Sequence record: OQ561750 | Length of the DNA: 64,000 bases | Strand: one strand, 5' to 3' | Origin: Escherichia phage LHE83 | In this document: positions 1-64,000 of the stretch, one piece after another | Numbering within the stretch: the first letter of the stretch is position 1 | Layout: every line of letters starts with the position of its first letter | The notes under the pieces: generated by a model | The model's input: only the letters and a program-made list of their open reading frames with translations | Databases searched by the model: none | Told to the model about the DNA's origin: nothing | Translations under genes and position numbers: made by a program

Positions 1-16
1 CCTTTAAGGAATCCGT

Positions 17-613
17 ATGAAAACGTATAAAGAATTTATCGCCGAAGCTTCTGTAGGAAAGGTCCAAGGCATTAATAAAGATGAGTGGACTTACAAAGGA
101 AACGGCGTTGACAACCCAGGAAACGGTTTTGACGCTAAAACAGCTCCTATTGAACGGTATTTAGCTACAAAGGCTTCTGATTTTAAAGCTTTCGCCTGGG
201 AAGGACTTCGCTGGCGTAACGACCTAAATATTGAAGCTGATGGACTTAAATTTGCCCATATCCAAGATGTTGTTGCTAGTAACTTGGACGCAGCTTTTGT
301 TAAAGCTGACGGTGACCTTCGTCGCTGGAATTTAAAACTGTTCTCTAAACAGAAAGGTCCTGTATTTGTACCTAAAGCAGGTAAATGGACTATTGATAAT
401 AAATTGGCTAAGGCGGTCAACTTCGCCGGTCTTGAATTTGCCAAGCACAAATCAGCATGGAAAGGTCTCGATGCAATGACTTTCCGTAAAGAATTTGCCG
501 ATGTTATGGCTAAAGGCGGCTTTAAGGCAGAAATAGATACCTCTAAAGGTACGTTTAAAGACGCTAATATTCAGTACGCTTACGCCGTTGCTAATGCTGC
601 CCGTGGTAATTAA
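17..613 (+). CDS. ipIII: internal head protein IPIII-like
   Basis: ORF track; N-terminal MKTYKEFIAEA capsid-targeting motif shared by T4 internal proteins; length and sequence resemble T4 IPIII (memory). Confidence 0.8.
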   Translation: MKTYKEFIAEASVGKVQGINKDEWTYKGNGVDNPGNGFDAKTAPIERYLATKASDFKAFAWEGLRWRNDLNIEADGLKFAHIQDVVASNLDAAFVKADGDLRRWNLKLFSKQKGPVFVPKAGKWTIDNKLAKAVNFAGLEFAKHKSAWKGLDAMTFRKEFADVMAKGGFKAEIDTSKGTFKDANIQYAYAVANAARGN

Positions 614-654
614 TAAAGCGAATACTCGGACCTATTTACATTTAAAGGAAACAT

Positions 655-957
655 ATGAAAACCTATCAAGAATTTATCACCGAAGCGCGAGTAAGTGCGG
701 GTAAATTAGAAGCCGCCGTAAATAAAAAGGCCCATTCATTTCATGATTTGCCCGATAAAGACCGTAAGAAACTTGTAAGCCTTTATATTGACAAAGAGCG
801 TATTCTCGCTCTCCCAGGCGCTAATGAAGGTAAACAGGCCAAGCCTTTGAATTCTGTCGAAAAGAAAATTGATAACTTTGCTTCTAAGTTCGGTATGTCT
901 ATGGATGACCTTCAGCAAGCGGCTACCGAAGCAGCTAAAGCAATTAAAGGTAAATAA
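655..957 (+). CDS. ipII: internal head protein IPII-like
   Basis: ORF track; MKTYQEFITEA capsid-targeting N-terminus; about 100 aa. Confidence 0.75.
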   Translation: MKTYQEFITEARVSAGKLEAAVNKKAHSFHDLPDKDRKKLVSLYIDKERILALPGANEGKQAKPLNSVEKKIDNFASKFGMSMDDLQQAATEAAKAIKGK

Positions 958-959
958 CG

Positions 960-990
960 GTTTATTTTTACGATAGTTGTGATATAGTGT
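960..990 (+). promoter_or_regulatory. early-type promoter upstream of denV
   Basis: GTTTAT then about 17 nt then TATAGT; inverted repeat AGTGTTCTC/GAGAACACT places the Shine-Dalgarno in the 3' arm. Confidence 0.4.
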
Positions 991-1017
991 TCTCATACAA
1001 ACATGGAGAACACTAAA

Positions 1018-1425
1018 ATGACTCGTATCAACCTTACCTTAGTATCTGAATTGGCTGACCAACACTTAATGGCTGAATATCGTGAATTACCACGTGTTTT
1101 CGGTGCAGTTCGTGAACGTATTGCCAAAGGGCAAGGCTTCTCTGATATCCCTAAAGACTTCCGCCTTGGTTCAGGGCACGTCAAGTTCTTTTATGACAAA
1201 ATTGGTTTTTTGTTCTTGCGACAAAATGCAATAATTGAGGAACTTCTGAAGCGTGGTTACCAGATTCAAAATACCCATGTAGACGTAGCGGATATTCCAT
1301 TACGGCTTATGAACGATTTCACTCCAACCGAAGCTGATATAGCTTTAAGCCAAGCTCGTCTGGACGAAAAAATTGCACAGCGTCCTACCTGGTACAAACA
1401 TTATGGCAAGGCTATTTACGCTTAA
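1018..1425 (+). CDS. denV: endonuclease V (pyrimidine-dimer DNA glycosylase)
   Basis: Start moved to internal ATG ([29 protein letters not shown]); near-identical to T4 DenV N- and C-termini from memory; track start is an upstream in-frame ATG. Confidence 0.85.
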
Positions 1426-1468
1426 TTAAATCCGTGATAGAATACTTCTATCAACTTAAGGAATAACA

Positions 1469-1768
1469 ATGAAAACTTATCAAGAATTTATCACAGAAGC
1501 CAAAGCTCCTAAAGCATTTCAAATTGGAGTTCAAGGCAATTTAGACCAAGAATATGTTGATGCTATTGTAGCAAGCCTCGGTAAACAGGGCGTACAAGTC
1601 GATTTTGTTGATTTTACCAAAGGTAATACTTTTAATATTGTTACATCTAAAGGTTCTTTAGCTAAAGTTAAAAAGGCCTTTGGCGTAGCACAAGCATATG
1701 AAATCGACCACTCCGAATTAGAAAATAAAGGTCGCCAGAACACAATTAGAGGTTCTGGTTCTTTCTAA
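1469..1768 (+). CDS. ipI: internal protein IPI-like (T4 IPI inhibits GmrSD-type restriction)
   Basis: MKTYQEFITEA capsid-targeting motif; 99 aa; CTATCAAC/AAGGA cassette upstream. Confidence 0.7.
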   Translation: MKTYQEFITEAKAPKAFQIGVQGNLDQEYVDAIVASLGKQGVQVDFVDFTKGNTFNIVTSKGSLAKVKKAFGVAQAYEIDHSELENKGRQNTIRGSGSF

Positions 1769-1929
1769 TAAAGGCAAGCCGGCCCTCTCCTCATGAACGT
1801 CGCGTCCTCTGAGTGATGGACCTTTCCCTACCTGTAATAAGGTCGAGCCCAAGTGCGGTAAAGGGTTTACATACGGATACATGGATGAATTATGTGCCAA
1901 GGAACGGCCCCACCAACTAAGAGACAATT

Positions 1930-2457
1930 ATGAAATTTTTAACTCCCATTTATCTAACCTTAATGCACGCCTTCGCTGAACGCGCCATTGAACGTTTAGA
2001 CTCAGACCAATACACCTGGTATGAACCCGCTTCAAGAATGCAAGAGTTTGGTACTCTGAGACTTGACGGTGGGCGACAAACAGGTAAAACAAGTGCCATT
2101 GCGCAGTTTGCTGCGGATTGGGTTTCCAAGGGTAATGATGTGATTGTTATGTCGAGTTCTTCGCATCGCTCGCGAGAAATTTGTAATGTAATAAAACAGG
2201 TTTCTAAGGCACACCCACATCTCCAAGTCGAAGGTCCTGGTTTTGTTGTCTATGATACTGTGCGCAGTTTCCTTGATGAAGACAATTTCCATAAGTATCG
2301 TGGACTATCTGTTACTCGATTATTGATTATTATCGAAGAGCCAATGCGCCTTCCAGCGATGGATAAGTTCTATGAAGCTTACCAGGTAATGATTAATAAA
2401 TTTATGTGCCAAGGCGACAAGCCTTTGCCTCTGTTCTTTGTGATAGGAATGCAATGA
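1930..2457 (+). CDS. hypothetical protein with P-loop-like motif (GGRQTGKTS)
   Basis: ORF track; Walker-A-like motif; follows a GC-rich noncoding island. Confidence 0.55.
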   Translation: MKFLTPIYLTLMHAFAERAIERLDSDQYTWYEPASRMQEFGTLRLDGGRQTGKTSAIAQFAADWVSKGNDVIVMSSSSHRSREICNVIKQVSKAHPHLQVEGPGFVVYDTVRSFLDEDNFHKYRGLSVTRLLIIIEEPMRLPAMDKFYEAYQVMINKFMCQGDKPLPLFFVIGMQ

Positions 2458-2750
2458 TGACTGATGAAGAACTTTTTGAGTTCTGTTATTTCTCACGTAA
2501 GGTTCGAAGAGAGGACCTTACTGCAAATTTCGAGTATGCTTATTTCTATCCATTAGAATATGTATTCATGACAGGGCCCTTTAAGGGCTCTCGTTTTAGA
2601 TGTCATGCCCCAAGCATCCGATTAATGAAACAGGTTCCTTACTTCACCCTCGAGTTCATCTCAGGGCCTTGTAAGGGTATTATAACTCGTAGTCTCTTGA
2701 CATATGACCAAGAGATTCATATGATTTCTGACTGGAAAAAATATGTCTAA
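2454..2750 (+). CDS. hypothetical protein
   Basis: ATGA overlap with upstream stop; track start 2406 lies inside the upstream gene. Confidence 0.45.
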   Translation: MMTDEELFEFCYFSRKVRREDLTANFEYAYFYPLEYVFMTGPFKGSRFRCHAPSIRLMKQVPYFTLEFISGPCKGIITRSLLTYDQEIHMISDWKKYV

Positions 2751-2961
2751 ATTGTCAATTGAAGGCTCTGATGAAGCTCTGAAGATGTTTGTTGATTGGT
2801 TCCACGAACAGGGCGAACAAGGCTTTTTGGAATGTTGGAATGGTGGACAATGGAACGGTAAAGAAACCGTTTATCCGAGCACATATATCTCTGTTCGTGG
2901 CGGACCCAACGGCCTTCGTTTAGTGGAATACGATATCGCAACTGGTGAGGAAGTAAAATGA
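2743..2961 (+). CDS. hypothetical protein
   Basis: ORF track; ATG overlapping the preceding stop. Confidence 0.5.
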   Translation: MSKLSIEGSDEALKMFVDWFHEQGEQGFLECWNGGQWNGKETVYPSTYISVRGGPNGLRLVEYDIATGEEVK

Positions 2962-3236
2962 TTGAAGATATCAAGGGTTACAAACCACATACCGACGATA
3001 AAATCGGTAAAGTGAATGCTATTAAAGATGCCGAAATTCGGTTAGGGCTGATGTTTAAAGCTCTAGAAGAAGAACATGTTACCTATTATATGAACTTAGA
3101 TACCGAAGAGGTTTCTGAACAAGAACTAGACCAGGCTCATGAACGCATTACCCAGATTCGTAATGCAATTGACCGTCTTAAAGAAGCTAGTATGTGGGCT
3201 TGTCGCTCTGTGTTCCAACCAGAAGAAAAGTACTAA
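2958..3236 (+). CDS. hypothetical small helical protein (vs-region)
   Basis: ORF track; ATGA overlap with upstream stop. Confidence 0.5.
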   Translation: MIEDIKGYKPHTDDKIGKVNAIKDAEIRLGLMFKALEEEHVTYYMNLDTEEVSEQELDQAHERITQIRNAIDRLKEASMWACRSVFQPEEKY

Positions 3237-3240
3237 AGCA

Positions 3241-3270
3241 GTTTACATCTCCTGTAGGTATGATACTATA
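3241..3270 (+). promoter_or_regulatory. early promoter cassette upstream of regB
   Basis: GTTTAC then 17 nt then TGATACTAT then CCTATCAAC; inverted repeat CTCCTGTAG/CTACAGGAG flanks the -10 and includes the Shine-Dalgarno. Confidence 0.55.
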
Positions 3271-3297
3271 AACCTATCAACTACAGGAGATTACAAA

Positions 3298-3756
3298 ATG
3301 TCAGAAATTAATTCAGAAGTATTCATCCGCCGCAATAAATTACGTCGTCAGTTCGAAACCGAATTCCGCGAACTGAATGCGTCCATCAAAAAAGCCGCCA
3401 TTAAGAGCGGAGTCCCAGCCTTCTTTATTAAGTACTCTAATCACTTGTTGGACCGTGCTATCCAACGTGAAATCGACGAAAAATACGTTTTTGCTTTATT
3501 CAAGCAACTCCATAACCATGTTAAAGAAATTCATGAATTTTTAATCCAGGAACCTCTGCCTGATGTAGAAGCCGAAATCATTCCTGGTAAAGTGTATCGC
3601 CCATTGCGTCTCGAAATTACCGATAAAACCTTATGGCTAGGTATGACTGTAGATCGTAAACATCCTGATAAAGGATACTCGTTAAAATGTCGTATGGCAT
3701 TTGTTAACTCTAAACGTTTAGAAGGTAAAACCAGCACGAAAGTAATCTATCTTTAA
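3298..3756 (+). CDS. regB: RegB site-specific endoribonuclease
   Basis: Internal ATG after the promoter cassette; MSEINSEVFIRRNKLRR...LLDRAIQREIDE resembles T4 RegB; track start 3139 runs through the promoter. Confidence 0.85.
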   Translation: MSEINSEVFIRRNKLRRQFETEFRELNASIKKAAIKSGVPAFFIKYSNHLLDRAIQREIDEKYVFALFKQLHNHVKEIHEFLIQEPLPDVEAEIIPGKVYRPLRLEITDKTLWLGMTVDRKHPDKGYSLKCRMAFVNSKRLEGKTSTKVIYL

Positions 3757-3768
3757 TAATGAGGTCTC

Positions 3769-4308
3769 ATGAAAAAAGTATTAGCCACTTTACTATTGAC
3801 AGTTAGTATGTCTGCCCATAGCGTAGAGCCTACTTTCAGTAATGAACAACTCGATAATTTACATTATGCGTATGCTTTCGGTGAACAATACCAAAAGTCG
3901 GGAAAGTTCAAAGAAACCCCTAATCAAAAAGGATTAGGATATATCATGGCCGGATTACTATGGCAGGAATCATCCGCCGGAATTAATCAAGGTTTAAATA
4001 AAGATAAGCACCATGCTTATGGCATGTTCCAAAATTACTTGCCTACGTTAAGAAGTCGTGTTCAACAGGTAGGTTGGAAGATGTCTGACAAAGAAATAAT
4101 TCGTATGGTCCAAAAACGACAGAACAGTGCCTCTTGGGCCTACATTGAACTGTCTTATTGGATTGATGTTCACAAAGGTGACCTGAGAAAAGCGATTGCT
4201 TCTTATAATGCGGGCTGGAACGCCAAAGCAGGCAGTAAATATGCTTCTGAAGTTCTAGAAAAGGCCAATTACCTAAAATCTAAAAAGATGTTTGAGGCGG
4301 TGTATTAA
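3769..4308 (+). CDS. secreted lytic transglycosylase-like protein
   Basis: N-terminal signal peptide; motifs LWQESSAG, AYGMFQ and SYNAGWN resemble the SLT-domain catalytic Glu-Ser and AYNAG motifs. Confidence 0.55.
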   Translation: MKKVLATLLLTVSMSAHSVEPTFSNEQLDNLHYAYAFGEQYQKSGKFKETPNQKGLGYIMAGLLWQESSAGINQGLNKDKHHAYGMFQNYLPTLRSRVQQVGWKMSDKEIIRMVQKRQNSASWAYIELSYWIDVHKGDLRKAIASYNAGWNAKAGSKYASEVLEKANYLKSKKMFEAVY

Positions 4309-4665
4309 ATGATTAAGCAGATGACTATAGCGCTTATGTTGATTGCTCCGGGAGTATTAGCGTCACAAGTTGATGATAGTAATAATTCAATTGTCGAGTA
4401 TGCTACCCGTACAGCAAAAGATTATTGTCATCCGAGTAATACTGAATGCATTATCGAATTCAGTTCAAAAATCACAGCTGCTTTTAAAGATGGCCAGAAC
4501 GACGTAGAGCATCGCCGAATGAAAGAGAAAACTCTTTCTAAAAGATACGAGCAACGTCTAAACGTTACTGAATGTATTCCATCTGATAAAAAGTACAAAG
4601 AAATGTGCGCGTCTATGGTAGACAGACTCGTTGATTCATACAACCGAGGATTAAACTCTAAATGA
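4309..4665 (+). CDS. secreted or periplasmic hypothetical protein
   Basis: ORF track; hydrophobic N-terminus; several Cys. Confidence 0.5.
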   Translation: MIKQMTIALMLIAPGVLASQVDDSNNSIVEYATRTAKDYCHPSNTECIIEFSSKITAAFKDGQNDVEHRRMKEKTLSKRYEQRLNVTECIPSDKKYKEMCASMVDRLVDSYNRGLNSK

Positions 4666-5129
4666 TTATTGATTATATTAAGGGCGATATCGTCGCCCTG
4701 TTTCTTCAAGGTAATAATGTTGCACACGGGTGCAACTGTTTCCACACAATGGGTTCAGGTGTAGCTGGGCAATTGGCTAAGGCTTATCCGCCTATTCTCG
4801 CTATCGATAAAACTACTTATTTAGGCAATTTGGCAAAACTTGGCACGTTTACTCAAGCTACAGGTAATAATGGCCAAATTTGCTATAATTTATATACCCA
4901 ATACGAACCAGGCCCTAATCTTGATTATGGTGCTTTAGTAAACTGTATGATAGAATTAAACCGTACCGCAAAAGGTCTTTTGTTTAAACCAAGAATTTAT
5001 ATTCCTCGCATTGGTTGTGGTATTGCTGGTGGTGATTGGGACAAGGTTTACCAATTGATTAATTTGTTTACTCCTGATATTAATTTAGTGGTGGTAGATT
5101 ATGAAAGCCCATTACCCGCATCCGTTTGA
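4662..5129 (+). CDS. macrodomain-like protein (putative ADP-ribose binding or hydrolase)
   Basis: GDIV...VAHGCNC...MGSGVAGQLAKA...IGCGIAGG pattern resembles macro-domain glycine-rich loops; ATGA overlap with upstream. Confidence 0.45.
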   Translation: MIIDYIKGDIVALFLQGNNVAHGCNCFHTMGSGVAGQLAKAYPPILAIDKTTYLGNLAKLGTFTQATGNNGQICYNLYTQYEPGPNLDYGALVNCMIELNRTAKGLLFKPRIYIPRIGCGIAGGDWDKVYQLINLFTPDINLVVVDYESPLPASV

Positions 5130-5313
5130 CCCTAAAAACAAAGCGGAAATTATTCGACGCTGGACCGAAACACGAGTAACTAAATGCCCTATAAAAAGTC
5201 AACACAACACCGATAAATGGTATATTGGTGAATATGTTGAATATACTTTTATAGATAAAAATAAACGTAAACAGCATGTAGAAGAATATTGCTTAAAGGT
5301 GCAATGGTTATGA
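5101..5313 (+). CDS. hypothetical protein
   Basis: ORF track; overlaps the 3' end of the previous gene. Confidence 0.4.
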   Translation: MKAHYPHPFDPKNKAEIIRRWTETRVTKCPIKSQHNTDKWYIGEYVEYTFIDKNKRKQHVEEYCLKVQWL

Positions 5314-5483
5314 GTCTGAGTAAAGAACAGAAAGATAAATTGTTTGAGCTTATCCATGAGCTTATGGAACTCAACATAGAATGTGAATTTGATAACTCTC
5401 TGGATTGGGATTGGAGAGGTGGTGAAGAGGATGAGTTTTCTAAAAAGGAAAATGAATTAATTGCTTATGTAAATAGTCTTTAA
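5310..5483 (+). CDS. hypothetical acidic protein
   Basis: ATGA overlap start chosen instead of track start 5289. Confidence 0.4.
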   Translation: MSLSKEQKDKLFELIHELMELNIECEFDNSLDWDWRGGEEDEFSKKENELIAYVNSL

Positions 5484-5492
5484 GAAGGTAAT

Positions 5493-6065
5493 ATGGCTCA
5501 ACTTTATTTTCATTATGCGGCGATGAATTCCGGGAAAACCGCTTCATTGCTAACGGCAGCTCATAACTACAAAGAACGTGGTATGGGCGTACTCCTTTTA
5601 AAGCCTGCGATAGACAATAGAGAATCAAGCCATAGCATTTCGTCTCGTATAGGGATTAGTCAAGAGGCTAATGCCGTGACTCCGGATATGGACCTATACG
5701 AGTTCTATCGTTGGGCTGAATCTCAAAAAGATATCCACTGCGTATTTGTGGATGAAGCACAGTTCTTAGAACCTGCACAGATAAAACAACTGGCAAAGAT
5801 AGTAGACAATTATAATGTTCCGGTTATGTGCTATGGGCTAAGAACTGATTTTCAGGGTAAACTGTTTCCTGGCTCTGCTGAATTACTCGCTACGGCAGAT
5901 AAACTCGTTGAGTACAAAGGTGTGTGCCATTGCGGCCGTAAAGCTACTATGACGGCTCGTATCCAAGATGGTATCGCAATTAAGGACGGAGCCCAAGTTT
6001 CTATAGGTGGCAACGATTCTTACGTGTCATTGTGCAGGAAGCACTGGATAGAAATAACGAGTTGA
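5493..6065 (+). CDS. tk: thymidine kinase
   Basis: AAMNSGKT P-loop, VFVDEAQF, Zn-ribbon CHCG...LCRKHW; near-identical to T4 Tk from memory. Confidence 0.9.
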   Translation: MAQLYFHYAAMNSGKTASLLTAAHNYKERGMGVLLLKPAIDNRESSHSISSRIGISQEANAVTPDMDLYEFYRWAESQKDIHCVFVDEAQFLEPAQIKQLAKIVDNYNVPVMCYGLRTDFQGKLFPGSAELLATADKLVEYKGVCHCGRKATMTARIQDGIAIKDGAQVSIGGNDSYVSLCRKHWIEITS

Positions 6066-6072
6066 GGGTACT

Positions 6073-6351
6073 ATGGACCTAAATTCAAAGATTTTAATTC
6101 TAGCGTTCGCTGTGGCTATTTCTTATATTGTTCTTTCGCCTATCATGGATGATGTGGCTTACAAAAGAGAGATAGAGGTTGTAGCAGCGACGTATAATGC
6201 TAATAATAAAGAGTGTCCTAATAAAAATGGGATGGATTTAATTAAAGCGCATTATATGCTTTCCATTACCTCGCCTATACAGAGGAATTGGGTTGAATAT
6301 AATTTTAACGACGTGTTCTATTCTTATTGTCGTAAGCTTAAAAAGCTATAA
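6073..6351 (+). CDS. hypothetical membrane protein
   Basis: ORF track; N-terminal transmembrane segment. Confidence 0.5.
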   Translation: MDLNSKILILAFAVAISYIVLSPIMDDVAYKREIEVVAATYNANNKECPNKNGMDLIKAHYMLSITSPIQRNWVEYNFNDVFYSYCRKLKKL

Positions 6352-6354
6352 ATA
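6347..6354 (+). promoter_or_regulatory. late-promoter-like TATAAATA
   Basis: Exact match to the T4 late -10 consensus, about 90 nt upstream of rI. Confidence 0.35.
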
Positions 6355-6443
6355 ATAATACTAACCGTAGAGCTTTAGCTTTTGGTAATCGCTATCGGTT
6401 AAGGCCGAAAGGCAAATAGTATAAAACAACAAAGGACTTTTGT

Positions 6444-6737
6444 ATGGATATTTTCCGTACAGCGGCTTGTATCCTTATGGCGGGATGTTTAAGCCCTACA
6501 GTTTCACTAGCAAATGACACCAACGATAAATTGATGGATGCATTTGCTAGTAGTGCGATGCCTGTTTATGCGCAAATGAGTAGACCTAGCATAAAGGCCT
6601 CCGAAGACTATTGGGCCTACCTTAATGCTTCTTGGAAGGTATCAAGTTGTCAGACTATAGAAGCGTGCTCAATTGAAGGTCGTGCCATCGGAGAGCGTTA
6701 TGCAAAACTAATGAAGGTGGAAGATGAAGTTCAATGA
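6444..6737 (+). CDS. rI: lysis inhibition regulator rI-like
   Basis: 97 aa; signal-anchor N-terminus; Cys pattern and size as T4 RI; sits between tk and the nrdC-region genes. Confidence 0.6.
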   Translation: MDIFRTAACILMAGCLSPTVSLANDTNDKLMDAFASSAMPVYAQMSRPSIKASEDYWAYLNASWKVSSCQTIEACSIEGRAIGERYAKLMKVEDEVQ

Positions 6738-7107
6738 TTTCGTACCCGGTCGAGGGTCTGAAGTGGATTCTTATATTGGTTGGCTACTGGTTTCTTTAGC
6801 CTATTTTAAGTCAGCCCATTTAGAAACCAAAAGCTATGCAAGACACAAAGCATATGACTTCTATTATGTAGAAGTTCAAGGACCACTGGACCAATTTAGT
6901 GAGCAATATCTTGGATTCAGTGGCAAAGAATATAAAGCATCATTACCGTCTGCTTCAGACTTGCCTAAGGACCCGGTAGATTTTCTTGACGAGCTTCTTA
7001 AAGCATCTGATAAAATCTATGATACACTTCCTAAGGCCATCCAGTCGACTTTGGACGATATCACTGGTGTCTTTTACCAGACTAAGTATTTGTTGACGTT
7101 AGAATAA
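6724..7107 (+). CDS. hypothetical protein
   Basis: ORF track. Confidence 0.5.
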   Translation: MKFNDFVPGRGSEVDSYIGWLLVSLAYFKSAHLETKSYARHKAYDFYYVEVQGPLDQFSEQYLGFSGKEYKASLPSASDLPKDPVDFLDELLKASDKIYDTLPKAIQSTLDDITGVFYQTKYLLTLE

Positions 7108-7110
7108 TCA

Positions 7111-7138
7111 AAGGTCTCACTTCGGTGGGACCTTTTTT
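7111..7138 (+). terminator. rho-independent terminator (UUCG-loop hairpin plus U-run)
   Basis: AAGGTCTCAC-TTCG-GTGGGACCTTTTTT. Confidence 0.6.
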
Positions 7139-7147
7139 CGTTTAGGT

Positions 7148-7180
7148 GTTTACATCCTCTAGGAACATGATACTATAGAC
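7148..7180 (+). promoter_or_regulatory. early promoter cassette
   Basis: GTTTAC...TGATACTATAGACCTATCAACT, then GAGGAG Shine-Dalgarno. Confidence 0.55.
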
Positions 7181-7204
7181 CTATCAACTAATGAGGAGAA
7201 CAGT

Positions 7205-7441
7205 ATGAAACTTACAAGTACTACGGTTTCATTAGAATATGAAATCAACGGTCGTATCCTTGAGATTAAGATATTCGACGACCGAAGTATCTTCGCTGAT
7301 TATCGAGGATACAGAATTCGTCTAGAAAAGGACGAGCTCAAGGAACCGTGGCTCCTTAAAGACACATTAAAGGGTTGTGGATGTAAACTGAAGACTACCC
7401 AAGCCCAAGAATTAATTTCTACTATCAACAAATACTGGTGA
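7205..7441 (+). CDS. hypothetical protein
   Basis: ORF track; canonical cassette and Shine-Dalgarno upstream. Confidence 0.55.
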   Translation: MKLTSTTVSLEYEINGRILEIKIFDDRSIFADYRGYRIRLEKDELKEPWLLKDTLKGCGCKLKTTQAQELISTINKYW

Positions 7442-7445
7442 TATT

Positions 7446-7628
7446 ATGTTAACTACTGAACAGATTGAACAAATCCTTAAACTAGCTACTGCTATTGAAC
7501 GTGATTCTTATGATAGTGCAGTAGAACATTGCGAAGGCTATTCATATTCCGGAATAGAGCAGTGTAAACGAGATTTGGCTAATTCTAAAGCGGCCTTGGT
7601 TGAGTATCTTAATGAGTTGAAAGCATAA
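7446..7628 (+). CDS. hypothetical protein
   Basis: ORF track. Confidence 0.45.
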   Translation: MLTTEQIEQILKLATAIERDSYDSAVEHCEGYSYSGIEQCKRDLANSKAALVEYLNELKA

Positions 7629-7749
7629 TGGCTGATGGCACAGGAGCCTGAAGATGATTTATTACTTAGAACCCTGGGCTTGGTCAACAATGATTATAGG
7701 CCCTATTTTAATCGGTTTATTCTTTTCATGGTTAGCGAGGAAATTGTAA

Positions 7750-7947
7750 ATGTTATACGATCCAAATGGTTGTTCTGAAGATGGTGTGATTGCCCTTTTA
7801 GCAGATGTTGAAGAATCTGACGATGACGTCTTTGTTAAAGATTGGGAAGAAAAAGGTGGAATTACGCTCCAACAAGAAAATGATATGATTTGTCTGAATG
7901 CAGACCAAGTCGAAGAGCTTTATAGTATTTTAAAACATAACCGTTGA
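7750..7947 (+). CDS. hypothetical acidic protein
   Basis: ORF track. Confidence 0.45.
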   Translation: MLYDPNGCSEDGVIALLADVEESDDDVFVKDWEEKGGITLQQENDMICLNADQVEELYSILKHNR

Positions 7948-7957
7948 GGAATAGAAA

Positions 7958-8518
7958 ATGATTATTGAAACAACTGAATTGTTTGGCGAACTGTCCGCTG
8001 AAGTAGTTAATAACGCAATTGAGCTTTCACAAGAAGACGATAAAATCGTACTGACTATCGCTGATATTAAACCGCTTTATGATTTAATGGTTTTAGATAG
8101 ACACGATTATCTTAACGGTCGACATAGCGCTCCTATCGATATCAATGATGGTGTGTTTGCCTATATCTATAAAAATGAAACTGGGTTTAATCTGGAAAAT
8201 GGTATTGAATGTCTGAGCATCAGCGATTCTGATAAATTCTTTGATTGTATTTTCAAACTGTTCCAGGAAGAATGCAAGCCAGAAGTTGAATGGAAAGTCC
8301 CAGGTCAAGATGCACTGATTCGTTCTAGTGAAACGTTTGAAGGCGATGAAGAGGAATTAGATTATAATACTGAACTGACTGTGCTTCAACATCAGGGTCG
8401 TGATTTGCTATCCTTGACCCAAAGACACGATGGTGAAAGTGAAGTGGTATTTACTAAGGATGAGCTCAAAGCTTTAGTCTCTTATCTGAACTCTGTTATC
8501 CCAACTATGAACTCTTAA
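7958..8518 (+). CDS. hypothetical acidic protein
   Basis: ORF track; GGAATAGAAAATG RBS. Confidence 0.55.
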   Translation: MIIETTELFGELSAEVVNNAIELSQEDDKIVLTIADIKPLYDLMVLDRHDYLNGRHSAPIDINDGVFAYIYKNETGFNLENGIECLSISDSDKFFDCIFKLFQEECKPEVEWKVPGQDALIRSSETFEGDEEELDYNTELTVLQHQGRDLLSLTQRHDGESEVVFTKDELKALVSYLNSVIPTMNS

Positions 8519-8528
8519 GGAAAATATT

Positions 8529-8981
8529 ATGATTATCAATGCAAACTCTTGGCACGTTAAATTACACGACCGTTTTTATGACCGTCATTCTCGACCACAC
8601 TCTTTGTGTGCTTACTTCTGGAAAATGGTTTGGGCTTGTTTTGCTTGTGCTGTTGTTGCAGGTAGTACGCTTTTTGGATTAACTGTTGCAGGTGTTGGTG
8701 TATTAGAGCATTTCTTTGTATTAAGTACCCCTGTTCTGTTGAGTCTAGGGTTTGTTTTAGGATTGGTTGCAATAGCTCTTATTATTGCGCTATCCATTGG
8801 TTTGGCATTCGGTGTGATGAATTTACACTCATGGTATGATTTACGTAAAGAAGAAAAGGAATGGCAACTAATTAAAGCTAAACGTGAAGGAAAGGAAATT
8901 AAAGAAAACATTGTTATCCAATATATCAAAGCTCGTAAATCTAAGGTCTGTCCGGTAATCCACTTCGAGGACAAAGAATGA
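8529..8981 (+). CDS. hypothetical membrane protein
   Basis: ORF track; multiple hydrophobic segments. Confidence 0.55.
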   Translation: MIINANSWHVKLHDRFYDRHSRPHSLCAYFWKMVWACFACAVVAGSTLFGLTVAGVGVLEHFFVLSTPVLLSLGFVLGLVAIALIIALSIGLAFGVMNLHSWYDLRKEEKEWQLIKAKREGKEIKENIVIQYIKARKSKVCPVIHFEDKE

Positions 8982-9988
8982 GAACAGTTATGAAAGGCTA
9001 CTTCGGTAGCCACCTTTATGGAACAAGTACTCCAGAATCTGATGTCGATTTTAAAGAAATCTTTGTTCCACATCCGCGTGATATTCTGTTAGGTACGGCT
9101 ATGAACCATACCAACCTGAACACGAATAACACTGCTTCCAAAAACACCAAAGATGATGTAGACCATGAGCTTTACAGTCTGAAATATTTCTTTAAACTAG
9201 CGGCTGAAGGTGAAACCGTTGCTCTGGATATGCTTCACACTCCACCTGAACTAGTGGTTAAATCTGATTTACCTGATGTATGGAAATTTATCCAAGACAA
9301 CCGTTCTCGGTTCTATACAACCAACATGAAAGCCTATTTAGGGTACGTCCGTAAGCAAGCTTCTAAATATGGTGTTAAAGGTTCTCGTCTGGCTGCTCTG
9401 CGTGGTGTACTGGCAATCGTTAACCAGATTCCTGAACAGTGGATTGATTACCAAGAAGATGGTTCTACTAAACAACGTCGCACTAAGGTAGAAGATATCA
9501 AACATCGACTCCCTGAAAATGAGTTCTGTGAATGGGCATTCCATAACCATGAGAAAACAGGTCCTCAAACGTTCTATACTGTTCTCGGACGTAAATACCA
9601 AACCACTCTGTCATTAATCGAGCTCAAGCAATCTCTGAATAAGCTTGATGCCGAATATGGTGAACGTGCTCGTAAGGCTGAAGCTAACGAAGGTATTGAC
9701 TGGAAAGCTCTGAGCCATGCTTATCGTGCTGGTTATCAGTTGAAGGAAATCTATCAAACTGGTGACCTTCAATATCCTTTACGTACAGCGCCGTTTATCC
9801 TTGAAATCAAACAAGGGCTTCATGCTTTTAAAGATGTACAGGCCGAACTTGAAGCTATCGTTGATGAAGTCGAAACTAATGCTATCTGGGCCGCTAAGAA
9901 CGGTATGCCTGAGAAGGTAGACATGAAGTTCTGGGACAAGTTCGTTGAGCAGGTTTACCTAGAAAACCATAACTCGTATTATAAATGA
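8978..9988 (+). CDS. nucleotidyltransferase-fold protein (Pol-beta superfamily)
   Basis: N-terminal GSHLYGTSTPESDVDFKEIFV matches the G-S...D-x-D nucleotidyltransferase motif; ATGA overlap start. Confidence 0.55.
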   Translation: MRTVMKGYFGSHLYGTSTPESDVDFKEIFVPHPRDILLGTAMNHTNLNTNNTASKNTKDDVDHELYSLKYFFKLAAEGETVALDMLHTPPELVVKSDLPDVWKFIQDNRSRFYTTNMKAYLGYVRKQASKYGVKGSRLAALRGVLAIVNQIPEQWIDYQEDGSTKQRRTKVEDIKHRLPENEFCEWAFHNHEKTGPQTFYTVLGRKYQTTLSLIELKQSLNKLDAEYGERARKAEANEGIDWKALSHAYRAGYQLKEIYQTGDLQYPLRTAPFILEIKQGLHAFKDVQAELEAIVDEVETNAIWAAKNGMPEKVDMKFWDKFVEQVYLENHNSYYK

Positions 9989-9990
9989 TA

Positions 9991-10010
9991 AAGGCCTTCG
10001 GGCCTTTTTT
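9991..10010 (+). terminator. rho-independent terminator
   Basis: AAGGCC-TTCG-GGCC followed by TTTTTT. Confidence 0.6.
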
Positions 10011-10029
10011 GGGTTTAGTGCAAAAAAGA

Positions 10030-10060
10030 GTTTACACTCTCGTAGAGCATGTTATTATGG
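10030..10060 (+). promoter_or_regulatory. early promoter cassette
   Basis: GTTTAC then 17 nt then TGTTATTAT, then CCTATCAAA. Confidence 0.5.
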
Positions 10061-10095
10061 ACCTATCAAATCTACTGAGTGAAATGGAGAATATA

Positions 10096-11076
10096 ATGTT
10101 AACTATCAAAATCAACAAAGGTATCTATCGCGGTAATGTAATCTCTGGTACGTTCATGAGTTCAGGTAAAACCTGGTTCCCTAATAAAATTCATGAATCA
10201 GAAGCTCACCTCGGTGACGGCAAGGTATTCGTACAGATTGATGGTGTTGAACGTGGTGTATGGGTGTTCAAATGTGACGTTGAAATGGAAGGTGCTGAAG
10301 CTCCTGCAGTTGTTACTGAATCCGCTGAAGAAATGAAACATCGCATTAACAAACGTTTTAAAGTAATGAACATGATGACCAACGGAATCATCGATGGTAA
10401 AATTCGTTCCCTTATCATCTCTGGTGCCGCAGGTATTGGTAAAACGTATTCTTTGGATAAAGCATTACAAAATGCCCACGAAAATGAAACTATCGAATAT
10501 AAATCAATCAACGGAAAGATTAGTGGAATCGGTCTTTACGAGCAGCTTTGGAATAACCGCGGCCCTAATAGTGTTCTTCTTATTGATGATGTTGATGTAT
10601 TCTCTGATATGGATATCCTGAACCTGTTAAAAGCAGCATTGGATACCGGTGAAAAACGTAAGGTGTGCTGGAGCACTTCAAGTTCTTACCTCGATGATAA
10701 AAACATCGATAAAGAATTCGAATACGAAGGCACCATCGTGTTCATCACCAACGTTGATATCGACCGTGAATTAGAGCGTGGAACTAAACTTGCTCCACAC
10801 CTCCAGGCTTTAGTATCTCGTTCAGTTTACTTAGACCTCGGAGTTCACTCTAACGAAGAGATTATGGTCCGTGTTGAAGACGTTATCCTGTCCACTGATA
10901 TGATGCAAAACCGTGGTCTGACTGATGCCGAGACTTATCAAGCACTGTCCTGGATGAAGGCTAATGTATCTCGTCTTCGTAACGTATCATTACGTACAGC
11001 TCTTTATCTGGCGGACTTCATTGCCACCGATAAAAATGACTGGAGCGAAATCGCTGAAGTTACACTTCTGAAATAA
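10096..11076 (+). CDS. P-loop NTPase (Walker A GAAGIGKT, Walker B LLIDDVD)
   Basis: Start moved to the ATG after the terminator/promoter; track start 9985 reads through the terminator. Confidence 0.55.
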   Translation: MLTIKINKGIYRGNVISGTFMSSGKTWFPNKIHESEAHLGDGKVFVQIDGVERGVWVFKCDVEMEGAEAPAVVTESAEEMKHRINKRFKVMNMMTNGIIDGKIRSLIISGAAGIGKTYSLDKALQNAHENETIEYKSINGKISGIGLYEQLWNNRGPNSVLLIDDVDVFSDMDILNLLKAALDTGEKRKVCWSTSSSYLDDKNIDKEFEYEGTIVFITNVDIDRELERGTKLAPHLQALVSRSVYLDLGVHSNEEIMVRVEDVILSTDMMQNRGLTDAETYQALSWMKANVSRLRNVSLRTALYLADFIATDKNDWSEIAEVTLLK

Positions 11077-11086
11077 AGGTGAAATT

Positions 11087-11428
11087 ATGTTCGAACAATT
11101 TATTTACAATCTTTATAACGCAGGTCAGACTTTTTCCAAAGCCATGAAACAGTCTGTTGAAGACTATATTAATGAATGTAGTACTAAGTTTTCTGAGAAA
11201 TTCTATAAAAATCCGTGTAGTGGAGGAGACTTCAGGAGACTGCGCTTGGCCGTTAACACCCGGGCCTTAATAAATCTAGACCGCAAGCAGGTAAAGTTGG
11301 CAGGCGACTTCCGAGATGAACTCTGCGCCATCAGGAATGAATATCGCATTCGTATTGAACACCAACGGAAAGAGAACACTCAATCCGCATGGTTTAGTGG
11401 TCAAGCCGGTGAAAAAAGTTTCTATTAG
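11087..11428 (+). CDS. hypothetical protein
   Basis: ORF track. Confidence 0.5.
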   Translation: MFEQFIYNLYNAGQTFSKAMKQSVEDYINECSTKFSEKFYKNPCSGGDFRRLRLAVNTRALINLDRKQVKLAGDFRDELCAIRNEYRIRIEHQRKENTQSAWFSGQAGEKSFY

Positions 11429-11430
11429 TT

Positions 11431-11460
11431 GTTTACATCTCCAGTAGAAATGATACTATA
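11431..11460 (+). promoter_or_regulatory. early promoter cassette
   Basis: GTTTAC...TGATACTATAGACCTATCAACT; inverted repeat CTCCAGTAG/CTACTGGAG. Confidence 0.55.
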
Positions 11461-11485
11461 GACCTATCAACTACTGGAGGTTATC

Positions 11486-12010
11486 ATGAACGCTAAAGAT
11501 ATTTTTTCACTGATTAATTTCAACAACGGTAATTTCAAATCTGAAAAACAAAGCAAGTTCTTTAATGATGTTGCTTGTGGTAATGAGATTACCGTATCTG
11601 GAGGAGAGATTTACAAAAGCCGTTGGAACTGGATTGTTATCATCGATTCAGTTGGTATTGTAGAGCTCTATAAAAACACTAACAAAAAACGTACTCTTCA
11701 CTGGAGTCGTGAAACCAATCAAGCTTATCAAGCTGAACGTAACAAACGTTTAATGCCTACCGAATCCGACCTGGCAAACGTTAAATCTGATATCGCTTAT
11801 TTCGATAATCTGATTGCAGAGGAACAAGCGGTTATTGATAAGTTTGACGAAATCAAAGCTTGTAAAGAGATTCCTGAATTTATGCGGGAATCAGTAAATG
11901 AACAGTACGCCCTCACTTCAGGTCGTATCGAGCAGTACAAATCGCAACGAGCTGAACGCCAAGCTCTGCTTCAGAAATTTGAAGAGCGTTTAAAGACGGT
12001 TCTCGCATAA
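11486..12010 (+). CDS. hypothetical protein with C-terminal coiled-coil tail
   Basis: ORF track. Confidence 0.5.
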   Translation: MNAKDIFSLINFNNGNFKSEKQSKFFNDVACGNEITVSGGEIYKSRWNWIVIIDSVGIVELYKNTNKKRTLHWSRETNQAYQAERNKRLMPTESDLANVKSDIAYFDNLIAEEQAVIDKFDEIKACKEIPEFMRESVNEQYALTSGRIEQYKSQRAERQALLQKFEERLKTVLA

Positions 12011-12073
12011 ACGCTTTATACCAAGGATGGTATAATGGTTTTAGGTTCTTAATTACTTACTGAGGAAATTATT

Positions 12074-12916
12074 ATGTCACAGGCAATTAATCAAATTCGT
12101 TCTGAAGTTAAAAAAGTTGTTAAATTTGGTCGTATTCCGAGTTCTAAAGAAGTGGTTGAAAAGGTTCTATATATGATGTGGGACAAGTTCAATGTTTGTA
12201 CTGTTAAAGATGACTTCACTAAAATCTTTGATAAGACCAGGTCGTTTACCTTAGAAGACCGGGTCATGAAAACTCTTCGTAAAACAGGTATGTTGTCTCG
12301 TGCTAATGCCAAAATTATTCTTAAAAATTATAACAAAGGCTACGACCTCTATGGTCGTTTAATCCCGGCGATGTCATTTGACGAAGTGGTTCAAGACCTT
12401 CATGCCAACCAACGACGTCTACTAGCACTAGGTGCTCGCCTTGCAAAAGGTCAAGATAAACAAATGACCTTTAAGACTAATGGTTCAGGTGATTGGATTA
12501 TCTTTAGTATTGTTAACCACCCCAGAAATGAAAATGAGTATACCATTTCAACTTTTAGTGGTTGTCAATATGACAACTGGAAGTTCCATCTCCGATTAGC
12601 CTTGTCCGAATTAGAACAGCACGGTGTTCTTGGTTTTGGTGATGCCGAAACTGGGGTGGGTCAGCGTATTAAACTTTATAAAATTAAAGACCTGGCTGAA
12701 GAGCATTCAGAACAAGCTCCTAAACCGGAACCTGTGCCAGTGCGCAGCAATGAGAAGCATCAAGCCCAGATTGAGTATTTTAGCAATTTGCTTACTTGCT
12801 TGAATGTTACAATTCAACAACAAGATGATGAGATTTTCCGACTCTCTGGTCTGAATGCTAAAGCCAAGGCTGAACGTCAAAAATATATCGATATCCTAAA
12901 TCTTCTTAAGGATTAA
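12074..12916 (+). CDS. hypothetical protein with C-terminal coiled-coil tail
   Basis: ORF track; start cassette duplicated at 19250-19283. Confidence 0.55.
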   Translation: MSQAINQIRSEVKKVVKFGRIPSSKEVVEKVLYMMWDKFNVCTVKDDFTKIFDKTRSFTLEDRVMKTLRKTGMLSRANAKIILKNYNKGYDLYGRLIPAMSFDEVVQDLHANQRRLLALGARLAKGQDKQMTFKTNGSGDWIIFSIVNHPRNENEYTISTFSGCQYDNWKFHLRLALSELEQHGVLGFGDAETGVGQRIKLYKIKDLAEEHSEQAPKPEPVPVRSNEKHQAQIEYFSNLLTCLNVTIQQQDDEIFRLSGLNAKAKAERQKYIDILNLLKD

Positions 12917-12918
12917 TT

Positions 12919-13134
12919 ATGGAAATTATTGGTTTTATTCTTGCTTATCTTGTGATAGGATTTATTACTGCTTTGATTGCGCATAAAACAGGCGCGTGGA
13001 ACCCGGTTAAAATTGAATCAAGCTATGATGCGGTATTCATTACATTTGTATGGCCAGTATTTTGCTTTGCCTGGTTATGTATGCTAATTCTGTGGCCTAT
13101 CGCTAAACTCTATGAAAAATTATTTGGACTCTGA
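12919..13134 (+). CDS. hypothetical small membrane protein
   Basis: ORF track; two hydrophobic segments. Confidence 0.5.
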   Translation: MEIIGFILAYLVIGFITALIAHKTGAWNPVKIESSYDAVFITFVWPVFCFAWLCMLILWPIAKLYEKLFGL

Positions 13135-13135
13135 T

Positions 13136-14005
13136 ATGAACATTAAAACACGTAAAGAATATTCCATCTATGACCATGACACGACTCGTCGTATCGCTAT
13201 CGATCGGCTGGCAGACTTTGGCCATATTTGTAATGGTAATTATACTTATGGTGTAGGTCGTAAAGGGACTTATATTAGTTCTTTGAACGATTATTGCCGT
13301 TGCCCTGCTCATTTATTTGGTGCAACACTGCGAGCTAATATCAAAGACCTCTTGGCTACCGCAGGACGTATTTCTACGGTTCCTGTCAATATCAAGAATA
13401 TTAATTTTACGGCTCGTAACCTAGTCATTAATATTCTGCCTGACGGTATTCAAGTTCGTTTCCGTCCCACCTCAAAAGGCAATAAGGCTCTTCGTGAAGC
13501 ATTCGAAACCTTATTCAGGGAAGCAATGACTCGTATTAAGGCAGTAGAATCATATAAAGTTACAACCGATGAATATGCTGATTGTTTTGAGCGGGCTGAT
13601 GCAGTTTATTTTAATATTAAACTAACTCGTGAATATCTTTTGTCTTATGCCCCTTATCAATCCCAACAAAAGGAACCACAAATGGAACGTCGTATCTCTG
13701 CAGTATCATGTGACAGCGTAGGCCAGTATGCAGCCTATGACAAATTCAAAACCACTGCTGTACCAAGCCCATTCAATTCCGAACCGTATCATTGGAAAAT
13801 TAAACCTGATAATTCTTTGGTTATTACTAACCCTACGATGAAACCTATCGAGAAGTATCATGAGGACCACCTCCAGGAATCAATCCACCGTTTAAACGGC
13901 CAGATCGAAGATGAGAAAAAGAGTATTCAAGACGTATTGATTCGCATCAAGAACATGGAACTCCAGCGTGACAAGCTCCGCGCGGCAGTATTAGCTCTAA
14001 AATAA
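13136..14005 (+). CDS. hypothetical protein with C-terminal coiled-coil tail
   Basis: ATG immediately after the upstream stop chosen over track start 13112. Confidence 0.55.
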   Translation: MNIKTRKEYSIYDHDTTRRIAIDRLADFGHICNGNYTYGVGRKGTYISSLNDYCRCPAHLFGATLRANIKDLLATAGRISTVPVNIKNINFTARNLVINILPDGIQVRFRPTSKGNKALREAFETLFREAMTRIKAVESYKVTTDEYADCFERADAVYFNIKLTREYLLSYAPYQSQQKEPQMERRISAVSCDSVGQYAAYDKFKTTAVPSPFNSEPYHWKIKPDNSLVITNPTMKPIEKYHEDHLQESIHRLNGQIEDEKKSIQDVLIRIKNMELQRDKLRAAVLALK

Positions 14006-14006
14006 T

Positions 14007-14040
14007 GTTTACATCCAAGGACGGATGGAGTATAATCTTT
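14007..14040 (+). promoter_or_regulatory. early promoter
   Basis: GTTTAC then TATAAT with about 19 nt spacing, then CTACTGAGGAG Shine-Dalgarno. Confidence 0.5.
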
Positions 14041-14063
14041 TTAAATCTACTGAGGAGAATATC

Positions 14064-15074
14064 ATGACTCGTACTGAATACATTAATGCCTTTACTACGT
14101 ATATCACTGCCAACACCCCTCCGTTAACCCCATACGAGGTAATAGTTTCTAATATCAATAAATGGGTCGACCAAATTGATGATGCATTATCGCGCTGTTT
14201 CAAAGCTGAAATCGAAAAGATTGCAGGCCGTTTGTGCATTCATGATATCATTAAAACATTTAAAGGTTCTCGACTGCTTTCGCGCCTGGTCAATAAGGAC
14301 ATCCTTTCTGAGTTCGGTAAAGAGAAATATCCAGGTTCCAACCGTGTTGTTAGCTACAAATGGTTTGGTGATACCATAAAAGGTTATATCAAAATTAAAG
14401 GTATGGACCCTAATAGTTTATTTCCGCAACGTTGGGTTAGCGAATTCAAGGCTAACTCTGCATTAATTCTCAAAGCGGCCTCTAAAACTATAGTTTCCGG
14501 TGATTGTCGTACTATTCACCCGATGGCTAATTGCATGATTAAAACAAATAGTTATAAAGGAAAAGCTATTATTTCTGTTATTTGGTCACCTAATAGGAAA
14601 CCTAAAGATGATGCGGAAGTTGTAAAGTATCAAGATATTGCTTACGATACCTTGAATACTATCGAACAAGCTTTAGCTCTGATGGATACCGTAGAGAAAT
14701 ATGAGACCCAAGAAGTTAAACACCACTTAGGCTGGAAAGGATATGAGGTCTTAGTAACAGTCCGTGAAATCAAATGTACCGTTCCAAAAACTGATGCTGA
14801 AATTTACAAAGAAAAATGTGAGGAAATTGTGAACACTGATAAAGAGCCTGCTACATTAGAAGATTTGATTAACGACTTGAACAGCCCTATCATGGCCCCT
14901 ACACCAATTACTAAATCCAAGTTACCGGAAGTCGTTGCCTTGGAAAAAGCGTATAAAGACGCCCTTGCTATCAACAAAAAACTGACTGGCCAATATACTG
15001 CTGCCAAGAAACTTTGGGAAGAGTCTACCAATCGTTTAGACCGTCTTGAACAGGCTCTGGAGCTGCTGAAATGA
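14064..15074 (+). CDS. hypothetical protein with C-terminal coiled-coil tail
   Basis: ATG after GAGGAG Shine-Dalgarno; track start 14025 lies inside the promoter. Confidence 0.55.
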   Translation: MTRTEYINAFTTYITANTPPLTPYEVIVSNINKWVDQIDDALSRCFKAEIEKIAGRLCIHDIIKTFKGSRLLSRLVNKDILSEFGKEKYPGSNRVVSYKWFGDTIKGYIKIKGMDPNSLFPQRWVSEFKANSALILKAASKTIVSGDCRTIHPMANCMIKTNSYKGKAIISVIWSPNRKPKDDAEVVKYQDIAYDTLNTIEQALALMDTVEKYETQEVKHHLGWKGYEVLVTVREIKCTVPKTDAEIYKEKCEEIVNTDKEPATLEDLINDLNSPIMAPTPITKSKLPEVVALEKAYKDALAINKKLTGQYTAAKKLWEESTNRLDRLEQALELLK

Positions 15075-15382
15075 AACAACGTTTAGCTGAAGATATTGCT
15101 TCAGCATCTAATACTGGTTTATTGAAATTTATTAAAGCCGCGGATGTTGAAGTTGAATTGGTTGGTAAAATTCATGGTTGTGATGATTATGATGATGCCG
15201 TTAATTGGGATGCTGTAATGGCTATGGTCGCACGACGAGAACAAGCTTCTAAGAATGTTCCTAACTGTCCTAAGTGCGGCACAGAACAGGTTCAATTGGT
15301 CCATTGGCAGACTAGTAATCTTCGTTACAAATGCCGCCATTGTAAACATAAATTTGAGCGAGAAGAAAATGGCAAAGCGTAA
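15071..15382 (+). CDS. hypothetical Zn-ribbon protein (CPKCG...CRHCKHKF)
   Basis: ORF track; ATGA overlap. Confidence 0.5.
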
Positions 15383-15605
15383 AGAATATGTAGAGGCTGC
15401 CGATAAGGCAGTCCGCGAACTTACTTTAGCTTATTATAAAGAGCATGGTAAATTTCCGGACAGTTATTCAGTATTGAAATCTGCTTTAACTCGCTCGTAT
15501 AATAATATACTATCTGATGTGTATAATTTAAAATATGAGCACATGGAAAAATATGGAACAGAACTTGACCGTTCTGAAGCATTCAAACAAATATTAGGAA
15601 TTTAA
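15369..15605 (+). CDS. hypothetical protein
   Basis: Internal ATG ([10 protein letters not shown]) of track ORF 15255..15605. Confidence 0.45.
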
Positions 15606-15606
15606 A

Positions 15607-15870
15607 ATGTTTAAAGTTTATGGTTATGATTCAAATATTCACCGTTGTGTTTTCTGTGATAATGCCAAACGTCTGCTTGATGTTAAGAAACAACCTTACG
15701 AATTCATTAACGTGATGCCGGAAAAAGGCGTATTTGATGATGAGAAGATTGCTCAACTCCTGGCTGCGCTTGGTCGCGAATCTCAAATCGGTTTGACCAT
15801 GCCGCAAGTATTTGCCCCTGATGGAAGTCATATCGGTGGCTTTGACCAACTGCGAGCGTATTTCAAATGA
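15607..15870 (+). CDS. nrdC: glutaredoxin/thioredoxin NrdC
   Basis: 87 aa; VFCDNAKRLL...QVFAPDGSHIGGFDQL near-identical to T4 NrdC from memory. Confidence 0.85.
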   Translation: MFKVYGYDSNIHRCVFCDNAKRLLDVKKQPYEFINVMPEKGVFDDEKIAQLLAALGRESQIGLTMPQVFAPDGSHIGGFDQLRAYFK

Positions 15871-16028
15871 TTGAATTAATGTTGGTTGTTTTGTATCTTA
15901 TCATCGGTATTGGTTATGCTAAGACCCTAGCTAAATTAGATGATTCAGGTGACTTTTGTTGGTGGTTGACGTCTATGATTTGTTGGCCTTTATTTCTGGT
16001 TGGTGCTTCATTCTGGAACTTCAAATGA
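15867..16028 (+). CDS. hypothetical small membrane protein (53 aa)
   Basis: Read by eye; ATGA overlap with the nrdC stop; hydrophobic; below the track length cutoff. Confidence 0.35.
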   Translation: MIELMLVVLYLIIGIGYAKTLAKLDDSGDFCWWLTSMICWPLFLVGASFWNFK

Positions 16029-16333
16029 TTGAATTAAACGAACAAACCATTTTTCTAGGTGATGGTACCGAAGATGACCTGGAATATAAACTATACGAAT
16101 ATATGGTTTGGTTGGCTAAAGCAGAAGGTATAGACTTTGCTGTAGCCCATCCATATGGCGAGAACACTGTTGTAATCGGCGGCACCGCTTACGAAGTCCA
16201 ATGGCAATACGTTGGCCTTGAATCTGAAGAATTTGAAGAAGATGAACACGGTGATTGGCATCCAGTCGGTCCTTGGTACTGGGAACACGGTGAACCTGAT
16301 TTTGAAGTAAGTAGTTGGTGGTGTGACCGTTAA
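16025..16333 (+). CDS. hypothetical acidic protein
   Basis: Internal ATG (MIELNEQ) of track ORF 15956..16333; ATGA overlap. Confidence 0.5.
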   Translation: MIELNEQTIFLGDGTEDDLEYKLYEYMVWLAKAEGIDFAVAHPYGENTVVIGGTAYEVQWQYVGLESEEFEEDEHGDWHPVGPWYWEHGEPDFEVSSWWCDR

Positions 16334-16390
16334 GCCATGGTATGTCGCTCGGTGGGATACGATAGAACCTACCGAGCCAGAGGAACCCGT

Positions 16391-16420
16391 TTACAACGAT
16401 TCCGAAATAGAGTATAATGA
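16391..16420 (+). promoter_or_regulatory. early promoter
   Basis: GTTTAC then 16 nt then TATAAT. Confidence 0.45.
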
Positions 16421-16452
16421 ACCTTCAAACAATGATTTAATTGATATGGAAT

Positions 16453-16650
16453 ATGGGTTTTACTATGAAAACTGAACTGATTTATACTGAAAAGTTAAAT
16501 GGCGGTAAAGTCTGGAAACTTCTTATTAAAGGAAGTCCTACTGATCAGTTTATGGCCACTTGTGTAGGGTTATACACCCGTCCTACTAAAAAGATGATTC
16601 GTCAATTTAAACGGTTGCATCGCTCGTTTTATAGTACATTTGAAAAATAA
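16453..16650 (+). CDS. hypothetical basic protein
   Basis: Track ORF starts with TTG at 16441; first in-frame ATG used; start uncertain (16465 is an alternative). Confidence 0.4.
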   Translation: MGFTMKTELIYTEKLNGGKVWKLLIKGSPTDQFMATCVGLYTRPTKKMIRQFKRLHRSFYSTFEK

Positions 16651-16655
16651 TAAAT

Positions 16656-16685
16656 ACCCTTATCTAATAATGGTAAGGGTTTATT
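16656..16685 (+). terminator. hairpin, possible terminator
   Basis: ACCCTTA...TAAGGGT inverted repeat followed by TTATT. Confidence 0.3.
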
Positions 16686-17159
16686 ATGTTGTTGACCGGC
16701 AAATTATACAAAGAAGAAAAACAAAAACTTTATGATGCACAATGTGGTAAGTGTTTGATTTGTAAACGTGAATTAAACCCTGATGTTCAAAGTAACCACC
16801 TTGACCACGACCATGAATTGAACGGGCCAAAAGCCGGTAAGGTTCGTGGTTTACTATGTAATCTGTGCAATGCTGCAGAAGGACAAATGAAGCATAAGTT
16901 CAACCGTTCTGGTCTTAAAGGTCAAAACGTTGACTACCTCGAATGGTTAGAGAATTTGCTGGTCTATCTGAAAGCTGATTATACTGAAAACAATATCCAT
17001 CCTAATTTCGTTCCTGATAAAACCAAAGAGTTCAGCAGGTTAGGTAAGGAAGAAATGATTGCTGAAATGCTTTCACATGGAATGACTTATAATGAATCTG
17101 ACACTAAGAAACAAATGGTCGATTCATTTAAAAAACAACTGAGGAAATCGCTTAAATGA
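16686..17159 (+). CDS. 49: endonuclease VII (Holliday-junction resolvase)
   Basis: 157 aa; MLLTGKLYKEEKQK...HLDHDHELNGPKAGKVRGLLCNLCNAAEG near-identical to T4 gp49 from memory. Confidence 0.9.
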   Translation: MLLTGKLYKEEKQKLYDAQCGKCLICKRELNPDVQSNHLDHDHELNGPKAGKVRGLLCNLCNAAEGQMKHKFNRSGLKGQNVDYLEWLENLLVYLKADYTENNIHPNFVPDKTKEFSRLGKEEMIAEMLSHGMTYNESDTKKQMVDSFKKQLRKSLK

Positions 17160-17265
17160 TTAATTTTTATGCCTTAACCGAATCCATGAATGATATTATC
17201 CGGCGCATGGGTGTTGAGTATCCTGCTCAATGGTTATTTGTTGTAACTAATACGTGGACTATCGT

Positions 17266-17481
17266 ATGAACAAATTTCGTAATGCTGTCTCTGATATCCT
17301 GGCCAATATTACATTTGTCTTGTTTATCGTGTGCCTTTTAATCCTGGTCGTCCCATTTGGATTGCTGTTTATGATTATTGGTGCCCTGAGTACTGAAAAA
17401 GGTCTTGAAGGGTCTGAGTTCGAAAAACGAATCCAGTCTGTCCATGGTGTTATTTCTAAAATGATGAAGGTGAAAGAATGA
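17266..17481 (+). CDS. hypothetical small membrane protein
   Basis: First ATG of track ORF 17254 (which starts at GTG); hydrophobic core. Confidence 0.45.
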   Translation: MNKFRNAVSDILANITFVLFIVCLLILVVPFGLLFMIIGALSTEKGLEGSEFEKRIQSVHGVISKMMKVKE

Positions 17482-17774
17482 AACGTTTTGAAGAATATGT
17501 AGCTACTAATTGGACCGCATGGGACAAATTCGGTGATGATTGGTACTTCCATGACTGTGACCTGAACCCGGAATTCTTTAAAGATAAGGAAGAAGACCTT
17601 AAAGACATCTATGTCCTGTCAGAGATTCATGGTATTAAACCGACTGTCTACTTCTCTTTTGATGACACCGGGTTCCTTATCCAGATTTACGTCCCGTATG
17701 GAACTAATGAGGACGAAGTTCTAAAAACCTGGGACTACCAAGGAGTTATTTCCTGTGGACCAAAAGTTAACTAA
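17478..17774 (+). CDS. hypothetical protein
   Basis: ORF track; ATGA overlap. Confidence 0.5.
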   Translation: MKRFEEYVATNWTAWDKFGDDWYFHDCDLNPEFFKDKEEDLKDIYVLSEIHGIKPTVYFSFDDTGFLIQIYVPYGTNEDEVLKTWDYQGVISCGPKVN

Positions 17775-18072
17775 AATTGAGATTTACGGTATCCCTGAGA
17801 CAGTCATGCGCTGTCCAGGGTGCATTGCTGTTCTATCGCTCCTAAATTCCCTTTCTATCCCACATACTTTCTATCCTGTGATTAATCAGACGCCGTCAGG
17901 CGCAGTATATGACAAGCCTCTTATAGTATCATTGGCCAAACGTGCAGGCTTCAAGAGCTTAGCGATACGCTATCCTGTCATATTTGTCGATAATAAGAAA
18001 ATAGAAAATATTCCTGCCTTCAAATCGCTTTTGATTGAACTTGGTTATGACCGAGATTTAATTGAAGATTAG
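17755..18072 (+). CDS. thioredoxin/glutaredoxin-fold protein (CPGC)
   Basis: GTG start with AAGGAG Shine-Dalgarno 9 nt upstream; CxxC after the first beta-strand. Confidence 0.45.
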   Translation: MDQKLTKIEIYGIPETVMRCPGCIAVLSLLNSLSIPHTFYPVINQTPSGAVYDKPLIVSLAKRAGFKSLAIRYPVIFVDNKKIENIPAFKSLLIELGYDRDLIED

Positions 18073-18131
18073 TATTTACTTCCTCTCCTCACGTGTTATA
18101 GTCTATCCTATCAACACATGAGGAGAACATT

Positions 18132-18314
18132 ATGACTATCCAAGATAAAGAAATTAAAGCCGACCAGTATTATTCAGTAAATGGCTACCCTGTTCAAATA
18201 ACAAAGGTAACAAATCTCGATGTATGGTATCAACCTTTGACTCACCCTGATGCTCCATTGATGGTGTGCGACCGTCCTTTATTTTGTTCAGTAGCTAAGG
18301 AAATTAAATCATGA
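18132..18314 (+). CDS. hypothetical protein
   Basis: ORF track; cassette with GAGGAG Shine-Dalgarno upstream. Confidence 0.5.
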   Translation: MTIQDKEIKADQYYSVNGYPVQITKVTNLDVWYQPLTHPDAPLMVCDRPLFCSVAKEIKS

Positions 18315-18565
18315 GCCTGAAATTACATTCAATGAAAAATGTCGTCACCCTTAATCTGGATGATGAGCGCCTGATTTTTCTCACCGTCACTGATAAGAAT
18401 ATTGAAATCGCCAACGGCCCGAAAACTTATTGCTGTCCTGTTAAGAATTGGAAACGTGTATCATTTCTTACTCTGACCGAACGCCTGAAAGATATTAAGT
18501 TAGATTTGGATGTCAAAGATGTCCAATACATTAAAAATCTTATTGGATACAAACTGCTGAGGTAA
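18311..18565 (+). CDS. hypothetical protein
   Basis: ORF track; ATGA overlap. Confidence 0.5.
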   Translation: MSLKLHSMKNVVTLNLDDERLIFLTVTDKNIEIANGPKTYCCPVKNWKRVSFLTLTERLKDIKLDLDVKDVQYIKNLIGYKLLR

Positions 18566-18567
18566 CT

Positions 18568-18861
18568 ATGGGTAAAACTATTCGTCGTAAAGAATTGTCT
18601 GTAAAAGATTTTTATTATTCCGGACGTCGTAAAGCACCGGACGGCGTAAGTCAGGAACTGGTTGAAGAAAATATCTTCCGTTCTGACAAGTGGAAACGTA
18701 TGCGCGGTGTTGATTCTGAAGTTAAGAACGAAATGAACCGCCAGCTTCGTAAAGAAGTGAGAAAGCTGAAAAAAGATGTTTACAATGACGATGAACCTGA
18801 TTACAATACTTCTCATCGAGTTGCAAAACGTAAATCAAACGAATGTTATCGTTATAGCTGA
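18568..18861 (+). CDS. hypothetical basic protein
   Basis: ORF track. Confidence 0.5.
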   Translation: MGKTIRRKELSVKDFYYSGRRKAPDGVSQELVEENIFRSDKWKRMRGVDSEVKNEMNRQLRKEVRKLKKDVYNDDEPDYNTSHRVAKRKSNECYRYS

Positions 18862-18868
18862 GGAAAAT

Positions 18869-19000
18869 ATGAATATCAAACGAATGCTTTTTAAGCAAGG
18901 ACTATACACTTTAAATGTTAGTCCAAAGGGCGATACAACCACGTGGTCAGTAAATGACTGGATTAAATTCATTGATAAACACGGAAACTGGAAAATTTAA
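18869..19000 (+). CDS. hypothetical small protein
   Basis: Internal ATG after GAGGAAAAT Shine-Dalgarno; track start 18776 lies inside the upstream gene. Confidence 0.4.
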   Translation: MNIKRMLFKQGLYTLNVSPKGDTTTWSVNDWIKFIDKHGNWKI

Positions 19001-19201
19001 ATGAATCCTGAATCTAAATTATCACAGCGAATTGCTGAAGCTCGTCGTCAGTTCTTTGAAAATATGATAGCCCAAGGTATTGATGACGAAGTTTTTCTGA
19101 ACTGGTTTTGGAACCACAAATATTCAAGTTGTTCAGGCGCTTTATTAATTTCAGCTGCATCTATGTACGAAGGCTGGAAAGGTGCAATGAGTCAAAAATA
19201 G
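19001..19201 (+). CDS. hypothetical protein
   Basis: ORF track. Confidence 0.5.
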   Translation: MNPESKLSQRIAEARRQFFENMIAQGIDDEVFLNWFWNHKYSSCSGALLISAASMYEGWKGAMSQK

Positions 19202-19232
19202 TTTACAAACTCTTGGGACCAGAGTATAATGG
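19201..19232 (+). promoter_or_regulatory. early promoter
   Basis: GTTTAC then 18 nt then TATAAT; GGACC/GGTCC inverted repeat flanks the -10. Confidence 0.5.
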
Positions 19233-19268
19233 TCCTACGGATTATAAATTTTAACTGAGGAAATTATT

Positions 19269-19598
19269 ATGTCACAAGCTATTAAAAACGTACTGAACTC
19301 TTTCGCTTTCGATAAAGTAAACGAACTGATGAAAACTGGTTTTGTAACTCCTCAGGTTCTTGACCAATGGGTTGCTGAACTGTTACCTATCATGCACTCT
19401 AAAGACCAGAAAATTGGTAAGAATGGTATTCGTGAAATCCTGGTTCAATATATCCTTGATGAATTCGATGTCGCTGCCTTTGGTGTCGAATCCAAAGCTT
19501 GGCACCCAGGTGAAATCACGGATAAAACTATCCGTCGTATGAAAAACCAACGTAAGAAAAAATTCGTTGACCTGAAAATTGTTAAGGCAGCGAAATGA
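19269..19598 (+). CDS. hypothetical protein
   Basis: ORF track; start cassette about 30 nt near-identical to that of 12074. Confidence 0.55.
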   Translation: MSQAIKNVLNSFAFDKVNELMKTGFVTPQVLDQWVAELLPIMHSKDQKIGKNGIREILVQYILDEFDVAAFGVESKAWHPGEITDKTIRRMKNQRKKKFVDLKIVKAAK

Positions 19599-19861
19599 TT
19601 AAAATAAAACTCTCTAATTACGATAAAAACTTGGAAATGATTGCTATGAAAGAAGAACTCTTGAATGATGTCCGCTTTACAGGTTATGCAGTTCAATTTA
19701 ATGGTGATGGGACTCTCCAGATTGAGGGTGACCACTTTATCATCGAATACGAATTTAAACAGTATTGGCTGTATGCAAAAGATGAGGTTGGCGGTGTTGA
19801 TTACGTCGACGAGTTCGATAACCTAGATGACGCATTGGAAGGAGCTCGATTCCTACAATGA
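19595..19861 (+). CDS. hypothetical acidic protein
   Basis: ORF track; ATGA overlap. Confidence 0.5.
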   Translation: MIKIKLSNYDKNLEMIAMKEELLNDVRFTGYAVQFNGDGTLQIEGDHFIIEYEFKQYWLYAKDEVGGVDYVDEFDNLDDALEGARFLQ

Positions 19862-20121
19862 AACCCATATCCACCACCCTCGCCTACGAAGGTCTCGGAT
19901 TTTTCTTAATAGATAACCGTATGGATGTTGAGTTTGTTTGTGGTGAGACTTCTTTAGTATGGAAGTCTCATATTTCCAAATACAACCATCGCGAATATCC
20001 AGGTCTTTTTAAAGAATTTTGTGGATATATGTCTGAACATGGATGTACTGATACAATTTCTTATTCCGAGTTCACACAAATCCTTGAAACCGTATTTCAG
20101 GCTTATTGCTTACTCCGTTGA
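19858..20121 (+). CDS. hypothetical protein
   Basis: ORF track; ATGA overlap. Confidence 0.5.
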   Translation: MKPISTTLAYEGLGFFLIDNRMDVEFVCGETSLVWKSHISKYNHREYPGLFKEFCGYMSEHGCTDTISYSEFTQILETVFQAYCLLR

Positions 20122-20178
20122 TGCTTTAAGCCAATTGGTATATAATAGATTCATTATTTAAATTAAAGATTAATCATT

Positions 20179-20874
20179 ATGCACTATTGTTATATGACCA
20201 CTATAAAATCCGAAAATGATACTTATTACTATTTCGGTAAACACACCGGATTTATAGATGACGGGTATGTCGGTAGTGGCAAATTCGTAGAAGATGCTAA
20301 GGCCTCAGGGAAATGCTCTTTTAATATAGAGGCCTTATGTTATTTTGAGACAAGTGAGCTTGCTTTTGAATTTGAAGAGCTTTTGGTAGAAAATGCCATG
20401 TCCGAAATAACTAACTGCGTCAATATGAAACCTGGTGGTATAGGTGGTTATGCTCCTCCGACACCGGAAAGACTTGAAGAACAGTCTAAAGAAGTTACCG
20501 AACGCTGGCAGGACCCTGAATATAAAGAGCGGGTTTCCAACTCTATTAAAAAGTCTTGGGAAAATGAAGAGCATCGAGAAATGATGCGTCGAATCCATAA
20601 AGAGTATAATGCTAATCCTGAAGTTAGAGAGGCCAAAAGTAAAAAGAACAAAGAATATTACTCTATAGAGAATTATTCCAAGTTTGCTAAAAATCCAACA
20701 TATGTATTATATGATGAGTTCCATGAACTTTGGATTAAGGAAGGACGCCCTAGTTATTCTAAATTCTGGCGCAAATGCTGTGAACTATGTTATCCATATA
20801 CGATAAATAATTTTAGACCACTAGTTGATAGGTTTAAGAGGGCTTATGAATCAGGTGAAGTTAACAAAAAATAA
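20179..20874 (+). CDS. GIY-YIG homing-endonuclease-like protein (Seg/Mob-like)
   Basis: YYYFGKHTG...YVGSGK GIY-(10 to 11 aa)-YIG spacing; basic C-terminal half; 3' end overlaps the gene 55 start. Confidence 0.55.
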
Positions 20875-21403
20875 TTATGTAAATAACAAGGAGCTTCTTA
20901 AAGCTATTACAAGTTGGAAGCAGGAATTATATGCTAACACCGACCCTAATAAAATCATTAGACAAAATGATACTATAGGATTGGCTATTATGCTTATAGC
21001 AGAAGGCCTCAGCAAGCGTTTCAACTTCTCAGGATATACCCAATCTTGGCGGCAGGAAATGATAGCTGATGGAATCGAAGCTTCGATTAAAGGTCTTCAC
21101 AATTTCGACGAAACAAAATACGACAACCCACATGCATATATCACTATGGCTTGTTTTAATGCCTTCGTTCAGCGTATCAAAAAAGAACGTAAAGAAATGG
21201 CAAAGAAATATAGCTACTTCGTCCATAATGTCTATGACAGTAATGATGACGACATGGTAGGTATTGCAGATGAAACCTTTATCCAAGATATCTACGACAA
21301 AATGACTCAGTATGAAACCTCTTTAACTAAAGCACCAGGGTCTGATAAGAGTGCCGAACCTAAAGTTGGTGAACTGGATTTTTTATATGGAACATCAGAT
21401 TAA
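20846..21403 (+). CDS. 55: late-transcription sigma factor gp55
   Basis: Internal ATG gives 185 aa; NYVNNKELL...[28 protein letters not shown] near-identical to T4 gp55 from memory. Confidence 0.9.
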
Positions 21404-21617
21404 TATCACTCCACTTTTAGATGGAATGGAAGACTTCGAAGCACTCCCTTATTTTATTAAATTGATATTACGGGATGTTAAAGGTCTTCCTATTGATATT
21501 GACCCACTTAACGTCAGGAATATTGAATTCACTTCTCCTGACAATAACGTAGATTATCGTTATCATGTTGAGAACGCTAATTTCTACTTCACTATTGAAT
21601 TGACTCCAAAGGATTAA
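21387..21617 (+). CDS. hypothetical protein
   Basis: Internal ATG of track ORF 21351; overlaps the gp55 3' end. Confidence 0.4.
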
Positions 21618-21618
21618 T

Positions 21619-21930
21619 ATGCAAAGCCATGACATTTCTCAATTGACTGATGAGCAAATTGAAGAAGCCCAGCAACGTTTAGAAGAGCACAATATTAAAG
21701 AAGCTAATTCTCAAGCGGCTAAGATTCTTAAGAAAAATGCTCGTGAAATCCGTCGTTTAAATCTCCATGCCCAAGGCGCTGTACTTGAAAACAACTTTGA
21801 AGCATATAAGTACGCTTTAATTAAATTACGTGGTATTTACCGTCAACCTGTTACTGATGAACTTGTTCAATTGATGTGGAAATCTACCCGCAAACAAATT
21901 TGGGAAATCGTCAATGGCCCTAGTAAATAA
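21619..21930 (+). CDS. hypothetical protein
   Basis: ORF track. Confidence 0.5.
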   Translation: MQSHDISQLTDEQIEEAQQRLEEHNIKEANSQAAKILKKNAREIRRLNLHAQGAVLENNFEAYKYALIKLRGIYRQPVTDELVQLMWKSTRKQIWEIVNGPSK

Positions 21931-22114
21931 ACCCTTTAAACGGCTTCTTATTGGAGCCGCCTTTAGACTTCGCTCATACGGTAATATCTGTATTAAGCAG
22001 TCCGAAACCGAATATAAAATGGTCGGCCAGTATTCCGATGGAATTTTTCGGATTGAGCCCGTAGCCAAGGTTTGGGTAGATTCTCATCAACTTAAGAAAT
22101 GGTGGCAACGATGA
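21914..22114 (+). CDS. hypothetical protein
   Basis: ORF track; weak RBS. Confidence 0.35.
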   Translation: MALVNKPFKRLLIGAAFRLRSYGNICIKQSETEYKMVGQYSDGIFRIEPVAKVWVDSHQLKKWWQR

Positions 22115-22172
22115 TAACGTGGACAGGCGGCTAATGAAAGACGAATACGAAAAAGTTTAAGAGGTTGTATGA

Positions 22173-22346
22173 ATGACGAATTCGATGGATTTTGATAAGA
22201 TTAAATCTGACAAAAATGAGATGATACTTCAATTTGAAGCCGCTCGTATTAAAGCAGAAAATGAAGGTACTATTACCTATAAGCCTATCAAGTTCAGGTC
22301 TTCTCACGAACCTCTGTACGGTGTATTGGTTGGTAAAGGAGCTTAG
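22173..22346 (+). CDS. hypothetical small protein (57 aa)
   Basis: Read by eye; AGAGG Shine-Dalgarno; stop codon sits in the terminator hairpin loop. Confidence 0.3.
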   Translation: MTNSMDFDKIKSDKNEMILQFEAARIKAENEGTITYKPIKFRSSHEPLYGVLVGKGA

Positions 22347-22358
22347 GCTCCTTTTTTG
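22336..22358 (+). terminator. rho-independent terminator
   Basis: AGGAGC-TTAG-GCTCCT followed by TTTTTT. Confidence 0.6.
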
Positions 22359-22400
22359 CTTTATATTTGGATGATAAAATGAACCAACTGAGGAGAACAT

Positions 22401-22544
22401 ATGGAACTACTTTTAGGATATGTCGTGTTATTCATGGCATTCTACACATTCACACGAGCTTGTTGGATAGGATTCTTTTCCACTCCTGACGGGTTCATTT
22501 CAATAATTTTATTTTGCATTGCAATAACGGCGCTTGGCTTATGA
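22401..22544 (+). CDS. hypothetical small membrane protein (47 aa)
   Basis: Read by eye; CTGAGGAGAACATATG Shine-Dalgarno; hydrophobic; ATGA overlap with the gene 47 start. Confidence 0.4.
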   Translation: MELLLGYVVLFMAFYTFTRACWIGFFSTPDGFISIILFCIAITALGL

Positions 22545-23563
22545 AAATATTAAACACAGGTGACTGGCACCTTGGAGTGAAGGCCGATGATGTGTGGGTA
22601 CAAAATATCCAACGTCAAGGTATCCAAGACGCTATTAATTATTCTAAAGCAAATGGCATTACTGTATGGATTCAATACGGTGATATCTTTGACGTTCGTA
22701 AAGCAATTACCCATAAGTGTATGGAATTCGCTCGCGAAATCTCCGATTTGCTTAAAGCCAACGGCATTACCATGTATACGGTCGTTGGTAACCATGATAT
22801 GCACTACAAAAACACATTGACTCCGAACGCTGCTTCTGAAGTTCTGGGTAAATACGACCATATCAAGGTTATTGAGAAACCTACTACGGTTAATTTTGAT
22901 GGTACAGAAATTGATTTGATTCCATGGATGTGTGAAGAAAACACGACCGATATCATGGACCATATCAAAAATACTACTGCCGATTTCTGTATTGGCCACT
23001 GGGAATTAAATGGTTTCTATTTCTATAAAGGAATGAAATCACATGGTTTAGAACCTGATTTCCTTAAGAAGTATAAGCAAGTATGGTCTGGTCACTTCCA
23101 CACCATTTCTGATGCAGCAAACGTCAAGTATATTGGTACGCCATGGACCCTGACTGCAGGTGATGAGAACGACCCTCGCGGCTTCTGGATTTTCGATACA
23201 GAAACCCATAAGATGGATTTCATCATCAATGAAACCTGTTGGCACCGTAAGATTCATTATCCAAATGCGACTATCGATTACAAAGATTTTACAAATATCG
23301 CAGTTCGTGTTATAGTCGATAAAATTGATGACGGCCTTACTAAGTTTGAATCAGAGCTTGAAAAGGTCGTCCATTCTTTACGTATTGTGTCTAAGGTAGA
23401 TAACAGTGTTGATATCGATGATTCTGAAGAGGAAGATGAAGTCAAGTCCCTCTTGGATATGATGTATGATTATATCGATGCTCTTCCTGATGGCCACACT
23501 GAAGACGATGTTAAAGCCCTTAAGACTATGGCTGCACAACTTTATAATGAGGTTACACGATGA
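22541..23563 (+). CDS. 47: recombination endonuclease subunit gp47 (Mre11-like)
   Basis: MKILNTGDWHLG phosphoesterase motif; internal ATG chosen; track start 22514 is TTG. Confidence 0.9.
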   Translation: MKILNTGDWHLGVKADDVWVQNIQRQGIQDAINYSKANGITVWIQYGDIFDVRKAITHKCMEFAREISDLLKANGITMYTVVGNHDMHYKNTLTPNAASEVLGKYDHIKVIEKPTTVNFDGTEIDLIPWMCEENTTDIMDHIKNTTADFCIGHWELNGFYFYKGMKSHGLEPDFLKKYKQVWSGHFHTISDAANVKYIGTPWTLTAGDENDPRGFWIFDTETHKMDFIINETCWHRKIHYPNATIDYKDFTNIAVRVIVDKIDDGLTKFESELEKVVHSLRIVSKVDNSVDIDDSEEEDEVKSLLDMMYDYIDALPDGHTEDDVKALKTMAAQLYNEVTR

Positions 23564-23823
23564 CTTTAGATGAATTCAAAAAATCAGGACTTGAACTGGA
23601 GCATGACTGCACAGTTATTGATGACGATAACCAAACGAATATCATTAAGTTCTGGTTTGAAGCCGTGAGCACTCGCGATACCAACGAGCTTATTAAAGTT
23701 TATGTTGCTACTGATTGGGCTGTGGAATTTAGCTTTAATGTAATGGTAGATGATACTCCAGAAACATTAATTCATATGGCTGAATCATGCATCAAGGATG
23801 CTTATAACGATGAAGACTTTTAA
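23560..23823 (+). CDS. hypothetical acidic protein
   Basis: ORF track; ATGA overlap. Confidence 0.5.
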   Translation: MTLDEFKKSGLELEHDCTVIDDDNQTNIIKFWFEAVSTRDTNELIKVYVATDWAVEFSFNVMVDDTPETLIHMAESCIKDAYNDEDF

Positions 23824-25492
23824 GTTAAAGAAAGTAACGTATAAAAATATTATGTCGGTAGGCCAGCAACCTATTACAATCCAACTTGACAAGGTCCAAA
23901 AGACCTTAGTCACCGGTAAAAATGGTGCTGGGAAATCTACGTTCCTTGAAGCCGTTACATTTGCTCTGTTCGGTAAGCCTTTTCGTGATGTTAAGAAAGG
24001 GCAGTTGATTAACTCAAGTAATAAGAAAGACCTTTTGGTCGAACTGTGGATGGAATATGATGGCAAAGAATACTATATCAAGCGCGGGCAAAAACCCAAT
24101 ATTTTTGAAATCTCTTGTGGCGGTGAACGTCTTGATGAATCTGCCAGCAGTAAAGACTTCCAAGCAGAATTTGAACAGCTTATCGGAATGTCATATACCA
24201 GTTTCAAACAGATTGTCGTACTTGGTACAGCAGGGTATACCCCTTTCATGGGTTTGTCGACCCCTGCGCGCCGAAAGCTTGTGGAAGACCTCTTAGAGGT
24301 TTCTGTATTAGCGGATATGGACAAGTTGAACAAATCTTTGATTCGTGAGACTAATAGCCAAATCCAAGTAATCGACGTTAAACAGGATTCTATTATCCAG
24401 CAAATTAAAATTTATAATGACAACGAAGAACGTCAGCGTAAATTATCAGGTGAGAACGCAGCACGTCTACAAACAATGTACGATGAGCTCGTTAAAGAAG
24501 CCAGGACTGCGAAGGGCAATATAGAAAAACTGACTGATGAATTACTCAATGTCATCGTCGATGATGACCCTAGCAACTCTATGAGTGACCTGAGCAATAA
24601 AGGATTTGCAATCAAGAATGATATGGCAACCTTTACTAAGGTCGTGAAATTATACGAAACAGGCGGCAGCTGTCCTACGTGTATGCAAGGATTGGAAGAG
24701 CATGGAAACATCCTTACTAAAATTAAGGATAAGAACTTTGAGCTTCAAAAATCTTTGGATAAGATTAATGAGCAGTACCAAGAACTCAAGCTCATTAAGG
24801 ACCAAGTAACCGAACAACGTAATAAAGCGCTGGCTATTAAATCTCAGATAGCTACTCATAAGCAACAGGCCATTACTGCTGTAGAGAAAGCTAAAAAAGT
24901 TAAAGTATTAATTGACCAAGCAGCTGCTGAGTTCGTAAGTAATGCCGAAGAGATTGCCGCGCTTCAAGCAGAGCTTGATAAAATCGTCTCTACCAAATCG
25001 TCCTTGGTAATGGAAAAATACCATCGTGGAATTCTGACAGAAATGTTGAAGGATACAGGTATTAAAGGTTCCATTATTAAGAAATACATTCCTATCTTTA
25101 ATAAGCAGATAAATTCTTATTTGAAGATTATGGAAGCCGACTACGTCTTTACCCTAGACGAAGAATTCAATGAGACGATTAAATCACGTGGACGTGAAGA
25201 CTTTAGTTATGCTTCATTTTCACAGGGTGAGAAAGCACGTATTGATATCGCACTACTTTTTACATGGCGCGATATTGCTTCTAAGGTATCAGGTGTTAAT
25301 ATCAGCACGTTAATTCTTGATGAGGTATTTGACAGTGCTACTGACGCTGAAGGCGTTAAGACCATTGCAACCATCTTGAATAGCCTTGAGGATACGAACG
25401 TGTTCATTATCTCTCACCGAGACCATGACCCACAAGCTTATGGCCAACATCTTCAAATGAAGAAAGTTGGACGATTCACGGTGATGGAATGA
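23810..25492 (+). CDS. 46: recombination endonuclease subunit gp46 (Rad50/SbcC-like ATPase)
   Basis: Walker A GKNGAGKST, coiled-coil middle, CPTC zinc hook, signature SFSQGEKAR, Walker B LILDEVFD; start at MKTFKLKKV by T4 alignment. Confidence 0.9.
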   Translation: MKTFKLKKVTYKNIMSVGQQPITIQLDKVQKTLVTGKNGAGKSTFLEAVTFALFGKPFRDVKKGQLINSSNKKDLLVELWMEYDGKEYYIKRGQKPNIFEISCGGERLDESASSKDFQAEFEQLIGMSYTSFKQIVVLGTAGYTPFMGLSTPARRKLVEDLLEVSVLADMDKLNKSLIRETNSQIQVIDVKQDSIIQQIKIYNDNEERQRKLSGENAARLQTMYDELVKEARTAKGNIEKLTDELLNVIVDDDPSNSMSDLSNKGFAIKNDMATFTKVVKLYETGGSCPTCMQGLEEHGNILTKIKDKNFELQKSLDKINEQYQELKLIKDQVTEQRNKALAIKSQIATHKQQAITAVEKAKKVKVLIDQAAAEFVSNAEEIAALQAELDKIVSTKSSLVMEKYHRGILTEMLKDTGIKGSIIKKYIPIFNKQINSYLKIMEADYVFTLDEEFNETIKSRGREDFSYASFSQGEKARIDIALLFTWRDIASKVSGVNISTLILDEVFDSATDAEGVKTIATILNSLEDTNVFIISHRDHDPQAYGQHLQMKKVGRFTVME

Positions 25493-25680
25493 GTGATTTT
25501 ATAACAGGCCAGCATTTGTTGGCCGTTCCTGAACTAAAGCGGTATGTTTTAGTTAATAACTTCTCTGGAGACGAACATCTTGTTACTGAAGATTATCTCC
25601 GAAATGCTTTTAAGTCGGAGTATGATAGAATCATGTCGAACAGGAATCCTGCCTGGTTCGTTTATGAATACTTTGATTAA
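25489..25680 (+). CDS. hypothetical protein
   Basis: ORF track; ATGA overlap. Confidence 0.5.
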   Translation: MSDFITGQHLLAVPELKRYVLVNNFSGDEHLVTEDYLRNAFKSEYDRIMSNRNPAWFVYEYFD

Positions 25681-25740
25681 ATTAAGTGCTTTAAAATATT
25701 GATTTATAATACATCTACCAACCAAATGAGAGAAAATATT

Positions 25741-26154
25741 ATGTTTGCTAACGCTATTACTGTTAAAGATATCCAAGTTAAAACCATTCGTACTGATTCC
25801 AACCCACATAATCAAAACCGTATCCGTAAATCATGGGTACTGAATATTGATACCGACTCTGCACGTCGTCTGCAGTCTCTTCCACAAGAAACTAAGTTCA
25901 TGCTCTACGGTATCATTGATAACGACGTATCCGATAAGTGGGTAGAAATTATGCGTCGCCACTATAATGATTCACTGGCCGCAGGTGCTAAACTGGTTAT
26001 CGACCGTGATGGTTCTGAACGTCTCGAAGATGATTATTGTGTAGATTTTGACGAACAACTGCTTGAAGCTGGTGCTATTGTTGCTTCCCAGATTCCAGAG
26101 TATATTGAATCTCTGCCTGAATCCATTCGTAAACAAATGATCGTTATTGCTTAA
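25741..26154 (+). CDS. rpbA: RpbA-like protein (by position between 46 and 45)
   Basis: Internal ATG after GAGAGAAAAT Shine-Dalgarno; syntenic with T4 rpbA; sequence not independently recognised. Confidence 0.45.
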   Translation: MFANAITVKDIQVKTIRTDSNPHNQNRIRKSWVLNIDTDSARRLQSLPQETKFMLYGIIDNDVSDKWVEIMRRHYNDSLAAGAKLVIDRDGSERLEDDYCVDFDEQLLEAGAIVASQIPEYIESLPESIRKQMIVIA

Positions 26155-26182
26155 TTAATTTTTGACTTGATAAGGAAACATT

Positions 26183-26881
26183 ATGAAATTCTCTAAAGAA
26201 ACTCTGAACATTCTGAAAAACTTCTCCAGTATTAACCCAGGTATCATGCTTAAGCCTGGTAACACTATTCTAACTCGTTCAGTAACGGGTGCAAGTTATG
26301 GTGAAGCTACTGTAAATGACACCTTTGATATCGAAGCCGCAATCTACGACCTGAACGGCTTCTTAAGTATTCTGTCATTGGTATCTGAAAGTGCTGAAGT
26401 TTCGGTAAGTGAAGACCAAACCACTCTAATTATTAAAGACCAACGTTCAACTATTAAGTGGCCTATTGCCGACCCAAGCACAATTGCATTCCCAAGCAAA
26501 GCTATTCCATTCCCGGTGGCTGAAGTTATTTTTGACCTTAAAGCCGAAGATTACCAGCAGTTGATGCGTGTGTCCTCTGGACTGAGTATTGATACATTTG
26601 CTATTACTGTAGACAATGGTAAAATTGTAATCAATGGCTACAAACAAGTTGATGATAAGGACCTGGCCCGTCCATTGTATTCCTTAGTGGTTGCAGACCA
26701 TGATGGCCCTGAATTCAAATTCATTATCAACAAAACTAATATGAAAATGATGCCTGCCGATTACCATGTATTGTTATGGGCCCGTGGTGAAGGCCAGGAC
26801 GCTCGTTTCGCAGCCAAGTTTGAAGGTTCACAAGCTTCTTATGTATTGGCTATGGAAGCAGGCTCAAGCCACTCGTTCTAA
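26183..26881 (+). CDS. 45: sliding clamp gp45
   Basis: About 230 aa; ILKNFSSINPGIMLKPG...PFPVA resembles T4 gp45 throughout. Confidence 0.9.
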   Translation: MKFSKETLNILKNFSSINPGIMLKPGNTILTRSVTGASYGEATVNDTFDIEAAIYDLNGFLSILSLVSESAEVSVSEDQTTLIIKDQRSTIKWPIADPSTIAFPSKAIPFPVAEVIFDLKAEDYQQLMRVSSGLSIDTFAITVDNGKIVINGYKQVDDKDLARPLYSLVVADHDGPEFKFIINKTNMKMMPADYHVLLWARGEGQDARFAAKFEGSQASYVLAMEAGSSHSF

Positions 26882-26887
26882 AGCATA

Positions 26888-26916
26888 GGGAGGAAATTCC
26901 TCCCTTGGAGTATAAT
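26888..26916 (+). promoter_or_regulatory. promoter region with perfect palindrome
   Basis: GGGAGGAAATTCCTCCC palindrome then TATAAT, upstream of gene 44. Confidence 0.4.
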
Positions 26917-26942
26917 GTAAAAACAAACCTGAGGAAATTAAT

Positions 26943-27902
26943 ATGCTTACAGTAAACAATAATGAATTCATGTGGGAACAGAAATATCGTCCAGGTACTT
27001 TATCTGAGTGTATTCTGCCTGCGCATGATAAAGAAACCCTCCAAGCCATTGTTAATAAGGGCCTAATCCCTAACATTATCCTAGTCTCTGCTTCACCAGG
27101 CACAGGTAAAACTACCGTAGCTAAAGCATTGTGTGCTGATACAAATTCAGACATGTTGTTTGTTAACGGTTCTGACTGCCGTATTGATTTCGTTCGTAAT
27201 GAACTTACTCGTTTTGCATCTTCCAAATCTATCGAAGGTAAGCGTAAGGTAATTGTTATCGACGAATTCGACCGCGCCGGTGTTGCTGAAGCTCAACGTC
27301 ACCTTCGTTCGTTCTTAGAAGCCTATTCCTCAAACTGTTCTGTAATTATTACAGCAAACAATATTGATGGTATTATCGGCCCACTTCAATCCCGTTGTCG
27401 TGTTATTAAATTTGGTGAAGCCACTCCAGCTGACCAAACATCCATGATGAAAGAAATGATTCATCGTGCTGTAGCGATCTGTAAAAACGAAAATATCGAA
27501 GTCGAAGACCTTAAAGTTATTGCTGCTTTAGTTAAACAAAACTTTCCTGACTTCCGTAAAACAGTTAACCAACTGGACCGTTACTCATCCAGTGGTAAAA
27601 TCGATACAGGCATTTTGAGTATTGTAATGAATACCAATTCGCCTATCGATGAAGTAGTGGCTGCACTTAAAGATAAAAACTTTAAAGAACTCCGTGCATT
27701 AGCTCCACGTCATGTCAACGATTATTCCAACTTTATTATGTCGCTGGCTAACGAACTCTATGGTAAATTGCCTGGGCCAAGCATTGTTAGAATGTACGAA
27801 ATTGTCGGTGAAAATAACCAATACCACGGTATTGCGGCTAACCCAGAAATTCACATGACTTATCTGTTCATCCAACTTGCTCTGGAGCTCCAATGGCTAT
27901 AA
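26943..27902 (+). CDS. 44: clamp-loader ATPase gp44
   Basis: 319 aa; SPGTGKTT Walker A, VIDEFDR, SRC motif; near-identical to T4 gp44 from memory. Confidence 0.9.
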   Translation: MLTVNNNEFMWEQKYRPGTLSECILPAHDKETLQAIVNKGLIPNIILVSASPGTGKTTVAKALCADTNSDMLFVNGSDCRIDFVRNELTRFASSKSIEGKRKVIVIDEFDRAGVAEAQRHLRSFLEAYSSNCSVIITANNIDGIIGPLQSRCRVIKFGEATPADQTSMMKEMIHRAVAICKNENIEVEDLKVIAALVKQNFPDFRKTVNQLDRYSSSGKIDTGILSIVMNTNSPIDEVVAALKDKNFKELRALAPRHVNDYSNFIMSLANELYGKLPGPSIVRMYEIVGENNQYHGIAANPEIHMTYLFIQLALELQWL

Positions 27903-28465
27903 GTCTTTTTGATGATGACGTTGAACTGAACGAACATGAAGTTGCTTGGAAATCACGTAACGACGCTGCAATTCAAGCCTTGGCCGATTCATTTAAAGAA
28001 AAGGCTGAAAACGAACTGTTCGCCATTATGAACGATATCACATATGGTAAGAACCAACGTAACTTGGCTCAGTCGGAAAACTACAATCAATTTTGGCTCG
28101 ATAATAGTTTGAGCCAACATGTGGATTGTATTATGCAGGCTGCAATGGTTAACTGTCTGAAACTTGATGACCAAAGTCATTTCAACTATCTTTTACACGC
28201 TGTTCCTAAGGGTAAGAGGTTTGGTAAATGGGCTAAGGCCCATGATGATGAAGTTAGTGTAGTTTTTATTACTCGTTTATTGATGAAATACCATTCAATT
28301 AATAATGATGACGCTTATCGTTATCTCGAGACTTATAAAATTAAAGGCCATCTTCCGGCAGTGCTTAAGAAGATGAAAGGGTTGGTTACGGACGAATTCC
28401 TGAAATCCGTAACTAAAAATGTTAAAGAACAAAAAGACTTGAAAAAGAAAGCATTGGAATGGTAA
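27893..28465 (+). CDS. 62: clamp-loader subunit gp62
   Basis: About 190 aa; overlaps the gp44 stop; C-terminal KNVKEQKDLKKKALEW as in T4 gp62. Confidence 0.85.
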   Translation: MAISLFDDDVELNEHEVAWKSRNDAAIQALADSFKEKAENELFAIMNDITYGKNQRNLAQSENYNQFWLDNSLSQHVDCIMQAAMVNCLKLDDQSHFNYLLHAVPKGKRFGKWAKAHDDEVSVVFITRLLMKYHSINNDDAYRYLETYKIKGHLPAVLKKMKGLVTDEFLKSVTKNVKEQKDLKKKALEW

Positions 28466-28471
28466 ATTAAA

Positions 28472-28834
28472 ATGATTGAAATTACTCTGAAACAACCTGA
28501 AGACTTCTTGAAAGTTAAAGAGACCCTAACTCGTATGGGTATCGCTAATAATAAAGAAAAGAAACTATATCAATCCTGTCACATTCTGCAAAAGCAAGGG
28601 CTATACTATATCGTCCACTTTAAAGAGATGTTGCGTATGGATGGCCGCCAAGTTGATATCGATGGTGAAGACTATCAACGTCGAGATTCAATTGCCCAGC
28701 TTCTTAAGGAGTGGGGACTGATTGATATCGTAGACGACTCTGAGCTGTTCGAAATCACTAATAATTTCCGTGTCATTTCCTTTAAGCAGAAAAATGACTG
28801 GGAACTACTGTCTAAGTATACCATCGGTAATTAA
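28472..28834 (+). CDS. regA: translational repressor RegA
   Basis: MIEITLKQPEDFLKVKETLTRMGIANNKEKKLYQSCHILQK near-identical to T4 RegA. Confidence 0.85.
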   Translation: MIEITLKQPEDFLKVKETLTRMGIANNKEKKLYQSCHILQKQGLYYIVHFKEMLRMDGRQVDIDGEDYQRRDSIAQLLKEWGLIDIVDDSELFEITNNFRVISFKQKNDWELLSKYTIGN

Positions 28835-28835
28835 T

Positions 28836-29051
28836 ATGATTCTTGAAATTGAAATGTGTGAACGTCTTAAAGAGGTATACGGACTTTCCCCAACTCAAAC
28901 TGTTTTTGACCTTTCCGAAGAGCTCCAAATAGAATTTCAAAAAGAACTCCATAAGTTGCTACATCCGGGTCAGAAAGTCTTCCAGGCTATGATTAAAACT
29001 AAAGACGAAGATGGTAATTCAACCATTAAACGTCAAACAATAGAAATTTAA
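28836..29051 (+). CDS. hypothetical protein
   Basis: ATG one nt after the regA stop; track start 28770 lies inside regA. Confidence 0.45.
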   Translation: MILEIEMCERLKEVYGLSPTQTVFDLSEELQIEFQKELHKLLHPGQKVFQAMIKTKDEDGNSTIKRQTIEI

Positions 29052-29054
29052 GCA

Positions 29055-29075
29055 AAGGGACTTCGGTCCCTTTTT
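29055..29075 (+). terminator. rho-independent terminator
   Basis: GGGAC-TTCG-GTCCC followed by TTTTT. Confidence 0.6.
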
Positions 29076-29133
29076 GGAGTATAATGATTCATCAACAAAC
29101 AAAAGACAATCACTCGTCTATAAAGGAAATGAA

Positions 29134-31845
29134 ATGCAAGAATTCTATTTGACAGTCGAACAAATCGGTGATAATATTCTCGAACGTTACATCGATAAAA
29201 ATGGTAACGAACGTAGTCGTGAAGTTCCATACAAGCCTACAATGTTTATGCATGCTAATCCAGAGCAAGCCGTAAAATACATTGATATCTATGGTAAGGG
29301 TTGTGTTAAGAAAGAATTCGATTCTATGCGTGATGCATCCCAATGGATGAAACGTATGGATGATATGGGTCTCGAAGCCCTGGGTATGGACGACTATAAA
29401 TTAGCCTATTTGTCTGATACCTATCGTAAAGAAATCAAATATGATTCTTCTAAGATTCGTATTGCTAACTTCGACATCGAGGTAACATCTCCTGATGGAT
29501 TCCCTGAACCAGCTCAGGCTAAACATCCTATCGATGCCATTACCCACTACGACTCGATTGACGATAAATTCTATGTATTCGACCTTTTAGTTTCGCCTTA
29601 TGGTACTGTCGAAGAGTGGTCGATTAAAATCGCTGAGAAACTCCAAGACGAAGGCGGTGACGAAGTTCCACAAGAAATCATTGACAAAATCGTTTATCTT
29701 CCGTTTAATTCTGAAGAAGAAATGATGCTTGAGTACTTGAATTTCTGGCAACAGAAAACTCCTGTGATTTTGACTGGATGGAACGTTGAGTCGTTTGACG
29801 TACCATACGTTTATAACCGTCTGAAAAATCTGTTCGGTGAGAACACTGCTAAGCGATTAAGCCCACATCGTAAAACTCGTGTTAAAGTTATCGAGAACAT
29901 GTACGGTGCTCGTGAAATCATTACATTGTTCGGTATCTCTGTTCTGGATTATATCGACCTGTATAAAAAATTCAGCTTTACCAACCAGCCTTCTTATTCT
30001 CTGGATTATGTTTCTGAATATGAATTGAAAGTAGGTAAGTTGAAATATGATGGCCCAATCTCCAAGTTACGTGAGACGAACCACCAACGATATATTTCCT
30101 ATAACATTATCGACGTATATCGTGTAGTGCAGATTGATATGAAGCGTCAGTTCATTCTTCTGAGTTTGGACATGGGTTATTATGCCAAGATGCAGATTCA
30201 GTCGGTGTTCAGCCCAATTAAGACTTGGGACGCTATTATCTTTAATAGCCTTAAAGAACAAGGCAAGGTAATTCCACAAGCTCGCTCACACGTGGTCCAA
30301 CCTTATCCTGGTGCTTTCGTTAAGGAACCGATTCCTAACGCTTACAAATATGTAATGAGTTTCGACCTTACATCTCTGTACCCGAGTATCATTCGACAAG
30401 TGAATATAAGCCCAGAGACCATCGCAGGGACATTCGCTAACGCACCGATACATGAATATATTGCCGGAACTGCTCAGCGTCCTAGCGACACCTACAGTTG
30501 CTCTCCTAACGGCATGATGTACTATAAAGACCGTGAAGGTGTGATTCCGACAGAAATCACCAAGGTATTCTTGCAGCGTAAAGAACATAAAGGTTACATG
30601 CTTGCAGCTCAACGTAATGGTGAGTTAATTAAAGAAGCATTGGAAAATCCTAATCTCTCAGTTGATAGTCCACTGGATATCGATTATCGTTTTGACTTCT
30701 CTGACGAAATCAAAGCCCAGATTAAAGCACTGTCAGCGCCTTCTTTAAGAGAAATGTTGAAGAAAGCCGAGCTCACTGAAGTTGCAGGTAACACTGCTCA
30801 GATTAACCGTAAGTTGCTTATCAACTCCCTTTATGGTGCACTTGGTAACGTATGGTTCCGTTACTATGACCTCAGGAACGCAACTGCAATCACATTGTTT
30901 GGTCAAATGGCCCTCCAATGGATTGAACGTAAGGTTAACGAATATCTGAATAGCGTGTGTAAGACTGAAAACCAGAAGTTCGTGCTCTACGGTGATACTG
31001 ACTCCATTTATGTTAAGGCAGATGCAATCATCAATAAAGTAGGCGAAGATAAATTCCGTGATACTAACCACTGGGTCGACTTCTTAGATAAATTTGCACG
31101 TGAACGTATGGAACCAGCTATTGATGCAGGCTTCCGTGAGATGTGCGAATACATGAACAACAAACAACACTTGATGTTCATGGACCGAGAAGCTATCGCA
31201 GGTCCTCCACTTGGTTCTAAAGGCCTTGGTGGATTCTGGACAGGCAAGAAACGTTATGCACTTAACGTTTGGGACATGGAAGGTACTCGTTATGCTGAAC
31301 CACACTTGAAAATCATGGGTCTCGAAACTCAGAAATCAAGTACACCTAAAGCAGTTCAGAAAGCTCTGAAGGAATGTATCCGTCGTATGCTTCAGGAAGG
31401 CGAGGCATCTTTGCAAGAATATTTCAAACAGTTTAATAAGGAATTTAACGAACTCGATTATGTAAGCATTGCAGCAGTATCCAGTGCTAACAACATCGAG
31501 AAATATAATGAAGGTGGATTCCCGGGTTCTAAATGTCCATACCACATCAAAGGTTGCTTAGCTTACATGCGTGCTTCTGCAGGTGATTTGACTATGCCTC
31601 GTATCGTTGATGGTGAAAAGGTATATGTACTGCCACTTAAAGAAGGCAACCCGTTTGGTGAAGCTTGTATGGCATGGCCGTCAGGTATTGAACTTCCGGT
31701 TCAGATTCGTGACCAAGTCCTCCGTTGGATGGACTACAACGTACTGTTCCAAAAGACCTTTATCAAACCTCTGACCGGTTTTACTGAGTCTGCTAAAATC
31801 GACTACGAGAAAAAAGCAACATTATTTGATATGTTCGACTTTTAA
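29134..31845 (+). CDS. 43: DNA polymerase gp43 (family B)
   Basis: Start at internal ATG (MQEFYLTVEQIGDN) after AAAGGAAATGAA RBS, giving 903 aa; exo motifs FDIEV and YNIIDV; pol motifs SLYPSI, KILINSLYGALG, YGDTDS; track start 29074 is TTG. Confidence 0.95.
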   Translation: MQEFYLTVEQIGDNILERYIDKNGNERSREVPYKPTMFMHANPEQAVKYIDIYGKGCVKKEFDSMRDASQWMKRMDDMGLEALGMDDYKLAYLSDTYRKEIKYDSSKIRIANFDIEVTSPDGFPEPAQAKHPIDAITHYDSIDDKFYVFDLLVSPYGTVEEWSIKIAEKLQDEGGDEVPQEIIDKIVYLPFNSEEEMMLEYLNFWQQKTPVILTGWNVESFDVPYVYNRLKNLFGENTAKRLSPHRKTRVKVIENMYGAREIITLFGISVLDYIDLYKKFSFTNQPSYSLDYVSEYELKVGKLKYDGPISKLRETNHQRYISYNIIDVYRVVQIDMKRQFILLSLDMGYYAKMQIQSVFSPIKTWDAIIFNSLKEQGKVIPQARSHVVQPYPGAFVKEPIPNAYKYVMSFDLTSLYPSIIRQVNISPETIAGTFANAPIHEYIAGTAQRPSDTYSCSPNGMMYYKDREGVIPTEITKVFLQRKEHKGYMLAAQRNGELIKEALENPNLSVDSPLDIDYRFDFSDEIKAQIKALSAPSLREMLKKAELTEVAGNTAQINRKLLINSLYGALGNVWFRYYDLRNATAITLFGQMALQWIERKVNEYLNSVCKTENQKFVLYGDTDSIYVKADAIINKVGEDKFRDTNHWVDFLDKFARERMEPAIDAGFREMCEYMNNKQHLMFMDREAIAGPPLGSKGLGGFWTGKKRYALNVWDMEGTRYAEPHLKIMGLETQKSSTPKAVQKALKECIRRMLQEGEASLQEYFKQFNKEFNELDYVSIAAVSSANNIEKYNEGGFPGSKCPYHIKGCLAYMRASAGDLTMPRIVDGEKVYVLPLKEGNPFGEACMAWPSGIELPVQIRDQVLRWMDYNVLFQKTFIKPLTGFTESAKIDYEKKATLFDMFDF

Positions 31846-31847
31846 GT

Positions 31848-31880
31848 GTTTACATACCACAAGGAACGTGGTAGTATCCT
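31848..31880 (+). promoter_or_regulatory. early promoter cassette
   Basis: GTTTAC...GTAGTATCC...CCTATCAAC; TACCAC/GTGGTA inverted repeat. Confidence 0.5.
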
Positions 31881-31907
31881 TCCTATCAACTACATGAGGA
31901 AATTACA

Positions 31908-32144
31908 ATGGAAGCTTTAATCGTTAGTGCTGGTGTTTTAGGATTCGGTTCTCTGGTTATTATGTTCATCGGTTACTTTTTACCATGGATTCTGGCTCTT
32001 CTGCGAGGCACTCGTAGTAATGTCGGAATTTTCTTCCTTAATCTCCTGTTAGGCTGGACGATGATTGGTTGGGTAGTGGCTTTAATCTGGGCTATCGTCG
32101 CTGAACGTAAATCAAACGCACAAATCATTATTGTTAAGCAATGA
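31908..32144 (+). CDS. imm: superinfection immunity protein Imm-like
   Basis: 78 aa, two transmembrane segments; FFLNLLLGWTMIGWVVALIWA resembles the Imm family signature; syntenic with T4 imm downstream of 43. Confidence 0.65.
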   Translation: MEALIVSAGVLGFGSLVIMFIGYFLPWILALLRGTRSNVGIFFLNLLLGWTMIGWVVALIWAIVAERKSNAQIIIVKQ

Positions 32145-32285
32145 AAATAATTATTTTATTTCTTATAATGACTGCCTTTACCATTTATTGGGCAGTGGCA
32201 ATTCCGCCAATGATTCCGACACTCATCATTGGATGGATTATTCTTATAGCACAAATTAAGTATAACTGTTTTAATTGAGGATATT

Positions 32286-32786
32286 ATGAAAAAGTTAATT
32301 ATCGCAATGAGTATGCTCCTATCAGGTTGCGCGGTCCAATATGGTGATACAGTTTCGGCTGATGAAGTTGGTAAAGCTCGTATCGCAGCTGAACAGAAAC
32401 AATTCGATGGCGAAATGAAATTCCGTGCAGGTTCTGGACTTGTGTACACCCGAGCTAATAATCAATGCGGTAATAACTGTGCAAAATATGCTCAACAAGA
32501 AATCGAATTCCAACGTGAACAAGAGTCCAAGCGTGAAGCGGTACTAGCCAAACACCAGGCAGAAATGAAGCGTCAAGATGATTTGTACAAAAAGCAGAAA
32601 CTGTATGCGATGTGCGTAAACCATATCAATCTACAGATTTCCATCCACGAGGCTCGTTATTACGAAATGCTCGAAACCGAGAGCTTCGGTAAAGCTCGTG
32701 ATTATAAGAAACAAATCGATAAGCTCAAGACCAAAGCACCGGCGGCAATAGAACAGTGTATTGAAATCGGTAAAGATAAGATTTAA
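32286..32786 (+). CDS. hypothetical lipoprotein
   Basis: Signal peptide with LSGC lipobox; charged helical remainder. Confidence 0.55.
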   Translation: MKKLIIAMSMLLSGCAVQYGDTVSADEVGKARIAAEQKQFDGEMKFRAGSGLVYTRANNQCGNNCAKYAQQEIEFQREQESKREAVLAKHQAEMKRQDDLYKKQKLYAMCVNHINLQISIHEARYYEMLETESFGKARDYKKQIDKLKTKAPAAIEQCIEIGKDKI

Positions 32787-32846
32787 GCAATACCAATTTA
32801 TTAAAAATAGTGTATAATGTACCTACATTCACTTGAGGAACAGATA

Positions 32847-34520
32847 ATGAAAAAGGTTGTTATTTTAGGCGCGGGTCTTGGCTCACGGTTGTATCCAATT
32901 ACCAACGAAATCCCGAAGGTACTGGTTAACTACAAACAACATACTGTATTAAAACATTTGTATGATTTGTATAGTAATCAATCAGATGAAATTATTCTGG
33001 TTATTCACAGCAAATTTAACGACCTCGTTAAAGGCTATATTAAATCCATTAACATGATTAATAGTGATAAGCCTAAATTCACTATTCGTAACGTTGATGT
33101 TGCCAATGGTTCGGCTCATGCTATCGATTGCATTGCCGAAGATATCATTGGGCACAATGTCTTGTTTAACTGGTGTGATATTATTCCTGAAGGTCATAAA
33201 GTTGAGTGGGATAACGACTACTGTTATACCTATGGGACCGACTGTCGTTTTACATTTGAAGAACCGTACTTGCGTGAAATTGGTACCGGTGGTGGCGTAG
33301 TTGGCTTGTATCAGGTGGCTAATTGGACAGGTTTCGACCGTTCTAATTATGGTGAAGACCTTGCTGACAACCTGGATTCAATGGTCCATTTGACTGAACG
33401 TAAGTTAGACTTTGTAGTTGATGTTGGTGACAAACTGAAACTGGCTAAGGCCCATGAAGATTCTGAAATTAACCGTGAATTTAATAAATTAGAGTTCACT
33501 GAGAATCTAGCTATTAAAGTACCTACAAACGAATTAGGTAAAGAAATCCAATCTAAAGAAATCAATTGGTACAATTCTATTGATTCTGAATTCGTTCCTA
33601 GCATTGTAGACTTTGCTCCAGGTGAATTCATTAAAATGGAACGTATCTTTGGTCGAACCATGGCAGATGCCTACCGGTTTATGTCTAAAGAAACTAAAGT
33701 CCTAATGGTTTATAAGGTTATTAGTGCATTACGTTCGTTCGGTGGAACTATCGATAATCCGTCCGATGAGCAATGGTATTCTGATGTTAAGAAAGAAGTA
33801 TTGGACAAGGTCCTTATTCGTAATGCTTCTATTGCCGGATTGATTGAAGGCTTTGCTCCACAGGGTATTACCCATGTTAACGACTTCAAGGTAGGCGACC
33901 CAGAAAAACTTCTTCGTCACGCCTTAGAAATTCTGTCTGAACATAAAGAACCGTACCAACTTATTCATGGCGACCCGCACTACAGTAATATTATGTTGTC
34001 GGACGAAGGTAATATTAAAATCATCGACCCACGTGGTTATTTTGGTAATAGTTCTAAAGGCCCTGCGATTTATGATGAAGCTAAGGTGCTTTATTCTATC
34101 GATGGTTATGACAAATTTAACTCTGACCCTCTATGGGGTGGCTTAACTCGTAACGGAACTCGTGTATTCGTTGATATTGAAAAGGTTATGCCTTTAGATG
34201 ATATTCCGATGTGTACATTTAAGCACAAGCTCTGGATTGCCGTTATTTGGATGGCATTGGCAGGTTACTTTAAAAATAACCCTCTGAAAGCTCTGGGCGC
34301 TTATTACAATGGGCTATATCAACTGAGTGTGCTGCTGAAGCGGCATCCTCGTAAGCGTAAGCTTATCACAGGTGAATTCGTTGATGAAGTTCGCGACCCT
34401 ATCACGGCTCAAATTATCACTCGTTGTCCTGATAAGTGGGTTTTGCTTGACCAGGAAACTGGTGTAAAATATAAACCTACAGGTTCTACCGAACTCCACA
34501 AACAATGGAAGAAAATTTAA
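32847..34520 (+). CDS. bifunctional nucleotidyltransferase / kinase (LicC- or MurU-like N-terminus, APH/choline-kinase-like C-terminus)
   Basis: ATG after GAGGA Shine-Dalgarno; N-terminal KVVILGAGLGSRLYPIT sugar-phosphate nucleotidyltransferase motif; C-terminal IHGDPHYSNIML...IIDPRGY kinase catalytic-loop pattern. Confidence 0.7.
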   Translation: MKKVVILGAGLGSRLYPITNEIPKVLVNYKQHTVLKHLYDLYSNQSDEIILVIHSKFNDLVKGYIKSINMINSDKPKFTIRNVDVANGSAHAIDCIAEDIIGHNVLFNWCDIIPEGHKVEWDNDYCYTYGTDCRFTFEEPYLREIGTGGGVVGLYQVANWTGFDRSNYGEDLADNLDSMVHLTERKLDFVVDVGDKLKLAKAHEDSEINREFNKLEFTENLAIKVPTNELGKEIQSKEINWYNSIDSEFVPSIVDFAPGEFIKMERIFGRTMADAYRFMSKETKVLMVYKVISALRSFGGTIDNPSDEQWYSDVKKEVLDKVLIRNASIAGLIEGFAPQGITHVNDFKVGDPEKLLRHALEILSEHKEPYQLIHGDPHYSNIMLSDEGNIKIIDPRGYFGNSSKGPAIYDEAKVLYSIDGYDKFNSDPLWGGLTRNGTRVFVDIEKVMPLDDIPMCTFKHKLWIAVIWMALAGYFKNNPLKALGAYYNGLYQLSVLLKRHPRKRKLITGEFVDEVRDPITAQIITRCPDKWVLLDQETGVKYKPTGSTELHKQWKKI

Positions 34521-34879
34521 TGCATCTGTGTTTTGATATCGATAATACCATTACTCACTGGCAAGATGACCGTGATTACGAAAACTTTAAACCGGACACC
34601 GAAATGGTGTCCATGATTAATAAGCTTTATGATGAAGGGTACGAGATTACCTTGTTCACTGCCCGTGGTATGACTTCATGCGGCCCGGGTCGAATCTTGG
34701 TTGAAGTAGTTCCTGCATTAGTTAAGAACCTTGAAAAGATTGGATTGAAATATCACAATCTGCTTACACATAAGCCGAGTTATACTTTTATCATCGATGA
34801 CCGAGCAATCCGTCCTGACCACTTTAAAGAAATGGTTCGTGAAGGAACTCTTGAAACCTATAAGGCATATCATCCGTGA
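34520..34879 (+). CDS. HAD-superfamily phosphatase
   Basis: TAATG coupling to the upstream gene; motif I FDIDNTIT (DxDxT) near the N-terminus; LFTARG motif II-like. Confidence 0.6.
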   Translation: MHLCFDIDNTITHWQDDRDYENFKPDTEMVSMINKLYDEGYEITLFTARGMTSCGPGRILVEVVPALVKNLEKIGLKYHNLLTHKPSYTFIIDDRAIRPDHFKEMVREGTLETYKAYHP

Positions 34880-35412
34880 AACCAAAAATCATTGTTATCG
34901 ACGGCCCGGATAATTCCGGGAAGTCTACTTTAATTGAATCACTTTTATCTGATAAGAAATATCGTCTTATTGATTTCCCTAAAAAGATTAATGGCAAATG
35001 CATTTCATTAGGGACCGATAATGACAAGGCTTTAGTCGAGACGTTGTATAAGTTTTTAGACCCTAATTTCGTTTACATCCTTGACCGTGGTTATCCAAGT
35101 AATATTGTTTACTCGGGATTCCTTCGCGGTGAAATGGACCCTTATGTAGAACTGGAAGATTGGAAAAGGTTTAAATCTGAATTCAATATTATTGAGGTTA
35201 TTTTAACCCGTAATCCACTGGATAAAGACTTTGAAGATGACCTTATTAAATTAACCAAAGATGAGTTCAACCTAACTATCCGGCAATATGAAACATGTTT
35301 TGAAAACGTGTTTAAAATCTTAAATCACGACGGCCATAATAACTTGCTTAACGTCGATATGGTAGAATTAAAACGTCTGAATGAATATATTGAAAATAAG
35401 GTGAATAAATGA
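34876..35412 (+). CDS. P-loop kinase (nucleoside/nucleotide-kinase-like)
   Basis: GTG start overlapping the upstream stop; KIIVIDGPDNSGKSTL Walker A resembles dNMP or small-molecule P-loop kinases. Confidence 0.55.
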   Translation: MKPKIIVIDGPDNSGKSTLIESLLSDKKYRLIDFPKKINGKCISLGTDNDKALVETLYKFLDPNFVYILDRGYPSNIVYSGFLRGEMDPYVELEDWKRFKSEFNIIEVILTRNPLDKDFEDDLIKLTKDEFNLTIRQYETCFENVFKILNHDGHNNLLNVDMVELKRLNEYIENKVNK

Positions 35413-36107
35413 AACACATTACCGCTGTTAGTTTTGAAAACGCGTTTAAGCAAATGAACGAAGAAATCCTGGAAGCTCCACAGTTTGCAGTTGATTCTCG
35501 TATCGGCCGTTGTTATGAAATTGGTTCTGCTTCGGTAGAAGTACTGGATGCAAGCACCTATAAATTCACCGACCCTCGTATTAATCGTATCAACTATGAT
35601 TATGCCGAATCTTTCTGGAAGTTTATGATTTCTGGTGGTACTGACGCCGCCGAAGCATTTAAGGAATACCCTAATGTTGCTAAGTTCATTGATAAGCCGA
35701 AAAGTGACGTATTGCCTGCAAACTTCAACACTTTCTATGGACCTAGAATTGTGGCCCAACTCCCAGCCTTACTTAAAGAGCTTAAAGAGAAGCCTAACTC
35801 AAGACGAGTTGTGTTCCAAATTCTCCAAGAACAAGACCAAGCCCTCCTTGATTCTGACGAATCCTTAGAATATCCATGTACTGATTCAGTGACATATTAT
35901 ATTCGTGATGGACGTCTTTATGCACATACCCATATGCGTTCACAGAACTGTGCTATTGTTATGCAGCTGGATTTCTATCTGCAGGGTAAACTGATGGCCT
36001 TTATTGCTGAACAGTGTGGTGTTGGTCTGGGTACGTATTCCCATACTATGGTTAGTGCACACGTATTTGAACGTGATTTTGACTACGTTCGAGGATTCCT
36101 GAAATGA
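35409..36107 (+). CDS. 42: dCMP hydroxymethylase (thymidylate-synthase fold)
   Basis: KPNSRRVVF, YPCTDSVTYYIRDG...HMRSQN and VSAHVFER align with T4 gp42 active-site segments from memory; syntenic position. Confidence 0.75.
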   Translation: MKHITAVSFENAFKQMNEEILEAPQFAVDSRIGRCYEIGSASVEVLDASTYKFTDPRINRINYDYAESFWKFMISGGTDAAEAFKEYPNVAKFIDKPKSDVLPANFNTFYGPRIVAQLPALLKELKEKPNSRRVVFQILQEQDQALLDSDESLEYPCTDSVTYYIRDGRLYAHTHMRSQNCAIVMQLDFYLQGKLMAFIAEQCGVGLGTYSHTMVSAHVFERDFDYVRGFLK

Positions 36108-36997
36108 GTTTGTTTATCGTTCCTATTTTCAGTATGCGTAGTTACGAAACAGGTGAATATGCCGTCCTTAAGGACGGTAATTTTCAACTCCATTTAAACC
36201 GTGCTTGCCCAGGTGATTATCTGGCTTATCCTAGAAATTCGAGCGATATCAAAGAATGCATTGAATTATTTCCTGAACTGAATTTTGTACCTCTTTGGTA
36301 TAAAGAAAATGCTTATGAAACTCGTAAACATTTTTGGTCTGAAAATGAGTTCGTTGTTGATTCGTTAATCGAATACTATGACTGCTCAGGATTGGTAACC
36401 GATATCACAGGTTATGATGGTGCTCATACCGTACAATTCAACTTTAACATTACAATGGACCCTGAAGTTCCTCGTTATTACATCGATGAGTTTATTGATA
36501 CCGACGTGGGTTCAGTTGAACGTTCGATTTATACCACAGTCCTGAATCAATGCCAGAAAGACGTCCTGGTGTCACGAGGTGCGTCCTCTGATAAGATTTT
36601 TGTAGACCAAAAGGTAATTAATCCGGCAGTAATTGAGCGTTACTCTGAAGGCCTAGCGCCTATTAAAATTGATGGTATTTTCCATCCATTCCGTATCTCT
36701 GATAAATGTTATCAATTCGAAAGAGTTGTAGACCAAGCTGCGGCTGAAGGTTCTCGCCTTTATATCACCGATCCGAATGATTCATTTAAGCGTGAAGACT
36801 ATCGTCCTGATGTAGAGATTATTAAATTCAAACCGAGTAAGGTTGAATATTATCAGATTCTGAAATCAAGACCTCATATCATTTATCATGAGAATCCCAG
36901 TTTAGTATTTCATCCTGGTCTAGCTGAATTCATTTATTTCGGTGCCCATATCCATTCTGAGCACGAAATGCCAAGTTATGAGGACGTGGTCCTTTAA
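36104..36997 (+). CDS. hypothetical protein in the beta-glucosyltransferase slot (putative DNA glycosyltransferase)
   Basis: ATGA-coupled to gene 42 and directly upstream of uvsX, where T4 carries beta-gt; no recognisable similarity to T4 beta-gt. Confidence 0.45.
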   Translation: MSLFIVPIFSMRSYETGEYAVLKDGNFQLHLNRACPGDYLAYPRNSSDIKECIELFPELNFVPLWYKENAYETRKHFWSENEFVVDSLIEYYDCSGLVTDITGYDGAHTVQFNFNITMDPEVPRYYIDEFIDTDVGSVERSIYTTVLNQCQKDVLVSRGASSDKIFVDQKVINPAVIERYSEGLAPIKIDGIFHPFRISDKCYQFERVVDQAAAEGSRLYITDPNDSFKREDYRPDVEIIKFKPSKVEYYQILKSRPHIIYHENPSLVFHPGLAEFIYFGAHIHSEHEMPSYEDVVL

Positions 36998-37074
36998 CGC
37001 TGTAAATGTGAAGTGATATAATTACCCTATCTTAAAACGTGAGTAAAATATAATGATGCCTATGGAAAAATATA

Positions 37075-38247
37075 ATGTCTGATTTAAAATCCCGTTTGAT
37101 TAAAGCTTCTACTTCTAAAATGACTGCCGACCTGACCAAATCTAAATTGTTTAATGGTCGTGACGAAGTTCCTACTCGTATCCCTATGCTGAATATTGCA
37201 TTAGGCGGTGCGTTGAATGCAGGCTTACAATCAGGTTTGACAATCTTTGCTGCTCCATCTAAACACTTTAAAACGTTGTTTGGACTTACCATGGTTGCGG
37301 CATATATGAAGAAATATCCAGACGCAATTTGTTTGTTCTACGACTCTGAGTTTGGTGCTTCAGAATCTTATTTCCGTTCGATGGGTGTTGATTTAGAACG
37401 TGTGGTTCATACACCAATCCAGTCAGTCGAACAGCTTAAAGTTGATATGACCAACCAATTAGAAGAAATTACTCGTGGCGAAAAGGTTATTATCTTTATC
37501 GACTCCATCGGTAACACTGCTTCTAAGAAAGAAACCGAAGATGCTTTGAACGAGAAAGTTGTAGGTGATATGACTCGTGCTAAATCACTGAAATCTCTGT
37601 TCCGTATCGTAACACCTTATCTGACCATCAAGGATATCCCTTGTGTAGCAATTAACCACACGGCTATGGAAATTGGTGGAATGTACCCTAAAGAGATTAT
37701 GGGTGGTGGTACTGGTATTCTGTACTCTGCTTCTACCGTGTTCTTTATCTCTAAACGTCAGGTTAAAGATGGTACTGAGCTCACTGGTTATGACTTCACA
37801 CTGAAGGCCGAGAAATCTCGTACGGTTAAAGAGAAATCAACGTTCCCGATTACAGTGAACTTCGAAGGTGGTATCGACCCATTCAGTGGATTGCTTGAAA
37901 TGGCTACTGATATTGGCTTTGTCGTGAAACCTAAAGCTGGCTGGTATAATCGTGCATTCCTTGACGAAACCACAGGCGAAATGGTTCAAGAAGAAAAAGC
38001 ATGGCGTGCTAAAGCTACTGATTGTGTTGAGTTCTGGGGACCACTGTTTAAACATGCTCCGTTCCGTGAAGCAATCGAGAATAAGTATAAGCTTGGTGCA
38101 ATTAATTCTATTAAAGAAGTTGACGATGCGGTTAATGACCTTATTAACTCTCGTGTCTCTAAGAACGTTGCTGTTAAATTAGGTGGTAATGCCCAAAGCG
38201 CCGCTGATATCGAAAACGATTTGGAAGAGATGGATTTAGATGACTGA
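37075..38247 (+). CDS. uvsX: RecA-like recombinase UvsX
   Basis: 390 aa; MSDLKSRLIKASTS...; Walker A APSKHFKT region; near-identical to T4 UvsX from memory. Confidence 0.9.
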   Translation: MSDLKSRLIKASTSKMTADLTKSKLFNGRDEVPTRIPMLNIALGGALNAGLQSGLTIFAAPSKHFKTLFGLTMVAAYMKKYPDAICLFYDSEFGASESYFRSMGVDLERVVHTPIQSVEQLKVDMTNQLEEITRGEKVIIFIDSIGNTASKKETEDALNEKVVGDMTRAKSLKSLFRIVTPYLTIKDIPCVAINHTAMEIGGMYPKEIMGGGTGILYSASTVFFISKRQVKDGTELTGYDFTLKAEKSRTVKEKSTFPITVNFEGGIDPFSGLLEMATDIGFVVKPKAGWYNRAFLDETTGEMVQEEKAWRAKATDCVEFWGPLFKHAPFREAIENKYKLGAINSIKEVDDAVNDLINSRVSKNVAVKLGGNAQSAADIENDLEEMDLDD

Positions 38248-38569
38248 TTTATCTGATTTAGATAATTTCGTTAAAGATACCGAAGAGGGTCCTAGTGACC
38301 CTCGTTATTATGAGAAATCGTTAGATATAATCCGTAAGTCAATGGGGTCTGTTAAGCAGGAAATTATGCTTACTTTACCCGATGGCACTGCTCACATCGT
38401 TTATGTGATGAATATTGTTATTGAGAAAGATGGAAAAGTGTCGGTTGATTTCGGAACACCTTCCGAAGACCGAAAAGAAGAGCTAGCGCTTCATGTAGAA
38501 AAATGTGTTACAATGCAAATACAAGAAGAACTGGATAAAATTAAATCTAAGAGGTGGTGGAAGTGGTAG
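38240..38569 (+). CDS. 40: gp40-like head vertex assembly chaperone (by position)
   Basis: ORF track; syntenic between uvsX and 41; size as T4 gp40. Confidence 0.55.
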   Translation: MTDLSDLDNFVKDTEEGPSDPRYYEKSLDIIRKSMGSVKQEIMLTLPDGTAHIVYVMNIVIEKDGKVSVDFGTPSEDRKEELALHVEKCVTMQIQEELDKIKSKRWWKW

Positions 38570-39993
38570 AAACTATTTTGGCTCAACTGCTAGGCAATAG
38601 TGATTATTTCACTAAGGTCTGGCCTTATATGAATGATTCTTATTTTGACCAGGGTCCTGCAAAGACCCTTTTCAAAGAAATTAAAAAACACGTCAATGAA
38701 TATAATGCAGTGCCTTCTAAGAACGCGCTGAGCATTGCATTAGATAACAGCACGCTTTCAGAAGTTGAACACCAAGGCGCTAAAGAGCTTTTAAGTTCAC
38801 TGAATGCCGGACCTGAAGACCAAGAATGGTTGGTTAAAGAGACGGAGAAATACGTTCAGAAAGCAGCGATGTATAATGCAACTTCAAAAATCATTGAAAT
38901 CCAAACTAATGCAGACCTTCCGGTTGAGCAACAAAATAGAAAACTTCCAGGTATTGGTGCTATTCCAGATATCATGCGTGATGCATTATCGATTTGTTTC
39001 GATTCTGAATTAGGTCATGACTGGATGGATGACTATGAAGAACGTTTCAAAAGTTATTCTGATAAAGCACGTAAGGTTCCGTTCCGTCTTAATATTCTGA
39101 ATAAGATTACCAAAGGTGGTGCCGAGTTTGGTACTGAAAACGTATTGTTGGCAGGAACAAACGTAGGTAAGTCTCTTGGTCTTTGTTCATTGGCTGCTGA
39201 TTATCTTCAATCTGGTTACGATGTTCTTTATATCTCCATGGAGATGGCAGAGGAAGTATGTGCTAAGCGTATCGATGCCAACCTTCTGGATGTGTCACTG
39301 GATGATATCGATGACGGCCATGTCTCTTGGCCTGAATATAAAGCTAAGATGGATAAATGGCGTTCAACTGCTACTTTAGGTCGTTTAAAGATTAAACAGT
39401 ACCCTACCGGTGGCGCTAATGCCGATACATTCCGTGCATTATTAAACGAATACAAACTCAAACAAAACTTTGTTCCACAGGTCGTTATCGTCGACTACTT
39501 GGCCATCTGTGCATCATCTCGTACGAAAGTTTTCTCTGAAAACAGTTACGGATTGATTAAGATGGTAGCCGAAGAACTACGTGGACTTGCAGTAGAAAAG
39601 AAATTATTGTTGTGGACTGCAGCCCAGACTACTCGTGGTGCGAACGTTGCAGCCGAAATCGATATGGCTGATATTGCTGAATCCTTTGGTATTGCACATA
39701 CTGCAGACTTCATGTTAGGTGTGGTCGAGACAGAAGAGTTTGCTCAGATGGGTATGCAGATGGTTAAGCAGCTTAAATCTCGTTATGGTGATAAGAGCTA
39801 CTACAACAAATTTAAGATTGGTGTTAAGAAAGGAAATCAACGTTGGTACGAAGTTGAAGACGATTCCAACCCAGGCCAGGTGAACACCGTTCGTGAGGCT
39901 ACAGGTGAGATGAATCGTCAAGCCGAGGTCAATCGACAGACGCTTGTTAATAGAAGTGATTTGGACGATTTAGCAGCATCTATCAAATTTTAA
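38563..39993 (+). CDS. 41: replicative DNA helicase gp41 (DnaB-like)
   Basis: GTG start chosen by alignment to the T4 gp41 N-terminus (MVE.IL); AAGAGGTGG Shine-Dalgarno; Walker A GTNVGKS; C-terminus as T4. Confidence 0.9.
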   Translation: MVETILAQLLGNSDYFTKVWPYMNDSYFDQGPAKTLFKEIKKHVNEYNAVPSKNALSIALDNSTLSEVEHQGAKELLSSLNAGPEDQEWLVKETEKYVQKAAMYNATSKIIEIQTNADLPVEQQNRKLPGIGAIPDIMRDALSICFDSELGHDWMDDYEERFKSYSDKARKVPFRLNILNKITKGGAEFGTENVLLAGTNVGKSLGLCSLAADYLQSGYDVLYISMEMAEEVCAKRIDANLLDVSLDDIDDGHVSWPEYKAKMDKWRSTATLGRLKIKQYPTGGANADTFRALLNEYKLKQNFVPQVVIVDYLAICASSRTKVFSENSYGLIKMVAEELRGLAVEKKLLLWTAAQTTRGANVAAEIDMADIAESFGIAHTADFMLGVVETEEFAQMGMQMVKQLKSRYGDKSYYNKFKIGVKKGNQRWYEVEDDSNPGQVNTVREATGEMNRQAEVNRQTLVNRSDLDDLAASIKF

Positions 39994-40013
39994 GGAGCTT
40001 CGGCTCCTTTTTT
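39992..40013 (+). terminator. rho-independent terminator
   Basis: AGGAGC-TTCG-GCTCCT followed by TTTTTT. Confidence 0.6.
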
Positions 40014-40022
40014 GTTTTAAGG

Positions 40023-40052
40023 GTTTACATCTCCTGTAGGCGTGATACTATA
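40023..40052 (+). promoter_or_regulatory. early promoter cassette
   Basis: GTTTAC...GTGATACTATAGACCTATCAACT. Confidence 0.55.
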
Positions 40053-40075
40053 GACCTATCAACTTGGAGAACAAA

Positions 40076-40393
40076 ATGAAAACCATCGACTGTAAAGCAG
40101 AATATAAAGTGTATTATCATGGAAGTTGTAGTGTCGCTAATATCGGTAATATGCTTTGTCCTCCTGAGGAAACAGGAGTTTTGTCTGAAACCGGTCGTAA
40201 GAAAAACCTAAATCGTGTGTTCTTTACTGAAGATATCGGTTTGGCTAAGATTTATGCTGGACGTGCAGCCCGTTCAGTGGGAGGAGAACCTCGTCTTTAT
40301 CGTGTAATTGCTCCGGTGGATGTGGTTTGTTTAAATGATACTAAAGGCGCTACGGTTTATCATGCTGAATGGGCCTTCTGTGAGGAAATCTAA
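40076..40393 (+). CDS. hypothetical protein
   Basis: First ATG of track ORF 40064 (TTG). Confidence 0.5.
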   Translation: MKTIDCKAEYKVYYHGSCSVANIGNMLCPPEETGVLSETGRKKNLNRVFFTEDIGLAKIYAGRAARSVGGEPRLYRVIAPVDVVCLNDTKGATVYHAEWAFCEEI

Positions 40394-40597
40394 ATGCCTA
40401 AATTAGAGAAAGTAGTGTTTATTGGTTGGTTTGAAAATGGTAATATGTTTACCAAAGAAACCGTTCTGGATGTTAGTGACCAAAATATGATTGAATGGGT
40501 TACAGTGCAGTATGCAGAAGTGAATAATGCGCTGGTGAAAGCCTTTGTTGATGACAATAAAGTTTTTGAGTGTGATTACCGTTCTAACGAAAAATAA
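40394..40597 (+). CDS. dmd: Dmd (antitoxin against RnlA/LsoA-type RNases)
   Basis: KVVFIGWFENGNMFTKE...QYAEVNNALVKAFVDDNKVFECD resembles T4 Dmd from memory. Confidence 0.75.
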   Translation: MPKLEKVVFIGWFENGNMFTKETVLDVSDQNMIEWVTVQYAEVNNALVKAFVDDNKVFECDYRSNEK

Positions 40598-40599
40598 CA

Positions 40600-40635
40600 G
40601 TTTACATCAAAGGGATAATGCAGTATATTATCCCT
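40600..40635 (+). promoter_or_regulatory. early promoter cassette
   Basis: GTTTAC...GCAGTATATTATCCCTATCAACT; GGGATAAT/ATTATCCC inverted repeat. Confidence 0.5.
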
Positions 40636-40657
40636 ATCAACTACCGAGGAGAACATT

Positions 40658-40951
40658 ATGAAAAAGTTATTAATCGCAGCAATTCTTGCCGTAGCATCAT
40701 GTGGTACAGCTCCAGTTACTGCTGGACTTGATAAAGACCTTTGTGAATGGTCTATGACTGCAGACCAAGAATCGGTCGAACATCAGATTTATGCTGATAT
40801 CATGAACATCACTAAACGTGACCGCCCTGATATGGTTAAAGAAGTGTCAGACCAATTGGCTTCAAGCGGCGTTATGCAGTATAACTATGTTCTGTATTGT
40901 GACGCTAATTTCGATAACAAAAACATCGTTAAAGAGGTGACAGGTGAATAA
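40658..40951 (+). CDS. sp: Spackle (periplasmic superinfection-exclusion protein)
   Basis: 97 aa; signal peptide; DKDLCEWSMTADQ...GVMQYNYVLYCD near-identical to T4 Sp from memory. Confidence 0.75.
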   Translation: MKKLLIAAILAVASCGTAPVTAGLDKDLCEWSMTADQESVEHQIYADIMNITKRDRPDMVKEVSDQLASSGVMQYNYVLYCDANFDNKNIVKEVTGE

Positions 40952-41384
40952 GATTAACAGAAATTTGGTTATCAAAAAACTTCGTTGTAAAAATCCAAAT
41001 GCACAAGCATACAGGATGTTTTGGAGCGACGACCACCAATACCTAGGTTATTTTCTTGTTGATAGCGATGATCGAATTACAATGGCTCATAAACTTCTTA
41101 ACAGAGAATTAAACCATTGGCAAGAACTTATTGCGGTGAGGTCTAAATTATTTTCATGCAATACAATGCACCAATTGGTTTATTTTTTCGCCGATGGTAT
41201 TCCTGACAAGGTTGAGTTTGATGGGTTTGAATTTAAAGATATCCACCCGGACAACGAATTGAACGACCGCGTTAATATAGATATCCCTAGCAAGTATATC
41301 AAAAACAGTCTGTTGAAAATTCTGGAAGCTCCGGTTTATTCAATTGACGACCAGATTTTTAATGCCTTTATGAATCGAGGTTAA
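40944..41384 (+). CDS. hypothetical protein
   Basis: ORF track (GTG start); start uncertain. Confidence 0.45.
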   Translation: MNKINRNLVIKKLRCKNPNAQAYRMFWSDDHQYLGYFLVDSDDRITMAHKLLNRELNHWQELIAVRSKLFSCNTMHQLVYFFADGIPDKVEFDGFEFKDIHPDNELNDRVNIDIPSKYIKNSLLKILEAPVYSIDDQIFNAFMNRG

Positions 41385-41385
41385 T

Positions 41386-41607
41386 ATGTTTGTTTTAACT
41401 CAATTCTCTAAAGCGGTATATGGTTACTCCTGCCAGTGGGAAGTCTTTATCGATTCTCCTTCACCTAAGTACGGTGTTTTTGGACGAGTAACTACTCAAG
41501 CTTATGTTGCACGGCCTACTAAGCGCCAGCTTCGTAAACTTAAAAAGGCCCATCGCCAACTGATTGAAAGAAGGGAACAATATGAGTGCAATGTGTACGG
41601 GCTCTAA
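41386..41607 (+). CDS. hypothetical basic protein
   Basis: ORF track. Confidence 0.5.
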   Translation: MFVLTQFSKAVYGYSCQWEVFIDSPSPKYGVFGRVTTQAYVARPTKRQLRKLKKAHRQLIERREQYECNVYGL

Positions 41608-41773
41608 GATTTCTGTATTCGAGTTATTCGAAGAATATGAAATCATATCAAAAGACCAAGAAGCTATCCATATTATTGCTGATGATGGTGTGACTTGGAT
41701 TATTCCACTTTACCACGAAGATACCTATGAAGTCACTGATGCAAATGGTGATAAAGCTATTTTCGTAATATAA
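41582..41773 (+). CDS. hypothetical protein
   Basis: Internal ATG after AGGGAA Shine-Dalgarno of track ORF 41564. Confidence 0.4.
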   Translation: MSAMCTGSKISVFELFEEYEIISKDQEAIHIIADDGVTWIIPLYHEDTYEVTDANGDKAIFVI

Positions 41774-41776
41774 ATA
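41769..41776 (+). promoter_or_regulatory. late promoter TATAAATA
   Basis: Exact T4 late consensus, 14 nt upstream of AGGAG and a small ORF. Confidence 0.4.
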
Positions 41777-41789
41777 AGGCCAGGAGCCT

Positions 41790-41951
41790 ATGAAATCTTT
41801 TAAAGAAGTTATGAACGAAGATATGGTCGCAGGCGATGCAGGTGGTAATCCTACTGCTATTGCCTCCGGAACTACCTCAGGCGCAGTCGTCAATAAAGGG
41901 CCTGAACAAATCCCATCTAAAAAGCGTAAAGAAAAATCCGAAAACGAATGA
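41790..41951 (+). CDS. hypothetical small Gly/Ala-rich protein (53 aa)
   Basis: Read by eye; AGGAG Shine-Dalgarno; below the track length cutoff. Confidence 0.4.
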   Translation: MKSFKEVMNEDMVAGDAGGNPTAIASGTTSGAVVNKGPEQIPSKKRKEKSENE

Positions 41952-41989
41952 TATAATGGCTCTATTAATTTAGAGCCTAAGGAAAAATA

Positions 41990-43018
41990 ATGTCATATGT
42001 CGATAGAGAATTTGCTGTACGTGCCTTGAATTACCAACCTAAATTCAGACAAGTAACTGGTAGTGATTTTAAATTAAACTGTCGTTGTCGTGTATGTGGC
42101 GACTCCCAAAAAGATGAGAACAAAGCTCGTTTTTGGGCCTATCCGGCTAATGACGGCTCCGTAATGCTGCACTGTTTTAACTGTGACTATTCAGCAGGAA
42201 TTAAGAAGTATCTATACGAATATGAGCCTGATTTATATCGCGAATATATTCTTGAGAAACATAAAGAGCAATCGTTCGGGAGACAAGCGGCACCTAAGGT
42301 GGAGATATCAGAAAAGATTAAAGCCAAGATGCCTGTCATCGAAAAGCTTAATTTCTGTGAACGTCTGGATAGAATGCCAAACGACCATCCTATTATCAAA
42401 TATGTAACACTACGTTGCATTCCTGAAAACAAATGGAATCGGCTGTGGTTTACTAAAGAATGGCCTGCATTAGTTAACTCTGTCAATCCAGGGACCTATT
42501 CTAAAGAAATGCCTGAGCCTCGTTTGGTTATTCCTATTTTCAATAAGGATAAACAAATAGAAAGTTTTCAAGGTCGAGCCTTGCGTAAAGATGCTCCACA
42601 AAAATATATTACAATAAAGGCTCATGACCAAGCTACAAAAATATATGGAATGGATACAGTTGACGAACGTCAGTTGGTGTGGGTAATGGAAGGTCCTATT
42701 GATTCATTATTCGTACCGAATGCAATAGCAATTACTGGCGGGTCGTTGGACTTGGCTATGGTTCCATGTAAAGAAACTCGTGCCTGGGTAATGGACAATG
42801 AACCCCGCCATCCCGACACAATTAAGCGTATGCAACGATTAGTTGATGCTGGCGAAAGGGTTCTATTCTGGGACAAGGCTCCATGGCCTTCTAAAGATAT
42901 AAATGATATGATTATGAAAGATAAAGCTGATATAAATGATGTACTGGCATATATGAAAGCTAATATAGCCCAAGGTCTAATGGCTAAAATGAGACTTTCA
43001 AAATATTCTAAAATTTAG
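41990..43018 (+). CDS. 61: DNA primase gp61
   Basis: 342 aa; Zn-ribbon CRCRVCGDS...CFNCDY; TOPRIM; C-terminal QGLMAKMRLSKYSKI as T4 gp61. Confidence 0.9.
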   Translation: MSYVDREFAVRALNYQPKFRQVTGSDFKLNCRCRVCGDSQKDENKARFWAYPANDGSVMLHCFNCDYSAGIKKYLYEYEPDLYREYILEKHKEQSFGRQAAPKVEISEKIKAKMPVIEKLNFCERLDRMPNDHPIIKYVTLRCIPENKWNRLWFTKEWPALVNSVNPGTYSKEMPEPRLVIPIFNKDKQIESFQGRALRKDAPQKYITIKAHDQATKIYGMDTVDERQLVWVMEGPIDSLFVPNAIAITGGSLDLAMVPCKETRAWVMDNEPRHPDTIKRMQRLVDAGERVLFWDKAPWPSKDINDMIMKDKADINDVLAYMKANIAQGLMAKMRLSKYSKI

Positions 43019-43215
43019 GCAGGAACTCCGCTAAAGAATCCAATTATGCTTAATACGTGTTCCATTGTAACCGCTGGTAAAATTATCCCTTGGCTAGCGG
43101 CTACAGGGACTACTAGAAGATTCCAAAGGAATACGTCTAGCGCAAGAAAACCTAACATCATTTTCTTGTCTTTCTTTTCGGCCAATTTCCAGATTTGGTA
43201 AAAAATACTGCCCAT
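43015..43215 (-). CDS. hypothetical small membrane protein (antisense to the early-gene direction)
   Basis: ATG preceded by AGGAGG with a 5-nt spacer on the minus strand; lies in a 288-bp + strand coding gap between 61 and 56; hydrophobic. Confidence 0.4.
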   Translation of the reverse strand: MGSIFYQIWKLAEKKDKKMMLGFLALDVFLWNLLVVPVAASQGIILPAVTMEHVLSIIGFFSGVPA

Positions 43216-43306
43216 GTTATCCTCCTGTTAAATTAATATTTATTCGCTTTAATCTAACAGTTTATAATTATCTAACTTACTAATGAATTGAAAAGGAAAA
43301 AATATA

Positions 43307-43828
43307 ATGGCACACTTTAACGAATGCTCACAACTTATTGCTGGTGTTGATAAAGCTGAGGAAGCTTATTTTAATGCTCTGATTCACGAAGATAAAGACC
43401 CTCTGCAGGTTATGCTTGATATGCAGAAATCATTACAGGTCCGTTTGGCTAAAGATAAACCTGAATATAACCGTCATCCTGATGACTTGGCTACTGCAGG
43501 TGAAGTTGTTGATTGGTTGCGCAATCAGAAAGATTATATTGATGATGAATTCCGCGAACTTCTGACTTCTCTTGGTGGCATGAGCAATGGCGAAAAAGAT
43601 GCGAGCGCTGTATGGAAGCCTTGGAAAGCTCAACATGCTGAACGTCGTGAAACCCTGATTAACGATTTGTCTCCTGAAGACCAGCTCGAAATTAAATTCG
43701 AAATGATTGATATTCTGCACTTTGTTCTGAATATGTTCCAAGGTCTTGGACTGACTGCTGAAGAAATCTTTAAACTGTATTACCTGAAAAATGCCGAGAA
43801 CTTTGCTCGCCAGGACCGAGGTTATTAA
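43307..43828 (+). CDS. 56: dCTPase/dUTPase gp56
   Basis: MAHFNECSQLIAGVDKAEE...DPLQVMLDMQ...EIFKLYYLKNAENFARQDRGY near-identical to T4 gp56 from memory. Confidence 0.9.
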   Translation: MAHFNECSQLIAGVDKAEEAYFNALIHEDKDPLQVMLDMQKSLQVRLAKDKPEYNRHPDDLATAGEVVDWLRNQKDYIDDEFRELLTSLGGMSNGEKDASAVWKPWKAQHAERRETLINDLSPEDQLEIKFEMIDILHFVLNMFQGLGLTAEEIFKLYYLKNAENFARQDRGY

Positions 43829-43830
43829 GT

Positions 43831-43838
43831 TATAAATA
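43831..43838 (+). promoter_or_regulatory. late promoter TATAAATA upstream of soc
   Basis: Exact late consensus about 30 nt upstream of the soc ATG. Confidence 0.55.
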
Positions 43839-43869
43839 CACCTGTAATTAAACAACAAAGGAGTTAATT

Positions 43870-44103
43870 ATGGGTGGTTTCGTTAATATTAAAACCTTTA
43901 CGCATCCGGCTGGTGAAGGTAAAGAAGTTAAAGGTGTTGAAGTATCTGTCCCGTTTGAAATCTATTCAAACGAGCATCGTATTGCGAATGCACACTATCA
44001 GACATTTCCTTCTGAAAAGGCGGCATACACTACTGTAGTAACTGATGCAGCCGATTGGCGAACTAAGAACGCGGCGATGTTTACGCCTACCCCAGTAGTT
44101 TAA
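43870..44103 (+). CDS. soc: small outer capsid protein Soc
   Basis: 77 aa; VNIKTF...AHYQTFPSEKAAY as T4 Soc; late promoter upstream. Confidence 0.85.
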   Translation: MGGFVNIKTFTHPAGEGKEVKGVEVSVPFEIYSNEHRIANAHYQTFPSEKAAYTTVVTDAADWRTKNAAMFTPTPVV

Positions 44104-44107
44104 TTAT

Positions 44108-44131
44108 AAGGAACCTTCGGGTTCCTTTTTT
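44108..44131 (+). terminator. rho-independent terminator
   Basis: AAGGAACC-TTCG-GGTTCCTT followed by TTTT. Confidence 0.6.
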
Positions 44132-44141
44132 GGTTTTAAGG

Positions 44142-44175
44142 GTTTACTTTCTAAGAAGGTTATGTTAAGATGGTC
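44142..44175 (+). promoter_or_regulatory. early promoter
   Basis: GTTTAC then downstream -10-like TATGTTAAGAT. Confidence 0.4.
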
Positions 44176-44197
44176 TTATCTTATAGAGGAGAATGCT

Positions 44198-44407
44198 ATG
44201 TTAAATCGTTGGATTAAACCAAATAAAACTTTAGATGAAATTATCGCTAACCACGTATTGAAAAAGTACTTTTATACGCCTTGGTATACCGAAGTTATTG
44301 TCCATTCATTTATGATGCATGAAGACGGTTCTATCGAATTTAATGCCGAAATCCGTCACGAGACTGATGATATTGATAAAGTTGAATTTAAACGAGGTTT
44401 CCTATGA
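44198..44407 (+). CDS. hypothetical protein
   Basis: Internal ATG after GAGGAGAATGCT Shine-Dalgarno of track ORF 44162. Confidence 0.45.
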   Translation: MLNRWIKPNKTLDEIIANHVLKKYFYTPWYTEVIVHSFMMHEDGSIEFNAEIRHETDDIDKVEFKRGFL

Positions 44408-44727
44408 TTCGTTGGCTTAAGAATTTTTTCAAGACCAAACCTGGTGAAGGGGTGGTTCCTATCTCAGGTCTGAAGGAATATGTTTATGTGGGCGATGGTA
44501 TGATGGAAGAAGTTATCCGTCAACCTGAAAAAGCCGGTAATGTAGGCCCGGGTGCCCTTCCTTTGAATTCTAAAAAGTTTAAAGAGCATCTAGAAGCTCG
44601 TCGCACAAGCCATATTGATACTACTCCTATTATGGTTGCGGCTGCTGTCAGTTCTTGGACTGGTGATTCTTCTTATTCGTCTTATGACTCAGGAAGCTGT
44701 GACTCATCGTCCGGCTCGTGTGATTAA
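44404..44727 (+). CDS. hypothetical protein with Ser/Cys-rich C-terminal tail
   Basis: ORF track; ATGA overlap. Confidence 0.5.
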   Translation: MIRWLKNFFKTKPGEGVVPISGLKEYVYVGDGMMEEVIRQPEKAGNVGPGALPLNSKKFKEHLEARRTSHIDTTPIMVAAAVSSWTGDSSYSSYDSGSCDSSSGSCD

Positions 44728-44927
44728 TGAAACCTTTATCATGGCTTAAAGATTGGCTGGACCGTCCTGGTGATTATCTTGATGACGGGTGGTTGGACCA
44801 AGCTAATGCAGAAATGAAACGCGAGTCCGAAGAATGGATTCTTAAAGGTATCCGTGAAGAACGCGAAAAGAAATTAGAACGCGAAGCTCTTAGAATTATG
44901 CGTGACATCTATGGGGATAAATCATGA
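44727..44927 (+). CDS. hypothetical protein
   Basis: ORF track; TAATG coupling. Confidence 0.5.
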
Positions 44928-45091
44928 CTACTGAAGAGGCCGAAAAACAAGCTAAAGAGGCACTGGATTTGCTTCTTAAAATTGGTAGTAAAATGATGAA
45001 AGAAAACGAGAAATACATCCAAGAAAATAAAATTCCGGATGGTCCTTTAGTAGGTAAACTAAGAAGAGGAAATCATAATGAAAGTTTATGA
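44924..45091 (+). CDS. hypothetical small protein (55 aa)
   Basis: Read by eye; ATGA overlap with the upstream stop. Confidence 0.35.
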
Positions 45092-45566
45092 ACTAGAATT
45101 CCATGTACGTGATTCATCTGGACAGACACGTCCTTATGATGCTACAGTGTGTCTTATCTTTGTCGACAATGGTACGAATTCTATAACCCAGTTAGAAACA
45201 CGATTAAAAGATATTAAGCTTCCAGAAAATATTATGATGAAGGCTTACCATAACAAAAATGTTGATGTTGCTGAAGATTGTCCTTTTAGCCTGGCTGAAG
45301 CATTACATATCAAGGGTTATCGCCATCCGGACCCGTATGGCGAAGGAACAATGGACATTTTCTATAAAGATACCGATAGAATGTCCAACGAACGTCTTAA
45401 AGGTCGTACTTATCTTATTTCCGCTACCGAAGACCTTATTGAAGTTGAACGTCAGATTTGGAAGCACTTTGATATTGGATTGCGCTTTACCATGACTGAA
45501 GACGCTATTCGTGATGCTAAGGTACGAGCTCGTATGTACGAGTACGGTCCTATCGGTGGTTACTAA
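45078..45566 (+). CDS. hypothetical protein (Mrh-like by position)
   Basis: ORF track; 162 aa, between soc and the ADP-ribosyltransferase pair as T4 mrh; sequence not independently recognised. Confidence 0.5.
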
Positions 45567-45754
45567 TGGACTTATTTGATATGTTTGTCATTCCGGACCC
45601 TGAGCCTGAAACAACTCAGGAGCCGCCTGTTGACCTTGTCAACGAACTTGATATGATTATACAGAAGCATGGTTTTAAGTTGCCTAAAGATGTTCTTAGT
45701 GACCTAGCTTCTTATTACTTAGACCCTCCACCCTGGGCTCCTTGGGTAAAATAA
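45566..45754 (+). CDS. hypothetical Pro-rich acidic protein
   Basis: ORF track. Confidence 0.5.
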   Translation: MDLFDMFVIPDPEPETTQEPPVDLVNELDMIIQKHGFKLPKDVLSDLASYYLDPPPWAPWVK

Positions 45755-45809
45755 AGTTTTACACCTCCTCCCTTCATGTTATAATGACCTCTAAATCACT
45801 GGAGGTCAT

Positions 45810-46379
45810 ATGAACATCGAACAAAAATGTCTTTATCAAGACCGAATCAATTCCAAATTCTCAAAACACGAACAGAATCTTTTAGAAAAATGTCTAGATG
45901 CTAAAAAGGACCCTAACTTCCATTACGACCTTGATAAGCTAGTTCGTAAGCATGTTACTTCAGCGGTTCCGGTAGAGCTTTATCGTGGGATTACCGCTAT
46001 GGAACTTGAGCAACTTGAAGTTCTTTCTGTTGGGTGCCAGTGGTCTCCTGGCCGGGTTACTTCTTTTAGTACACAATACTCACAGGCTCGTCAGTTCGCA
46101 GGGGCATGGGAATATGGAACCAGAACCATTTTAAGTCTCAGGAATGCACCGTTCATTTTCGACTACTATAACCATGCTATCGACCTTGTTCTTGCAGGGA
46201 ATGTAGATGAGCTTGAAATAGATGAAACCCGTATAGACCTCTACGATATGGTCGAAACTGAATGTGAGTTCATGGTCTCCAGCCAATCACGATTTGAGAT
46301 TGTGGAAATCGAAACTATCAAAAGGGACCCGTACGAAATCGAGTACAAAACAATTCATTTAAAAATGTTGGATTTTTAG
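45810..46379 (+). CDS. ModA/ModB-family ADP-ribosyltransferase
   Basis: R-S-E signature: YRG, SFS(T), acidic catalytic segment; syntenic with T4 modA/modB. Confidence 0.6.
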   Translation: MNIEQKCLYQDRINSKFSKHEQNLLEKCLDAKKDPNFHYDLDKLVRKHVTSAVPVELYRGITAMELEQLEVLSVGCQWSPGRVTSFSTQYSQARQFAGAWEYGTRTILSLRNAPFIFDYYNHAIDLVLAGNVDELEIDETRIDLYDMVETECEFMVSSQSRFEIVEIETIKRDPYEIEYKTIHLKMLDF

Positions 46380-46410
46380 TTTACAGGCAAGGAAGCTTGT
46401 GGTACTATCT
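46379..46410 (+). promoter_or_regulatory. early promoter cassette
   Basis: GTTTAC...GTGGTACTATCTTTCTATCAACT. Confidence 0.5.
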
Positions 46411-46433
46411 TTCTATCAACTGAGGAGAATAAT

Positions 46434-47048
46434 ATGTTATATCCAAGCCATAAATTAGCAGAATTTATCAACAACGCCAAATGCGATGATTTCCGTGAGA
46501 ATACTCAGATAGAAATTGATGAGGTGTATTCTGATTTAGAACAGAGCACGCTCTGGCAGTGTATGGAAAATAAACCAGATACTATCCAGGAAACTCTGAA
46601 CAAAATTATTCGTAAGAACCTGACTTCTGCAGTGCCTGATAAGTTGTATCGCGGAATTTCTAAGAAGACTATGGCATATCTTGAATCTACGATGTGCGTA
46701 GGTGCTGTAATTGAATTCGACCGTGTGATGAGCTTCTCAAAAGATTTCAATGTAGCTCGTAACTTCGCATCTTATAACTTCTACGGCACATTTAATATCT
46801 TTTGTATTAATGATGCACCATTTGTGTACAATTATCAGGAAGAAATCTTTAAAATGTTATGTGCCGCGCCCCCTGAAGAGTTCCCAGGTGCATTTCCTGA
46901 ATCTACCCGTGTAGCAAACTTACAATTAATCAATGATGAAGATGAGATGATGTTCCCTGCGGGAACTACGCTGAGCGTAGACTCTATTGAGAGAAATCCT
47001 AAATGGAATAATTACACCATTTGGAATCTTTCCGTTCTTTCTTACTGA
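46434..47048 (+). CDS. ModA/ModB-family ADP-ribosyltransferase (paralog)
   Basis: YRG, SFSK and EDEMMF (E-x-E-like) motifs; paralog of 45810. Confidence 0.6.
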   Translation: MLYPSHKLAEFINNAKCDDFRENTQIEIDEVYSDLEQSTLWQCMENKPDTIQETLNKIIRKNLTSAVPDKLYRGISKKTMAYLESTMCVGAVIEFDRVMSFSKDFNVARNFASYNFYGTFNIFCINDAPFVYNYQEEIFKMLCAAPPEEFPGAFPESTRVANLQLINDEDEMMFPAGTTLSVDSIERNPKWNNYTIWNLSVLSY

Positions 47049-47116
47049 ACCACCCGGTTTAATTGAAAGGCAAAGTCCTTGATTCATTATACCGTCGAAA
47101 ATTTAAAGCAAAAAAG

Positions 47117-47148
47117 TGTTTACTTTACCGAGCAACATGATACTATAG
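47117..47148 (+). promoter_or_regulatory. early promoter cassette
   Basis: GTTTAC...CATGATACTATAGACCTATCAGCT. Confidence 0.55.
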
Positions 47149-47186
47149 ACCTATCAGCTAATCGTCCGTAAGATGAGAAAAATATT

Positions 47187-47936
47187 ATGCCTACTATTAA
47201 AACTAACGATGAATTTGAGTTAAAGGTTTACAAACGTCGCGAACACACTAAAGCCTCTGCCAAAAAACGTGGTAAGGACTTTAACCTGTCTAGTAAGTAC
47301 GTTCGTAGACTTCTTGAACAAAAAGTGTGTGCATATTCAGGCGAGCGCTTTGATGAGAATTCAGATAAAGATAAGATTTCGTTTGAACGCTTTAACAACG
47401 ATATAGGTTATATCGAAGGTAATGTAATCCCGGTTAAAGTTAAGTACAACGGGTTGCGAGCTGATTTGTCTTTAGATGAATTGAAACGTGCACAGACTCG
47501 TTTAGCGTCCCGTATTTCAGGTGGTTCTAAAATGCCTAATAGTTTTAAAGTTACCCCAGATAATTATTATAAAATTCGTAAAATAGTTAAAAATATTAAA
47601 GATACCCAAAGAGGTCTTAAAAAGCGTGAAAAACGTCTTAAGGACCTTATTAAATCAGGAGCCACTGATAATACCCCTTCTGTCATCGCGGTTAAGGCCC
47701 GTATCCATGGTTCTAACGCTTCAATAGGTACTATGGAAAAGGGTCTTAAATCTTTAATTGGTGGGCCTGATTGGCGTGTCAAGTTTAAATTGTCTGAAGC
47801 AGAAACGCGTTACGATATGTATGATAAAATTATTCAAGGTCTGGAGCGTTTAGAACACCTTTCTTTTATTGACAAAATGAAGTTGAAAAAAGGTCTTCCG
47901 CTGAATGCTTCAATTTTTTCACTGATTAGAGGTTAA
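47187..47936 (+). CDS. srd: Srd-like protein (by position and size)
   Basis: 249 aa, basic; sits between the ADP-ribosyltransferases and dda as T4 srd. Confidence 0.5.
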   Translation: MPTIKTNDEFELKVYKRREHTKASAKKRGKDFNLSSKYVRRLLEQKVCAYSGERFDENSDKDKISFERFNNDIGYIEGNVIPVKVKYNGLRADLSLDELKRAQTRLASRISGGSKMPNSFKVTPDNYYKIRKIVKNIKDTQRGLKKREKRLKDLIKSGATDNTPSVIAVKARIHGSNASIGTMEKGLKSLIGGPDWRVKFKLSEAETRYDMYDKIIQGLERLEHLSFIDKMKLKKGLPLNASIFSLIRG

Positions 47937-47940
47937 CGTG

Positions 47941-48237
47941 ATGTACTATGCATACGTATTAGTTCACAAGGACAAAGACGGGTACGAAATTCCATTAGAA
48001 GAGGCCGGTGAAGTGACTTTGTATTCGACAAAGATTGGAGCCGATACCGCTCTATCCGTTTATGAAATGTCAACAAAAAGATATCTTCGGCTTGGACGCC
48101 TTGAAACGGTGTGCACACCTAGAAAATGGTGGTTTGATAAGTGGGAAACTAAAACAGTATATCCTACCGAAGAACGAGCCCGAGAACTTAAATTAGTTTT
48201 AGACACTTTATATGTTAAGCGAGTAAAATTGGCATGA
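47941..48237 (+). CDS. hypothetical protein
   Basis: ATG after AGAGG Shine-Dalgarno (track start 47938 is GTG). Confidence 0.5.
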   Translation: MYYAYVLVHKDKDGYEIPLEEAGEVTLYSTKIGADTALSVYEMSTKRYLRLGRLETVCTPRKWWFDKWETKTVYPTEERARELKLVLDTLYVKRVKLA

Positions 48238-49565
48238 TTACATTTGAAGACTTGAACAACGGCCAGAGGACGGCCTTTAAAGAAATCATTGAAGCTATTA
48301 AACGACGTAAGGGTGAATGGATTACATTGAACGGTCCTGCTGGTACAGGTAAAACAACCCTTACCAAATTTATTCTTGACCATCTAGTCAAGAATGGTGA
48401 ACTCGGAGTTATTTTGACTGCGCCTACTCATGCGGCCAAAAAGGTATTGTCGAAACTCGCAGGTCAAGAAGCATCAACAATTCATAGAATTCTAAAAATT
48501 AACCCTACTACGTACGAAGACCAGGACATCTTTGAACAACGCGAAGCTCCTGACTTGAGCAAATGTAATGTTCTAGTTGTTGACGAAGGCTCGATGATTG
48601 ACGGTAAGCTGTTTAAGATTATTGAATCCTCCGTGCCACCATGGTGTACTGTATTAGGGATTGGCGACAGAGCTCAGCTACAGCCAGTGGAACCTGGAAG
48701 TGATGGTAGCCCTCAGTTGTCTCCATTCTTTACACATCCAAAAATCAAACAATTACATTTGACTGAAGTGATGCGTAGTAATGCTCCTATCATTGAGGTG
48801 GCTACTGAAATCCGTAATGGTGGGTGGTTTAGAGATTGTGTATTCGAAGGACATGGTGTCCATGGTTTTAAATCCCAAACAGCATTAAAAGATTTTATGA
48901 TGAATTATTTTTCCATTGTAAAAGATGCTGATGCCCTGTTTGAGAATAGGATGTTTGCTTATACCAATAAATCGGTTGAAAAGCTGAATAGCATTATTCG
49001 TAAAAAGCTTTATGAAACCGATGCACCTTATATCAAGGGCGAAATCCTAGTGATGCAAGAGCCTTTTATGAAGGAACTTGAATACGATGGTAAGAAATTC
49101 TCTGAAACCATTTTTAATAACGGACAAATGGTTCGTATTCTGGATGTGAACCATACCTCGTTGTTTTTGTCTGCTAAGGATGTAGGCACTCGTCAAATGA
49201 TTAATTACTGGGACCTGCAAGTAGAATCTGTTGATGAAGACGACGAGTACTATGTAGAGCATTTAAAGGTTATCGATGAGGCTTCAGTTGAGAAGTTCCA
49301 TTATTTCTTGGCTAAGGTTGCTACAGAGTACAAAGCCATGCGTGGTAGTGGTAAGAAACCTAAGTGGGCTGATTTCTGGAAAGCCAAGCGAATGTTCAGT
49401 AAGGTTCGAGCTCTTCCTGTGAGCACTGTTCATAAATCCCAAGGACTTACAGTCCAAAACAGTTTCATCTATACTCCATGCATGCATATGGCTGATGCGA
49501 ATTTAGCTTCACAGCTGGCTTATGTTAGTATTACTCGTGCTCGTACTGACGCCTACTACGTTTGA
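48234..49565 (+). CDS. dda: Dda DNA helicase (SF1B)
   Basis: 443 aa; Walker A GPAGTGKTT, VDEGSM; C-terminal VSITRAR; syntenic. Confidence 0.9.
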   Translation: MITFEDLNNGQRTAFKEIIEAIKRRKGEWITLNGPAGTGKTTLTKFILDHLVKNGELGVILTAPTHAAKKVLSKLAGQEASTIHRILKINPTTYEDQDIFEQREAPDLSKCNVLVVDEGSMIDGKLFKIIESSVPPWCTVLGIGDRAQLQPVEPGSDGSPQLSPFFTHPKIKQLHLTEVMRSNAPIIEVATEIRNGGWFRDCVFEGHGVHGFKSQTALKDFMMNYFSIVKDADALFENRMFAYTNKSVEKLNSIIRKKLYETDAPYIKGEILVMQEPFMKELEYDGKKFSETIFNNGQMVRILDVNHTSLFLSAKDVGTRQMINYWDLQVESVDEDDEYYVEHLKVIDEASVEKFHYFLAKVATEYKAMRGSGKKPKWADFWKAKRMFSKVRALPVSTVHKSQGLTVQNSFIYTPCMHMADANLASQLAYVSITRARTDAYYV

Positions 49566-49572
49566 GGAAAAT

Positions 49573-49812
49573 ATGATTAAAGTAACTAAAGACCAATTTT
49601 ATAAGTTGAAATTCGAAACCGAACATATTATTAAAGTCAACCAAAATAATATCAGCATTAGGCAAAAGGCCCATACTGTCCTGAACTCTCTTAAAGAGAT
49701 TGAAAGTGATTTTATTGCAGTACAAAATCTGATGGACGACAATATCTCTTCGGTTTATATTGAAGACTACACCGTTGGCCAAATCCGAGACCTTATGAGG
49801 TACGTTAAATGA
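49573..49812 (+). CDS. hypothetical protein
   Basis: Internal ATG after GAGGAAAAT Shine-Dalgarno of track ORF 49522. Confidence 0.45.
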   Translation: MIKVTKDQFYKLKFETEHIIKVNQNNISIRQKAHTVLNSLKEIESDFIAVQNLMDDNISSVYIEDYTVGQIRDLMRYVK

Positions 49813-50483
49813 AAGATATAATTATTGACTTTGAAACCTTTGCCACTACTCAAAATGCAGCGGTTATCGACCTAGCCGTAATTGCTTACGACCCTAATCC
49901 AGAGGTTGTAGAAACGTTTGAAGAGCTTACTAAACGAGGCCTTCGTATTAAATTTGACCTCGCTTCTCAACGTGATAAACGACTGTTTTCTAAAAGCACG
50001 TTGCAGTGGTGGAAAGAGCAAGGGCCTGAAGCGCGTAAAAACCTGGCTCCATCTGAAATTGATGTGTCCACTTCTATTGGTCTCGGTAATTTCCTGGAAT
50101 ACTGTCGTAAAAACGAAGTAGACCAATGGAAATCCCAGATGTGGTGTCGTGGAATGTCCTTTGACTTTCCTATCTTAGTCGACCTTATTCGTGATGCTTA
50201 TCGTTCTGAAGGGGTTCCTGAGAATGAAATCGATACCAGTAAATTAGAACCGGTTAAATTCTGGAACCAACGTGACATCCGTACAGCTATTGAAGCATAT
50301 TCACTAACTCGTGGATTGAGCATGTGTCCTCTGCCTAACGGAACATTGAACGGCTTTGTTGCTCATGACTCCATCCATGACTGTGCTAAGGATATCTTGA
50401 TGCTGAAATATGCCCAACGTTATGCCTTAGGCCTGGAAGATGTCCCTGAGAATCCGGACCCATTAAGTATAAAAAATCGATAA
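49809..50483 (+). CDS. dexA: exonuclease A (DexA)
   Basis: 224 aa; N-terminal IIDFETF DEDD-type exonuclease motif; syntenic. Confidence 0.8.
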   Translation: MKDIIIDFETFATTQNAAVIDLAVIAYDPNPEVVETFEELTKRGLRIKFDLASQRDKRLFSKSTLQWWKEQGPEARKNLAPSEIDVSTSIGLGNFLEYCRKNEVDQWKSQMWCRGMSFDFPILVDLIRDAYRSEGVPENEIDTSKLEPVKFWNQRDIRTAIEAYSLTRGLSMCPLPNGTLNGFVAHDSIHDCAKDILMLKYAQRYALGLEDVPENPDPLSIKNR

Positions 50484-50487
50484 AAGT

Positions 50488-50520
50488 GTTTACTTCTCCT
50501 CATGACATGTTATTATCTAC
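50488..50520 (+). promoter_or_regulatory. early promoter cassette
   Basis: GTTTAC...TGTTATTATCTACCCTATCAAC; CTCCTCATG/CATGAGGAG inverted repeat includes the Shine-Dalgarno. Confidence 0.55.
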
Positions 50521-50543
50521 CCTATCAACATGAGGAGAACAAA

Positions 50544-51053
50544 ATGAAAATTTATCGAGTCGAGTCATCGTTCAGTATCTTAGATAACAGCGATGTTATA
50601 GCAATCACTCACCAACAGTGCCGCCAATTAACACCGTATAGAGGCTCGTTTGATGAATGGAGCGAAGGTTGGTTATTAGAAGTAGGTTTCGACAGACCCA
50701 ATTTTAGGCACCACCATACCAATAATAAAAATATTCCGCTACCAGGTCAAGACAAGTTGTTGGTGGAAAATTCTAATAAAAGCATTAGAACTAAGTGGAA
50801 CCAGCCTGATTATGAAGGCTGTGATGATTATATTCCAGGTTGGTTTGTTAATCTCTACCATTTTGCTTTTGCCAGTGAGTATGATATGATGCGCTGGTTC
50901 ACTCGTGAAGAGCGTGAAGAATTATCTTCTAAAGGATTCTATCTTGCCGTTTACGAAATCCCTGAAGATGAGGTTGTCATTGGTGGCCGCCAAGTAATGT
51001 TCCGCAAATCCCATGCTGAACTCGTAGATTTTATTGAATTGAGAACAATATGA
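50544..51053 (+). CDS. hypothetical protein
   Basis: ATG after GAGGAGAAC Shine-Dalgarno; track start 50502 lies inside the promoter. Confidence 0.5.
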   Translation: MKIYRVESSFSILDNSDVIAITHQQCRQLTPYRGSFDEWSEGWLLEVGFDRPNFRHHHTNNKNIPLPGQDKLLVENSNKSIRTKWNQPDYEGCDDYIPGWFVNLYHFAFASEYDMMRWFTREEREELSSKGFYLAVYEIPEDEVVIGGRQVMFRKSHAELVDFIELRTI

Positions 51054-51598
51054 AATTTAATTACAACCCTAAATACACCCCGAATCCGGCAGCTAAACTG
51101 ATTGATTTTGATGTTTTAAGCACTTATGTATGCCCTGTTAAACCACTGGAAATTAAGGAACCTGCTATGAATACTCAGACTATCGAAATCGGCAAAACCT
51201 ACAAACTGGTTGAACCTGAAATTAAAACTAAGGCCTTGATTTCCGGCCATAAAACCCTGACTGATGTTTTTGGTGAAGGCGAATTTATTGTTGAAGAATT
51301 TGCCAAAAGTGAGTGGTTCTCTAAAGCCTATATTCTCCACGGCCGTCGTTTAGACAATAACAAAATTGAGCAAACCCTGGTTTATGAAGATGAGTTCATC
51401 CTGTTCCAAGAAGTTGAAGAACAAGACCCTACCGACCTTCTAACTCGTGCTGTGTCTATCCGTCGTCCTTTTGATAATCCTATCTGTGGATGGGTAACAG
51501 ACCAGTGGGTTGAAGACGGTGTTGAGCTGCTGAACGTTGTACATGCTGGTGATTTTAGCGTAGTACCTCGTAGTGCAGTGGTTAATGTATTGAATTAG
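51050..51598 (+). CDS. hypothetical protein (tandem paralog A)
   Basis: ORF track; C-terminal TDQWVEDGVELLNVV shared with the next gene. Confidence 0.55.
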   Translation: MKFNYNPKYTPNPAAKLIDFDVLSTYVCPVKPLEIKEPAMNTQTIEIGKTYKLVEPEIKTKALISGHKTLTDVFGEGEFIVEEFAKSEWFSKAYILHGRRLDNNKIEQTLVYEDEFILFQEVEEQDPTDLLTRAVSIRRPFDNPICGWVTDQWVEDGVELLNVVHAGDFSVVPRSAVVNVLN

Positions 51599-51600
51599 TA

Positions 51601-51630
51601 GTTTACTTTATCGAGAGCCATGTTATAATG
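51601..51630 (+). promoter_or_regulatory. early promoter
   Basis: GTTTAC then 17 nt then TATAAT; GAGAGCCAT/ATGGCTCTC inverted repeat. Confidence 0.55.
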
Positions 51631-51671
51631 GCTCTCATGGAGAATAAACTTATTAACCAAGAGAGAAAATT

Positions 51672-52223
51672 ATGATTACTATCGGTGAAATTGTTCGTGT
51701 ATCCAAAGAATCTCGCTCAAAAGCCGCAGGTCGTTTTGTTGAAGTTGCAGGTATTCGTACTAATTTAGTAGGCGGAATTAAAGAAGTTAAAGTGCGTATT
51801 ATTCCTAAAAATGGCCATACCGAAACCGAATTTGCCTATGTGCATCCTAAATTCTTGGAATCGACTGAATTTACTGGACACATCGCTCCTGTAGTTGAAG
51901 AAGTTGAATCCCATGATGGGTATGTATGTGAAAGCAATGATATCCGTGGCGTAGTAGCTCAAGACGTTGAAACTATTGACCAATCTCATGTTGGTGTTGA
52001 TTTCAAATGGAAATTAGGTAAAGGTGTCTTTTTCGTTTCACCTAAACCGTTTGAATACAATTGCAAGTATGGCCCGACTTATGAAACCACTAGTATGTCC
52101 GGTTACATCACAGACCAATGGGTTGAAGAAGGTGTTAAGCTGTATAACATCGTGTTCCTTGGCACCTTTAAAGTAGTTCCTGAAAGTTTTATTGTTGAGT
52201 ACGCTGATATTCATTTTGCATAA
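51672..52223 (+). CDS. hypothetical protein (tandem paralog B)
   Basis: ORF track; C-terminal TDQWVEEGVKLYNIV. Confidence 0.55.
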   Translation: MITIGEIVRVSKESRSKAAGRFVEVAGIRTNLVGGIKEVKVRIIPKNGHTETEFAYVHPKFLESTEFTGHIAPVVEEVESHDGYVCESNDIRGVVAQDVETIDQSHVGVDFKWKLGKGVFFVSPKPFEYNCKYGPTYETTSMSGYITDQWVEEGVKLYNIVFLGTFKVVPESFIVEYADIHFA

Positions 52224-52295
52224 AGTTTAAAAACAGTATACACTATGGTAGGGTAGTGATACTATTACCCTATCAACAAATGAGAGGAAAATAAA

Positions 52296-52514
52296 ATGGC
52301 TAAAGTTACTGTGAACTCGACTCGTGAAGAATTTGAAGATGTTCTGTTCAACCCTGATTTAATCGTGGTTCAAAAGGAACATTCTGATACGTTTTCTCAT
52401 TTATCGTCGGTTTATGTATACGAAAACCAAGGTGACAAAAATCCTATCTATGCAGTGTTCCGTGAAATCACTGCTGAAGGCATTGACTACTGGAAGGAGA
52501 CTTATAATGTCTAA
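52296..52514 (+). CDS. hypothetical protein
   Basis: ORF track. Confidence 0.5.
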   Translation: MAKVTVNSTREEFEDVLFNPDLIVVQKEHSDTFSHLSSVYVYENQGDKNPIYAVFREITAEGIDYWKETYNV

Positions 52515-52911
52515 TGAAGCTAAATTTGAAGCCGGTAAATGGTACTATTTTAAAGATGAGGCGGCCGAAGCTGAATTCCGTCGTAGAGATATCAATAATA
52601 TTGTAGCCGATGTTATTATTGAAGGTGAAGGTTTTTCCCCGGTTAAAATTTCAAATGGATGTGTAATCAACTTCGACCTGGTTTACGGCGATAATAAAGA
52701 TATGGTTATATACGCTAGTGAGAGGAAATTTTTTACCGAAATGGTTGAAGTTGAGTGCGACGAAGAATTGGATGAAGACCGTGATTATGGCTACGATGAT
52801 AGTGATGATCTGTCCGAACTAAGTGATTTCCCTTTGACTAAAATCACTATCTCTAATAATTCTGAAGCCTGGTCAGTTTACCAGATGTTGAAAGCTCACT
52901 TTAAGGAATAA
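52507..52911 (+). CDS. hypothetical acidic protein
   Basis: Internal ATG after AGGAGA Shine-Dalgarno of track ORF 52414. Confidence 0.5.
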   Translation: MSNEAKFEAGKWYYFKDEAAEAEFRRRDINNIVADVIIEGEGFSPVKISNGCVINFDLVYGDNKDMVIYASERKFFTEMVEVECDEELDEDRDYGYDDSDDLSELSDFPLTKITISNNSEAWSVYQMLKAHFKE

Positions 52912-52912
52912 T

Positions 52913-53089
52913 ATGCCACTTTATGATTACAAATGCCAATCTGAAGACTGTGCAAAAGAATACGAAAAAATCAAGAAAATCTCTGAAAGAGATAATGATG
53001 TTTGTCCTGATTGCCATCGGCTGGCTGTTCGGTTAGTCTCGGCTCCTAAACATGTTAATGGCGGTTTTTACGACCTGCTGACTAAGTGA
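52913..53089 (+). CDS. FmdB-type zinc-ribbon protein (58 aa)
   Basis: Read by eye; MPLYDYKCQSEDC...CPDCH pattern; AAGGAA Shine-Dalgarno. Confidence 0.5.
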   Translation: MPLYDYKCQSEDCAKEYEKIKKISERDNDVCPDCHRLAVRLVSAPKHVNGGFYDLLTK

Positions 53090-53095
53090 GAAATT

Positions 53096-53356
53096 ATGAA
53101 ATATATTAATCGTTCTATTGCAGCTCTCGTATTAGCAGTTTCTTTGGTTGGATGTACTGATGCCGATAATGCTACCCGTGTATTGGATGCAAATGGCTAC
53201 GAACAAATCCAAATCACAGGATACAACCTATTTGGCTGCTCTGAAGATGATTTCCAACGTACAGGCTTTATTGCTGTGGGTCCGACAGGTAAAAGGGTTG
53301 AAGGAACTGTTTGTTCTGGATTATTCTTTAAAAAGTCGACCATTCGATTTGATTAA
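53096..53356 (+). CDS. hypothetical lipoprotein
   Basis: Signal peptide plus LVGC lipobox. Confidence 0.55.
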   Translation: MKYINRSIAALVLAVSLVGCTDADNATRVLDANGYEQIQITGYNLFGCSEDDFQRTGFIAVGPTGKRVEGTVCSGLFFKKSTIRFD

Positions 53357-53373
53357 GGGCTTCGGCCCTTTTA
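53355..53373 (+). terminator. rho-independent terminator
   Basis: GGGC-TTCG-GCCC followed by TTTTAT. Confidence 0.5.
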
Positions 53374-53422
53374 TGCTTTAAGTGAAATGGGATAATATTC
53401 TCCTACTACATGAGGAAATAAC

Positions 53423-55240
53423 ATGATTAAGAATGAAATTAAAGTACTGTCCGACATTGAACATATCAAAAAACGTAGTGGGATGTATATTGGCTCAAGT
53501 GCTAATGAAGCTCACGGTCGATTCCTGTTTGGTAATTTTACACAGGTAAACTATGTTCCTGGACTGGTTAAATTAATTGATGAAATCATTGATAACTCTG
53601 TCGATGAAGCTATTCGTACCAATTTTAAATTCGCAAATAAAATTGATGTTCAAATTAAGAATAACCAGGTTTCAGTTTCTGATAATGGTCGTGGTATTCC
53701 ACAAGCAATGGTCACCGACCAAAATGGTGAACAGATTCCAGGTCCTGTAGCTGCATGGACTATTCCAAAGGCAGGTGGTAACTTTGGAGATGACGCTGAG
53801 CGTAAGACAGGCGGCATGAATGGTGTCGGTAGTAGTTTAACTAATATCTTCTCTGTTTTGTTCACCGGCATCACCTCTGATGGTGAGAATGAGATTACTG
53901 TTAACTGTTCAAACGGAATGGAAAACAAAGGTTGGTCTACTAAGAAATCTAAAGGTAAGGGTACTTCGGTTATATTCACCCCAGACTTTAATCATTTCGA
54001 AGAAAATAGCCTGTCACAAATTTATCTGGATATTACATTAGACCGATTGCAAACTCTGGCCGTAGTTTATCCTGATATTCAATTTACTTTTAATGGTAAA
54101 AAAGTAGATGGCAACTTTAAAAAGTATGCTAAGCAATTTGGTGAAGACTTTGTAATCCAAGAAACCGATAATGTTTCGATGGCATTTACTCCTTCTCCGG
54201 ATGGATTCCGTCAACTGACTTATGTAAACAATATCCACACCAAGAATGGTGGCCACCACGTTGAATGTGTATTCGATGATATTTGTGAACACCTTCTGCC
54301 AGGCATTAAAAAGAAATACCGTGGAATTGAAGTAACTAAAGCTCGTGTTAAAGAATGCCTTACGATGGTGATGTTCATTCGTGATATGAGCAACATGCGT
54401 TTTGATTCACAGACTAAAGAACGTTTGACCTCTCCTTTTGGTGAGATTCGCAATCATATCCAAATTGATGCTAAGAAAATTGCTCAAGCCATTCTTAAAG
54501 TTGATGGGTTGATTATGCCTATCGTTGAAGCTGCTTTAGCACGTAAATTAGCAGCTGAAAAGGCTGCCGAAACTAAAGCCGCTAAGAAAGCTTCTAAAGC
54601 CAAGGTCCATAAGCATATTAAAGCTAACCTATACGGCAAAGATGCTGATACAACCCTGTTCCTAACCGAAGGTGATTCCGCTATGGGTCCTTTCATTGAA
54701 GTTCGTAATAAAGACCTTCAAGGTGGTTACCCATTGCGTGGTAAGGTTATGAATACCTGGGGAATGACAGCAACAGATATCATGAAGAACAAGGAACTAT
54801 TTGATATCTGTGCAATCACTGGATTGGTTATTGGTGAACCCGCAGATAAAACCAACTATCGTAATATTGCTATTATGACCGATGCCGATGTGGATGGTAC
54901 TGGTTCGATTTATCCATCATTGCTAGCCTTCTTTAGTCAATGGCCCGAATTGTTCGAACAAGGCCGAGTACGGTTCTGTAAAACTCCGGTGATTATTGCT
55001 CAGGTTGGTAAAGAACAGGAATGGTTCTATGATGTGCCTAGTTATACCAAAGCTAAGGACTCTCTACCAAAACACTCCATTCGTTATATCAAAGGACTGG
55101 GTTCTCTTGAGAAGGCTGAATACCGTCGAATGATTCAAGACCCTAAATTTGATGTGGTTCAATTACCTGAAGATTGGAAAGAACAGTTCGAAATGCTCCT
55201 TGGTAATGACCCACAACTCCGTAAGGCCTGGATGTCGTAA
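53423..55240 (+). CDS. 39: DNA topoisomerase II large subunit gp39, full length (GyrB-like; unsplit 39+60)
   Basis: 605 aa continuous ORF; GHKL ATPase motifs (IDNSVDEA, GMNGVGSS) and TOPRIM (EGDSA); C-terminal part corresponds to T4 gp60. Confidence 0.9.
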   Translation: MIKNEIKVLSDIEHIKKRSGMYIGSSANEAHGRFLFGNFTQVNYVPGLVKLIDEIIDNSVDEAIRTNFKFANKIDVQIKNNQVSVSDNGRGIPQAMVTDQNGEQIPGPVAAWTIPKAGGNFGDDAERKTGGMNGVGSSLTNIFSVLFTGITSDGENEITVNCSNGMENKGWSTKKSKGKGTSVIFTPDFNHFEENSLSQIYLDITLDRLQTLAVVYPDIQFTFNGKKVDGNFKKYAKQFGEDFVIQETDNVSMAFTPSPDGFRQLTYVNNIHTKNGGHHVECVFDDICEHLLPGIKKKYRGIEVTKARVKECLTMVMFIRDMSNMRFDSQTKERLTSPFGEIRNHIQIDAKKIAQAILKVDGLIMPIVEAALARKLAAEKAAETKAAKKASKAKVHKHIKANLYGKDADTTLFLTEGDSAMGPFIEVRNKDLQGGYPLRGKVMNTWGMTATDIMKNKELFDICAITGLVIGEPADKTNYRNIAIMTDADVDGTGSIYPSLLAFFSQWPELFEQGRVRFCKTPVIIAQVGKEQEWFYDVPSYTKAKDSLPKHSIRYIKGLGSLEKAEYRRMIQDPKFDVVQLPEDWKEQFEMLLGNDPQLRKAWMS

Positions 55241-55284
55241 TAAATATGTATGGTACTAATTGGTGCCATACAAAAGGAGACTTT

Positions 55285-55446
55285 ATGAGAAAGTACTGGG
55301 TTACGCTCGTCACCGGTGAATACGGTTATATCTGGACTGATACTAGACCTCAGTTTGCAGAATACGTGACTATTACAGTCGAGACATGGGACGGCGAAGT
55401 TTACCAAACCCGCGGACAAGTCTATAAGGTCGATTCAAGTAACTAA
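55285..55446 (+). CDS. hypothetical small protein
   Basis: Internal ATG after AAGGAG Shine-Dalgarno of track ORF 55246. Confidence 0.45.
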   Translation: MRKYWVTLVTGEYGYIWTDTRPQFAEYVTITVETWDGEVYQTRGQVYKVDSSN

Positions 55447-55447
55447 T

Positions 55448-55467
55448 AAGGGCCTTCGGGCCCTTTT
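55448..55467 (+). terminator. rho-independent terminator
   Basis: AAGGGCC-TTCG-GGCCCTT followed by TT. Confidence 0.55.
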
Positions 55468-55471
55468 CGGG

Positions 55472-55500
55472 GTTTACAACTGATTAAAAGTATGATACGA
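55472..55500 (+). promoter_or_regulatory. early promoter
   Basis: GTTTAC then downstream TATGATACGAT. Confidence 0.45.
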
Positions 55501-55519
55501 TTCTCTAAGAGGTGAGAAT

Positions 55520-55843
55520 ATGATTATGCAAGATAACAGTATAGTGAACACTGACAACCTGGCTCTATCCTTTATGGAAGCAGCCATTCGTAACTGTAAG
55601 GACGAAGGAGTAGTGACTACAAGCGGTAAGGGACTTGAATACCTTAAGGCTGTAAAATCTATTGCCTTAAAGATTAAAGATAACCAGGCGCTCTCTCCTG
55701 TTGTCCAGGAAAAGGTTTTAGAGATAATGTATCGCCACAGAGAGCACAAAAGTACAATAGGTTCTATGAGAAGAATTCTGGCTGAACTAGGTTCTACCAG
55801 AGAATATGTTCAACATGAGGTAGTTAAAAATGACAAACTTTAA
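55520..55843 (+). CDS. hypothetical protein
   Basis: ORF track. Confidence 0.5.
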   Translation: MIMQDNSIVNTDNLALSFMEAAIRNCKDEGVVTTSGKGLEYLKAVKSIALKIKDNQALSPVVQEKVLEIMYRHREHKSTIGSMRRILAELGSTREYVQHEVVKNDKL

Positions 55844-56033
55844 AGTGAATATTGATTTGTTTGATAAAGCTGTTCATAAAGAATTCCGGTTAATCCAGCG
55901 ATTTTTTGATATCAATGCAGCTGAGGATTTTAAAGAACGCTTTAAAGAAATCAGATATAAAATACTCAACGACATCGCTACTAAGGACGAGCTCCTTGAA
56001 GTGGCAAATATTTTCAAACGTAACCTGAATTGA
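55830..56033 (+). CDS. hypothetical protein
   Basis: ORF track; overlaps the upstream 3' end. Confidence 0.5.
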   Translation: MTNFKVNIDLFDKAVHKEFRLIQRFFDINAAEDFKERFKEIRYKILNDIATKDELLEVANIFKRNLN

Positions 56034-56040
56034 GAAAAAT

Positions 56041-58251
56041 ATGATTATTGAAACCGAAAAAGAACAAATCATTGGTAATGGTGCTAAGTCCACAGGCTTT
56101 ACTATCCAGGCATCGCCTAAGGTCTTTAAAATTTTGTCATCAGACCTTTATAGTAATAAAGTACGTGCTGTAGTACGTGAACTAATTACCAACATGATTG
56201 ATGCCCATATTCTGAATGGTAATAAAGAACGTTGGAAAGTACAGGTCCCTGGTAAACTGGACCCTCGTTTCGTGTGTCGTGATTTCGGTCCGGGTATGAG
56301 TGATTTCCAAATTCGTGGTGATGAAAACGAAACAGGTTTGTACAACTCTTATTTCGCATCATCCAAAACGGCTTCTAATGATTTCATCGGCGGCTTTGGC
56401 CTTGGTTCAAAATCTCCGTTCAGTTATACCGAAACGTTTAATATCACCTCATGGCACAATGGCGAAGTTCGCGGTTATGTAGCATATATGGATGGTGATG
56501 GCCCGCAGATTAAACCTACTTTCGTAGAACCTATGCAGCCAGGTGATAAAACAGGTATCGAAATCACGGTTCCTGTTGATGAAGAAGATTTCCGTAAGTT
56601 TGAAACTGAAGTTCGTTATATCATGCGGCCTTTCATTGGTCTTGGTGATGTAGACGGTGTTGAAGTTGATTATTTCCCTGAATTTGACGATTACCATCCT
56701 GTAACCACTACAAATTATGGCAGCTTCGAACGTTCAGGACTTTATGCAGTTTATGGTGGTATTGTTTATCCATTGGATTCCGCCTATAATAAAGGCACGT
56801 GGATGCGTACTCGCCATGATGTAGTTTATATTAAGTTCCCTATGGGTTCACTGGATATTGCTCCTTCTCGTGAAGTGTTGTCTCTTGATAAACGTACGAT
56901 GGAAAATATTGCAACCCGTATCGAAGCACTGGACGCAGTGGTCTTTAAAAACGATACACAGGAATGGGTTGAATCTGATAATCCACGCCATGTTTATCGT
57001 GACCTTTCTAACCTTGGTTACAGTGCTCGTGACTATCTTACCAAAAAAGGTGGAACTAGCCTGTTTACTACAGAAAAATTGACATATGAGAAATTATACC
57101 AGCGTTATACCCTTCAAAACGACCTTATTAATTTAGGTGTGGTTTACGAAGTCGTTTCAGACCCACGTTTGAAACGAATTAAGTCAAGTGGTAATACTTC
57201 TTCGGTAGCAGGACTTAGTAATTTATTAGGCATTAATAAGAAAGAAATCCATGTTGTTTATGATGATGAAAAAGGTCGTGTGCCATTAGTTCGAGGTCTT
57301 TGGGCTCTGGCAATGGACAACAGTGCTTCGGCTAAGAAAATTGTTAAAGAGAACAATATTCCTAAATACGGAACTGACCTTATTTTTGTCGACCCAAATT
57401 CAATGTTGCAAATGCAACAACTTGAAAAGGTTAAAGAACTTTTTAAAGGTGACACAATTCATTTTTATAAAGTCTCTGAACTGAATAAAATTGTTAAGCC
57501 ATGGATTCCGGTTACTGTCCGTTCATCAGAACCGCGTCCTAAAACACCGAGTGCTTATCGTTGGTTCATTAAAGACGGGCGCTGGCAACAAGAGACCATG
57601 TATTTGACTGCTGCCGAAGCAGAAGAAATTACAGGTTATGTTCTGTTTGGCAGTCGTTCTGATATTATGGGAATGGATGAAGCTTATGGTATCTTTGACA
57701 TCAATACCATTACCATGTGTCGTATGGCTAATTTGATTGGTGCTACCGAATTCCATATCATTCGCCCTCAGATTGCCAAAAAGATTAAAAAGTTAGGCCA
57801 ATGCGAATGCTTGATGGAAGCTACATTAGAAGCTTATGCTGAAGCCTTAGACGCGGTAGATGTTGATGACTACCTTGGTAGCAATACTCGAGCTCGGTAT
57901 TACCTTGAAATCATTGCTAAGTTCCCTCAGCTTAATTTCATGACCAAGTATTTCAGTGATAAGCCGGTAACTGAAGCATATACTCGTCTGAGTAATTTCT
58001 ATGATATATTCCGTTATATGAATTTCCATGGTTATATCACTGATGATAAGCTTTCCGTTATCAAGAAAATTTGTAACAATACTTTTTTTAAGTTGACTGA
58101 TAATGCTTCAAGCAACAATGATAAAATGACTGTACAGTTTGAATCTGATTACCATTTAGTTTCGGACTACATGTATCGTCGTGGAACATCCATTACCGAG
58201 GCTTCTGTAGCTCAAATTGTTAAATTCATGAAAGCCGTGGAAGCGGCTTAA
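56041..58251 (+). CDS. rIIA: rIIA protein (GHKL-ATPase-like membrane-associated protein)
   Basis: 736 aa; MIIETEKE...VRELITNMIDAH, FVCRDFGPGMSDF, GGFGLGSKSPFSY as T4 rIIA. Confidence 0.9.
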   Translation: MIIETEKEQIIGNGAKSTGFTIQASPKVFKILSSDLYSNKVRAVVRELITNMIDAHILNGNKERWKVQVPGKLDPRFVCRDFGPGMSDFQIRGDENETGLYNSYFASSKTASNDFIGGFGLGSKSPFSYTETFNITSWHNGEVRGYVAYMDGDGPQIKPTFVEPMQPGDKTGIEITVPVDEEDFRKFETEVRYIMRPFIGLGDVDGVEVDYFPEFDDYHPVTTTNYGSFERSGLYAVYGGIVYPLDSAYNKGTWMRTRHDVVYIKFPMGSLDIAPSREVLSLDKRTMENIATRIEALDAVVFKNDTQEWVESDNPRHVYRDLSNLGYSARDYLTKKGGTSLFTTEKLTYEKLYQRYTLQNDLINLGVVYEVVSDPRLKRIKSSGNTSSVAGLSNLLGINKKEIHVVYDDEKGRVPLVRGLWALAMDNSASAKKIVKENNIPKYGTDLIFVDPNSMLQMQQLEKVKELFKGDTIHFYKVSELNKIVKPWIPVTVRSSEPRPKTPSAYRWFIKDGRWQQETMYLTAAEAEEITGYVLFGSRSDIMGMDEAYGIFDINTITMCRMANLIGATEFHIIRPQIAKKIKKLGQCECLMEATLEAYAEALDAVDVDDYLGSNTRARYYLEIIAKFPQLNFMTKYFSDKPVTEAYTRLSNFYDIFRYMNFHGYITDDKLSVIKKICNNTFFKLTDNASSNNDKMTVQFESDYHLVSDYMYRRGTSITEASVAQIVKFMKAVEAA

Positions 58252-58265
58252 TCTAAGGAAATATT

Positions 58266-59231
58266 ATGTACAATATTAAGTGTTTGACCTCCGCTGAGCA
58301 AGTTGAAATCGTTAAGTTATATATTTCTGGTAATTATACTCAGAATGAGTTGGCTGACTGGTACAGTGTATCAGTTGATACAATCCGTAAAGTCCTGAAA
58401 AATGCTAAAGGAGCTGGACAGGCCCAGGTAGTTATTACCGGAAATATCAAAGTAACAGTTCCTAACGAGCCTCGTGAAGTTCCCGTTGAAGTTACTATTG
58501 GCGGCTCTCGCCCTGAAATTATCTGGAACGCGAGTTCTAAATTCGTATCCATCACTGAAGGTCGTACAGTATGGAACACCACTAATAAGAACAAACATTT
58601 TGATGCCATCGTACAGGCCCTTAAAGAATCCCGTTTTGACGACGCGATTAAACTGATTTCCATTAAAGAAGCTGTTAAGGCCTTCGTCAAAGGTAACGTT
58701 CGTATTGAAGGTGGTCGTCTGGTTTACCAAGGCATCGAATTGCGTTCAGGGTTGATTGACCGTATTATTACTTCAATGGAAAATGGTGAAGACTTCGAAT
58801 TCTACCTGCCTTTCCTTGAAAACCTGTTAGAAAACCCAAGCGAAAAAGCTGTACAACGTTTGTTCGACTTCCTGGTTGCAAACGACATCAAAATTACTGA
58901 AGATGGCCACTTTATTACGTGGAAGGTAGTTAACTCCGATTACACCGACTGCCGTACTGGTACGTTTGATAACTCACCAGGCAAACCGGTTAAAATGCCT
59001 CGTTCACGTGTAAACGATGACGATACAGTAACTTGTTCAAGAGGTCTGCACGTTTGCTCTCGTAGCTATATCGGTGCATTCGGTAATTCAAACAACCGTG
59101 TAGTTTCATGTAAAGTTAACCCACGTGATGTTGTTAGTATTCCTGTTGATTATGGTGATGCTAAAATGCGCGTATGTTATTATGAAGTTCTGGAAGACGT
59201 TACCGATCAGTTTAAATCAGATTTACGTTAA
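58266..59231 (+). CDS. rIIB: rIIB protein
   Basis: 321 aa directly downstream of rIIA; syntenic; MYNIKCLTSAEQVEIVKLY N-terminus. Confidence 0.85.
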   Translation: MYNIKCLTSAEQVEIVKLYISGNYTQNELADWYSVSVDTIRKVLKNAKGAGQAQVVITGNIKVTVPNEPREVPVEVTIGGSRPEIIWNASSKFVSITEGRTVWNTTNKNKHFDAIVQALKESRFDDAIKLISIKEAVKAFVKGNVRIEGGRLVYQGIELRSGLIDRIITSMENGEDFEFYLPFLENLLENPSEKAVQRLFDFLVANDIKITEDGHFITWKVVNSDYTDCRTGTFDNSPGKPVKMPRSRVNDDDTVTCSRGLHVCSRSYIGAFGNSNNRVVSCKVNPRDVVSIPVDYGDAKMRVCYYEVLEDVTDQFKSDLR

Positions 59232-59267
59232 AATTAAACGGAGGCTTCGGCCTCCTAAGAGGAAATT

Positions 59268-59465
59268 ATGTTAGATTACCAAGCACGTGTAGTTGAAGAA
59301 TACGACCAGTTGGTTCTTAAAATTAATGCTCTCGAAGAGTTTATTAAAGGCGGTGTTTTTGAAACTCTTGATATCCGTCAACAAGGGTTACTGATTTCAC
59401 AACTGGATGCGATGGGTGCTTATGCTCATTGTTTAGAGGTTCGTATTTCTTATTTCGGTGAGTAA
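59268..59465 (+). CDS. hypothetical protein
   Basis: ORF track; GAGGAAATTATG RBS. Confidence 0.5.
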   Translation: MLDYQARVVEEYDQLVLKINALEEFIKGGVFETLDIRQQGLLISQLDAMGAYAHCLEVRISYFGE

Positions 59466-59466
59466 A

Positions 59467-59766
59467 ATGATTAATTACCTGAATGTCGGTGAACGTGATA
59501 TCAAGATTTCCAATTTGCGTGGGTTCCATCGTGCAGGTACTGTTTATTGTGCTAAGCTCGTTAAACACCCTGGTGATGTTCATTACGCTTTTCTAGAATG
59601 CGATGAGGTGGTTGAAGGCGAGTTTCCTTTAGTAGATTCTGATACTTTAGAACCCGACGACCGAATTTATTACGGTGAACTTCATATTCGAGGCATTTAT
59701 GGTGAAGACGAACCCGGGACTACTCCGATTGGCAGCGATGCCGACATTTACCCTGAAGACATCTGA
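59467..59766 (+). CDS. hypothetical acidic protein
   Basis: First ATG of track ORF 59458 (GTG). Confidence 0.5.
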   Translation: MINYLNVGERDIKISNLRGFHRAGTVYCAKLVKHPGDVHYAFLECDEVVEGEFPLVDSDTLEPDDRIYYGELHIRGIYGEDEPGTTPIGSDADIYPEDI

Positions 59767-59779
59767 TTTAACAGGCGAA

Positions 59780-60256
59780 ATGAAGGTCAAGATTAAGGAT
59801 ACCGTATTGTATTCCTTAAGTCAAGACCCGTCCCAAGATAAGAAAGAAGTATTGACTCGGTGTGTCATTGCAACGTACGCCGAGTACATGGTTGCAGATT
59901 GGTTGAAAGGATATGTTAACAGTGGTCTGGAAGACCATGACGACCCTTATACCTATGCATGGGATGTTTTAGCTCATCCTATGTACTGTGGACTACGCGT
60001 AGAGGTCAAGACCCATCAGTCGGATTCTAAGTGGATTTCCTGCACTACAGGATACTCCGGTGACTTCCCTTATGGAACAGGGATTAACCTGGGCCCGCTC
60101 TTGAATCATAAAGTTGCAGACTGTATAATTATATTCGACACTTCAGTAAATGAGGCAGGCGACGTCCTGTTCACTCCTAAGTTCTCTGGCGACAGAGAAG
60201 CCATCAAAAAACTAGTCCGTAAGAGTAATTTCAACGGCTGGTATCTCGCCTTATAA
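59780..60256 (+). CDS. hypothetical protein
   Basis: Internal ATG after the upstream stop; track start 59675 lies inside the upstream gene. Confidence 0.5.
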   Translation: MKVKIKDTVLYSLSQDPSQDKKEVLTRCVIATYAEYMVADWLKGYVNSGLEDHDDPYTYAWDVLAHPMYCGLRVEVKTHQSDSKWISCTTGYSGDFPYGTGINLGPLLNHKVADCIIIFDTSVNEAGDVLFTPKFSGDREAIKKLVRKSNFNGWYLAL

Positions 60257-60271
60257 ATTTTTTAAATAAGT

Positions 60272-60305
60272 GTTTACATACACCAAGGATGGTGTTACTA
60301 TCTTC
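60272..60305 (+). promoter_or_regulatory. early promoter cassette
   Basis: GTTTAC...GTGTTACTATCTTCCTATCAACT; CACCA/TGGTG inverted repeat. Confidence 0.5.
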
Positions 60306-60329
60306 CTATCAACTTGAGAGGAAAACAAA

Positions 60330-60587
60330 ATGAAATTCTATTACGCCAAACATAAAATTACCCGTGAGTTTGTATCGTTTTCAACCTTTTCAGATGAAGA
60401 AGACTTTTGCATCACTGGTCTGGATTTATCTAAATATGAAACCGACCAGCCTTATTTGACCACTCATGACGAGATTCAACGTTTGGTGAACGGTGAGCTA
60501 AATAATTCTTACTGCACTCAAATTTACCCTGCTTTGAAAAAAGCTATCAATGCTAATCAGATTGAAATCATTGAGGTGGAATTGTGA
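60330..60587 (+). CDS. hypothetical protein (tandem paralog)
   Basis: ORF track; KFYYAKHK N-terminus shared with the next gene. Confidence 0.5.
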   Translation: MKFYYAKHKITREFVSFSTFSDEEDFCITGLDLSKYETDQPYLTTHDEIQRLVNGELNNSYCTQIYPALKKAINANQIEIIEVEL

Positions 60588-60850
60588 ATATCAAATTATA
60601 TTACGCTAAACACAAAGTTACGGGTACGGTTGTTGCCGCCATGTATGACGCGTCAGGTGATGGTGACGATATTACTACAGAGTTATCTCTTTCTGAATGT
60701 AAATTTCTCCGTCCTTTAATCGCATCAAAGGAAGATTTACAAAAACTTATCGATGGAAAACTGGATAATGTTGATGGCATAGATATTCTTTATGACCTTC
60801 GCACTGCATTGTACAGAGGATTGATTGAAATTAAAGAGGTAGTATTTTGA
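60584..60850 (+). CDS. hypothetical protein (tandem paralog)
   Basis: GTG start with GAGGTGG Shine-Dalgarno; KLYYAKHK N-terminus. Confidence 0.5.
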   Translation: MNIKLYYAKHKVTGTVVAAMYDASGDGDDITTELSLSECKFLRPLIASKEDLQKLIDGKLDNVDGIDILYDLRTALYRGLIEIKEVVF

Positions 60851-60995
60851 GTAGCAAAATGTGGTGCCTTATTTGGTTGACCTGTATCCCAGTGATTTGC
60901 GTATGTTTTAGTTTATTGTTGTGAAAATTGGCATAAAACAGTGTACATCTCCATTAATCATGATATTATAGACCTATCAACTAATGGAGATGATT

Positions 60996-61106
60996 ATGAA
61001 AAACTTACTTAAAGCAATTTGGAACATGTTTGTGTTGTTAATGGTATTGAGCATTTTCCCAATCGTTTTTATGATTGACCATGTACGTGTATTCTTTAAT
61101 TTCTGA
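60996..61106 (+). CDS. hypothetical small membrane peptide (36 aa)
   Basis: Read by eye; follows the promoter cassette at 60941-60990. Confidence 0.35.
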   Translation: MKNLLKAIWNMFVLLMVLSIFPIVFMIDHVRVFFNF

Positions 61107-61116
61107 GGAAAATATT

Positions 61117-61329
61117 ATGAAACTTTTTAAAGATGTCGCAGTTGGTGAGAGCTTTGTATTACATAACGGCCAACAACTGATTCGCATTTCTCCTTTGCAA
61201 GTTGGTACTGAATTACAACCTGTTAATGCCACAGACCTTTATGATTCAACTAAGCGTTTTTGTGTAGGCCCTAGTGTGCAATGCCTTACTGTTGATGAAC
61301 TGATGGCTATTTCTGTTGACGCTGAATAA
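61117..61329 (+). CDS. hypothetical protein
   Basis: Internal ATG after GAGGAAAAT Shine-Dalgarno of track ORF 61075. Confidence 0.5.
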   Translation: MKLFKDVAVGESFVLHNGQQLIRISPLQVGTELQPVNATDLYDSTKRFCVGPSVQCLTVDELMAISVDAE

Positions 61330-61339
61330 GGAAAATATT

Positions 61340-61684
61340 ATGTCTAAATTATTTTTTGGTAATCGCAACATTATGTTCTTTAAACAACTCAGCCTCCAAG
61401 ATGCATCGGTGGCATTCAATCAAAGTATGATTCCCGGTGTAGATTCAAAAATTATGACGAGTGCTGATTTCGTTTTCGTTCAAGACCCAGAAACAGGCTT
61501 TTATCGGTTCATTAAATTTCGTATGAGTATGGACCCAGGTTATCATAGTGCTTACTACGTGAGTTATGAAAACGTTATCAAAGAATTACGTGATACCTAT
61601 GGACGCGCTTTGAACCCGCTGAACAAGGTTTATAATGCTTCTTTTTATACGAGCGGATTTATTTTAGAACAGCTACAAAAATAG
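61340..61684 (+). CDS. hypothetical protein
   Basis: Internal ATG after AAGGAAAAT Shine-Dalgarno of track ORF 61316. Confidence 0.5.
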   Translation: MSKLFFGNRNIMFFKQLSLQDASVAFNQSMIPGVDSKIMTSADFVFVQDPETGFYRFIKFRMSMDPGYHSAYYVSYENVIKELRDTYGRALNPLNKVYNASFYTSGFILEQLQK

Positions 61685-61712
61685 TTTACAACCTCGAGAA
61701 TCGTGTTATAAT
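61684..61712 (+). promoter_or_regulatory. early promoter
   Basis: GTTTAC then 17 nt then GTTATAAT; inverted repeat around the -10. Confidence 0.5.
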
Positions 61713-61761
61713 GGTTCTCGTTGACTGGATAACAAAACATTAATCTACTGAGGAAATTGAT

Positions 61762-62211
61762 ATGAATACTTATATGACTCGCCGTAACGTTCTGTCTGCT
61801 GGTGCTACTACTGTTGCTTATGTTAAGAACGGTGAATACCAAAATGGTAAACCTTCTAAAGAAATCTCTGCTCAGCCAGGCTTCTACTTCTTTGTTAAAG
61901 GTGGTGCTGATTCTCGTGTCGTAGCGGCTCGTTTTTATGTCGGTAATCAACGTTCGGCCCAAGGGCTCGACGGTATCGTGGCTAACATTCGTAAGAAACG
62001 TTCTCAATCAGCTCGCACTATGGCAGTGAACGGTGTTGTGTATGAAGTTCTTTATGTACCGGCTTCTAAGATGAAACCCCTGACTACAGGTTTTGGTAAG
62101 GGTCAAATTGCAATGGCTTTCACTCGTAATCATAGTTCCGACCTCCAGACACTGGAAGAAATGAACCGTATGTTGGCTGATAACTTTAAATTCATCCTGC
62201 AGGCTTACTAA
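61762..62211 (+). CDS. ndd: Ndd-like nucleoid disruption protein (tentative)
   Basis: 149 aa; position upstream of stp; FYVGNQRS...[12 protein letters not shown]...MLADNFKF recalled as Ndd-like; unverified. Confidence 0.5.
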
Positions 62212-62288
62212 TGAGTAATTTCCATAACGAGCATGTGATGCAGTTCTATCGTAACAATCTTAAAACTAAAGGCGTCTTCGGACGCTAA
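62211..62288 (+). CDS. stp: Stp peptide (activator of host PrrC anticodon nuclease)
   Basis: 25-aa [28 protein letters not shown] matches the T4 Stp sequence as recalled; TAATG coupled. Confidence 0.7.
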
Positions 62289-62298
62289 TGAGGAAAAT

Positions 62299-62460
62299 AT
62301 GGTTATCCTAGTTTTTATTGAACTTATTATGGCTATAGTCTGTTCAGTTTGCTTCTTTTTAGGTGTGTGGGCCCCTCGTCCGATATTCTTAAGTTTTCTG
62401 CTTATTGGTTGGGTTCTTTCTACTTTTGTCGGTTTACTTAAGACGATTAAAAATGATTAA
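62299..62460 (+). CDS. hypothetical small membrane protein (Ac-like by position and size)
   Basis: Read by eye; 53 aa, hydrophobic; GAGGAAAAT Shine-Dalgarno. Confidence 0.4.
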   Translation: MVILVFIELIMAIVCSVCFFLGVWAPRPIFLSFLLIGWVLSTFVGLLKTIKND

Positions 62461-62593
62461 TAAAATCCTGGGCTACTCGTTAGCCCTTGCTGCTTTATTA
62501 GTAGCGCTGTATTACGGAGTAATGTTCGGACTTATCCAAGTTGTGCTTTTTATTTCCGATGTTATTATGGCTATTCATTCACTAGTATGGTAA
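62453..62593 (+). CDS. hypothetical small membrane protein
   Basis: Internal ATG of track ORF 62405; ATGA overlap. Confidence 0.4.
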   Translation: MINKILGYSLALAALLVALYYGVMFGLIQVVLFISDVIMAIHSLVW

Positions 62594-62597
62594 AATT

Positions 62598-63977
62598 ATG
62601 GCTGATGTAATTGATACCCTTTTTAAACAGGCTTTAGATGTTTACGATGATTCTTTCACTCGTCGTGACTTAAAAAGTATTATCGACAACGAAGCATTGG
62701 CTTATGCAATGTATACTGTCGAAAACCGAGCCATTCCAAATATGATTGATGGCTTTAAACCTGTACAACGTTTTGTAGTGGCTCGTTGTCTTGATATGGC
62801 TCGTGGTAATAAAGAAAAATTCCACAAACTGGCTTCTATCGCTGGTGGTGTAGCCGACCTCGGATATCACCACGGTGAAGGTTCTGCTCAGGAAGCAGGG
62901 GCTTTGATGGCTAACACATGGAACAACAACTATCCATTGTTAGACGGTCAAGGTAACTTCGGTTCTCGATTGGTTCAAAAGGCTGCAGCCTCTCGTTATA
63001 TTTTTGCTCGTATCGGAAGTAACTTTGCAAAAGTTTATAAGGACACAGAATATGCTCCGGTTCATGCGGATGTCGAACATAAGCCACCGGCTTTTTATCT
63101 GCCTATTATTCCTACTGTTCTTCTTAATGGCGTTTCCGGTATTGCAACTGGTTATGCAACTAATATTCTTCCTCATAGTTTTGATTCTGTTAAGAAAGCT
63201 GTACTGCAAGTTCTTCAGGAAAAACGAGTAACCAAACCCAAAGTGGCTTATCCTGAATTCCGTGGTGAAGTTGTTGAGATTGAACCTGGTAGTTATGAGA
63301 TTCGTGGAACGTATAAGTTCACATCCCGAACCCAAATGCATATCACGGAAATCCCATACAAATACGACCGTGAAACATATGTGGCTAAGGTATTAGACCC
63401 TCTGGAAGACAAAGGGTATATCACATATGATGATGACTGTGACGAGAACGGTTTTGGCTTCAAGGTTAAGATTCGTAAAGAATACGAATTGCCTACCGAA
63501 GAAAACAAGAAGCATGAAAAAATCATGAAGGACTTCGGGTTAATCGAACGTCGTTCACAAAACCTGACCGTCATTAATGAAAAAGGTAAACTTAAGGTTT
63601 ACGAAGATGCAGTTGAACTGATTCGTGATTTCGTTGAGGTCCGTAAGACCTTTGTACAAAAACGTATTGATGGTAAAATCATCGAAACCGAAGAAGCTTT
63701 TAAACTAGCATTGGCTAAAGCCACATTCATCAAAGATGTTATTGACGGGACTGTAGTTATCCAAGGTAAGACTCGTAAGGTTTTAACTGAGGAATTGGCT
63801 GGTAATAAAGTCTACGGCGAATACGCTGATAAACTGGTTGCAATGAACATTTTCCATATCACATCCGATGAAGCCAAGAAACTGGCCCTCGAAGCCAAGG
63901 CTAAGAAAGAAGAGCATCAATACTGGAAATCTACTGATGTGGTAACTGAGTATGTTAAAGATTTGGAGGCTCTATGA
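62598..63977 (+). CDS. 52: DNA topoisomerase II medium subunit gp52 (GyrA-like)
   Basis: 459 aa; N-terminus YAMYTVENRAIPNMIDGFKPVQRF (GyrA signature); active-site region SRYIFARI. Confidence 0.9.
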   Translation: MADVIDTLFKQALDVYDDSFTRRDLKSIIDNEALAYAMYTVENRAIPNMIDGFKPVQRFVVARCLDMARGNKEKFHKLASIAGGVADLGYHHGEGSAQEAGALMANTWNNNYPLLDGQGNFGSRLVQKAAASRYIFARIGSNFAKVYKDTEYAPVHADVEHKPPAFYLPIIPTVLLNGVSGIATGYATNILPHSFDSVKKAVLQVLQEKRVTKPKVAYPEFRGEVVEIEPGSYEIRGTYKFTSRTQMHITEIPYKYDRETYVAKVLDPLEDKGYITYDDDCDENGFGFKVKIRKEYELPTEENKKHEKIMKDFGLIERRSQNLTVINEKGKLKVYEDAVELIRDFVEVRKTFVQKRIDGKIIETEEAFKLALAKATFIKDVIDGTVVIQGKTRKVLTEELAGNKVYGEYADKLVAMNIFHITSDEAKKLALEAKAKKEEHQYWKSTDVVTEYVKDLEAL

Positions 63978-64000
63978 GCCTTGGAGTCGAGTTCTTGTTA

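Follow-up and report, generated by a model that had tools for sequence, protein, structure and literature searches.

The 66-codon open reading frame (ORF) on the minus strand between genes 61 and 56 of Escherichia phage LHE83 is a genuine, selectively maintained gene of the Tevenvirinae. We analysed a 64,000-nt stretch of DNA from this phage (record OQ561750; hereafter the window), whose source is a Dhakavirus, a JS98/QL01-like T4-type phage. Judging from sequence analysis, we consider it rather probable that the small gene is transcribed late from a gp55-type promoter and encodes a holin-derived, N-in inner-membrane protein that would modulate the envelope or lysis late in infection. The gene is not a new discovery, since its closest relatives already have it on record as a 'hypothetical protein'.

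A small gene abutting gene 61

ORF analysis showed the small gene to be intact, with an ATG start (Table 1), and the coordinates and anatomy given for it in an earlier note on this DNA were correct. The 288-bp gap that the note had described between genes 61 and 56 was borne out by the gene ends (43018 and 43307). This gap is filled by the small gene, whose stop codon overlaps that of gene 61 by 4 nt. The claim that the plus strand has no ORF in the gap did not hold, as one of 51 aa was found at 43046..43201. In the copies of relatives, however, the frame of this plus-strand ORF is broken by 1-5 stops (longest ORF, 0-51 aa), and we therefore regard it as incidental. An ORF screen of the 64 kb revealed no other credible minus-strand gene, in agreement with the note. 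Other long minus-strand ORFs (e.g. 22131..22400 and 41648..41893) were rejected because they overlap small plus-strand genes or are without support. QL01, the closest annotated relative, was used for a strand count: 92 of the 93 features in its first 50 kb share one strand, the lone exception being AVT32_gp028, the homolog of the small gene.

Table 1. Coordinates of the small gene, its neighbours and nearby signals in the window
Feature	Position	Strand	Remarks
Gene 61 (DNA primase)	41990..43018	+	convergent with the small gene
Small gene CDS	43015..43215	-	66 aa; PHROG 2024, 'type B' paralog, N-terminus MGSIFYQIWK...
Shine-Dalgarno AGGAGG	43221..43226	-	5 nt (ataac) before ATG
Putative late promoter motif AATAAATA	43237..43244	-	7/8 match to TATAAATA, T4-type
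Middle-promoter-like site (MotA-box GCTTTA, 11 nt, TATAAT)	43246..43268	+	would serve gene 56
Gene 56 (dCTPase)	43307..43828	+	divergent from the small gene

Homologs of the small gene are placed tail-to-tail with gene 61 in about 800 Tevenvirinae genomes, and in most of these genomes the stop codons of the two genes overlap. Employing tblastn, we found homologs in 138 plus 698 phage records. Lineages with a homolog adjoining gene 61 include the Dhaka-, Kanagawa-, Moon-, Gapriver-, Gelderland- and Klebsiella-type phages and the Tequatroviruses. Protein homologs were detectable down to about 25% identity with the position next to gene 61 unchanged: the small gene is convergent with gene 61, abuts it and runs against the direction of the surrounding early genes. 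It keeps this place while dam, mobE, homing endonucleases and other inserts vary in the interval.

Residues 1-64 of the protein from the window aligned to positions 1-64 of the 65-position PHROG 2024 profile (E 5.8e-28), and all 35 aligned relatives matched the same family. The window protein is a full member without differences, in a family with no assigned function, examples of which are QL01 AVT32_gp028 / WG01_29, the VR7 gp033-like protein and 'hypothetical protein' entries of RB32/RB68. The identical protein sequence has been deposited for QL01, WG01, E33 and others. Against Pfam and NCBIfam, the window protein had no match even at E <= 10, and diverse members yielded no significant family but scattered sub-threshold matches (COX7B, SspI, MASE7).

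To the same family belongs an unannotated copy in T4, at 17738..17938 of NC_000866; the gene is omitted from the T4 RefSeq annotation. Some records carry homologs mislabelled as 'dCTP pyrophosphatase', 'DNA packaging ATPase' or 'thymidylate synthase', and UniRef lists one T4-type copy under the name 'Holin'. A search of the literature on T4 ribosome profiling, unannotated ORFs and late antisense transcription found nothing on the small gene.

Seventeen diverse copies were compared at the codon level. None of the 17 contained an internal stop in the small-gene frame, while the wobble-matched antisense frame contained 1-5, and the small-gene frame was the only one open in all copies. Variable columns numbered 26, 15 and 57 at codon positions 1, 2 and 3, respectively, so that third positions carry most of the change. 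Among small-gene copies, pN was 0.13-0.21 with pS saturated at 0.8-0.96, and dN/dS of close pairs was 0.09-0.15.

These data bear on the notion that the frame is open by chance and that the regulatory spacer is kept only for promoter, terminator or origin sequences. The spacer does carry promoter-like elements on both strands, a TransTermHP-based annotation in one relative sets a terminator within the 5' end of the ORF, and the ORF is unannotated in the reference records of JS98, JS10 and T4. Against this stand the unique openness of the small-gene frame, the concentration of change at third positions with low dN/dS, and the ability of the protein profile to retrieve members of 25-35% identity from phages in which the flanks are unrelated. 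Moreover, no terminator was found in the window copy, and Rfam gave no family for the whole window at gathering thresholds, with only a spurious snoRNA match in the gap. We regard the chance-frame explanation as extremely improbable and effectively refuted. The real gene that the earlier note had envisaged is upheld by purifying selection, synteny and membership in PHROG 2024.

Translation signals and a putative late promoter

The AGGAGG that the note had reported ahead of the ATG lies 5 nt upstream of it (Table 1), and a strong Shine-Dalgarno sequence (GGAGG or AGGAGG) precedes each homolog examined.

The note had also proposed that the gene would need its own late or middle promoter, and a candidate of the late type was found. 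The motif AATAAATA ends 21 nt before the ATG and includes the sole minus-strand ATAAATA of the 64-kb window, at 22-28 nt upstream of the ATG. TATAAATA itself is rarer in the window than expected (3 vs 6.4). In T4-like phages, the late motif spans -13..-6, and A at -13 is common (PMC1524935). A motif of the TATAAATA type is found at this place (-13..-6) for the small gene, with the predicted transcription start near 43231 and a leader of about 16 nt. The gene is also oriented like the late genes of T4-type genomes.

The equivalent late motif is kept in T4 and six other lineages. TATAAATA or NATAAATA occurs at the equivalent place in the Kanagawa-, Klebsiella-, Gapriver- and Tequatrovirus homologs including T4, whose version reads GATAAATA; Moon- and Gelderland-type copies have ATTAAATA only. 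TAAATA upstream of the small gene is conserved across genera. The sole minus-strand ATAAATA and this conservation support a gp55-type late promoter; against it, the motif is a 7/8 match in an AT-rich spacer.

Back-to-back with the late motif lies a middle-promoter-like site, which is not part of the small gene. The MotA-box/TATAAT pattern occurs 23 times in the window (expected, 10 +/- 3), mostly on the plus strand.

Read-through of a late transcript of the small gene would be antisense to gene 61. The selected function might accordingly be that of an RNA: a late spacer transcript running antisense through gene 61 would shut the primase down, and the ORF would be secondary. This idea draws on the overlap of the two stop codons and on the minus strand downstream of the ORF, where no intrinsic terminator was found within gene 61. 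The next minus-strand hairpin (41958..41977) is situated just beyond the 5' end of gene 61, at a spot where the Moon record annotates a terminator. However, selection plainly acts on the protein: lineages in which synonymous sites have reached saturation still share invariant amino-acid motifs. Prophage homologs, moreover, have no primase gene downstream. We consider an RNA function very unlikely; any antisense effect would at most come on top of the protein-coding function. A terminator scan of 42500-43900 found none, and hence there is no evidence that the ORF region serves as the terminator of gene 61.

A predicted membrane protein related to part of GTA-type holins

As far as sequence analysis can show, the product of the small gene is a membrane protein whose N-terminus is basic and leads into a hydrophobic helix conserved in the family. 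Net charges of the N-terminus range from +2 to +7 among family members, and the helix (approximately residues 15/19-41) has a Kyte-Doolittle value of at least 1.85 in all of them. The C-terminal segment, which contains prolines and one acidic residue, scores 1.7-1.9 in the window protein but a weak 0.7-1.2 in other genera. AlphaFold2 predicted helices at 15-41 and 51-62, the second being 12 residues long and following a loop (mean pLDDT 69). Of the two transmembrane helices that the note had predicted, one is therefore robust (~15/19-41), whereas the C-terminal one is short and only weakly hydrophobic in other genera. At the C-terminus the sequence is hydrophobic (…IIGFFSGVPA; net charge, -1), and charged residues cluster at the N-terminus. 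In the T4 copy, a predicted tryptic peptide, IAFTISTMVGILLWNFILSPVAIAHGVNIPVVTLDTFVDLAFALVGLI, is very hydrophobic.

By sequence comparison, the protein consists of a long transmembrane helix with the invariant pattern W-N....P.A...G, an L-P(P) turn and a short hydrophobic C-terminal helix; the pattern includes a small-xxx-small packing motif, A39xxxG43. Signal-peptidase cleavage at P37-x-A39, freeing a 25-aa periplasmic peptide, was considered and rejected: there is no family-wide register with allowed -1/-3 residues, and the hydrophobic core is overlong.

Profile comparisons indicate that the two-segment module of the family shares ancestry with TM2-TM3 of the GTA-type holins (PF11351 / PHROG 3427). 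The link is a transitive chain through members of the family encoded by prophages. A profile of T4-like members found the prophage-type members at a library-wide E of 1e-7 to 7e-4, and hhalign aligned the two groups at E 8e-20. Prophage-type members in turn aligned with bona fide PF11351 holins, in an alignment that is narrow (71-99% identity), with a probability of 94.8%, E 5e-8 and a score of 45; column shuffles scored 10 +/- 2.3, and 0 of 100 reached 45. T4-like members alone, compared directly with the holins, gave a weak match (probability 5%, score 19.3) in the same register, and 1 of 100 shuffles scored as high. The whole family matched the holin alignment at E 1.4-1.7e-4, and hmmscan of family members returned PHROG 3427 'holin' at E 5e-4 and 2e-3. 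The best family member reached 15.3 bits (E 0.03), below the PF11351 threshold of 24.8 bits; weak matches were obtained for 3 of 35 members, and the window protein had none at E <= 10. A broader PF11351 profile was sought from genome contigs, which yielded three close relatives and no more.

The residues conserved in alignments of the family (W31, N32, P37, A39, G43, L46 and P47) align with invariant holin residues Y84, Q85, P90, L92, G100, L106 and P107, respectively. E52 aligns with the invariant holin E112, but residue 52 varies within the family. The C-terminal core motif of PF11351 (Y-Q-F..Q-P ... G ... P-P-L-P ... E) has its counterpart in register, while of the three segments of PF11351 only the region equivalent to holin residues ~67-126 is present. 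Foldseek of the AlphaFold2 model against BFVD returned family members and non-significant matches, three of which were 'Holin of 3TMs'; the confidence of the model is too low to give this result weight.

The prototype of the GTA-type 3-TM holins is the R. capsulatus GTA holin rcc00556 (PMC3423380, PMC5026251). With these holins the small protein shares a C-terminal TM2-loop-TM3 region of ~55 residues, with W/Y-N/Q-F...P...G...L-P-P...E in order. Both are small phage inner-membrane proteins, as predicted here for the small protein, whose gene has a late-type promoter motif. In contrast to the holins, the small protein is less than half as long, has 4- and 3-residue deletions, and is without TM1, the amphipathic linker and the charged C-terminal tail. 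Its gene is not beside an endolysin gene in T4-type phages, and the phages that carry it already own an unrelated holin, T. The small protein is best read as a holin-derived 'mini' membrane protein. A 'split holin', in which genes for 94/95-aa TM plus coiled-coil proteins beside the prophage members supply the missing N-terminal half, was tried and rejected (hhalign E 0.3).

Lysis, exclusion and the annotation of the gene

The most likely role of the product would be that of a late accessory protein in the inner membrane with an effect on lysis or on the envelope. A gp55-type late promoter in the spacer between genes 61 and 56 would drive transcription of the small gene alone, and the strong Shine-Dalgarno sequence of the gene would allow efficient translation. 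Once inserted in the inner membrane, the protein would have its N-terminus, rich in lysine, on the cytoplasmic side and the L-P(P) turn at the periplasmic face. Late in infection it may oligomerise or bind a membrane partner and, as a guess, modulate the envelope, e.g. the timing or robustness of lysis. Unlike this guess, the existence of the gene, the late-promoter signal, the membrane character of the product and its kinship with holins are borne out by the evidence.

In T4, the set of lysis proteins is already complete (T, E, RI, RIII and spanins), and t mutants do not lyse; a role of the small gene in lysis is therefore not needed for T4 biology. According to T4 genetics, holin T alone is required for membrane permeabilisation, from which it follows that the small protein presumably does not make a lethal hole. 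These facts weigh against the idea of an autonomous holin or pinholin permeabilising the inner membrane. Such a function would fit the homology to the membrane core of PF11351 holins, the timing implied by the late-promoter motif, the UniRef entry named 'Holin' and one prophage member located ~500 bp from a lysozyme gene (on the opposite strand). However, TM1 and the hydrophilic, highly charged C-terminal domain of holins are missing from the protein, its second segment is too short to span the bilayer in the model, and the family stays below the Pfam threshold. The gene also lacks linkage to endolysin genes, being flanked by those for primase and dCTPase in the window and in all Tevenvirinae examined. 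T4 t-null mutants, in which the small gene is intact, go on metabolising without lysis. We judge an autonomous holin or pinholin quite unlikely.

The protein might instead be a superinfection-exclusion, envelope-protecting or anti-defence factor that alters or shields an inner-membrane component and is not involved in lysis. Distant members of the family occupy 'moron' positions of temperate siphophages, which are typical sites of exclusion and defence cargo. They directly follow the tail-tip J gene, close to the prophage end that carries the integrase or recombinase, and adjoin defence-like genes (DUF3800, RelA_SpoT and DUF2188). This context fits an exclusion or 'moron' role at least as well as lysis, and the predicted architecture of the protein, small and N-in with a short stretch in the periplasm, is like that of exclusion proteins. 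However, the only remote homology detectable is to holins, and the T4 exclusion genes imm and sp are early, whereas the small gene bears a late-type promoter motif. T4 Imm, Sp, RI and RIII are likewise small phage-encoded proteins that act on the envelope. RI, a late product, is held in the membrane by a hydrophobic segment at its N-terminus; the small protein has such a segment and, to judge from its late motif, would share late expression. No similarity to the four was detectable: BLASTP against the QL01 Imm homolog produced no alignment at E <= 100, leaving the small protein without sequence similarity to the phage's own Imm, and with the other three it shares no PHROG or Pfam family. The location, strand and motif set of the small gene differ from all four as well. 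Exclusion or defence seems to us a minor possibility.

Compared with the holin-derived accessory protein that we favor, a bolder proposal is that the small gene is an overlooked universal late gene of Tevenvirinae, T4 included, and a holin-derived player in lysis, lysis inhibition or late envelope remodelling, with read-through perhaps silencing primase. Such a player could tune the triggering of holin T or stabilise the energised membrane until lysis. We offer this proposal tentatively and think it rather doubtful. T4 is among the best-annotated viruses and its lysis/lysis-inhibition system is a textbook model, while the small gene, found in essentially all enteric T4-type phages, holin-related and under purifying selection, is missing from the T4 reference. 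A phenotype, if found, would mean that a pathway held to be complete has one more component; even without one, the gene would illustrate the truncation and reuse of holin modules. As for annotation, the ORF needs to be annotated in T4, JS98 and JS10, and the propagated mislabels should be corrected.

Gapriverviruses carry two tandem paralogs of the small gene. Where two paralogs occur, one decays, which indicates that the second copy is dispensable.

A minus-strand gene between genes 61 and 56

The plus strand of the window is the direction of early and middle genes, with the local order sp, 61.1, 61, gap, 56, soc, mrh.2. By megablast, the full region 42000-44200 is 98.8% identical to that of QL01 and 93-97% identical to those of WG01, JS98 and other Dhakavirus members (Tevenvirinae). 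The 61-56 gap is 288 bp, as stated in the earlier note, and the 66-codon minus-strand ORF with AGGAGG before its ATG was found in place; its stop overlaps that of gene 61, with a 4-nt overlap between the two convergent genes. The further statement that the gap holds no plus-strand ORF is not literally true: there is a 51-aa ORF, in a frame that has its wobble positions in common with the minus-strand ORF and contains 1-5 stops in relatives.

A screen of the whole window showed no other credible minus-strand gene, in agreement with the claim that this is the only plausible one. Among the 93 features annotated in the first 50 kb of QL01, 92 are on one strand, and the sole exception is the small gene (AVT32_gp028). 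An apparent 399-bp gap in the map of ORFs of at least 60 aa is occupied by small plus-strand ORFs (one of 57 aa and a hydrophobic one of 47 aa) and includes a MotA-box-like site; an 89-aa minus-strand ORF within it was judged not credible.

Positions of features (in the window unless labelled otherwise; L-numbers are loci of relatives, L010 being that of T4)
Feature	Position	Strand	Remark
Gene 61 (primase)	41990..43018	+	
Gene 56 (dCTPase)	43307..43828	+	
Small ORF	43015..43215	-	ATG start, 66 aa, MGSIFYQIWKLAEKKDKKMMLGFLALDVFLWNLLVVPVAASQGIILPAVTMEHVLSIIGFFSGVPA
AGGAGG (Shine-Dalgarno)	43226..43221	-	5 nt, then ATG
51-aa ORF	43046..43201	+	
Late-promoter words, examples	6347, 41769, 43831	+	
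Late-promoter word	43244	-	
Putative late promoter	43244..43237	-	start near 43231
Middle-promoter-like site	43246..43268	+	MotA-box-like GCTTTA, 11 nt, TATAAT
Hairpin	41958..41977	-	7 bp, GGCTCTA / TAGAGCC
Apparent ORF gap	22115..22513		
MotA-box-like site	22358		
T4 homolog	NC_000866.4 17738..17938; L010 3239..3439	+ (NC_000866.4)	opposite strand to gene 61; 66 codons, MVQKLMALVNAIKGNKKRIAFTISTMVGILLWNFILSPVAIAHGVNIPVVTLDTFVDLAFALVGLI
Gaprivervirus copies	L005 1295..1492 and 1501..1701; L022 1295..1492 and 1559..1699; L034 901..1017		
Inserted genes in relatives	L004 368..1129; L007 523..1173; L008 2677..3132; L010 2347..3126		
94/95-aa companion protein	L035 3580..3999; L041 4260..4544		prophage-type loci

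The small ORF is not itself a new find: records of the nearest relatives list it as 'hypothetical protein', and it is catalogued as a PHROG. PHROG 2024, a family of unknown function, matches the window protein over its full length (E 5.8e-28). A tblastn search recovered the window protein from 138 phage records, with identities ranging between 100% and about 30%. The copies belong to Dhakavirus, Klebsiella T4-likes, Kanagawavirus (Enterobacter, Kosakonia, Edwardsiella), Moonvirus (Citrobacter), Gaprivervirus and Gelderlandvirus (Salmonella). All copies examined adjoin gene 61 at the identical place and in the identical orientation; conservation among relatives, which had been proposed as a check, thus extends across genera. 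The 61-56 interval and its flanks are an insertion hot spot, with dam inserted in T4, mobE in IME08, a homing endonuclease gene in Kosakonia phage 305 and, in a Klebsiella phage, a gene that splits the NTP-pyrophosphatase ORF. Despite these insertions, the small ORF always abuts the end of gene 61.

In an alignment of nine 66-codon copies, variable columns numbered 26, 15 and 57 at codon positions 1, 2 and 3, respectively. Divergent pairs showed pS of 0.8-0.96 (synonymous sites saturated) versus pN of 0.13-0.21, and close pairs showed dN/dS of 0.09-0.15. The frame of the small gene was the only one open in all 17 diverse copies. Clearly, the small ORF is a real gene, conserved and selected, with a conserved late-type motif and a strong Shine-Dalgarno sequence.

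Promoter signals and possible transcript ends

The minus strand reads ...gcgAATAAATAttaatttaacAGGAGGataacATG before the ATG. In the entire 64 kb, ATAAATA is present once on the minus strand, upstream of the small gene, and six times on the plus strand, one of them within TATAAATA ahead of soc. TATAAATA is under-represented in the window (3 versus 6.4 expected), and all of its occurrences are on the plus strand, including the one ahead of soc and one ahead of 61.1. In relatives, a late-type element precedes the ATG by 20-29 nt. It reads TATAAATA in Q7622, Klebsiella phage Biddle and Kosakonia phage 305, CATAAATA in VR25, ECML-359 and PEi26, GATAAATA in T4, and AATAAATA in SA21RB; Moon and Gelderland have ATTAAATA. 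The T4 late consensus is TATAAATA at -13..-6, and T4-like phages commonly have A or T at -13 (Nolan et al., PMC1524935). Based on the rarity of ATAAATA, its conserved place in relatives and the tolerance of A/T at -13, we infer a gp55-type late promoter with a leader of about 16 nt, from which the small gene would be transcribed late in a gp55-dependent manner.

On the plus strand, a middle-promoter-like site that would serve gene 56 precedes that gene by 39 nt, with a single nucleotide between the site and the late motif; its pattern is enriched in the window (23 versus 10). With the two signals so placed on opposite strands, the 91-bp spacer would hold divergent middle and late promoters. 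Because the middle transcript of T4 gene 56 is annotated as the primer of origin oriA, the 61-56 spacer may be origin-proximal too.

No terminator-like site was found after the small ORF within gene 61, so the late transcript could be antisense to the primase message. As a by-product, late transcription may affect gene 61 in this way, but such an effect cannot explain selection at the protein level. The next hairpin on the same strand lies just past the gene 61 start, in the 38 nt that separate 61.1 from gene 61; at the corresponding position of the Moon record, a terminator is annotated on the strand of the small gene. This hairpin could end the antisense transcript or regulate gene 61.

The T4 copy and two paralog types

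In the T4 RefSeq, an unannotated 309-bp gap between 61 and dam holds the 66-codon homolog, and the 1984 record X01416 also has no annotation of the T4 ORF. This ORF shows the family motif, a stop-stop overlap with gene 61 as in the window, and its own GATAAATA motif and AGGAGG upstream. The exact T4 protein sequence had no NCBI protein accession in a collection of 15 billion proteins; that of the window has been deposited, as 'hypothetical protein', for QL01, WG01, E33 and others. In the literature searched, we found no published description of the late-promoter evidence, of the gene's universality and absence from the T4 reference annotation, or of a derivation from a holin core.

The T4 version (type A) was found by tblastn in 698 phage records, from Tequatrovirus, Mosigvirus-like phages and others, usually labelled 'hypothetical protein' and once 'putative membrane protein'. 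In Gaprivervirus VR25, type A is followed in tandem by the window version (type B); in SP18 and another Gaprivervirus-like contig, B is frameshifted or truncated and A is intact; Dhakavirus retains only B, and T4 only A. Types A and B are therefore old paralogs, probably with overlapping functions, and the decayed second copy in some Gapriverviruses suggests redundancy and ongoing loss. In several GenBank records the small protein is mislabelled 'dCTP pyrophosphatase', 'DNA packaging ATPase' or 'thymidylate synthase', by bleed-over of neighbouring gene names; one UniRef entry names it 'Holin'.

The protein and its relation to 3-TM holins

In an alignment of 35 members, P37 is invariant, W31, N32, L46 and P47 are nearly invariant, with strong conservation of A39 and G43 as well. 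The first 20 residues are basic (net charge +2 to +7). Of the two transmembrane helices that had been predicted, one holds throughout, a hydrophobic helix that all members have at residues about 19-41. The C-terminal 20-25 residues, which contain prolines and an acidic residue, are hydrophobic in the window protein and weakly so in other genera. AlphaFold2 (20-sequence alignment, mean pLDDT 69, pTM 0.41) placed helices at 3-11, 15-41 and 51-62 and a loop at 42-50. No signal-peptidase site was consistent across the family. The protein would be N-in and cross the membrane through a single transmembrane helix, then turn at L-P(P) on the periplasmic face and end in a short helix that lies in the outer leaflet or dips back in. 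A39xxxG43 is a small-xxx-small motif of the type used for helix-helix packing, and the W-N/P/small-xxx-small face may mediate oligomerisation or partner binding.

Searched exhaustively with a family profile, 1.84 billion representative proteins yielded only 16 clusters. The most distant members (P0085, P0092, P0096 and others; 50-86 aa) match PHROG 2024 at 1e-8 to 6e-11, and several distant members match PHROG 3427 ('holin') at E 5e-4 and 2e-3 and Pfam PF11351 (GTA_holin_3TM) at E 0.03, both on the C-terminal third of the profile. PF11351 takes its name from the R. capsulatus GTA holin rcc00556, whose neighbour is endolysin rcc00555 (PMC3423380, PMC5026251). Employing hhalign, we compared the family with a bona fide PF11351 holin of phage DSL-LC05 (E 7.9e-22) aligned with ten relatives. 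Prophage-type members matched this alignment with a probability of 94.8% (E 5e-8, score 45; column-shuffled controls 10.1 +/- 2.3, maximum 17). Between prophage-type and T4-like members, the probability was 99.2% (E 8e-20). T4-like members alone scored 19.3 against the holin in the same register, a score reached by 1 of 100 shuffles; for the whole family (E 1.4-1.7e-4), none of 100 shuffles reached the score. The residues correspond as W31/Y84, N32/Q85, P37/P90, A39/L92, G43/G100, L46/L106, P47/P107 and E52/E112 (family/holin), all of these holin columns being invariant within the holin alignment, and P0096 and the holin have in common a W-R-x3-G-W helix start with identical spacing.

The small protein thus has a membrane helix with an invariant motif, and it has remote homology to a holin core. 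With moderate confidence, these profile comparisons point to the TM2-loop-TM3 core of 3-TM holins as the origin of PHROG 2024, with TM1, the linker and the charged tail lost; the family is not a PF11351 member, failing Pfam's own threshold and architecture. T4 t mutants neither lyse nor stop metabolising, and for this reason hole formation by the small protein is unlikely in T4-type phages. Our first choice, a guess, would be modulation of late envelope or lysis physiology.

The contigs that encode the most distant members are from temperate siphophages or prophages. There, the family gene lies downstream of the tail-tip J gene, near the recombinase end, and its neighbours are homing endonucleases, DUF3800 or RelA_SpoT genes and, on the other strand, a lysozyme gene. 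A role in superinfection exclusion or related to defence is the main rival to modulation of envelope or lysis physiology, and is favoured by where the prophage members lie. Prophage-type members have as companion a 94/95-aa protein that combines a TM helix at its N-terminus with a coiled coil and in which no similarity to the 3-TM holin's N-terminal half was found; one such locus (L035) also encodes a 40-aa hydrophobic peptide. The protein and the peptide may be lysis or spanin-like components.

What the first reader, a model, noticed from the sequence alone, without database searches (positions are those of the whole stretch)
51050..52223. Tandem paralog pair with a conserved C-terminal module, separated by a promoter cassette
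The 182-aa and 183-aa proteins share a C-terminal block (GWVTDQWVEDGVELLNVVHAGDFSVVP versus GYITDQWVEEGVKLYNIVFLGTFKVVP) with divergent N-termini. A second tandem pair at 60330-60850 shares (K)xYYAKHK N-termini and IEIxEV C-termini. Tandem duplication followed by diversification is typical of host-interaction genes under selection.
Basis: seen in the sequence. Interest (0 to 1): 0.4.

Follow-up and report, generated by a model that had tools for sequence, protein, structure and literature searches.

The report
Known phage MotB.1/MotB gene pair
The two neighbouring genes are motB.1 and motB of a JS98-like T-even phage. Their shared C-terminal domain and the promoter-plus-hairpin cassette between them are real, but both have already been published, so the finding is correct and ordinary.

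Summary
ORFs 51050-51598 (182 aa) and 51672-52223 (183 aa) share a C-terminal block (BLASTP 19/34 identical, E=3e-11; profile-profile 98.7%, 50 columns). The window is a Dhakavirus (JS98-like) genome, and the genes are motB.1 and motB, lying between dexA/motB.2 and cef.

Son et al. 2021 (PMC7827196) published the shared C-terminal domain (CTD), the differing N-terminal domains (NTDs) and the duplication idea. Kim et al. 2025 (PMC12152347) described the LSm-like barrel of MotB.1. The 73-nt spacer is a "promoter-early stem-loop" (PeSL) cassette of the kind described by Arbiol et al. 2010 (PMC2839356). It reads GTTTAC-17-TATAAT, with a hairpin over the -10 that stays paired in all 12 phages compared.

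The "diversification under selection" reading is only partly right:
- The duplication is ancient (synonymous sites near saturation).
- The shared core is under purifying selection.
- The N-termini differ by domain replacement (KOW versus another small barrel), not by gradual divergence.

The second pair (60330-60850) is also truly paralogous (34% identity, E=6e-14).

Side results:
- The 119-aa T4 reference MotB.1 comes from a single extra G found only in the reference record.
- Klebsiella and Edwardsiella T4-like phages carry one hybrid gene at this locus.

The parts
50484..50543 (+). Promoter-early stem-loop (PeSL) cassette between dexA and motB.2. -35 GTTTAC at 50488-50493; -10 TATTAT at 50511-50516. 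An 11-bp hairpin (50494-50504 with 50529-50539) has the Shine-Dalgarno GAGGAG of motB.2 in its 3' arm.
   Evidence: Sequence; pattern match; inverted repeat I2; RNA fold -14.8 kcal/mol, z=-3.1. T4 has the same layout with different stem bases.
50544..51053 (+). motB.2, function unknown. The likely true start is the ATG at 50544 (MKIYRVESSF, as in T4), not the first ATG of the ORF at 50502. Its stop overlaps the motB.1 start (ATGA).
   Evidence: ORF list; phrog_1106 E=1.8e-54; T4 MotB.2 translation; JS98 annotation.
51050..51598 (+). motB.1 (182 aa). Residues 1-39: N-terminal extension predicted disordered, carrying the conserved motif IDFDVLSTYVCPVKP. Residues ~44-122: small beta-barrel (LSm/SH3-like). 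Then an acidic linker (EEQDPTDLL). Residues ~130-180: MotB-type C-terminal domain.
51482..51583 (+). Shared core of the C-terminal module in MotB.1 (residues 145-178, ICGWVTDQWVEDGVELLNVVHAGDFSVVPRSAVV).
   Evidence: BLASTP; hhalign; near-invariant across genera.
51599..51671 (+). PeSL cassette between motB.1 and motB. -35 GTTTAC at 51601-51606; extended -10 TGTTATAAT ending at 51629. A 9-bp hairpin (51613-51621 with 51628-51636) overlaps the -10. Shine-Dalgarno GAGAGA lies before the ATG at 51672.
   Evidence: RNA fold -24.5 kcal/mol, z=-6.4. In 12 phages, 100% of 96 cells are paired and 5 of 8 pairs show compensatory changes; slid controls give 32-45%. Matches the PeSL description in PMC2839356.
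51672..52223 (+). motB (183 aa). Residues 1-63: KOW-like basic N-terminal barrel. Residues 66-104: acidic disordered linker with a ~20-aa insert absent from T4. Residues 105-183: C-terminal beta domain.
52095..52196 (+). Shared core of the C-terminal module in MotB (residues 142-175, MSGYITDQWVEEGVKLYNIVFLGTFKVVPESFIV).
52224..52295 (+). Putative third PeSL, between motB and cef. Weak -35 TATACA at 52237-52242; -10 TACTAT at 52260-52265, lying in the loop and 3' arm of a 13-bp hairpin (52246-52258 with 52263-52275).
   Evidence: RNA fold -16.7 kcal/mol, z=-3.0. T4 has the same layout with a different stem. The promoter hexamers were read by eye and fell below the scan threshold.
60272..60329 (+). 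PeSL upstream of the second pair: GTTTAC...TACTAT with the stem ACACCA/TGGTGT in the spacer.
60330..60587 (+). Second pair, copy A (85 aa, phrog_2390, function unknown). Rare: only 2 phage records are at least 99% identical; 617 of 620 records with a match are below 60% (44-55% in the rows listed).
60584..60850 (+). Second pair, copy B (88 aa, GTG start, phrog_2390). This is the copy resident in Dhakavirus: 93-94% identical to the single copy of phages AnYang and WG01.

Best explanation
This is the motB.1-motB early-gene pair of a JS98-like (Dhakavirus) T-even phage. It sits in the conserved run dda - dexA - motB.2 - motB.1 - motB - cef - goF - 39.

Both proteins consist of two small beta-barrel domains joined by a flexible acidic linker. 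They share only the C-terminal domain.
- MotB has a basic KOW-like N-terminal barrel.
- MotB.1 has an unrelated acidic LSm/SH3-like barrel, plus a short conserved motif in a disordered stretch.

The pair is old. It most likely arose from a single KOW+CTD gene of the kind still found at this locus in Klebsiella and Edwardsiella T4-like phages. After duplication, the upstream copy exchanged its KOW barrel for another barrel but kept the linker and CTD almost unchanged. The downstream copy kept KOW and modified its CTD.

The spacer is a promoter-early stem-loop cassette (PeSL). A strong sigma-70 early promoter gives motB its own transcript. The hairpin over the -10 forms only in RNA read through from upstream, where it probably attenuates transcription or protects the 3' end.

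Function:
- Taken from the T4 literature: MotB binds DNA non-specifically, remodels H-NS binding and doubles burst size.
- My inference: the DNA contact comes from the basic KOW barrel and the basic first hairpin of the CTD. The shared acidic core is a common scaffold or partner-binding surface that takes MotB.1 to the same place.
For: Identity and synteny.

Shared CTD.

Age and selection: saturated synonymous divergence between the paralogues and purifying selection within each. The tandem pair is present in all 19 related loci examined.

Single hybrid gene at the syntenic locus in two outgroup phages and among the 31 family representatives.

PeSL: promoter enrichment of 16 against 0.21 expected; hairpin covariation, with G-U pairs that work only on the + strand; literature.

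Charge: the shared core is net -1.4 to -4.4 in all four proteins, MotB.1 has pI 4.6-4.8, and the basic residues lie in the MotB NTD and CTD beta1-beta2.

Published biology.
Against: No function was tested here.
- Son et al. assign the MotB CTD to an OB/cold-shock DNA-binding fold by HHpred. If that is right, the shared module is itself the nucleic-acid binder.
- The MotB.1 model has only moderate confidence (pLDDT 65.7; CTD about 70).
- The "ancestral single gene" reading rests on two genomes and a handful of representatives, with no rooted tree. A secondary fusion is not excluded.
- The selection estimates use only 32 codons.
- The window's MotB is acidic overall (pI 5.4), unlike T4 MotB (9.23), so its DNA binding may differ.
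Confidence: 0.85

Rival explanations
1. One reading: a fairly recent tandem duplication whose copies are diversifying under positive selection, as is typical of host-interaction genes.
For: The genes are adjacent and share a module. MotB acts on host chromatin proteins. MotB.1 N-terminal architecture varies widely between phages.
Against: Synonymous divergence between the paralogues is 0.52-0.86 per site. Fixed paralogue-specific residues are shared across Tequatrovirus, Dhakavirus and RB69-like phages. pN/pS is about 0.14-0.21 within each copy. The N-termini show no sequence similarity at all, which fits domain replacement.
Confidence: 0.07
2. The shared C-terminal module is the nucleic-acid-binding OB/cold-shock-like domain proposed in the literature. 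On this view both MotB and MotB.1 are nucleic-acid binders that differ in their second domain: DNA/KOW for MotB and RNA/LSm-like for MotB.1.
For: HHpred assignment of the MotB CTD to SCOPe b.40.4.5. MotB binds DNA tightly. LSm-like folds often bind RNA. The CTD is a 4-5-stranded beta domain.
Confidence: 0.3
3. The similarity is a chance or compositional match, or the ORFs are not real genes.
For: The matching stretch is short (34 aa by BLASTP).
Against: E=3e-11 with compositional adjustment and hhalign probability 98.7%. Both genes are conserved and annotated in hundreds of phages: 739 records match the MotB.1 query and 250 protein clusters match MotB.1.
Confidence: 0.01

Closest known systems
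T4 MotB (Pfam PF17613; Patterson-West 2018, PMC6070864; Son 2021, PMC7827196)
   Same: The 183-aa protein matches the whole model (172.8 bits). It sits in the same syntenic position and has the same KOW-like NTD plus CTD layout.
   Different: About 49% identical to T4-type MotB. It carries a ~20-aa acidic insert in the linker, which makes the whole protein acidic (pI 5.4 against 9.23).
T4 MotB.1 and the 'MotB.1 group' (Son 2021 categories 2-4; Kim 2025 LSm-like fold family, PMC12152347)
   Same: It lies immediately upstream of motB. It has the same linker (DPTDLL) and a nearly identical CTD, preceded by a small beta-barrel.
   Different: The barrel belongs to a different sequence type from T4's. 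A 39-aa N-terminal extension with a conserved motif precedes it. The T4 protein used in the literature (119 aa) lacks most of the CTD because of a frameshift peculiar to the reference record.
PeSL, promoter-early stem-loop cassettes of RB49/phi1 (Arbiol et al. 2010, PMC2839356)
   Same: An intergenic stop codon, an early sigma-70 promoter, a stem-loop overlapping the -10 with G-T pairs, then Shine-Dalgarno and ATG. The cassette is repeated many times in the early-gene region.
   Different: PeSLs were described in a distant T4-type lineage, and here the stems are not the GGGG...CCCC type. Terminator activity and recombination were not tested for these copies.

Membership tests
MotB family (Pfam PF17613) | Whole-protein score above the Pfam gathering cut-off (25 bits) | tested here: met
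   MotB scores 172.8 bits over most of the model. MotB.1 scores 35.8 bits, but only on model positions 118-153.
MotB family (Pfam PF17613) | KOW-like N-terminal domain (VSxxSRSKxAG ... GYV) | tested here: met
MotB family (Pfam PF17613) | Non-specific DNA binding and an effect on H-NS | not testable with these tools
   Known only from T4 experiments.
MotB.1 / phage LSm-like fold family (Kim et al. 2025) | Gene immediately upstream of motB carrying a MotB-type CTD | tested here: met
MotB.1 / phage LSm-like fold family (Kim et al. 2025) | N-terminal bent five-stranded antiparallel beta-sheet (LSm/SH3-like) | tested here: met
MotB.1 / phage LSm-like fold family (Kim et al. 2025) | Sequence relationship to GoF and Frd.2 N-terminal domains | tested here: inconclusive
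   There is a weak hit of residues 44-126 to phrog_622, the family of the window's GoF-like protein (E=7e-6). BLASTP against that protein finds nothing.
PeSL regulatory cassette (Arbiol et al. 2010) | Intergenic sigma-70-like early promoter followed by Shine-Dalgarno and ATG | tested here: met
   GTTTAC-17-TATAAT at 51601-51629. The pattern is enriched 16 against 0.21 expected, all on the + strand.
PeSL regulatory cassette (Arbiol et al. 2010) | Stable stem-loop within or overlapping the promoter | tested here: met
   z=-6.4. 100% pairing with 5 of 8 covarying pairs across 12 phages.
PeSL regulatory cassette (Arbiol et al. 2010) | Terminator/attenuator activity and recombination between cassettes | not testable with these tools
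   Indirect only. A cassette at 19198-19268 repeats the T4-type motB PeSL almost exactly in front of an unrelated gene.
OB-fold / cold-shock DNA-binding domain (literature assignment for the CTD) | Five-stranded OB barrel topology with structural matches to OB proteins | tested here: inconclusive

The most novel reading that the evidence does not exclude
The pair descends from a single KOW+CTD gene that survives in Klebsiella and Edwardsiella T4-like phages. The shared, strongly conserved acidic CTD core would then be a partner-binding or oligomerisation module rather than the DNA-binding surface, so that MotB and MotB.1 act on the same target or on each other. In addition, the published biochemistry and null phenotypes of T4 MotB.1 may not reflect the natural protein. 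The 13.8-kDa size reported in that work is that of the 119-aa reference ORF, which lacks most of this module, whereas 13 other T4-type records encode 143 aa.
Probability: 0.3. Interest if true: 0.35.

Novelty: already known. Interest (0 to 1): 0.15.

Why it matters
As stated, the finding matters little. The shared domain, the differing N-termini, the duplication idea and the promoter/stem-loop cassette are all in print. The window is one more JS98-like phage (99% identical to phage LQ5 over 50400-52400).

Three by-products are of modest use to T4 specialists:
- The reference T4 motB.1 ORF is truncated by a single extra G that is absent from 13 other T4-type records. Work based on the 119-aa protein may therefore have missed the conserved domain.
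- A single hybrid gene in outgroup phages gives a concrete evolutionary path for the pair.
- The shared core is acidic, which argues against it being the DNA-binding surface.

Tried and rejected
- PDB sequence searches gave nothing useful. MotB had only a designed-repeat hit at E=0.68. MotB.1 had a weak hit to a plant protein-kinase N-terminal region, E=6.7e-4, with Pfam DUF1221 at 0.012. I treated this as spurious.
- NCBIfam and PADLOC gave no hits for either pair or for motB.2.
- Rfam on 49500-53500 returned one sub-threshold snoRNA match, which is noise.
- BLASTP of the MotB.1 barrel against the window's GoF-like protein found no similarity.
- The consensus terminator scan found no intrinsic terminator in the spacers, because the hairpins lack a U-tract.
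- The T4 genome review (PMC150520) is not held, so I could not check the published T4 promoter and terminator tables.
- I considered programmed frameshifting in T4 motB.1 and rejected it. All other T4 records simply lack the extra G.
- I considered whether the hybrid single genes could arise by deletion between the two CTD repeats. That would join the MotB.1 NTD to the MotB CTD, which is the opposite of what is seen.

Full report
**What is there.** The region 49.5-53.5 kb carries a run of + strand genes:
- a Dda-like helicase (48234-49565)
- a small ORF
- DexA exonuclease (49809-50483)
- a 169/183-aa protein of phrog_1106
- the 182-aa ORF (51050-51598)
- the 183-aa ORF (51672-52223)
- cef (52296-52514)
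- a GoF-like protein, two small proteins, and topoisomerase gp39 (53423-55240)

Megablast places the window in the JS98-like T-even phages (Dhakavirus). The best match is Escherichia phage LQ5 at 99.1% over 50400-52400. In JS98 the three genes after dexA are annotated motB.2, motB.1 and motB. T4 has the same order. The finding is therefore the motB.1-motB pair.

**Checking the observation.**
- BLASTP of the two proteins gives 19/34 identities, E=3e-11, and nothing significant elsewhere.
- The Pfam motB model covers the 183-aa protein end to end (E=6e-51). It covers only residues 142-177 of the 182-aa protein (E=9e-9, above the curated cut-off).
- I collected homologues of each protein, aligned them (A1 and A2) and compared the two profiles. 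The result was probability 98.7%, E=1.6e-16 over 50 columns, MotB.1 130-180 against MotB 114-177, with a 12-14-residue insertion in MotB.

The similarity is real. It is not compositional, and it spans the whole C-terminal domain rather than only the 27 residues quoted.

**It is already published.**
- Son et al. [quoted passage not shown] They suggest one gene arose by duplication of the other, and they sort 102 homologues into MotB and MotB.1 groups. They predict a KOW motif in the MotB NTD and an OB/cold-shock fold in the CTD.
- Patterson-West et al. 2018 show that MotB binds DNA non-specifically, co-purifies with H-NS/StpA, is toxic to E. coli and doubles burst size.

**Structure.**
- MotB (AF2, mean pLDDT 73.8): a barrel at residues 1-63, a disordered stretch at 66-104, and a confident five-strand beta domain at 105-183.
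- MotB.1 (AF2, mean pLDDT 65.7): a disordered stretch at 1-42, a barrel at about 44-122 (pLDDT about 80), and a four-strand C-terminal sheet at 134-173 (pLDDT about 70).
- No OB or cold-shock protein is in either top 60. The tool does not report which residues aligned, so the fold of the CTD on its own stays open.
- The viral structure library returns MotB.1/MotB relatives, including the T4 "13.8 kDa protein".

**Age and selection.** I compared the 32-codon shared core in 13 genomes.
- Within MotB.1, mean non-synonymous and synonymous differences are 0.062 and 0.43.
- Within MotB they are 0.14 and 0.68.
- Between the two paralogues in one genome they are 0.30-0.38 and 0.52-0.86, so synonymous sites are near saturation.
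- Paralogue-specific residues (ELLNVVHAG against KLYNIVFLG) are fixed across T4-like, JS98-like and RB69-like phages.

The duplication is therefore ancient and both copies are constrained. The sample is small and the region short, so these are indications rather than a formal test.

**The N-termini differ by replacement.** Among 19 related loci, every genome has motB.1 directly upstream of motB, and RB69-like phages add a second motB. MotB.1 ranges from 71 to 251 aa. It may have no barrel, a T4-type barrel, the window-type barrel, two barrels, or an extra N-terminal domain. All of these are joined to the same DPTDLL linker and a nearly invariant CTD. A short motif ([IM]D[FMT]D[VIL]xSxY..P) lies in the disordered part. 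It comes before the barrel in the window type and after it in others.

**A single hybrid gene in outgroups.** A profile search of 1.84 billion representative proteins found only 31 family members at 50% clustering. Several of them combine a MotB-type KOW NTD with the motif, the DPTDLL linker and a MotB.1-type CTD. At the syntenic locus (dexA/motB.2 - X - cef), Klebsiella phage CP-p-KP-21072 and Edwardsiella phage PEi26 each carry exactly one such gene. The simplest reading has two steps:
- An ancestral KOW+CTD gene was duplicated in the lineage leading to the E. coli T-even genera.
- The upstream copy then swapped its KOW barrel, while the downstream copy altered its linker and CTD.

This is inference without a rooted tree.

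**The "promoter cassette".** The 73-nt spacer has GTTTAC (51601-51606), a 17-nt spacer and an extended -10 TGTTATAAT. The pattern GTTTAC-N16-18-TAYWAT occurs 16 times in the window, all on the + strand, against 0.21 expected.

A 9-bp hairpin (51613-51621 with 51628-51636) overlaps the -10. The spacer folds at -24.5 kcal/mol, z=-6.4. Across 12 phages, 8 aligned pairs are paired in 100% of 96 cells. Five pairs show changes on both sides, and slid controls give 32-45%. The one-sided changes are G-U or U-G pairs, which hold only on the + strand, so the structure is most likely read as RNA.

This is the promoter-early stem-loop (PeSL) cassette of Arbiol et al. 2010. They showed promoter and terminator activity and recombination between cassettes in RB49/phi1, and they mention PeSL-like sequences in JS98. 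Transcripts that start at this promoter begin after the stem, so the hairpin exists only in read-through RNA.

The dexA-motB.2 and motB-cef spacers have the same layout, in the window and in T4. In the first of these the 3' arm contains the motB.2 Shine-Dalgarno sequence.

**Mechanism.**
- Shown in the literature for T4: MotB binds DNA and changes H-NS footprints.
- Inferred here: in all four proteins examined the shared core is acidic (net -1.4 to -4.4), and MotB.1 as a whole has pI 4.6-4.8. The basic residues of MotB lie in the KOW barrel and the first hairpin of the CTD.

I therefore favour DNA contact through the MotB-specific basic parts. The shared core would act as a scaffold or partner-binding surface common to both proteins. 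The published OB-fold DNA-binding view remains a serious rival.

The window's MotB is acidic overall (pI 5.4), because of an insert in the linker that T4 lacks.

**The second pair.** ORFs 60330-60587 and 60584-60850 are 34% identical over their full length (E=6e-14) and belong to one PHROG of unknown function. They lie after denB.
- Copy B is the resident Dhakavirus gene, 93-94% identical to the single copy in AnYang and WG01.
- Copy A is rare. Only two records are at least 99% identical, and 617 of the 620 matching records are below 60%; the Tequatrovirus- and Mosigvirus-type rows listed are 44-55% identical, which is closer than copy A is to copy B.
- Copy A has its own PeSL upstream.

This looks like insertion of a cassette rather than local duplication.

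**Verdict.** The feature is already known, so interest is low.

Noticed in passing
L002 (T4 NC_000866) 3720-3810, minus strand; compare window 51497-51598: The T4 reference motB.1 (119 aa, '13.8 kDa') ends early because of one extra G (ATTGGAAG instead of ATTGAAG). The rest of the conserved CTD is intact in the +1 frame. Thirteen other T4-type records (re-sequenced T4, T4T, RB55, RB59) encode an uninterrupted 143-aa protein. Only AF158101.6 and NC_000866.4 show the break. The MotB.1 papers I read do not mention this.
   Followed up: yes
L023:2237-2680 (Klebsiella phage CP-p-KP-21072); L024:2225-2680 (Edwardsiella phage PEi26): There is one gene at the syntenic locus instead of the pair. It has a MotB-type KOW N-terminus joined to the DPTDLL linker and a MotB.1-type CTD, and may resemble the ancestor.
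   Followed up: partly
window 50484-50543: In the dexA-motB.2 cassette the hairpin's 3' arm contains the motB.2 Shine-Dalgarno GAGGAG, and the -10 lies in the loop. Read-through RNA would therefore mask the ribosome site, while promoter-initiated RNA would not. T4 has the same arrangement with different stem bases.
   Followed up: partly
window 19198-19268 and 14007-14036: A cassette in front of an unrelated 109-aa gene repeats the T4-type motB PeSL almost base for base (GTTTACAAACTCTTGGGACCAGAGTATAATGGTCCT). The cassette at 14007 resembles the RB69-type motB spacer. This fits PeSLs being portable, repeated elements.
   Followed up: partly
window 51050-51166 (MotB.1 residues 1-39): A conserved short motif (IDFDVLSTYVCPVKP; general form [IM]D[FMT]D[VIL]xSxY..P) sits in a stretch predicted to be disordered. 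It lies on either side of the barrel in different phages, and also occurs in the single-gene hybrids. It may be a linear interaction motif; its partner is unknown.
   Followed up: no
window 51867-51983 (MotB residues 66-104): The MotB linker carries an acidic ~20-aa insert (VVEEVESHDGYVCESNDIRGVVAQD) that T4 lacks. It turns the whole protein from basic (T4 pI 9.23) to acidic (pI 5.4).
   Followed up: no
L017, L018, L019 (RB69-like loci): These phages carry motB.1, motB and a second, shorter motB (139 aa). The ORF-based start of the first motB lies upstream at an ATG overlapping the motB.1 stop, which adds about 20 residues. The conserved MIxIGEI start preceded by a Shine-Dalgarno sequence looks more likely.
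   Followed up: no
window 60330-60587: Copy A of the small paralogue pair is present in very few sequenced phages. It is closer to the Tequatrovirus/Mosigvirus version than to its neighbour, copy B. Many Dhakaviruses have only copy B.
   Followed up: partly
window 51140-51475 (MotB.1 residues 31-142): There are weak but mutually consistent sequence hits to the N-terminal region of a plant protein kinase (PDB 6lba, E=6.7e-4) and to Pfam DUF1221 (E=0.012). They are probably spurious.
   Followed up: no

Follow-up and report, generated by a model that had tools for sequence, protein, structure and literature searches.

Nine short open reading frames in a Dhakavirus early region are conserved T4-type genes, including a 39.2 orthologue that likely modulates GroEL

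The window analyzed here, a 64,000-nt stretch of the genome of Escherichia phage LHE83 (OQ561750), carries on its + strand the genes nrdC ... 49 ... 55 ... a-gt.x, 47.1, 47 ... soc, mrh.x, srh, modA.x ... motB, cef, goF, 39.2, 39.1, 39, rIIA, rIIB ... ndd, stp, 52.1, 52, which is the gene order of the T4 early region. The stretch around the genes under study shares 99.8% identity with Escherichia phage LQ5 and 88–96% with IME341, AnYang, IME08, and JS98, all of them T4-type phages of the genus Dhakavirus, and by sequence comparison the window is Dhakavirus, i.e., a JS98/IME08-like T4-type coliphage. An initial annotation of the window had listed nine short ORFs as plausible genes, one of them encoding an FmdB-type zinc ribbon. 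All nine translate cleanly from ATG to stop at exactly the coordinates collected in Table 1, and the sole reason for their absence from the ORF track is its cut-off of 60 aa.

Table 1. Small genes and neighboring features of the window, with the dN/dS of each relative against the window sequence.
Feature	Position	Strand	Description	dN/dS vs. window
Further ORF <60 aa	7654-7749	+	Gap between larger genes; hydrophobic peptide	
Unnamed membrane peptide (WG01 ORF82)	15867-16028	+	53 aa, directly past nrdC, ATGA overlaps at both ends	0–0.39
Further ORF <60 aa	17156-17269	+	Gap between larger genes	
a-gt.2 orthologue	22173-22346	+	57 aa, hydrophilic, stop codon within terminator-like hairpin	0–0.6
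Stem-loop	22335-22354		At the end of a-gt.2	
Spacer a-gt.2 to 47.1	22347-22400		54 nt, with terminator-like hairpin	
47.1 orthologue	22401-22544	+	47-aa predicted membrane peptide, ATGA-coupled to gene 47	0.04–0.35
Further ORF <60 aa	32141-32278	+	Gap between larger genes; hydrophobic peptide	
Further ORF <60 aa	41790-41951	+	Gap between larger genes	
modA.4 orthologue	44924-45091	+	55 aa, hydrophilic, ATGA-coupled to srh, 14-nt overlap with next gene	0.07–0.37 (informative pairs)
goF	52414-52911	+		
39.2 orthologue	52913-53089	+	58-aa FmdB-type zinc ribbon (Cys8, Cys13, Cys31, Cys34), counterpart of T4 gp39.2/NwgI	0.02–0.11; up to 29 synonymous vs. 13 non-synonymous differences (binomial p 2e-11)
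39.1	53096-53356	+	Intact, 86 aa	
39	53423-55240	+	Topoisomerase large subunit, one 605-aa ORF	
Further ORF <60 aa	60847-60924	+	Gap between larger genes; TTG start, resembles T4 ndd.6	
ndd.4 orthologue	60996-61106	+	36-aa single-pass membrane peptide	0.07–0.24
stp	62211-62288	+	25-aa peptide, activator of host PrrC anticodon nuclease	About 0 in most pairs; changes almost all synonymous
ac-slot ORF	62299-62460	+	Membrane peptide of 53 aa with two helices, located where T4 has ac	0.12–0.48 (distant pairs); ~0.7–1.2 (near relatives, very few substitutions)
52.1 orthologue	62453-62593	+	46-aa membrane peptide, ends 4 nt ahead of gene 52	0.07–0.35

The good Shine-Dalgarno (SD) sequences and start coupling attributed to these ORFs at the outset were found for most of them. 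Clear SDs precede five starts, namely 39.2 (TAAGGA), a-gt.2 (GAGGT), 47.1 (AGGAG), ndd.4 (GGAG), and the ac-slot ORF ((G)AGGA), but that of 52.1 is weak (TAAG) and three ORFs have no recognizable SD and are instead coupled by overlap. Among the latter, modA.4 and the ORF downstream of nrdC start through an ATGA overlap with the preceding stop, and the start of stp shares one base with the stop of ndd (TAATG). An ATGA overlap with gene 47 also ends 47.1, and the first 8 nt of 52.1 lie within the preceding ORF. The terminator loop proposed for the end of a-gt.2 does exist as a sequence pattern, a stem-loop followed by a T-rich tail (TTTGCTTTAT) that holds the TAG stop in its loop. A sigma-70 promoter scan around 39.2 gave hits at chance level. 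All five products proposed to be membrane peptides (47.1, the nrdC-downstream ORF, ndd.4, the ac-slot ORF, and 52.1) bear this out, with maximal Kyte-Doolittle 19-residue means of 2.0–2.9. They are predicted one- or two-helix inner-membrane peptides, most of them translationally coupled to their neighbors; the a-gt.2 and modA.4 products are small and soluble.

The product of a-gt.2 matches Pfam DUF5486 (E 2.5e-20, 72.5 bits vs. a cut-off of 27) and phrog_2140 (E 4e-32), and both JS98 and WG01 annotate a CDS of 174 nt there under the name a-gt.2. Just a short spacer separates it from 47.1 in the window, whereas in T4 the alpha-glucosyltransferase gene a-gt, absent from this place in the window, lies directly upstream of 47.1. 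The 47.1 peptide (phrog_6693, E 1.5e-30; Kyte-Doolittle maximum 2.0) is 78% identical to T4 gp47.1 and is annotated in JS98, WG01, and T4. The ORF past nrdC matches phrog_6756 (E 8e-30), corresponds to a 162-nt CDS annotated there in WG01, and was found in 110 phage records, including T4-like phages of Klebsiella, Serratia, and Kosakonia at 43–51% identity. The modA.4 product (phrog_2681, E 2e-32; 585 records) is 84% identical to its T4 counterpart over 45 aa and is annotated between srh and modA.3 in Bp7 and T4.

A similar number of records (594) contain ndd.4 (phrog_3098, E 4e-21), 61% identical to T4 ndd.4. Its ATG at 60996, with GGAG ahead of it, corresponds in alignments to the MKK/MKN start that its relatives have in common, and more distant phages have no upstream ATG; the T4 annotation differs from the window in having 5–6 additional N-terminal residues. 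The ndd.4 of the JS10 RefSeq record is 40 aa long, presumably by use of the upstream in-frame ATG that lies at 60984 in the window. The assignment of stp made in the initial annotation is firmly backed by Pfam PF08133 (Nuclease_act, E 2e-20, 72.1 bits vs. a 25-bit cut-off) and phrog_6763. All 25 of its residues are identical to T4 Stp (26 aa), which overlaps the stop of ndd by one base in the same way, and the two differ only in the C-terminal Gln, missing from the window peptide. Finally, 52.1 matches Pfam DUF7396 (E 6e-22, 78 bits vs. 27) and phrog_3595 and is 96% identical to T4 gp52.1.

The ORF between stp and 52.1 stands where T4 has ac, the gene of its acridine resistance protein (51 aa, predicted to lie in the membrane). 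Besides this position, it shares with T4 Ac a similar length, two hydrophobic helices, and the same 8-nt overlap with the start of 52.1, giving a common C-terminal -ND. It belongs to phrog_9347 (E 5e-26), and tblastn with its protein retrieved 79 records, all Dhakavirus-like or from phages of Enterobacter, Edwardsiella, and Kosakonia, with no Tequatrovirus among them. Comparison with T4 Ac gave a blastp alignment of 16 aa at E 0.008 and a family-profile hhalign probability of 1%, values on which we rejected the name ac for this ORF. As far as these searches can detect, it is a positional analogue of T4 Ac and not a detectable homologue. Across 48 loci anchored on gene 52, the slot upstream of 52.1 holds several mutually dissimilar hydrophobic peptides of ~44–60 aa, all coupled to the conserved 52.1 via 1-, 4-, or 8-nt overlaps. 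At least three types occur among T4-like lineages, two of them being those of T4 Ac and of Dhakavirus. Judged from these loci, position and topology of the ac slot are conserved and its sequence is replaced. The presence of unrelated two-helix families in one slot could be of interest for work on small phage membrane proteins.

The 58-aa product of 52913-53089 (MPLYDYKCQSEDCAKEYEKIKKISERDNDVCPDCHRLAVRLVSAPKHVNGGFYDLLTK), a cytoplasmic protein, is encoded between goF and 39.1, its ATG lying 1 nt past the goF stop and its own stop 6 nt ahead of the 39.1 ATG, so that it nearly fills a gap of 184 nt. The order goF, 39.2, 39.1, 39 agrees with that of IME08 and T4, and IME08 and JS98 annotate the identical 177-nt CDS as 39.2 in this place; by tblastn, 39.2 was found in 970 phage records. 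The zinc ribbon of FmdB type recognized in the initial annotation is confirmed by Pfam PF09723 (Zn_ribbon_8; 43.9 bits vs. a gathering score of 34.4) and NCBIfam TIGR02605 (45.4 bits vs. 31.3). Like other members of the family, the protein opens with MPxYxYxC (here MPLYDYKC), whose first residue is the initiator Met, and has two Cys pairs, C8/C13 and C31/C34, about 17 residues apart. In alignments of 18 and 50 members the four Cys and MPxYxYxC are near-invariant, and among the 50, C13, C31, and C34 never vary and at least 90% keep C8. The predicted ribbon takes up the first ~44 residues and is followed by a flexible tail (SAPKHVNGGFYDLL), which aligns with the bacterial consensus SAPAIQFKGSGFYxTDY, a SAP...G-G-F/W-Y motif found family-wide in phage and metagenomic members. 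We had considered whether the NGGFYDLL part of this tail imitates, specifically in T4, the mobile loop of GroES (GGIVL), and rejected the idea since the motif aligns with the family-wide bacterial SAP...KGSGFY..DY.

The window protein differs from the FmdB family at large in being phage-encoded, in its first knuckle, CQSEDC (CX4C) vs. the usual CXXC, and in stopping 14 residues past the ribbon, where many bacterial members carry a Ser/Thr/Lys-rich C-terminal extension. The 'SSSS' in the name of TIGR02605 (CxxC_CxxC_SSSS) refers to this degenerate Ser/Thr-rich extension, which most members carry; short members without it also exist, so the extension is not required for family membership. An AlphaFold2 (AF2) model from a 50-sequence alignment (pLDDT 77) places four short beta strands around the Cys pairs, and its tail is of low confidence. 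Foldseek with this model against the PDB gave nothing below E 0.1 (best E 0.4), and a PDB sequence search with gp39.2 found no solved relative (best E 2.6). The weak top matches of Foldseek (RbpA, a YdjO-SigA model, the MCM N-terminal domain, aRF1, and Sir2) are generic zinc-ribbon-like modules, all non-significant, and a specific structural assignment was rejected on these grounds. Support for the zinc-ribbon fold thus comes from the HMM match, the spacing of the Cys residues, and a model of medium confidence. Taken by homology, gene order, and substitution pattern, 39.2 is an FmdB-type zinc ribbon and the syntenic orthologue of T4 39.2, under strong purifying selection.

The comparison with T4 is complicated by its reference record. 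In NC_000866.4, the segment that aligns with the window gene (record positions 5663-5839, minus strand) carries one extra T, GCTTCCTAAG vs. GC-TCCTAAG in all relatives, and this insertion cuts the annotated T4 39.2 to 45 aa, a protein that would have 58 aa otherwise. PMC5153855 gives the length of T4 gp39.2 as 58 aa. In the record, the extra T is probably an artefact, either of the sequence or of the strain. Once the 1-nt insertion is removed, both proteins have 58 aa and 50 of the 58 residues are identical (86% over the full length), the eight substitutions being E11K, E25G, N28T, D29G, V48G, G50N, and the last two residues. The two also share the slot goF-39.2-39.1-39, the four cysteines, and the C-terminal tail motif.

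The genes that follow show further differences from T4. The 39.1 of the window has a lipoprotein-type signal (MKYINRSIAALVLAVSLVGC) with an LVGC lipobox, whereas the N-terminal counterpart in the T4 reference reads MKYISRSIAALVLAVSLINSTDAD and then meets a stop, and the annotated T4 39.1 (66 aa) begins further downstream. From the position of this annotated start behind the interrupted N-terminal part, T4 may have lost the signal peptide. Gene 39 is likewise continuous in the window, without any of the insertion (mobA, 60.1, and the translational bypass of gene 60) that in T4 separates gp39 from gp60, the two parts of the topoisomerase large subunit.

The T4 protein, gp39.2 or NwgI, is reportedly a modulator of host GroEL. 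Two sources summarize how it pushes GroEL to an open conformation able to bind the host or the phage cochaperonin and how certain groEL mutant hosts block a T4 phage deleted for 39.2 (PMC5153855; PMC4396842). Literature searches on this protein, its family, and ribosome profiling of T4 gave nothing of use other than citations. Given the orthology and the 50/58 identity, the mechanism can be transferred to the window protein, which would act as T4 gp39.2 does, binding or acting on host GroEL and moving the chaperonin to an open conformation receptive to GroES or the phage cochaperonin. The outcome would be that chaperonin-dependent folding of phage proteins is protected, with 39.2 being essential only on certain groEL alleles. 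By orthology, GroEL modulation is most likely the role of the window 39.2, the effect having been demonstrated by others in T4 only; we infer that it carries over to LHE83, and likewise which residues would contact GroEL.

A competing reading takes the name of the family at its word and sees in the 58-aa protein an FmdB-like transcriptional regulator that would act on DNA or RNA polymerase, and not on GroEL, as part of the host take-over. RefSeq does use the product name 'FmdB-like transcriptional regulator' and phrog_1076, which the protein matches, is labeled 'transcription regulation', but the name derives from one putative regulator gene, and NCBIfam now says only 'FmdB family zinc ribbon protein'; we know of no demonstrated DNA binding in the FmdB family. 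RNA-polymerase or sigma binders (RbpA chains and the YdjO-SigA model, E 0.4–2.6) do figure among the weak Foldseek tops, although these matches are non-significant and the zinc-ribbon modules of MCM, aRF1, and Sir2 score equally. The neighborhood might be called as a witness too, since the neighbors goF, cef, and motB each have RNA or transcription as their target. However, in two bacterial genomes the family members sit in unrelated housekeeping contexts (next to NifU/NifS in one, and to purD/purE and serS in the other) with no regulator-target pattern, and the sole experimental data on an orthologue indicate GroEL. The RefSeq label rests on the family name and not on evidence for the 39.2 protein, and we regard a regulator of this kind as improbable compared with the GroEL modulator.

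An extension of the GroEL reading to the whole, very large bacterial family, in which FmdB zinc ribbons would be small GroEL modulators with the conserved post-ribbon tail (SAP...G-G-F/W-Y) docking on GroEL, appears to us very unlikely. Inspection of the same two bacterial contexts found no chaperonin genes near the FmdB members, giving no support for a general link with GroEL. If it were true, the window protein would be a minimal representative consisting of ribbon and tail, apt for mapping the interaction.

Whether the nine ORFs are genes at all is decided by their conservation. At the GC content of 39%, a stop-free frame of 25–58 codons has a chance of 0.02–0.18 per frame (about 0.02 for the length of 52913-53089), so that openness alone is weak evidence. 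We collected related loci from IMG/VR, anchored where possible on large neighbors (47, 52, nrdC, and the mrh-like gene), and the presence of the small ORF was therefore not a selection criterion. Conservation and synonymous-site analysis across relatives, the check proposed along with the ORF list, bears the genes out. Every one of the nine has intact syntenic orthologues of near-equal length, with protein identity going down to ~30–60% in distant T4-like phages. Nei-Gojobori counts of each relative against the window sequence show an excess of synonymous change, with dN/dS well below 1 wherever substitutions suffice (Table 1). Near pairs of the ac-slot ORF have very few substitutions, and its constraint is thus demonstrated in the distant comparisons only. 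All nine match a PHROG family (E 1e-11 to 1e-32), four score above the Pfam gathering score (Zn_ribbon_8, DUF5486, DUF7396, and Nuclease_act), and an Rfam scan of the whole window gave no RNA family at the gathering threshold.

That some or all of them are chance frames or untranslated spacers between genes (UTRs or RNA elements), for which one could point to the odds of an open frame at this base composition, to the missing SDs of stp, modA.4, and the nrdC-downstream ORF, and to the unclear constraint of the ac-slot ORF among close relatives, is hardly credible in view of the syntenic orthologues, the synonymous excess, the PHROG matches, the empty Rfam scan, the ATGA or TAATG overlaps that couple the SD-less ORFs, and the experimental characterization of the stp and 39.2 products in T4. 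As genes, then, the nine ORFs that had been proposed below the track cut-off hold up on conservation, dN/dS, and family membership; by these comparative measures they are real conserved genes, already catalogued in T4-type phages. We are highly confident that all nine are ordinary small early-region genes of Dhakavirus and that 52913-53089 is the orthologue of T4 39.2, likely GroEL-modulating.

The finding is right yet already known, every ORF being annotated in some relatives at least and placed in PHROG families. The remark in the initial annotation that small peptides of this kind are usually unstudied does not apply to 39.2, known as a GroEL modulator from T4 genetics and biochemistry, nor to stp. 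Its list was correct for the nine ORFs but incomplete, since the gaps between larger genes hold at least five further conserved ORFs shorter than 60 aa (Table 1), each of them with a PHROG match (E 1e-14 to 3e-31). Public annotation of these small genes is uneven. The ac-slot ORF or ndd.4 is missing from several RefSeq relatives, many public records label modA.4 and modA.3 'molybdenum ABC transporter, periplasmic molybdenum-binding protein ModA', and one RefSeq record (ime09) gives ndd.4 as 'naphthalene 1,2-dioxygenase'. The false product names of modA.4 and ndd.4 come from the propagation of gene names.

Overall there is little new biology in these ORFs, and the practical value of the analysis is one of annotation hygiene, concerning the indel in T4 39.2, the omitted ORFs, and the false names. 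The cut-off of 60 aa conceals about 14 genuine genes in these 64 kb of T4-type sequence, and two of them, 39.2/NwgI and stp, have known host-directed functions.

Follow-up and report, generated by a model that had tools for sequence, protein, structure and literature searches.

Introduction

The large subunit of the type II DNA topoisomerase of bacteriophage T4 is split between the genes 39 and 60. The split was caused by a homing endonuclease element of about 1.1 kb, MobA, which brings a C-terminal extension (CTE), an N-terminal extension (NTE), a replacement patch termed "homR" and a bypass cassette (Manning and Atkins, 2022, bioRxiv 10.1101/2022.08.31.505936). In the same study the uninterrupted topoisomerase genes were termed the "parental" state, and within each clade studied the homR of the element shared 67–81% identity with the parental DNA. 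It was also reported that in some Aeromonas phages (clade 7) a re-fused gene exists, which still contains insertions homologous to the CTE and the NTE at the MobA site (Manning and Atkins, 2022). Edgell et al. (PMC2988022) described that the insertion of mobA split the topoisomerase gene "as compared to related phage".

In nature, the enzyme of the phages T2 and T6 consists of two kinds of subunit, an unsplit gp39 and gp52 (PMC11461880). The T6 proteins form an A2B2 heterotetramer that relaxes DNA and the structure of which has been solved by cryo-EM, and ATP-dependent relaxation or decatenation was reported for the enzymes of both T6 and T4. An insertion of about 70 aa that is specific to T4 is positioned outside of the TOPRIM domain and leaves the activity unaffected. 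Gyrase and topoisomerase IV have additional CTDs (PMC11461880). Here, the topoisomerase locus of Escherichia phage LHE83 (OQ561750) is compared with these systems. The analysis covered a window of 64,000 nucleotides, i.e., the whole stretch of DNA that was available, and all coordinates refer to this window.

Results

A single open reading frame encodes a B-type subunit with all catalytic signatures

The listing and translation of open reading frames revealed an ORF of 605 codons, which runs from an ATG to a stop codon without any in-frame stop (Table 1). A first-pass annotation had described it as one continuous gene that covers the ATPase and the TOPRIM regions through to the C-terminus, and the domain analysis led to the same result. 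The protein starts with MIKNEIK, which is identical to the N-termini of gp39 of T4 and T6, and PHROG 543 ("DNA topoisomerase II large subunit") spans residues 1–605 with an E-value of 3.7e-281.

Table 1. Features of the topoisomerase locus of phage LHE83 and the evidence for them.
Feature	Coordinates	Strand	Evidence
Gene 39 (unsplit, "60plus39" type), large (GyrB/ParE-like) subunit of DNA topoisomerase II, 605 aa	53423..55240	+	ORF, blastp, PHROG 543, PDB 8YLU, PSD9
Shine-Dalgarno motif GAGGA, 6 nt before the ATG of gene 39	53412..53416	+	read from sequence
GHKL ATPase domain, residues ~1–240 (limits approximate)	53423..54142	+	Pfam HATPase_c and motifs
Transducer domain, residues 250–385, QTK loop at residue 330	54170..54577	+	Pfam DNA_gyraseB and motif
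TOPRIM domain, residues 411–519	54653..54979	+	Pfam Toprim (below cut-off), motifs, full-length alignment to solved T6/T4 subunits
C-terminal region after TOPRIM, residues 521–605, homology to the last two thirds of T4 gp60	54983..55237	+	Pfam, T4 gp60 alignment, PHROG 7229
Codon 474 (GCA, Ala), homology to T4 gene 39 ends and homology to gene 60 begins	54842..54844	+	blastp ends, global alignment, codon table vs. T6/T4
Codons 492–493 (GGT ACT, Gly-Thr), counterparts of codons 46/47 of T4 gene 60, uninterrupted	54896..54901	+	codon comparison
rIIA.1	55830..56033	+	PF24210
rIIA	56041..58251	+	
Gene 52, topoisomerase II medium (GyrA/ParC-like, breakage-reunion) subunit, 459 aa	62598..63977	+	Pfam DNA_topoisoIV 1.2e-75, PHROG 551 4.2e-209

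At the N-terminal side Pfam HATPase_c matched residues 47–189 (2.4e-10; 41.3 bits, cut-off 26.4). The protein was searched for the patterns of the GHKL fold, namely the N-box, G1 (DxGxG) and G2 (GxxGxG), and all three ATP-binding motifs were found (EIIDNSVDE at 54 with E54/N58, DNGRG at 87 and GMNGVG at 131). The transducer was recognized by Pfam DNA_gyraseB at residues 250–385 (2.7e-13; 50.2 bits, cut-off 27), and it contains the lysine of the QTK loop. The matches to Toprim at residues 411–519 (0.0032; 18 bits, curated cut-off 23.1) and to TOPRIM_C at residues 521–583 (2.7e-4) were both below the curated cut-offs, which was taken to reflect the divergence of the phage family. These low scores are offset by the TOPRIM motifs, i.e., the catalytic glutamate in EGDSA at 416, PLRGK at 437 and the acidic cluster DADVDG (DxDxD) at 487–492, and by the alignment of the full-length protein to solved structures, in which the TOPRIM region aligns with the T6 subunit without a gap. 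PHROG 7229 matched residues 450–605 (6e-61). All catalytic signatures that are expected for the B subunit of a type IIA topoisomerase are present in the 605-aa protein.

Homology extends over the full length both to gp39 of T6 and to gp39 plus gp60 of T4. The closest solved structure is chain C of PDB 8YLU, the T6 gp39 (residues 1–605 vs. 1–604, 1086 bits), followed by an engineered fusion of T4 gp39 and gp60 (8YO3), and both phage subunits scored above 1000 bits. Human TOP2A/B and yeast Top2 came next (2.5e-58 to 2.9e-48), before ParE (4.7e-42) and GyrB (2.6e-38). The N-terminal half of eukaryotic topoisomerase II, ParE and GyrB share the GHKL ATPase-transducer-TOPRIM architecture with the LHE83 protein, but at far lower similarity (E-values from 1e-58 to 1e-38). 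In eukaryotic topoisomerase II the B and A parts are fused in one chain, and E. coli GyrB has an extra insertion. Gyrase introduces supercoils, which phage enzymes of the T4 type are not known to do.

This ranking bears on the idea that the gene might be a captured bacterial gyrB or parE, the product of which would act as the B subunit of gyrase or topoisomerase IV. The order of the domains is indeed that of GyrB/ParE, and two database records, OV876907 and OV877765, label the orthologue parE. However, the protein is closest to the phage enzymes and then to the eukaryotic ones, gene 39 lies near rIIA in a conserved T4-type synteny, and homologs are found in 1,910 phage records. Also the partner gp52, which is encoded in the same genome, is short with its 459 aa, while bacterial GyrA and ParC are much longer and have a C-terminal DNA-wrapping domain. 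Capture of a bacterial gene is therefore very improbable, and the protein is better regarded as a phage topoisomerase II large subunit. Orthologues in OV876907, OV877765, MK234886 and OQ446694 are variously labeled "parE: DNA topoisomerase 4 subunit B," "hypothetical protein" or "ATP-binding protein," which is an inconsistency of annotation and not a biological difference. The annotation should give one topoisomerase II large subunit of 605 aa, and not "ParE."

The two halves of the T4 subunit map head to tail onto the LHE83 protein

For the comparison with T4, gp39 (516 aa) and gp60 (160 aa, spliced over the annotated 50-nt bypass at 2803–2852) were rebuilt from NC_000866. With blastp, residues 1–473 of T4 gp39 matched residues 1–474 of the LHE83 protein with 77% identity and one gap of 1 aa, and residues 28–159 of gp60 matched residues 474–605 with 75% identity (E-value 1e-73). 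The two matches abut at residue 474 without a gap between them. The global alignment of T4 gp39 plus gp60 with the 605-aa protein contained a single gap, which is accounted for entirely by two T4-specific segments, the C-terminal extension of gp39 and the N-terminal extension of gp60. The first-pass proposal that this locus is in the unsplit state relative to genes 39 and 60 of T4 depended on a C-terminal part that is related to gp60, and this relationship was verified; the ORF is collinear with both T4 genes and has no insert.

In T4, about 1,000 bp of extra DNA lie at the position where codons 474 and 475 of LHE83 adjoin (counted from codon 474 of T4 gene 39 through codon 27 of gene 60). They encode a 43-aa extension of the C-terminus, a MobA remnant/gp60.1 and an extension of the N-terminus, none of which is present in LHE83. 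A second difference concerns the 50 nt that remain untranslated in T4 between the codons for Gly46 and Leu47 of gp60; this gap falls directly after the TOPRIM DxDxDG motif. The equivalent motif of LHE83 is DADVDG (487–492), and the codons 491–494 read GAT GGT / ACT GGT and are contiguous. The catalytic motifs are common to LHE83 gp39 and to T4 gp39 plus gp60, and, while the T4 topoisomerase has three kinds of subunit, the LHE83 enzyme should have two.

T6 gp39 is 78% identical to LHE83 gp39 and collinear with it except for one indel of 1 aa near residue 300, and the two genes correspond codon for codon and without a gap across residues 462–500, a region that spans both T4 interruption sites. 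Also in T6 and T2, gp39 is one polypeptide of 604–605 aa, which has the same domain order and motifs and pairs with gp52. On the DNA level, the Dhakavirus LHE83 and the Tequatrovirus T6 have diverged by about 26% in gene 39 and by 33% in the MobA target region (approximately 54842–54900). The latter is intact in LHE83 and is 67% identical to the T6 DNA, compared with 74% gene-wide.

Gene 39 contains no bypass signals

The first-pass annotation had reported that no bypass-like hairpin and no take-off or landing codons were seen by eye, and a motif search, a hexamer search and RNA folding gave the same result for gene 39. A GGA-plus-stop hexamer was absent from all frames of the ORF, and the take-off stem-loop motif of T4 had no match in the whole window when up to three mismatches were allowed. 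The predicted folding energy of the region 54830–54970 was −28.5 kcal/mol, compared with −30.6 ± 3.8 for shuffled sequences (z +0.55), and is thus not exceptional. A T4-type bypass cassette, i.e., an untranslated gap of about 50 nt with matched GGA take-off and landing codons, a stop codon after the take-off site and a stem-loop, was not found in the gene.

In principle, a cryptic frameshift or a bypass elsewhere in the ORF could make its continuity misleading. Nothing was found in favor of such recoding, and the missing in-frame stop, the missing hexamer, the lack of a hairpin motif and an alignment to T6 gp39 that is ungapped save for the indel near residue 300 all count against it, so that a hidden recoding event has to be regarded as extremely improbable and continuous translation of the 605 codons as the preferred reading.

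The locus carries no remnants of the MobA element

The T4 MobA fragment, gp60.1 and the intact MobA of HY03 (272 aa; NC_031047, 120686–121504) were used as tblastn queries, and none of them had a significant match in the 64 kb. The same was true for the T4 CTE and NTE, the best matches of which had E-values of 0.8 and 1.8, comprised only 10–14 aa and were located elsewhere. Over all queries of the MobA element the best E-values were 0.2–3.5, and all matches were outside of the junction region of gene 39. Within the window, neither the HNH homing endonuclease MobA nor a remnant of it was detected inside the topoisomerase gene, and the extensions that the element adds to the C-terminus of ORF1 and to the N-terminus of ORF2 are lacking as well; the alignment gap covers exactly those segments. 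On the DNA level, the T4 insert was matched only by the homR patch of 44 nt, which is 75% identical and located at 54854–54897.

Judged from these sequence comparisons, gene 39 of LHE83 is a parental-type allele that has no sign of a past insertion. A single ORF by itself fits both a never-split and a re-fused history, and re-fusion does occur, as exemplified by clade 7 of the Aeromonas phages (Manning and Atkins, 2022). It could thus be argued that a MobA element once split gene 39 in a "hit-and-run" manner and was later excised, restoring the single ORF. Yet re-fused genes keep CTE/NTE insertions. The LHE83 protein has a length of 605 aa like that of T6 and is gapless at residues 462–500, and the T4 extensions have no significant match in the window, so that a re-fusion can be rejected with little remaining doubt in favor of the parental allele. 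The absence of scars suggests that the gene was never invaded, although a perfectly precise loss, by recombination with a relative that the element had not entered, would not be visible in the sequence.

The target region of LHE83, intact and MobA-naive, might act as a natural recipient for homing of the MobA cassette during mixed infection, or it might be a naturally resistant allele; both are speculative and on balance rather doubtful. If the latter were true, the allele would help to define the recognition requirements of MobA. The database searches made here revealed no Dhakavirus that carries a MobA cassette. The primary paper on the nicking of T2 by MobA is reportedly that of Bonocora et al. 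from 2011.

The unsplit arrangement is the rule among phages

A tblastn search with the 605-aa protein revealed that in 1,767 of the 1,910 phage records with homologs, 80% or more of the protein is encoded at a single place. In contrast, a megablast search with the 1,000-bp insertion of T4 yielded only 43 records, and all of these copies were 95–100% identical to that of T4. Of 40 records that were sampled at even spacing, only HY03 and Campylobacter phage CP81 had the gene in two pieces, and in HY03 a homing endonuclease is annotated between the two topoisomerase ORFs.

The single-ORF arrangement already has a label, since the gene of Aeromonas phage 65 is named "60plus39"; like the LHE83 gene it is a single ORF over the gp39 and gp60 regions, but the identity is only about 42%. 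The fused Topo2L of Aeromonas clade 7 is likewise a single ORF, but it retains the CTE/NTE insertions that LHE83 lacks. The unsplit arrangement is the rule, T4 is the exception, and the arrangement was known before. Because the unsplit form is ancestral and is found in the majority of T4-like phages, gene 39 of LHE83 is not a noteworthy variant. Knowledge of the unsplit gene 39 dates back to the comparison of T2 and T6 with T4, the arrangement was re-described as "parental," and its T6 form was solved by cryo-EM. The significance of the LHE83 gene beyond its correct annotation is thus small, but the locus is a useful negative control, which has neither a bypass nor a homing endonuclease insertion.

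Proposed function of gp39 and gp52

Taken together, the ORF is almost certainly an intact, never-interrupted Dhakavirus gene 39, which encodes the whole B-type subunit of a phage type IIA topoisomerase, and no evidence against this reading was found. The MobA element would never have entered gene 39 of the LHE83 lineage, which would have left the gene unsplit. In T4 and a few relatives, genes 39 and 60 are the product of the split by this element, which also brought in the 50-nt bypass cassette. One chain of 605 aa combines the GHKL ATPase gate, the transducer with the QTK loop, the metal-binding TOPRIM domain and a C-terminal tail.

At an identity of 78% to T6 gp39, the LHE83 enzyme should work like the T6 enzyme. 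Together with gp52, which presumably bears the DNA-cleaving tyrosine of its family, gp39 would form a gp39(2)gp52(2) heterotetramer, and this enzyme would use ATP to move a DNA duplex through a double-strand break that is transiently opened in a second one. As shown for the enzymes of T6 and T2, this activity would relax and decatenate the phage DNA during replication. We infer the stoichiometry, the enzymatic activity and the role in replication from what is known about the family.

Conserved neighborhood of gene 39 in Dhakavirus genomes

Over the 3.1-kb locus, LHE83 shares 98.4% identity with Escherichia phage PSD2002 (Straboviridae; Tevenvirinae; Dhakavirus wg01) and 93–98% with QL01, WG01, MX01, IME08 and others. 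The same gene of 1818 nt is present in these Dhakavirus records and is annotated as topoisomerase II large subunit. The closest protein is that of phage PSD9 (99.8% identity), and the orthologues of PSD2002, PSD9, QL01, WG01 and IME08 differ from LHE83 gene 39 by point substitutions only. The Dhakavirus Escherichia phage 04086 (OR842557; 501–1111 of its locus record) has about 180 bp of extra DNA near gene 39, and its gene 39 is labeled only "hypothetical protein"; an interruption of gene 39 by this DNA was considered and rejected, because the DNA is located upstream and the gene is intact.

The gene order in LHE83 is a dexA-like exonuclease, MotB-like genes, cef, goF, 39.2 (zinc ribbon), the 39.1 position, 39, rIIA.1, rIIA and rIIB, and it agrees with the order of T4 and T6 when these are read from the other strand. 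The neighborhood of T6 is like that of LHE83 in having 39.1/39.2 upstream and rIIA.1 and rIIA downstream. A difference exists directly downstream of gene 39. The three small ORFs that had been noted there before rIIA in the first-pass annotation were recovered at 55246/55286–55446, 55520–55843 and 55830–56033. The third of these is rIIA.1, and the first two are conserved small genes (55286–55446, 53 aa, PHROG 4369; 55520–55843, 107 aa, DUF7367/PHROG 5382) that T6 does not have at this position. In T4 and T6 only about 55 nt separate the stop codon of the topoisomerase gene from rIIA.1. The start of the first small ORF is most likely the ATG at 55286 (53 aa) rather than that at 55246 (66 aa), because only the ATG at 55286 is preceded by AAGGAG, the PHROG aligns from residue 14 onward, and 53 aa are annotated in PSD2002.

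Two GC-rich hairpins with UUCG tetraloops flank gene 39 together with the first small ORF, and both are followed by a U-rich tract. The upstream hairpin is AAGGGC-UUCG-GCCCUU (53355–53370, plus strand, −9.3 kcal/mol, z −1.8), and the downstream one is AAGGGCC-UUCG-GGCCCUU (55448–55465, plus strand, −12.6 kcal/mol, z −1.4); they look like terminators or RNA-stabilizing elements. A promoter-like sequence, TTTACA-17-TACGAT, is located at 55473–55501 between the two small genes. About 25 nt upstream of the start of gene 39, TGCTTTA-12 nt-TAATAT was read by eye (53374–53398, plus strand), which we take to resemble the consensus of the T4 middle (MotA-dependent) promoters. In a promoter and terminator scan of the region 52800–56200 the counts were at chance level (10 vs. 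10.1; 2 vs. 1.9).

Further upstream, at the 39.1 position, an ORF of 86 aa (53096–53356, plus strand, PHROG 902) encodes a protein that begins with a lipoprotein-like signal (…LAVSLVGC…); T4 gp39.1 has 65 aa. At 50502–52223 (plus strand) three genes of about 183 aa are arranged in tandem, where T4 has one motB, and all three are annotated as "transcriptional regulator" in PSD2002. The first (50502–51053) had no Pfam match, the second (51050–51598) matched only the C-terminal end of MotB (8.9e-9), and the third (51672–52223) is a clear MotB homolog (PF17613, 6.4e-51).
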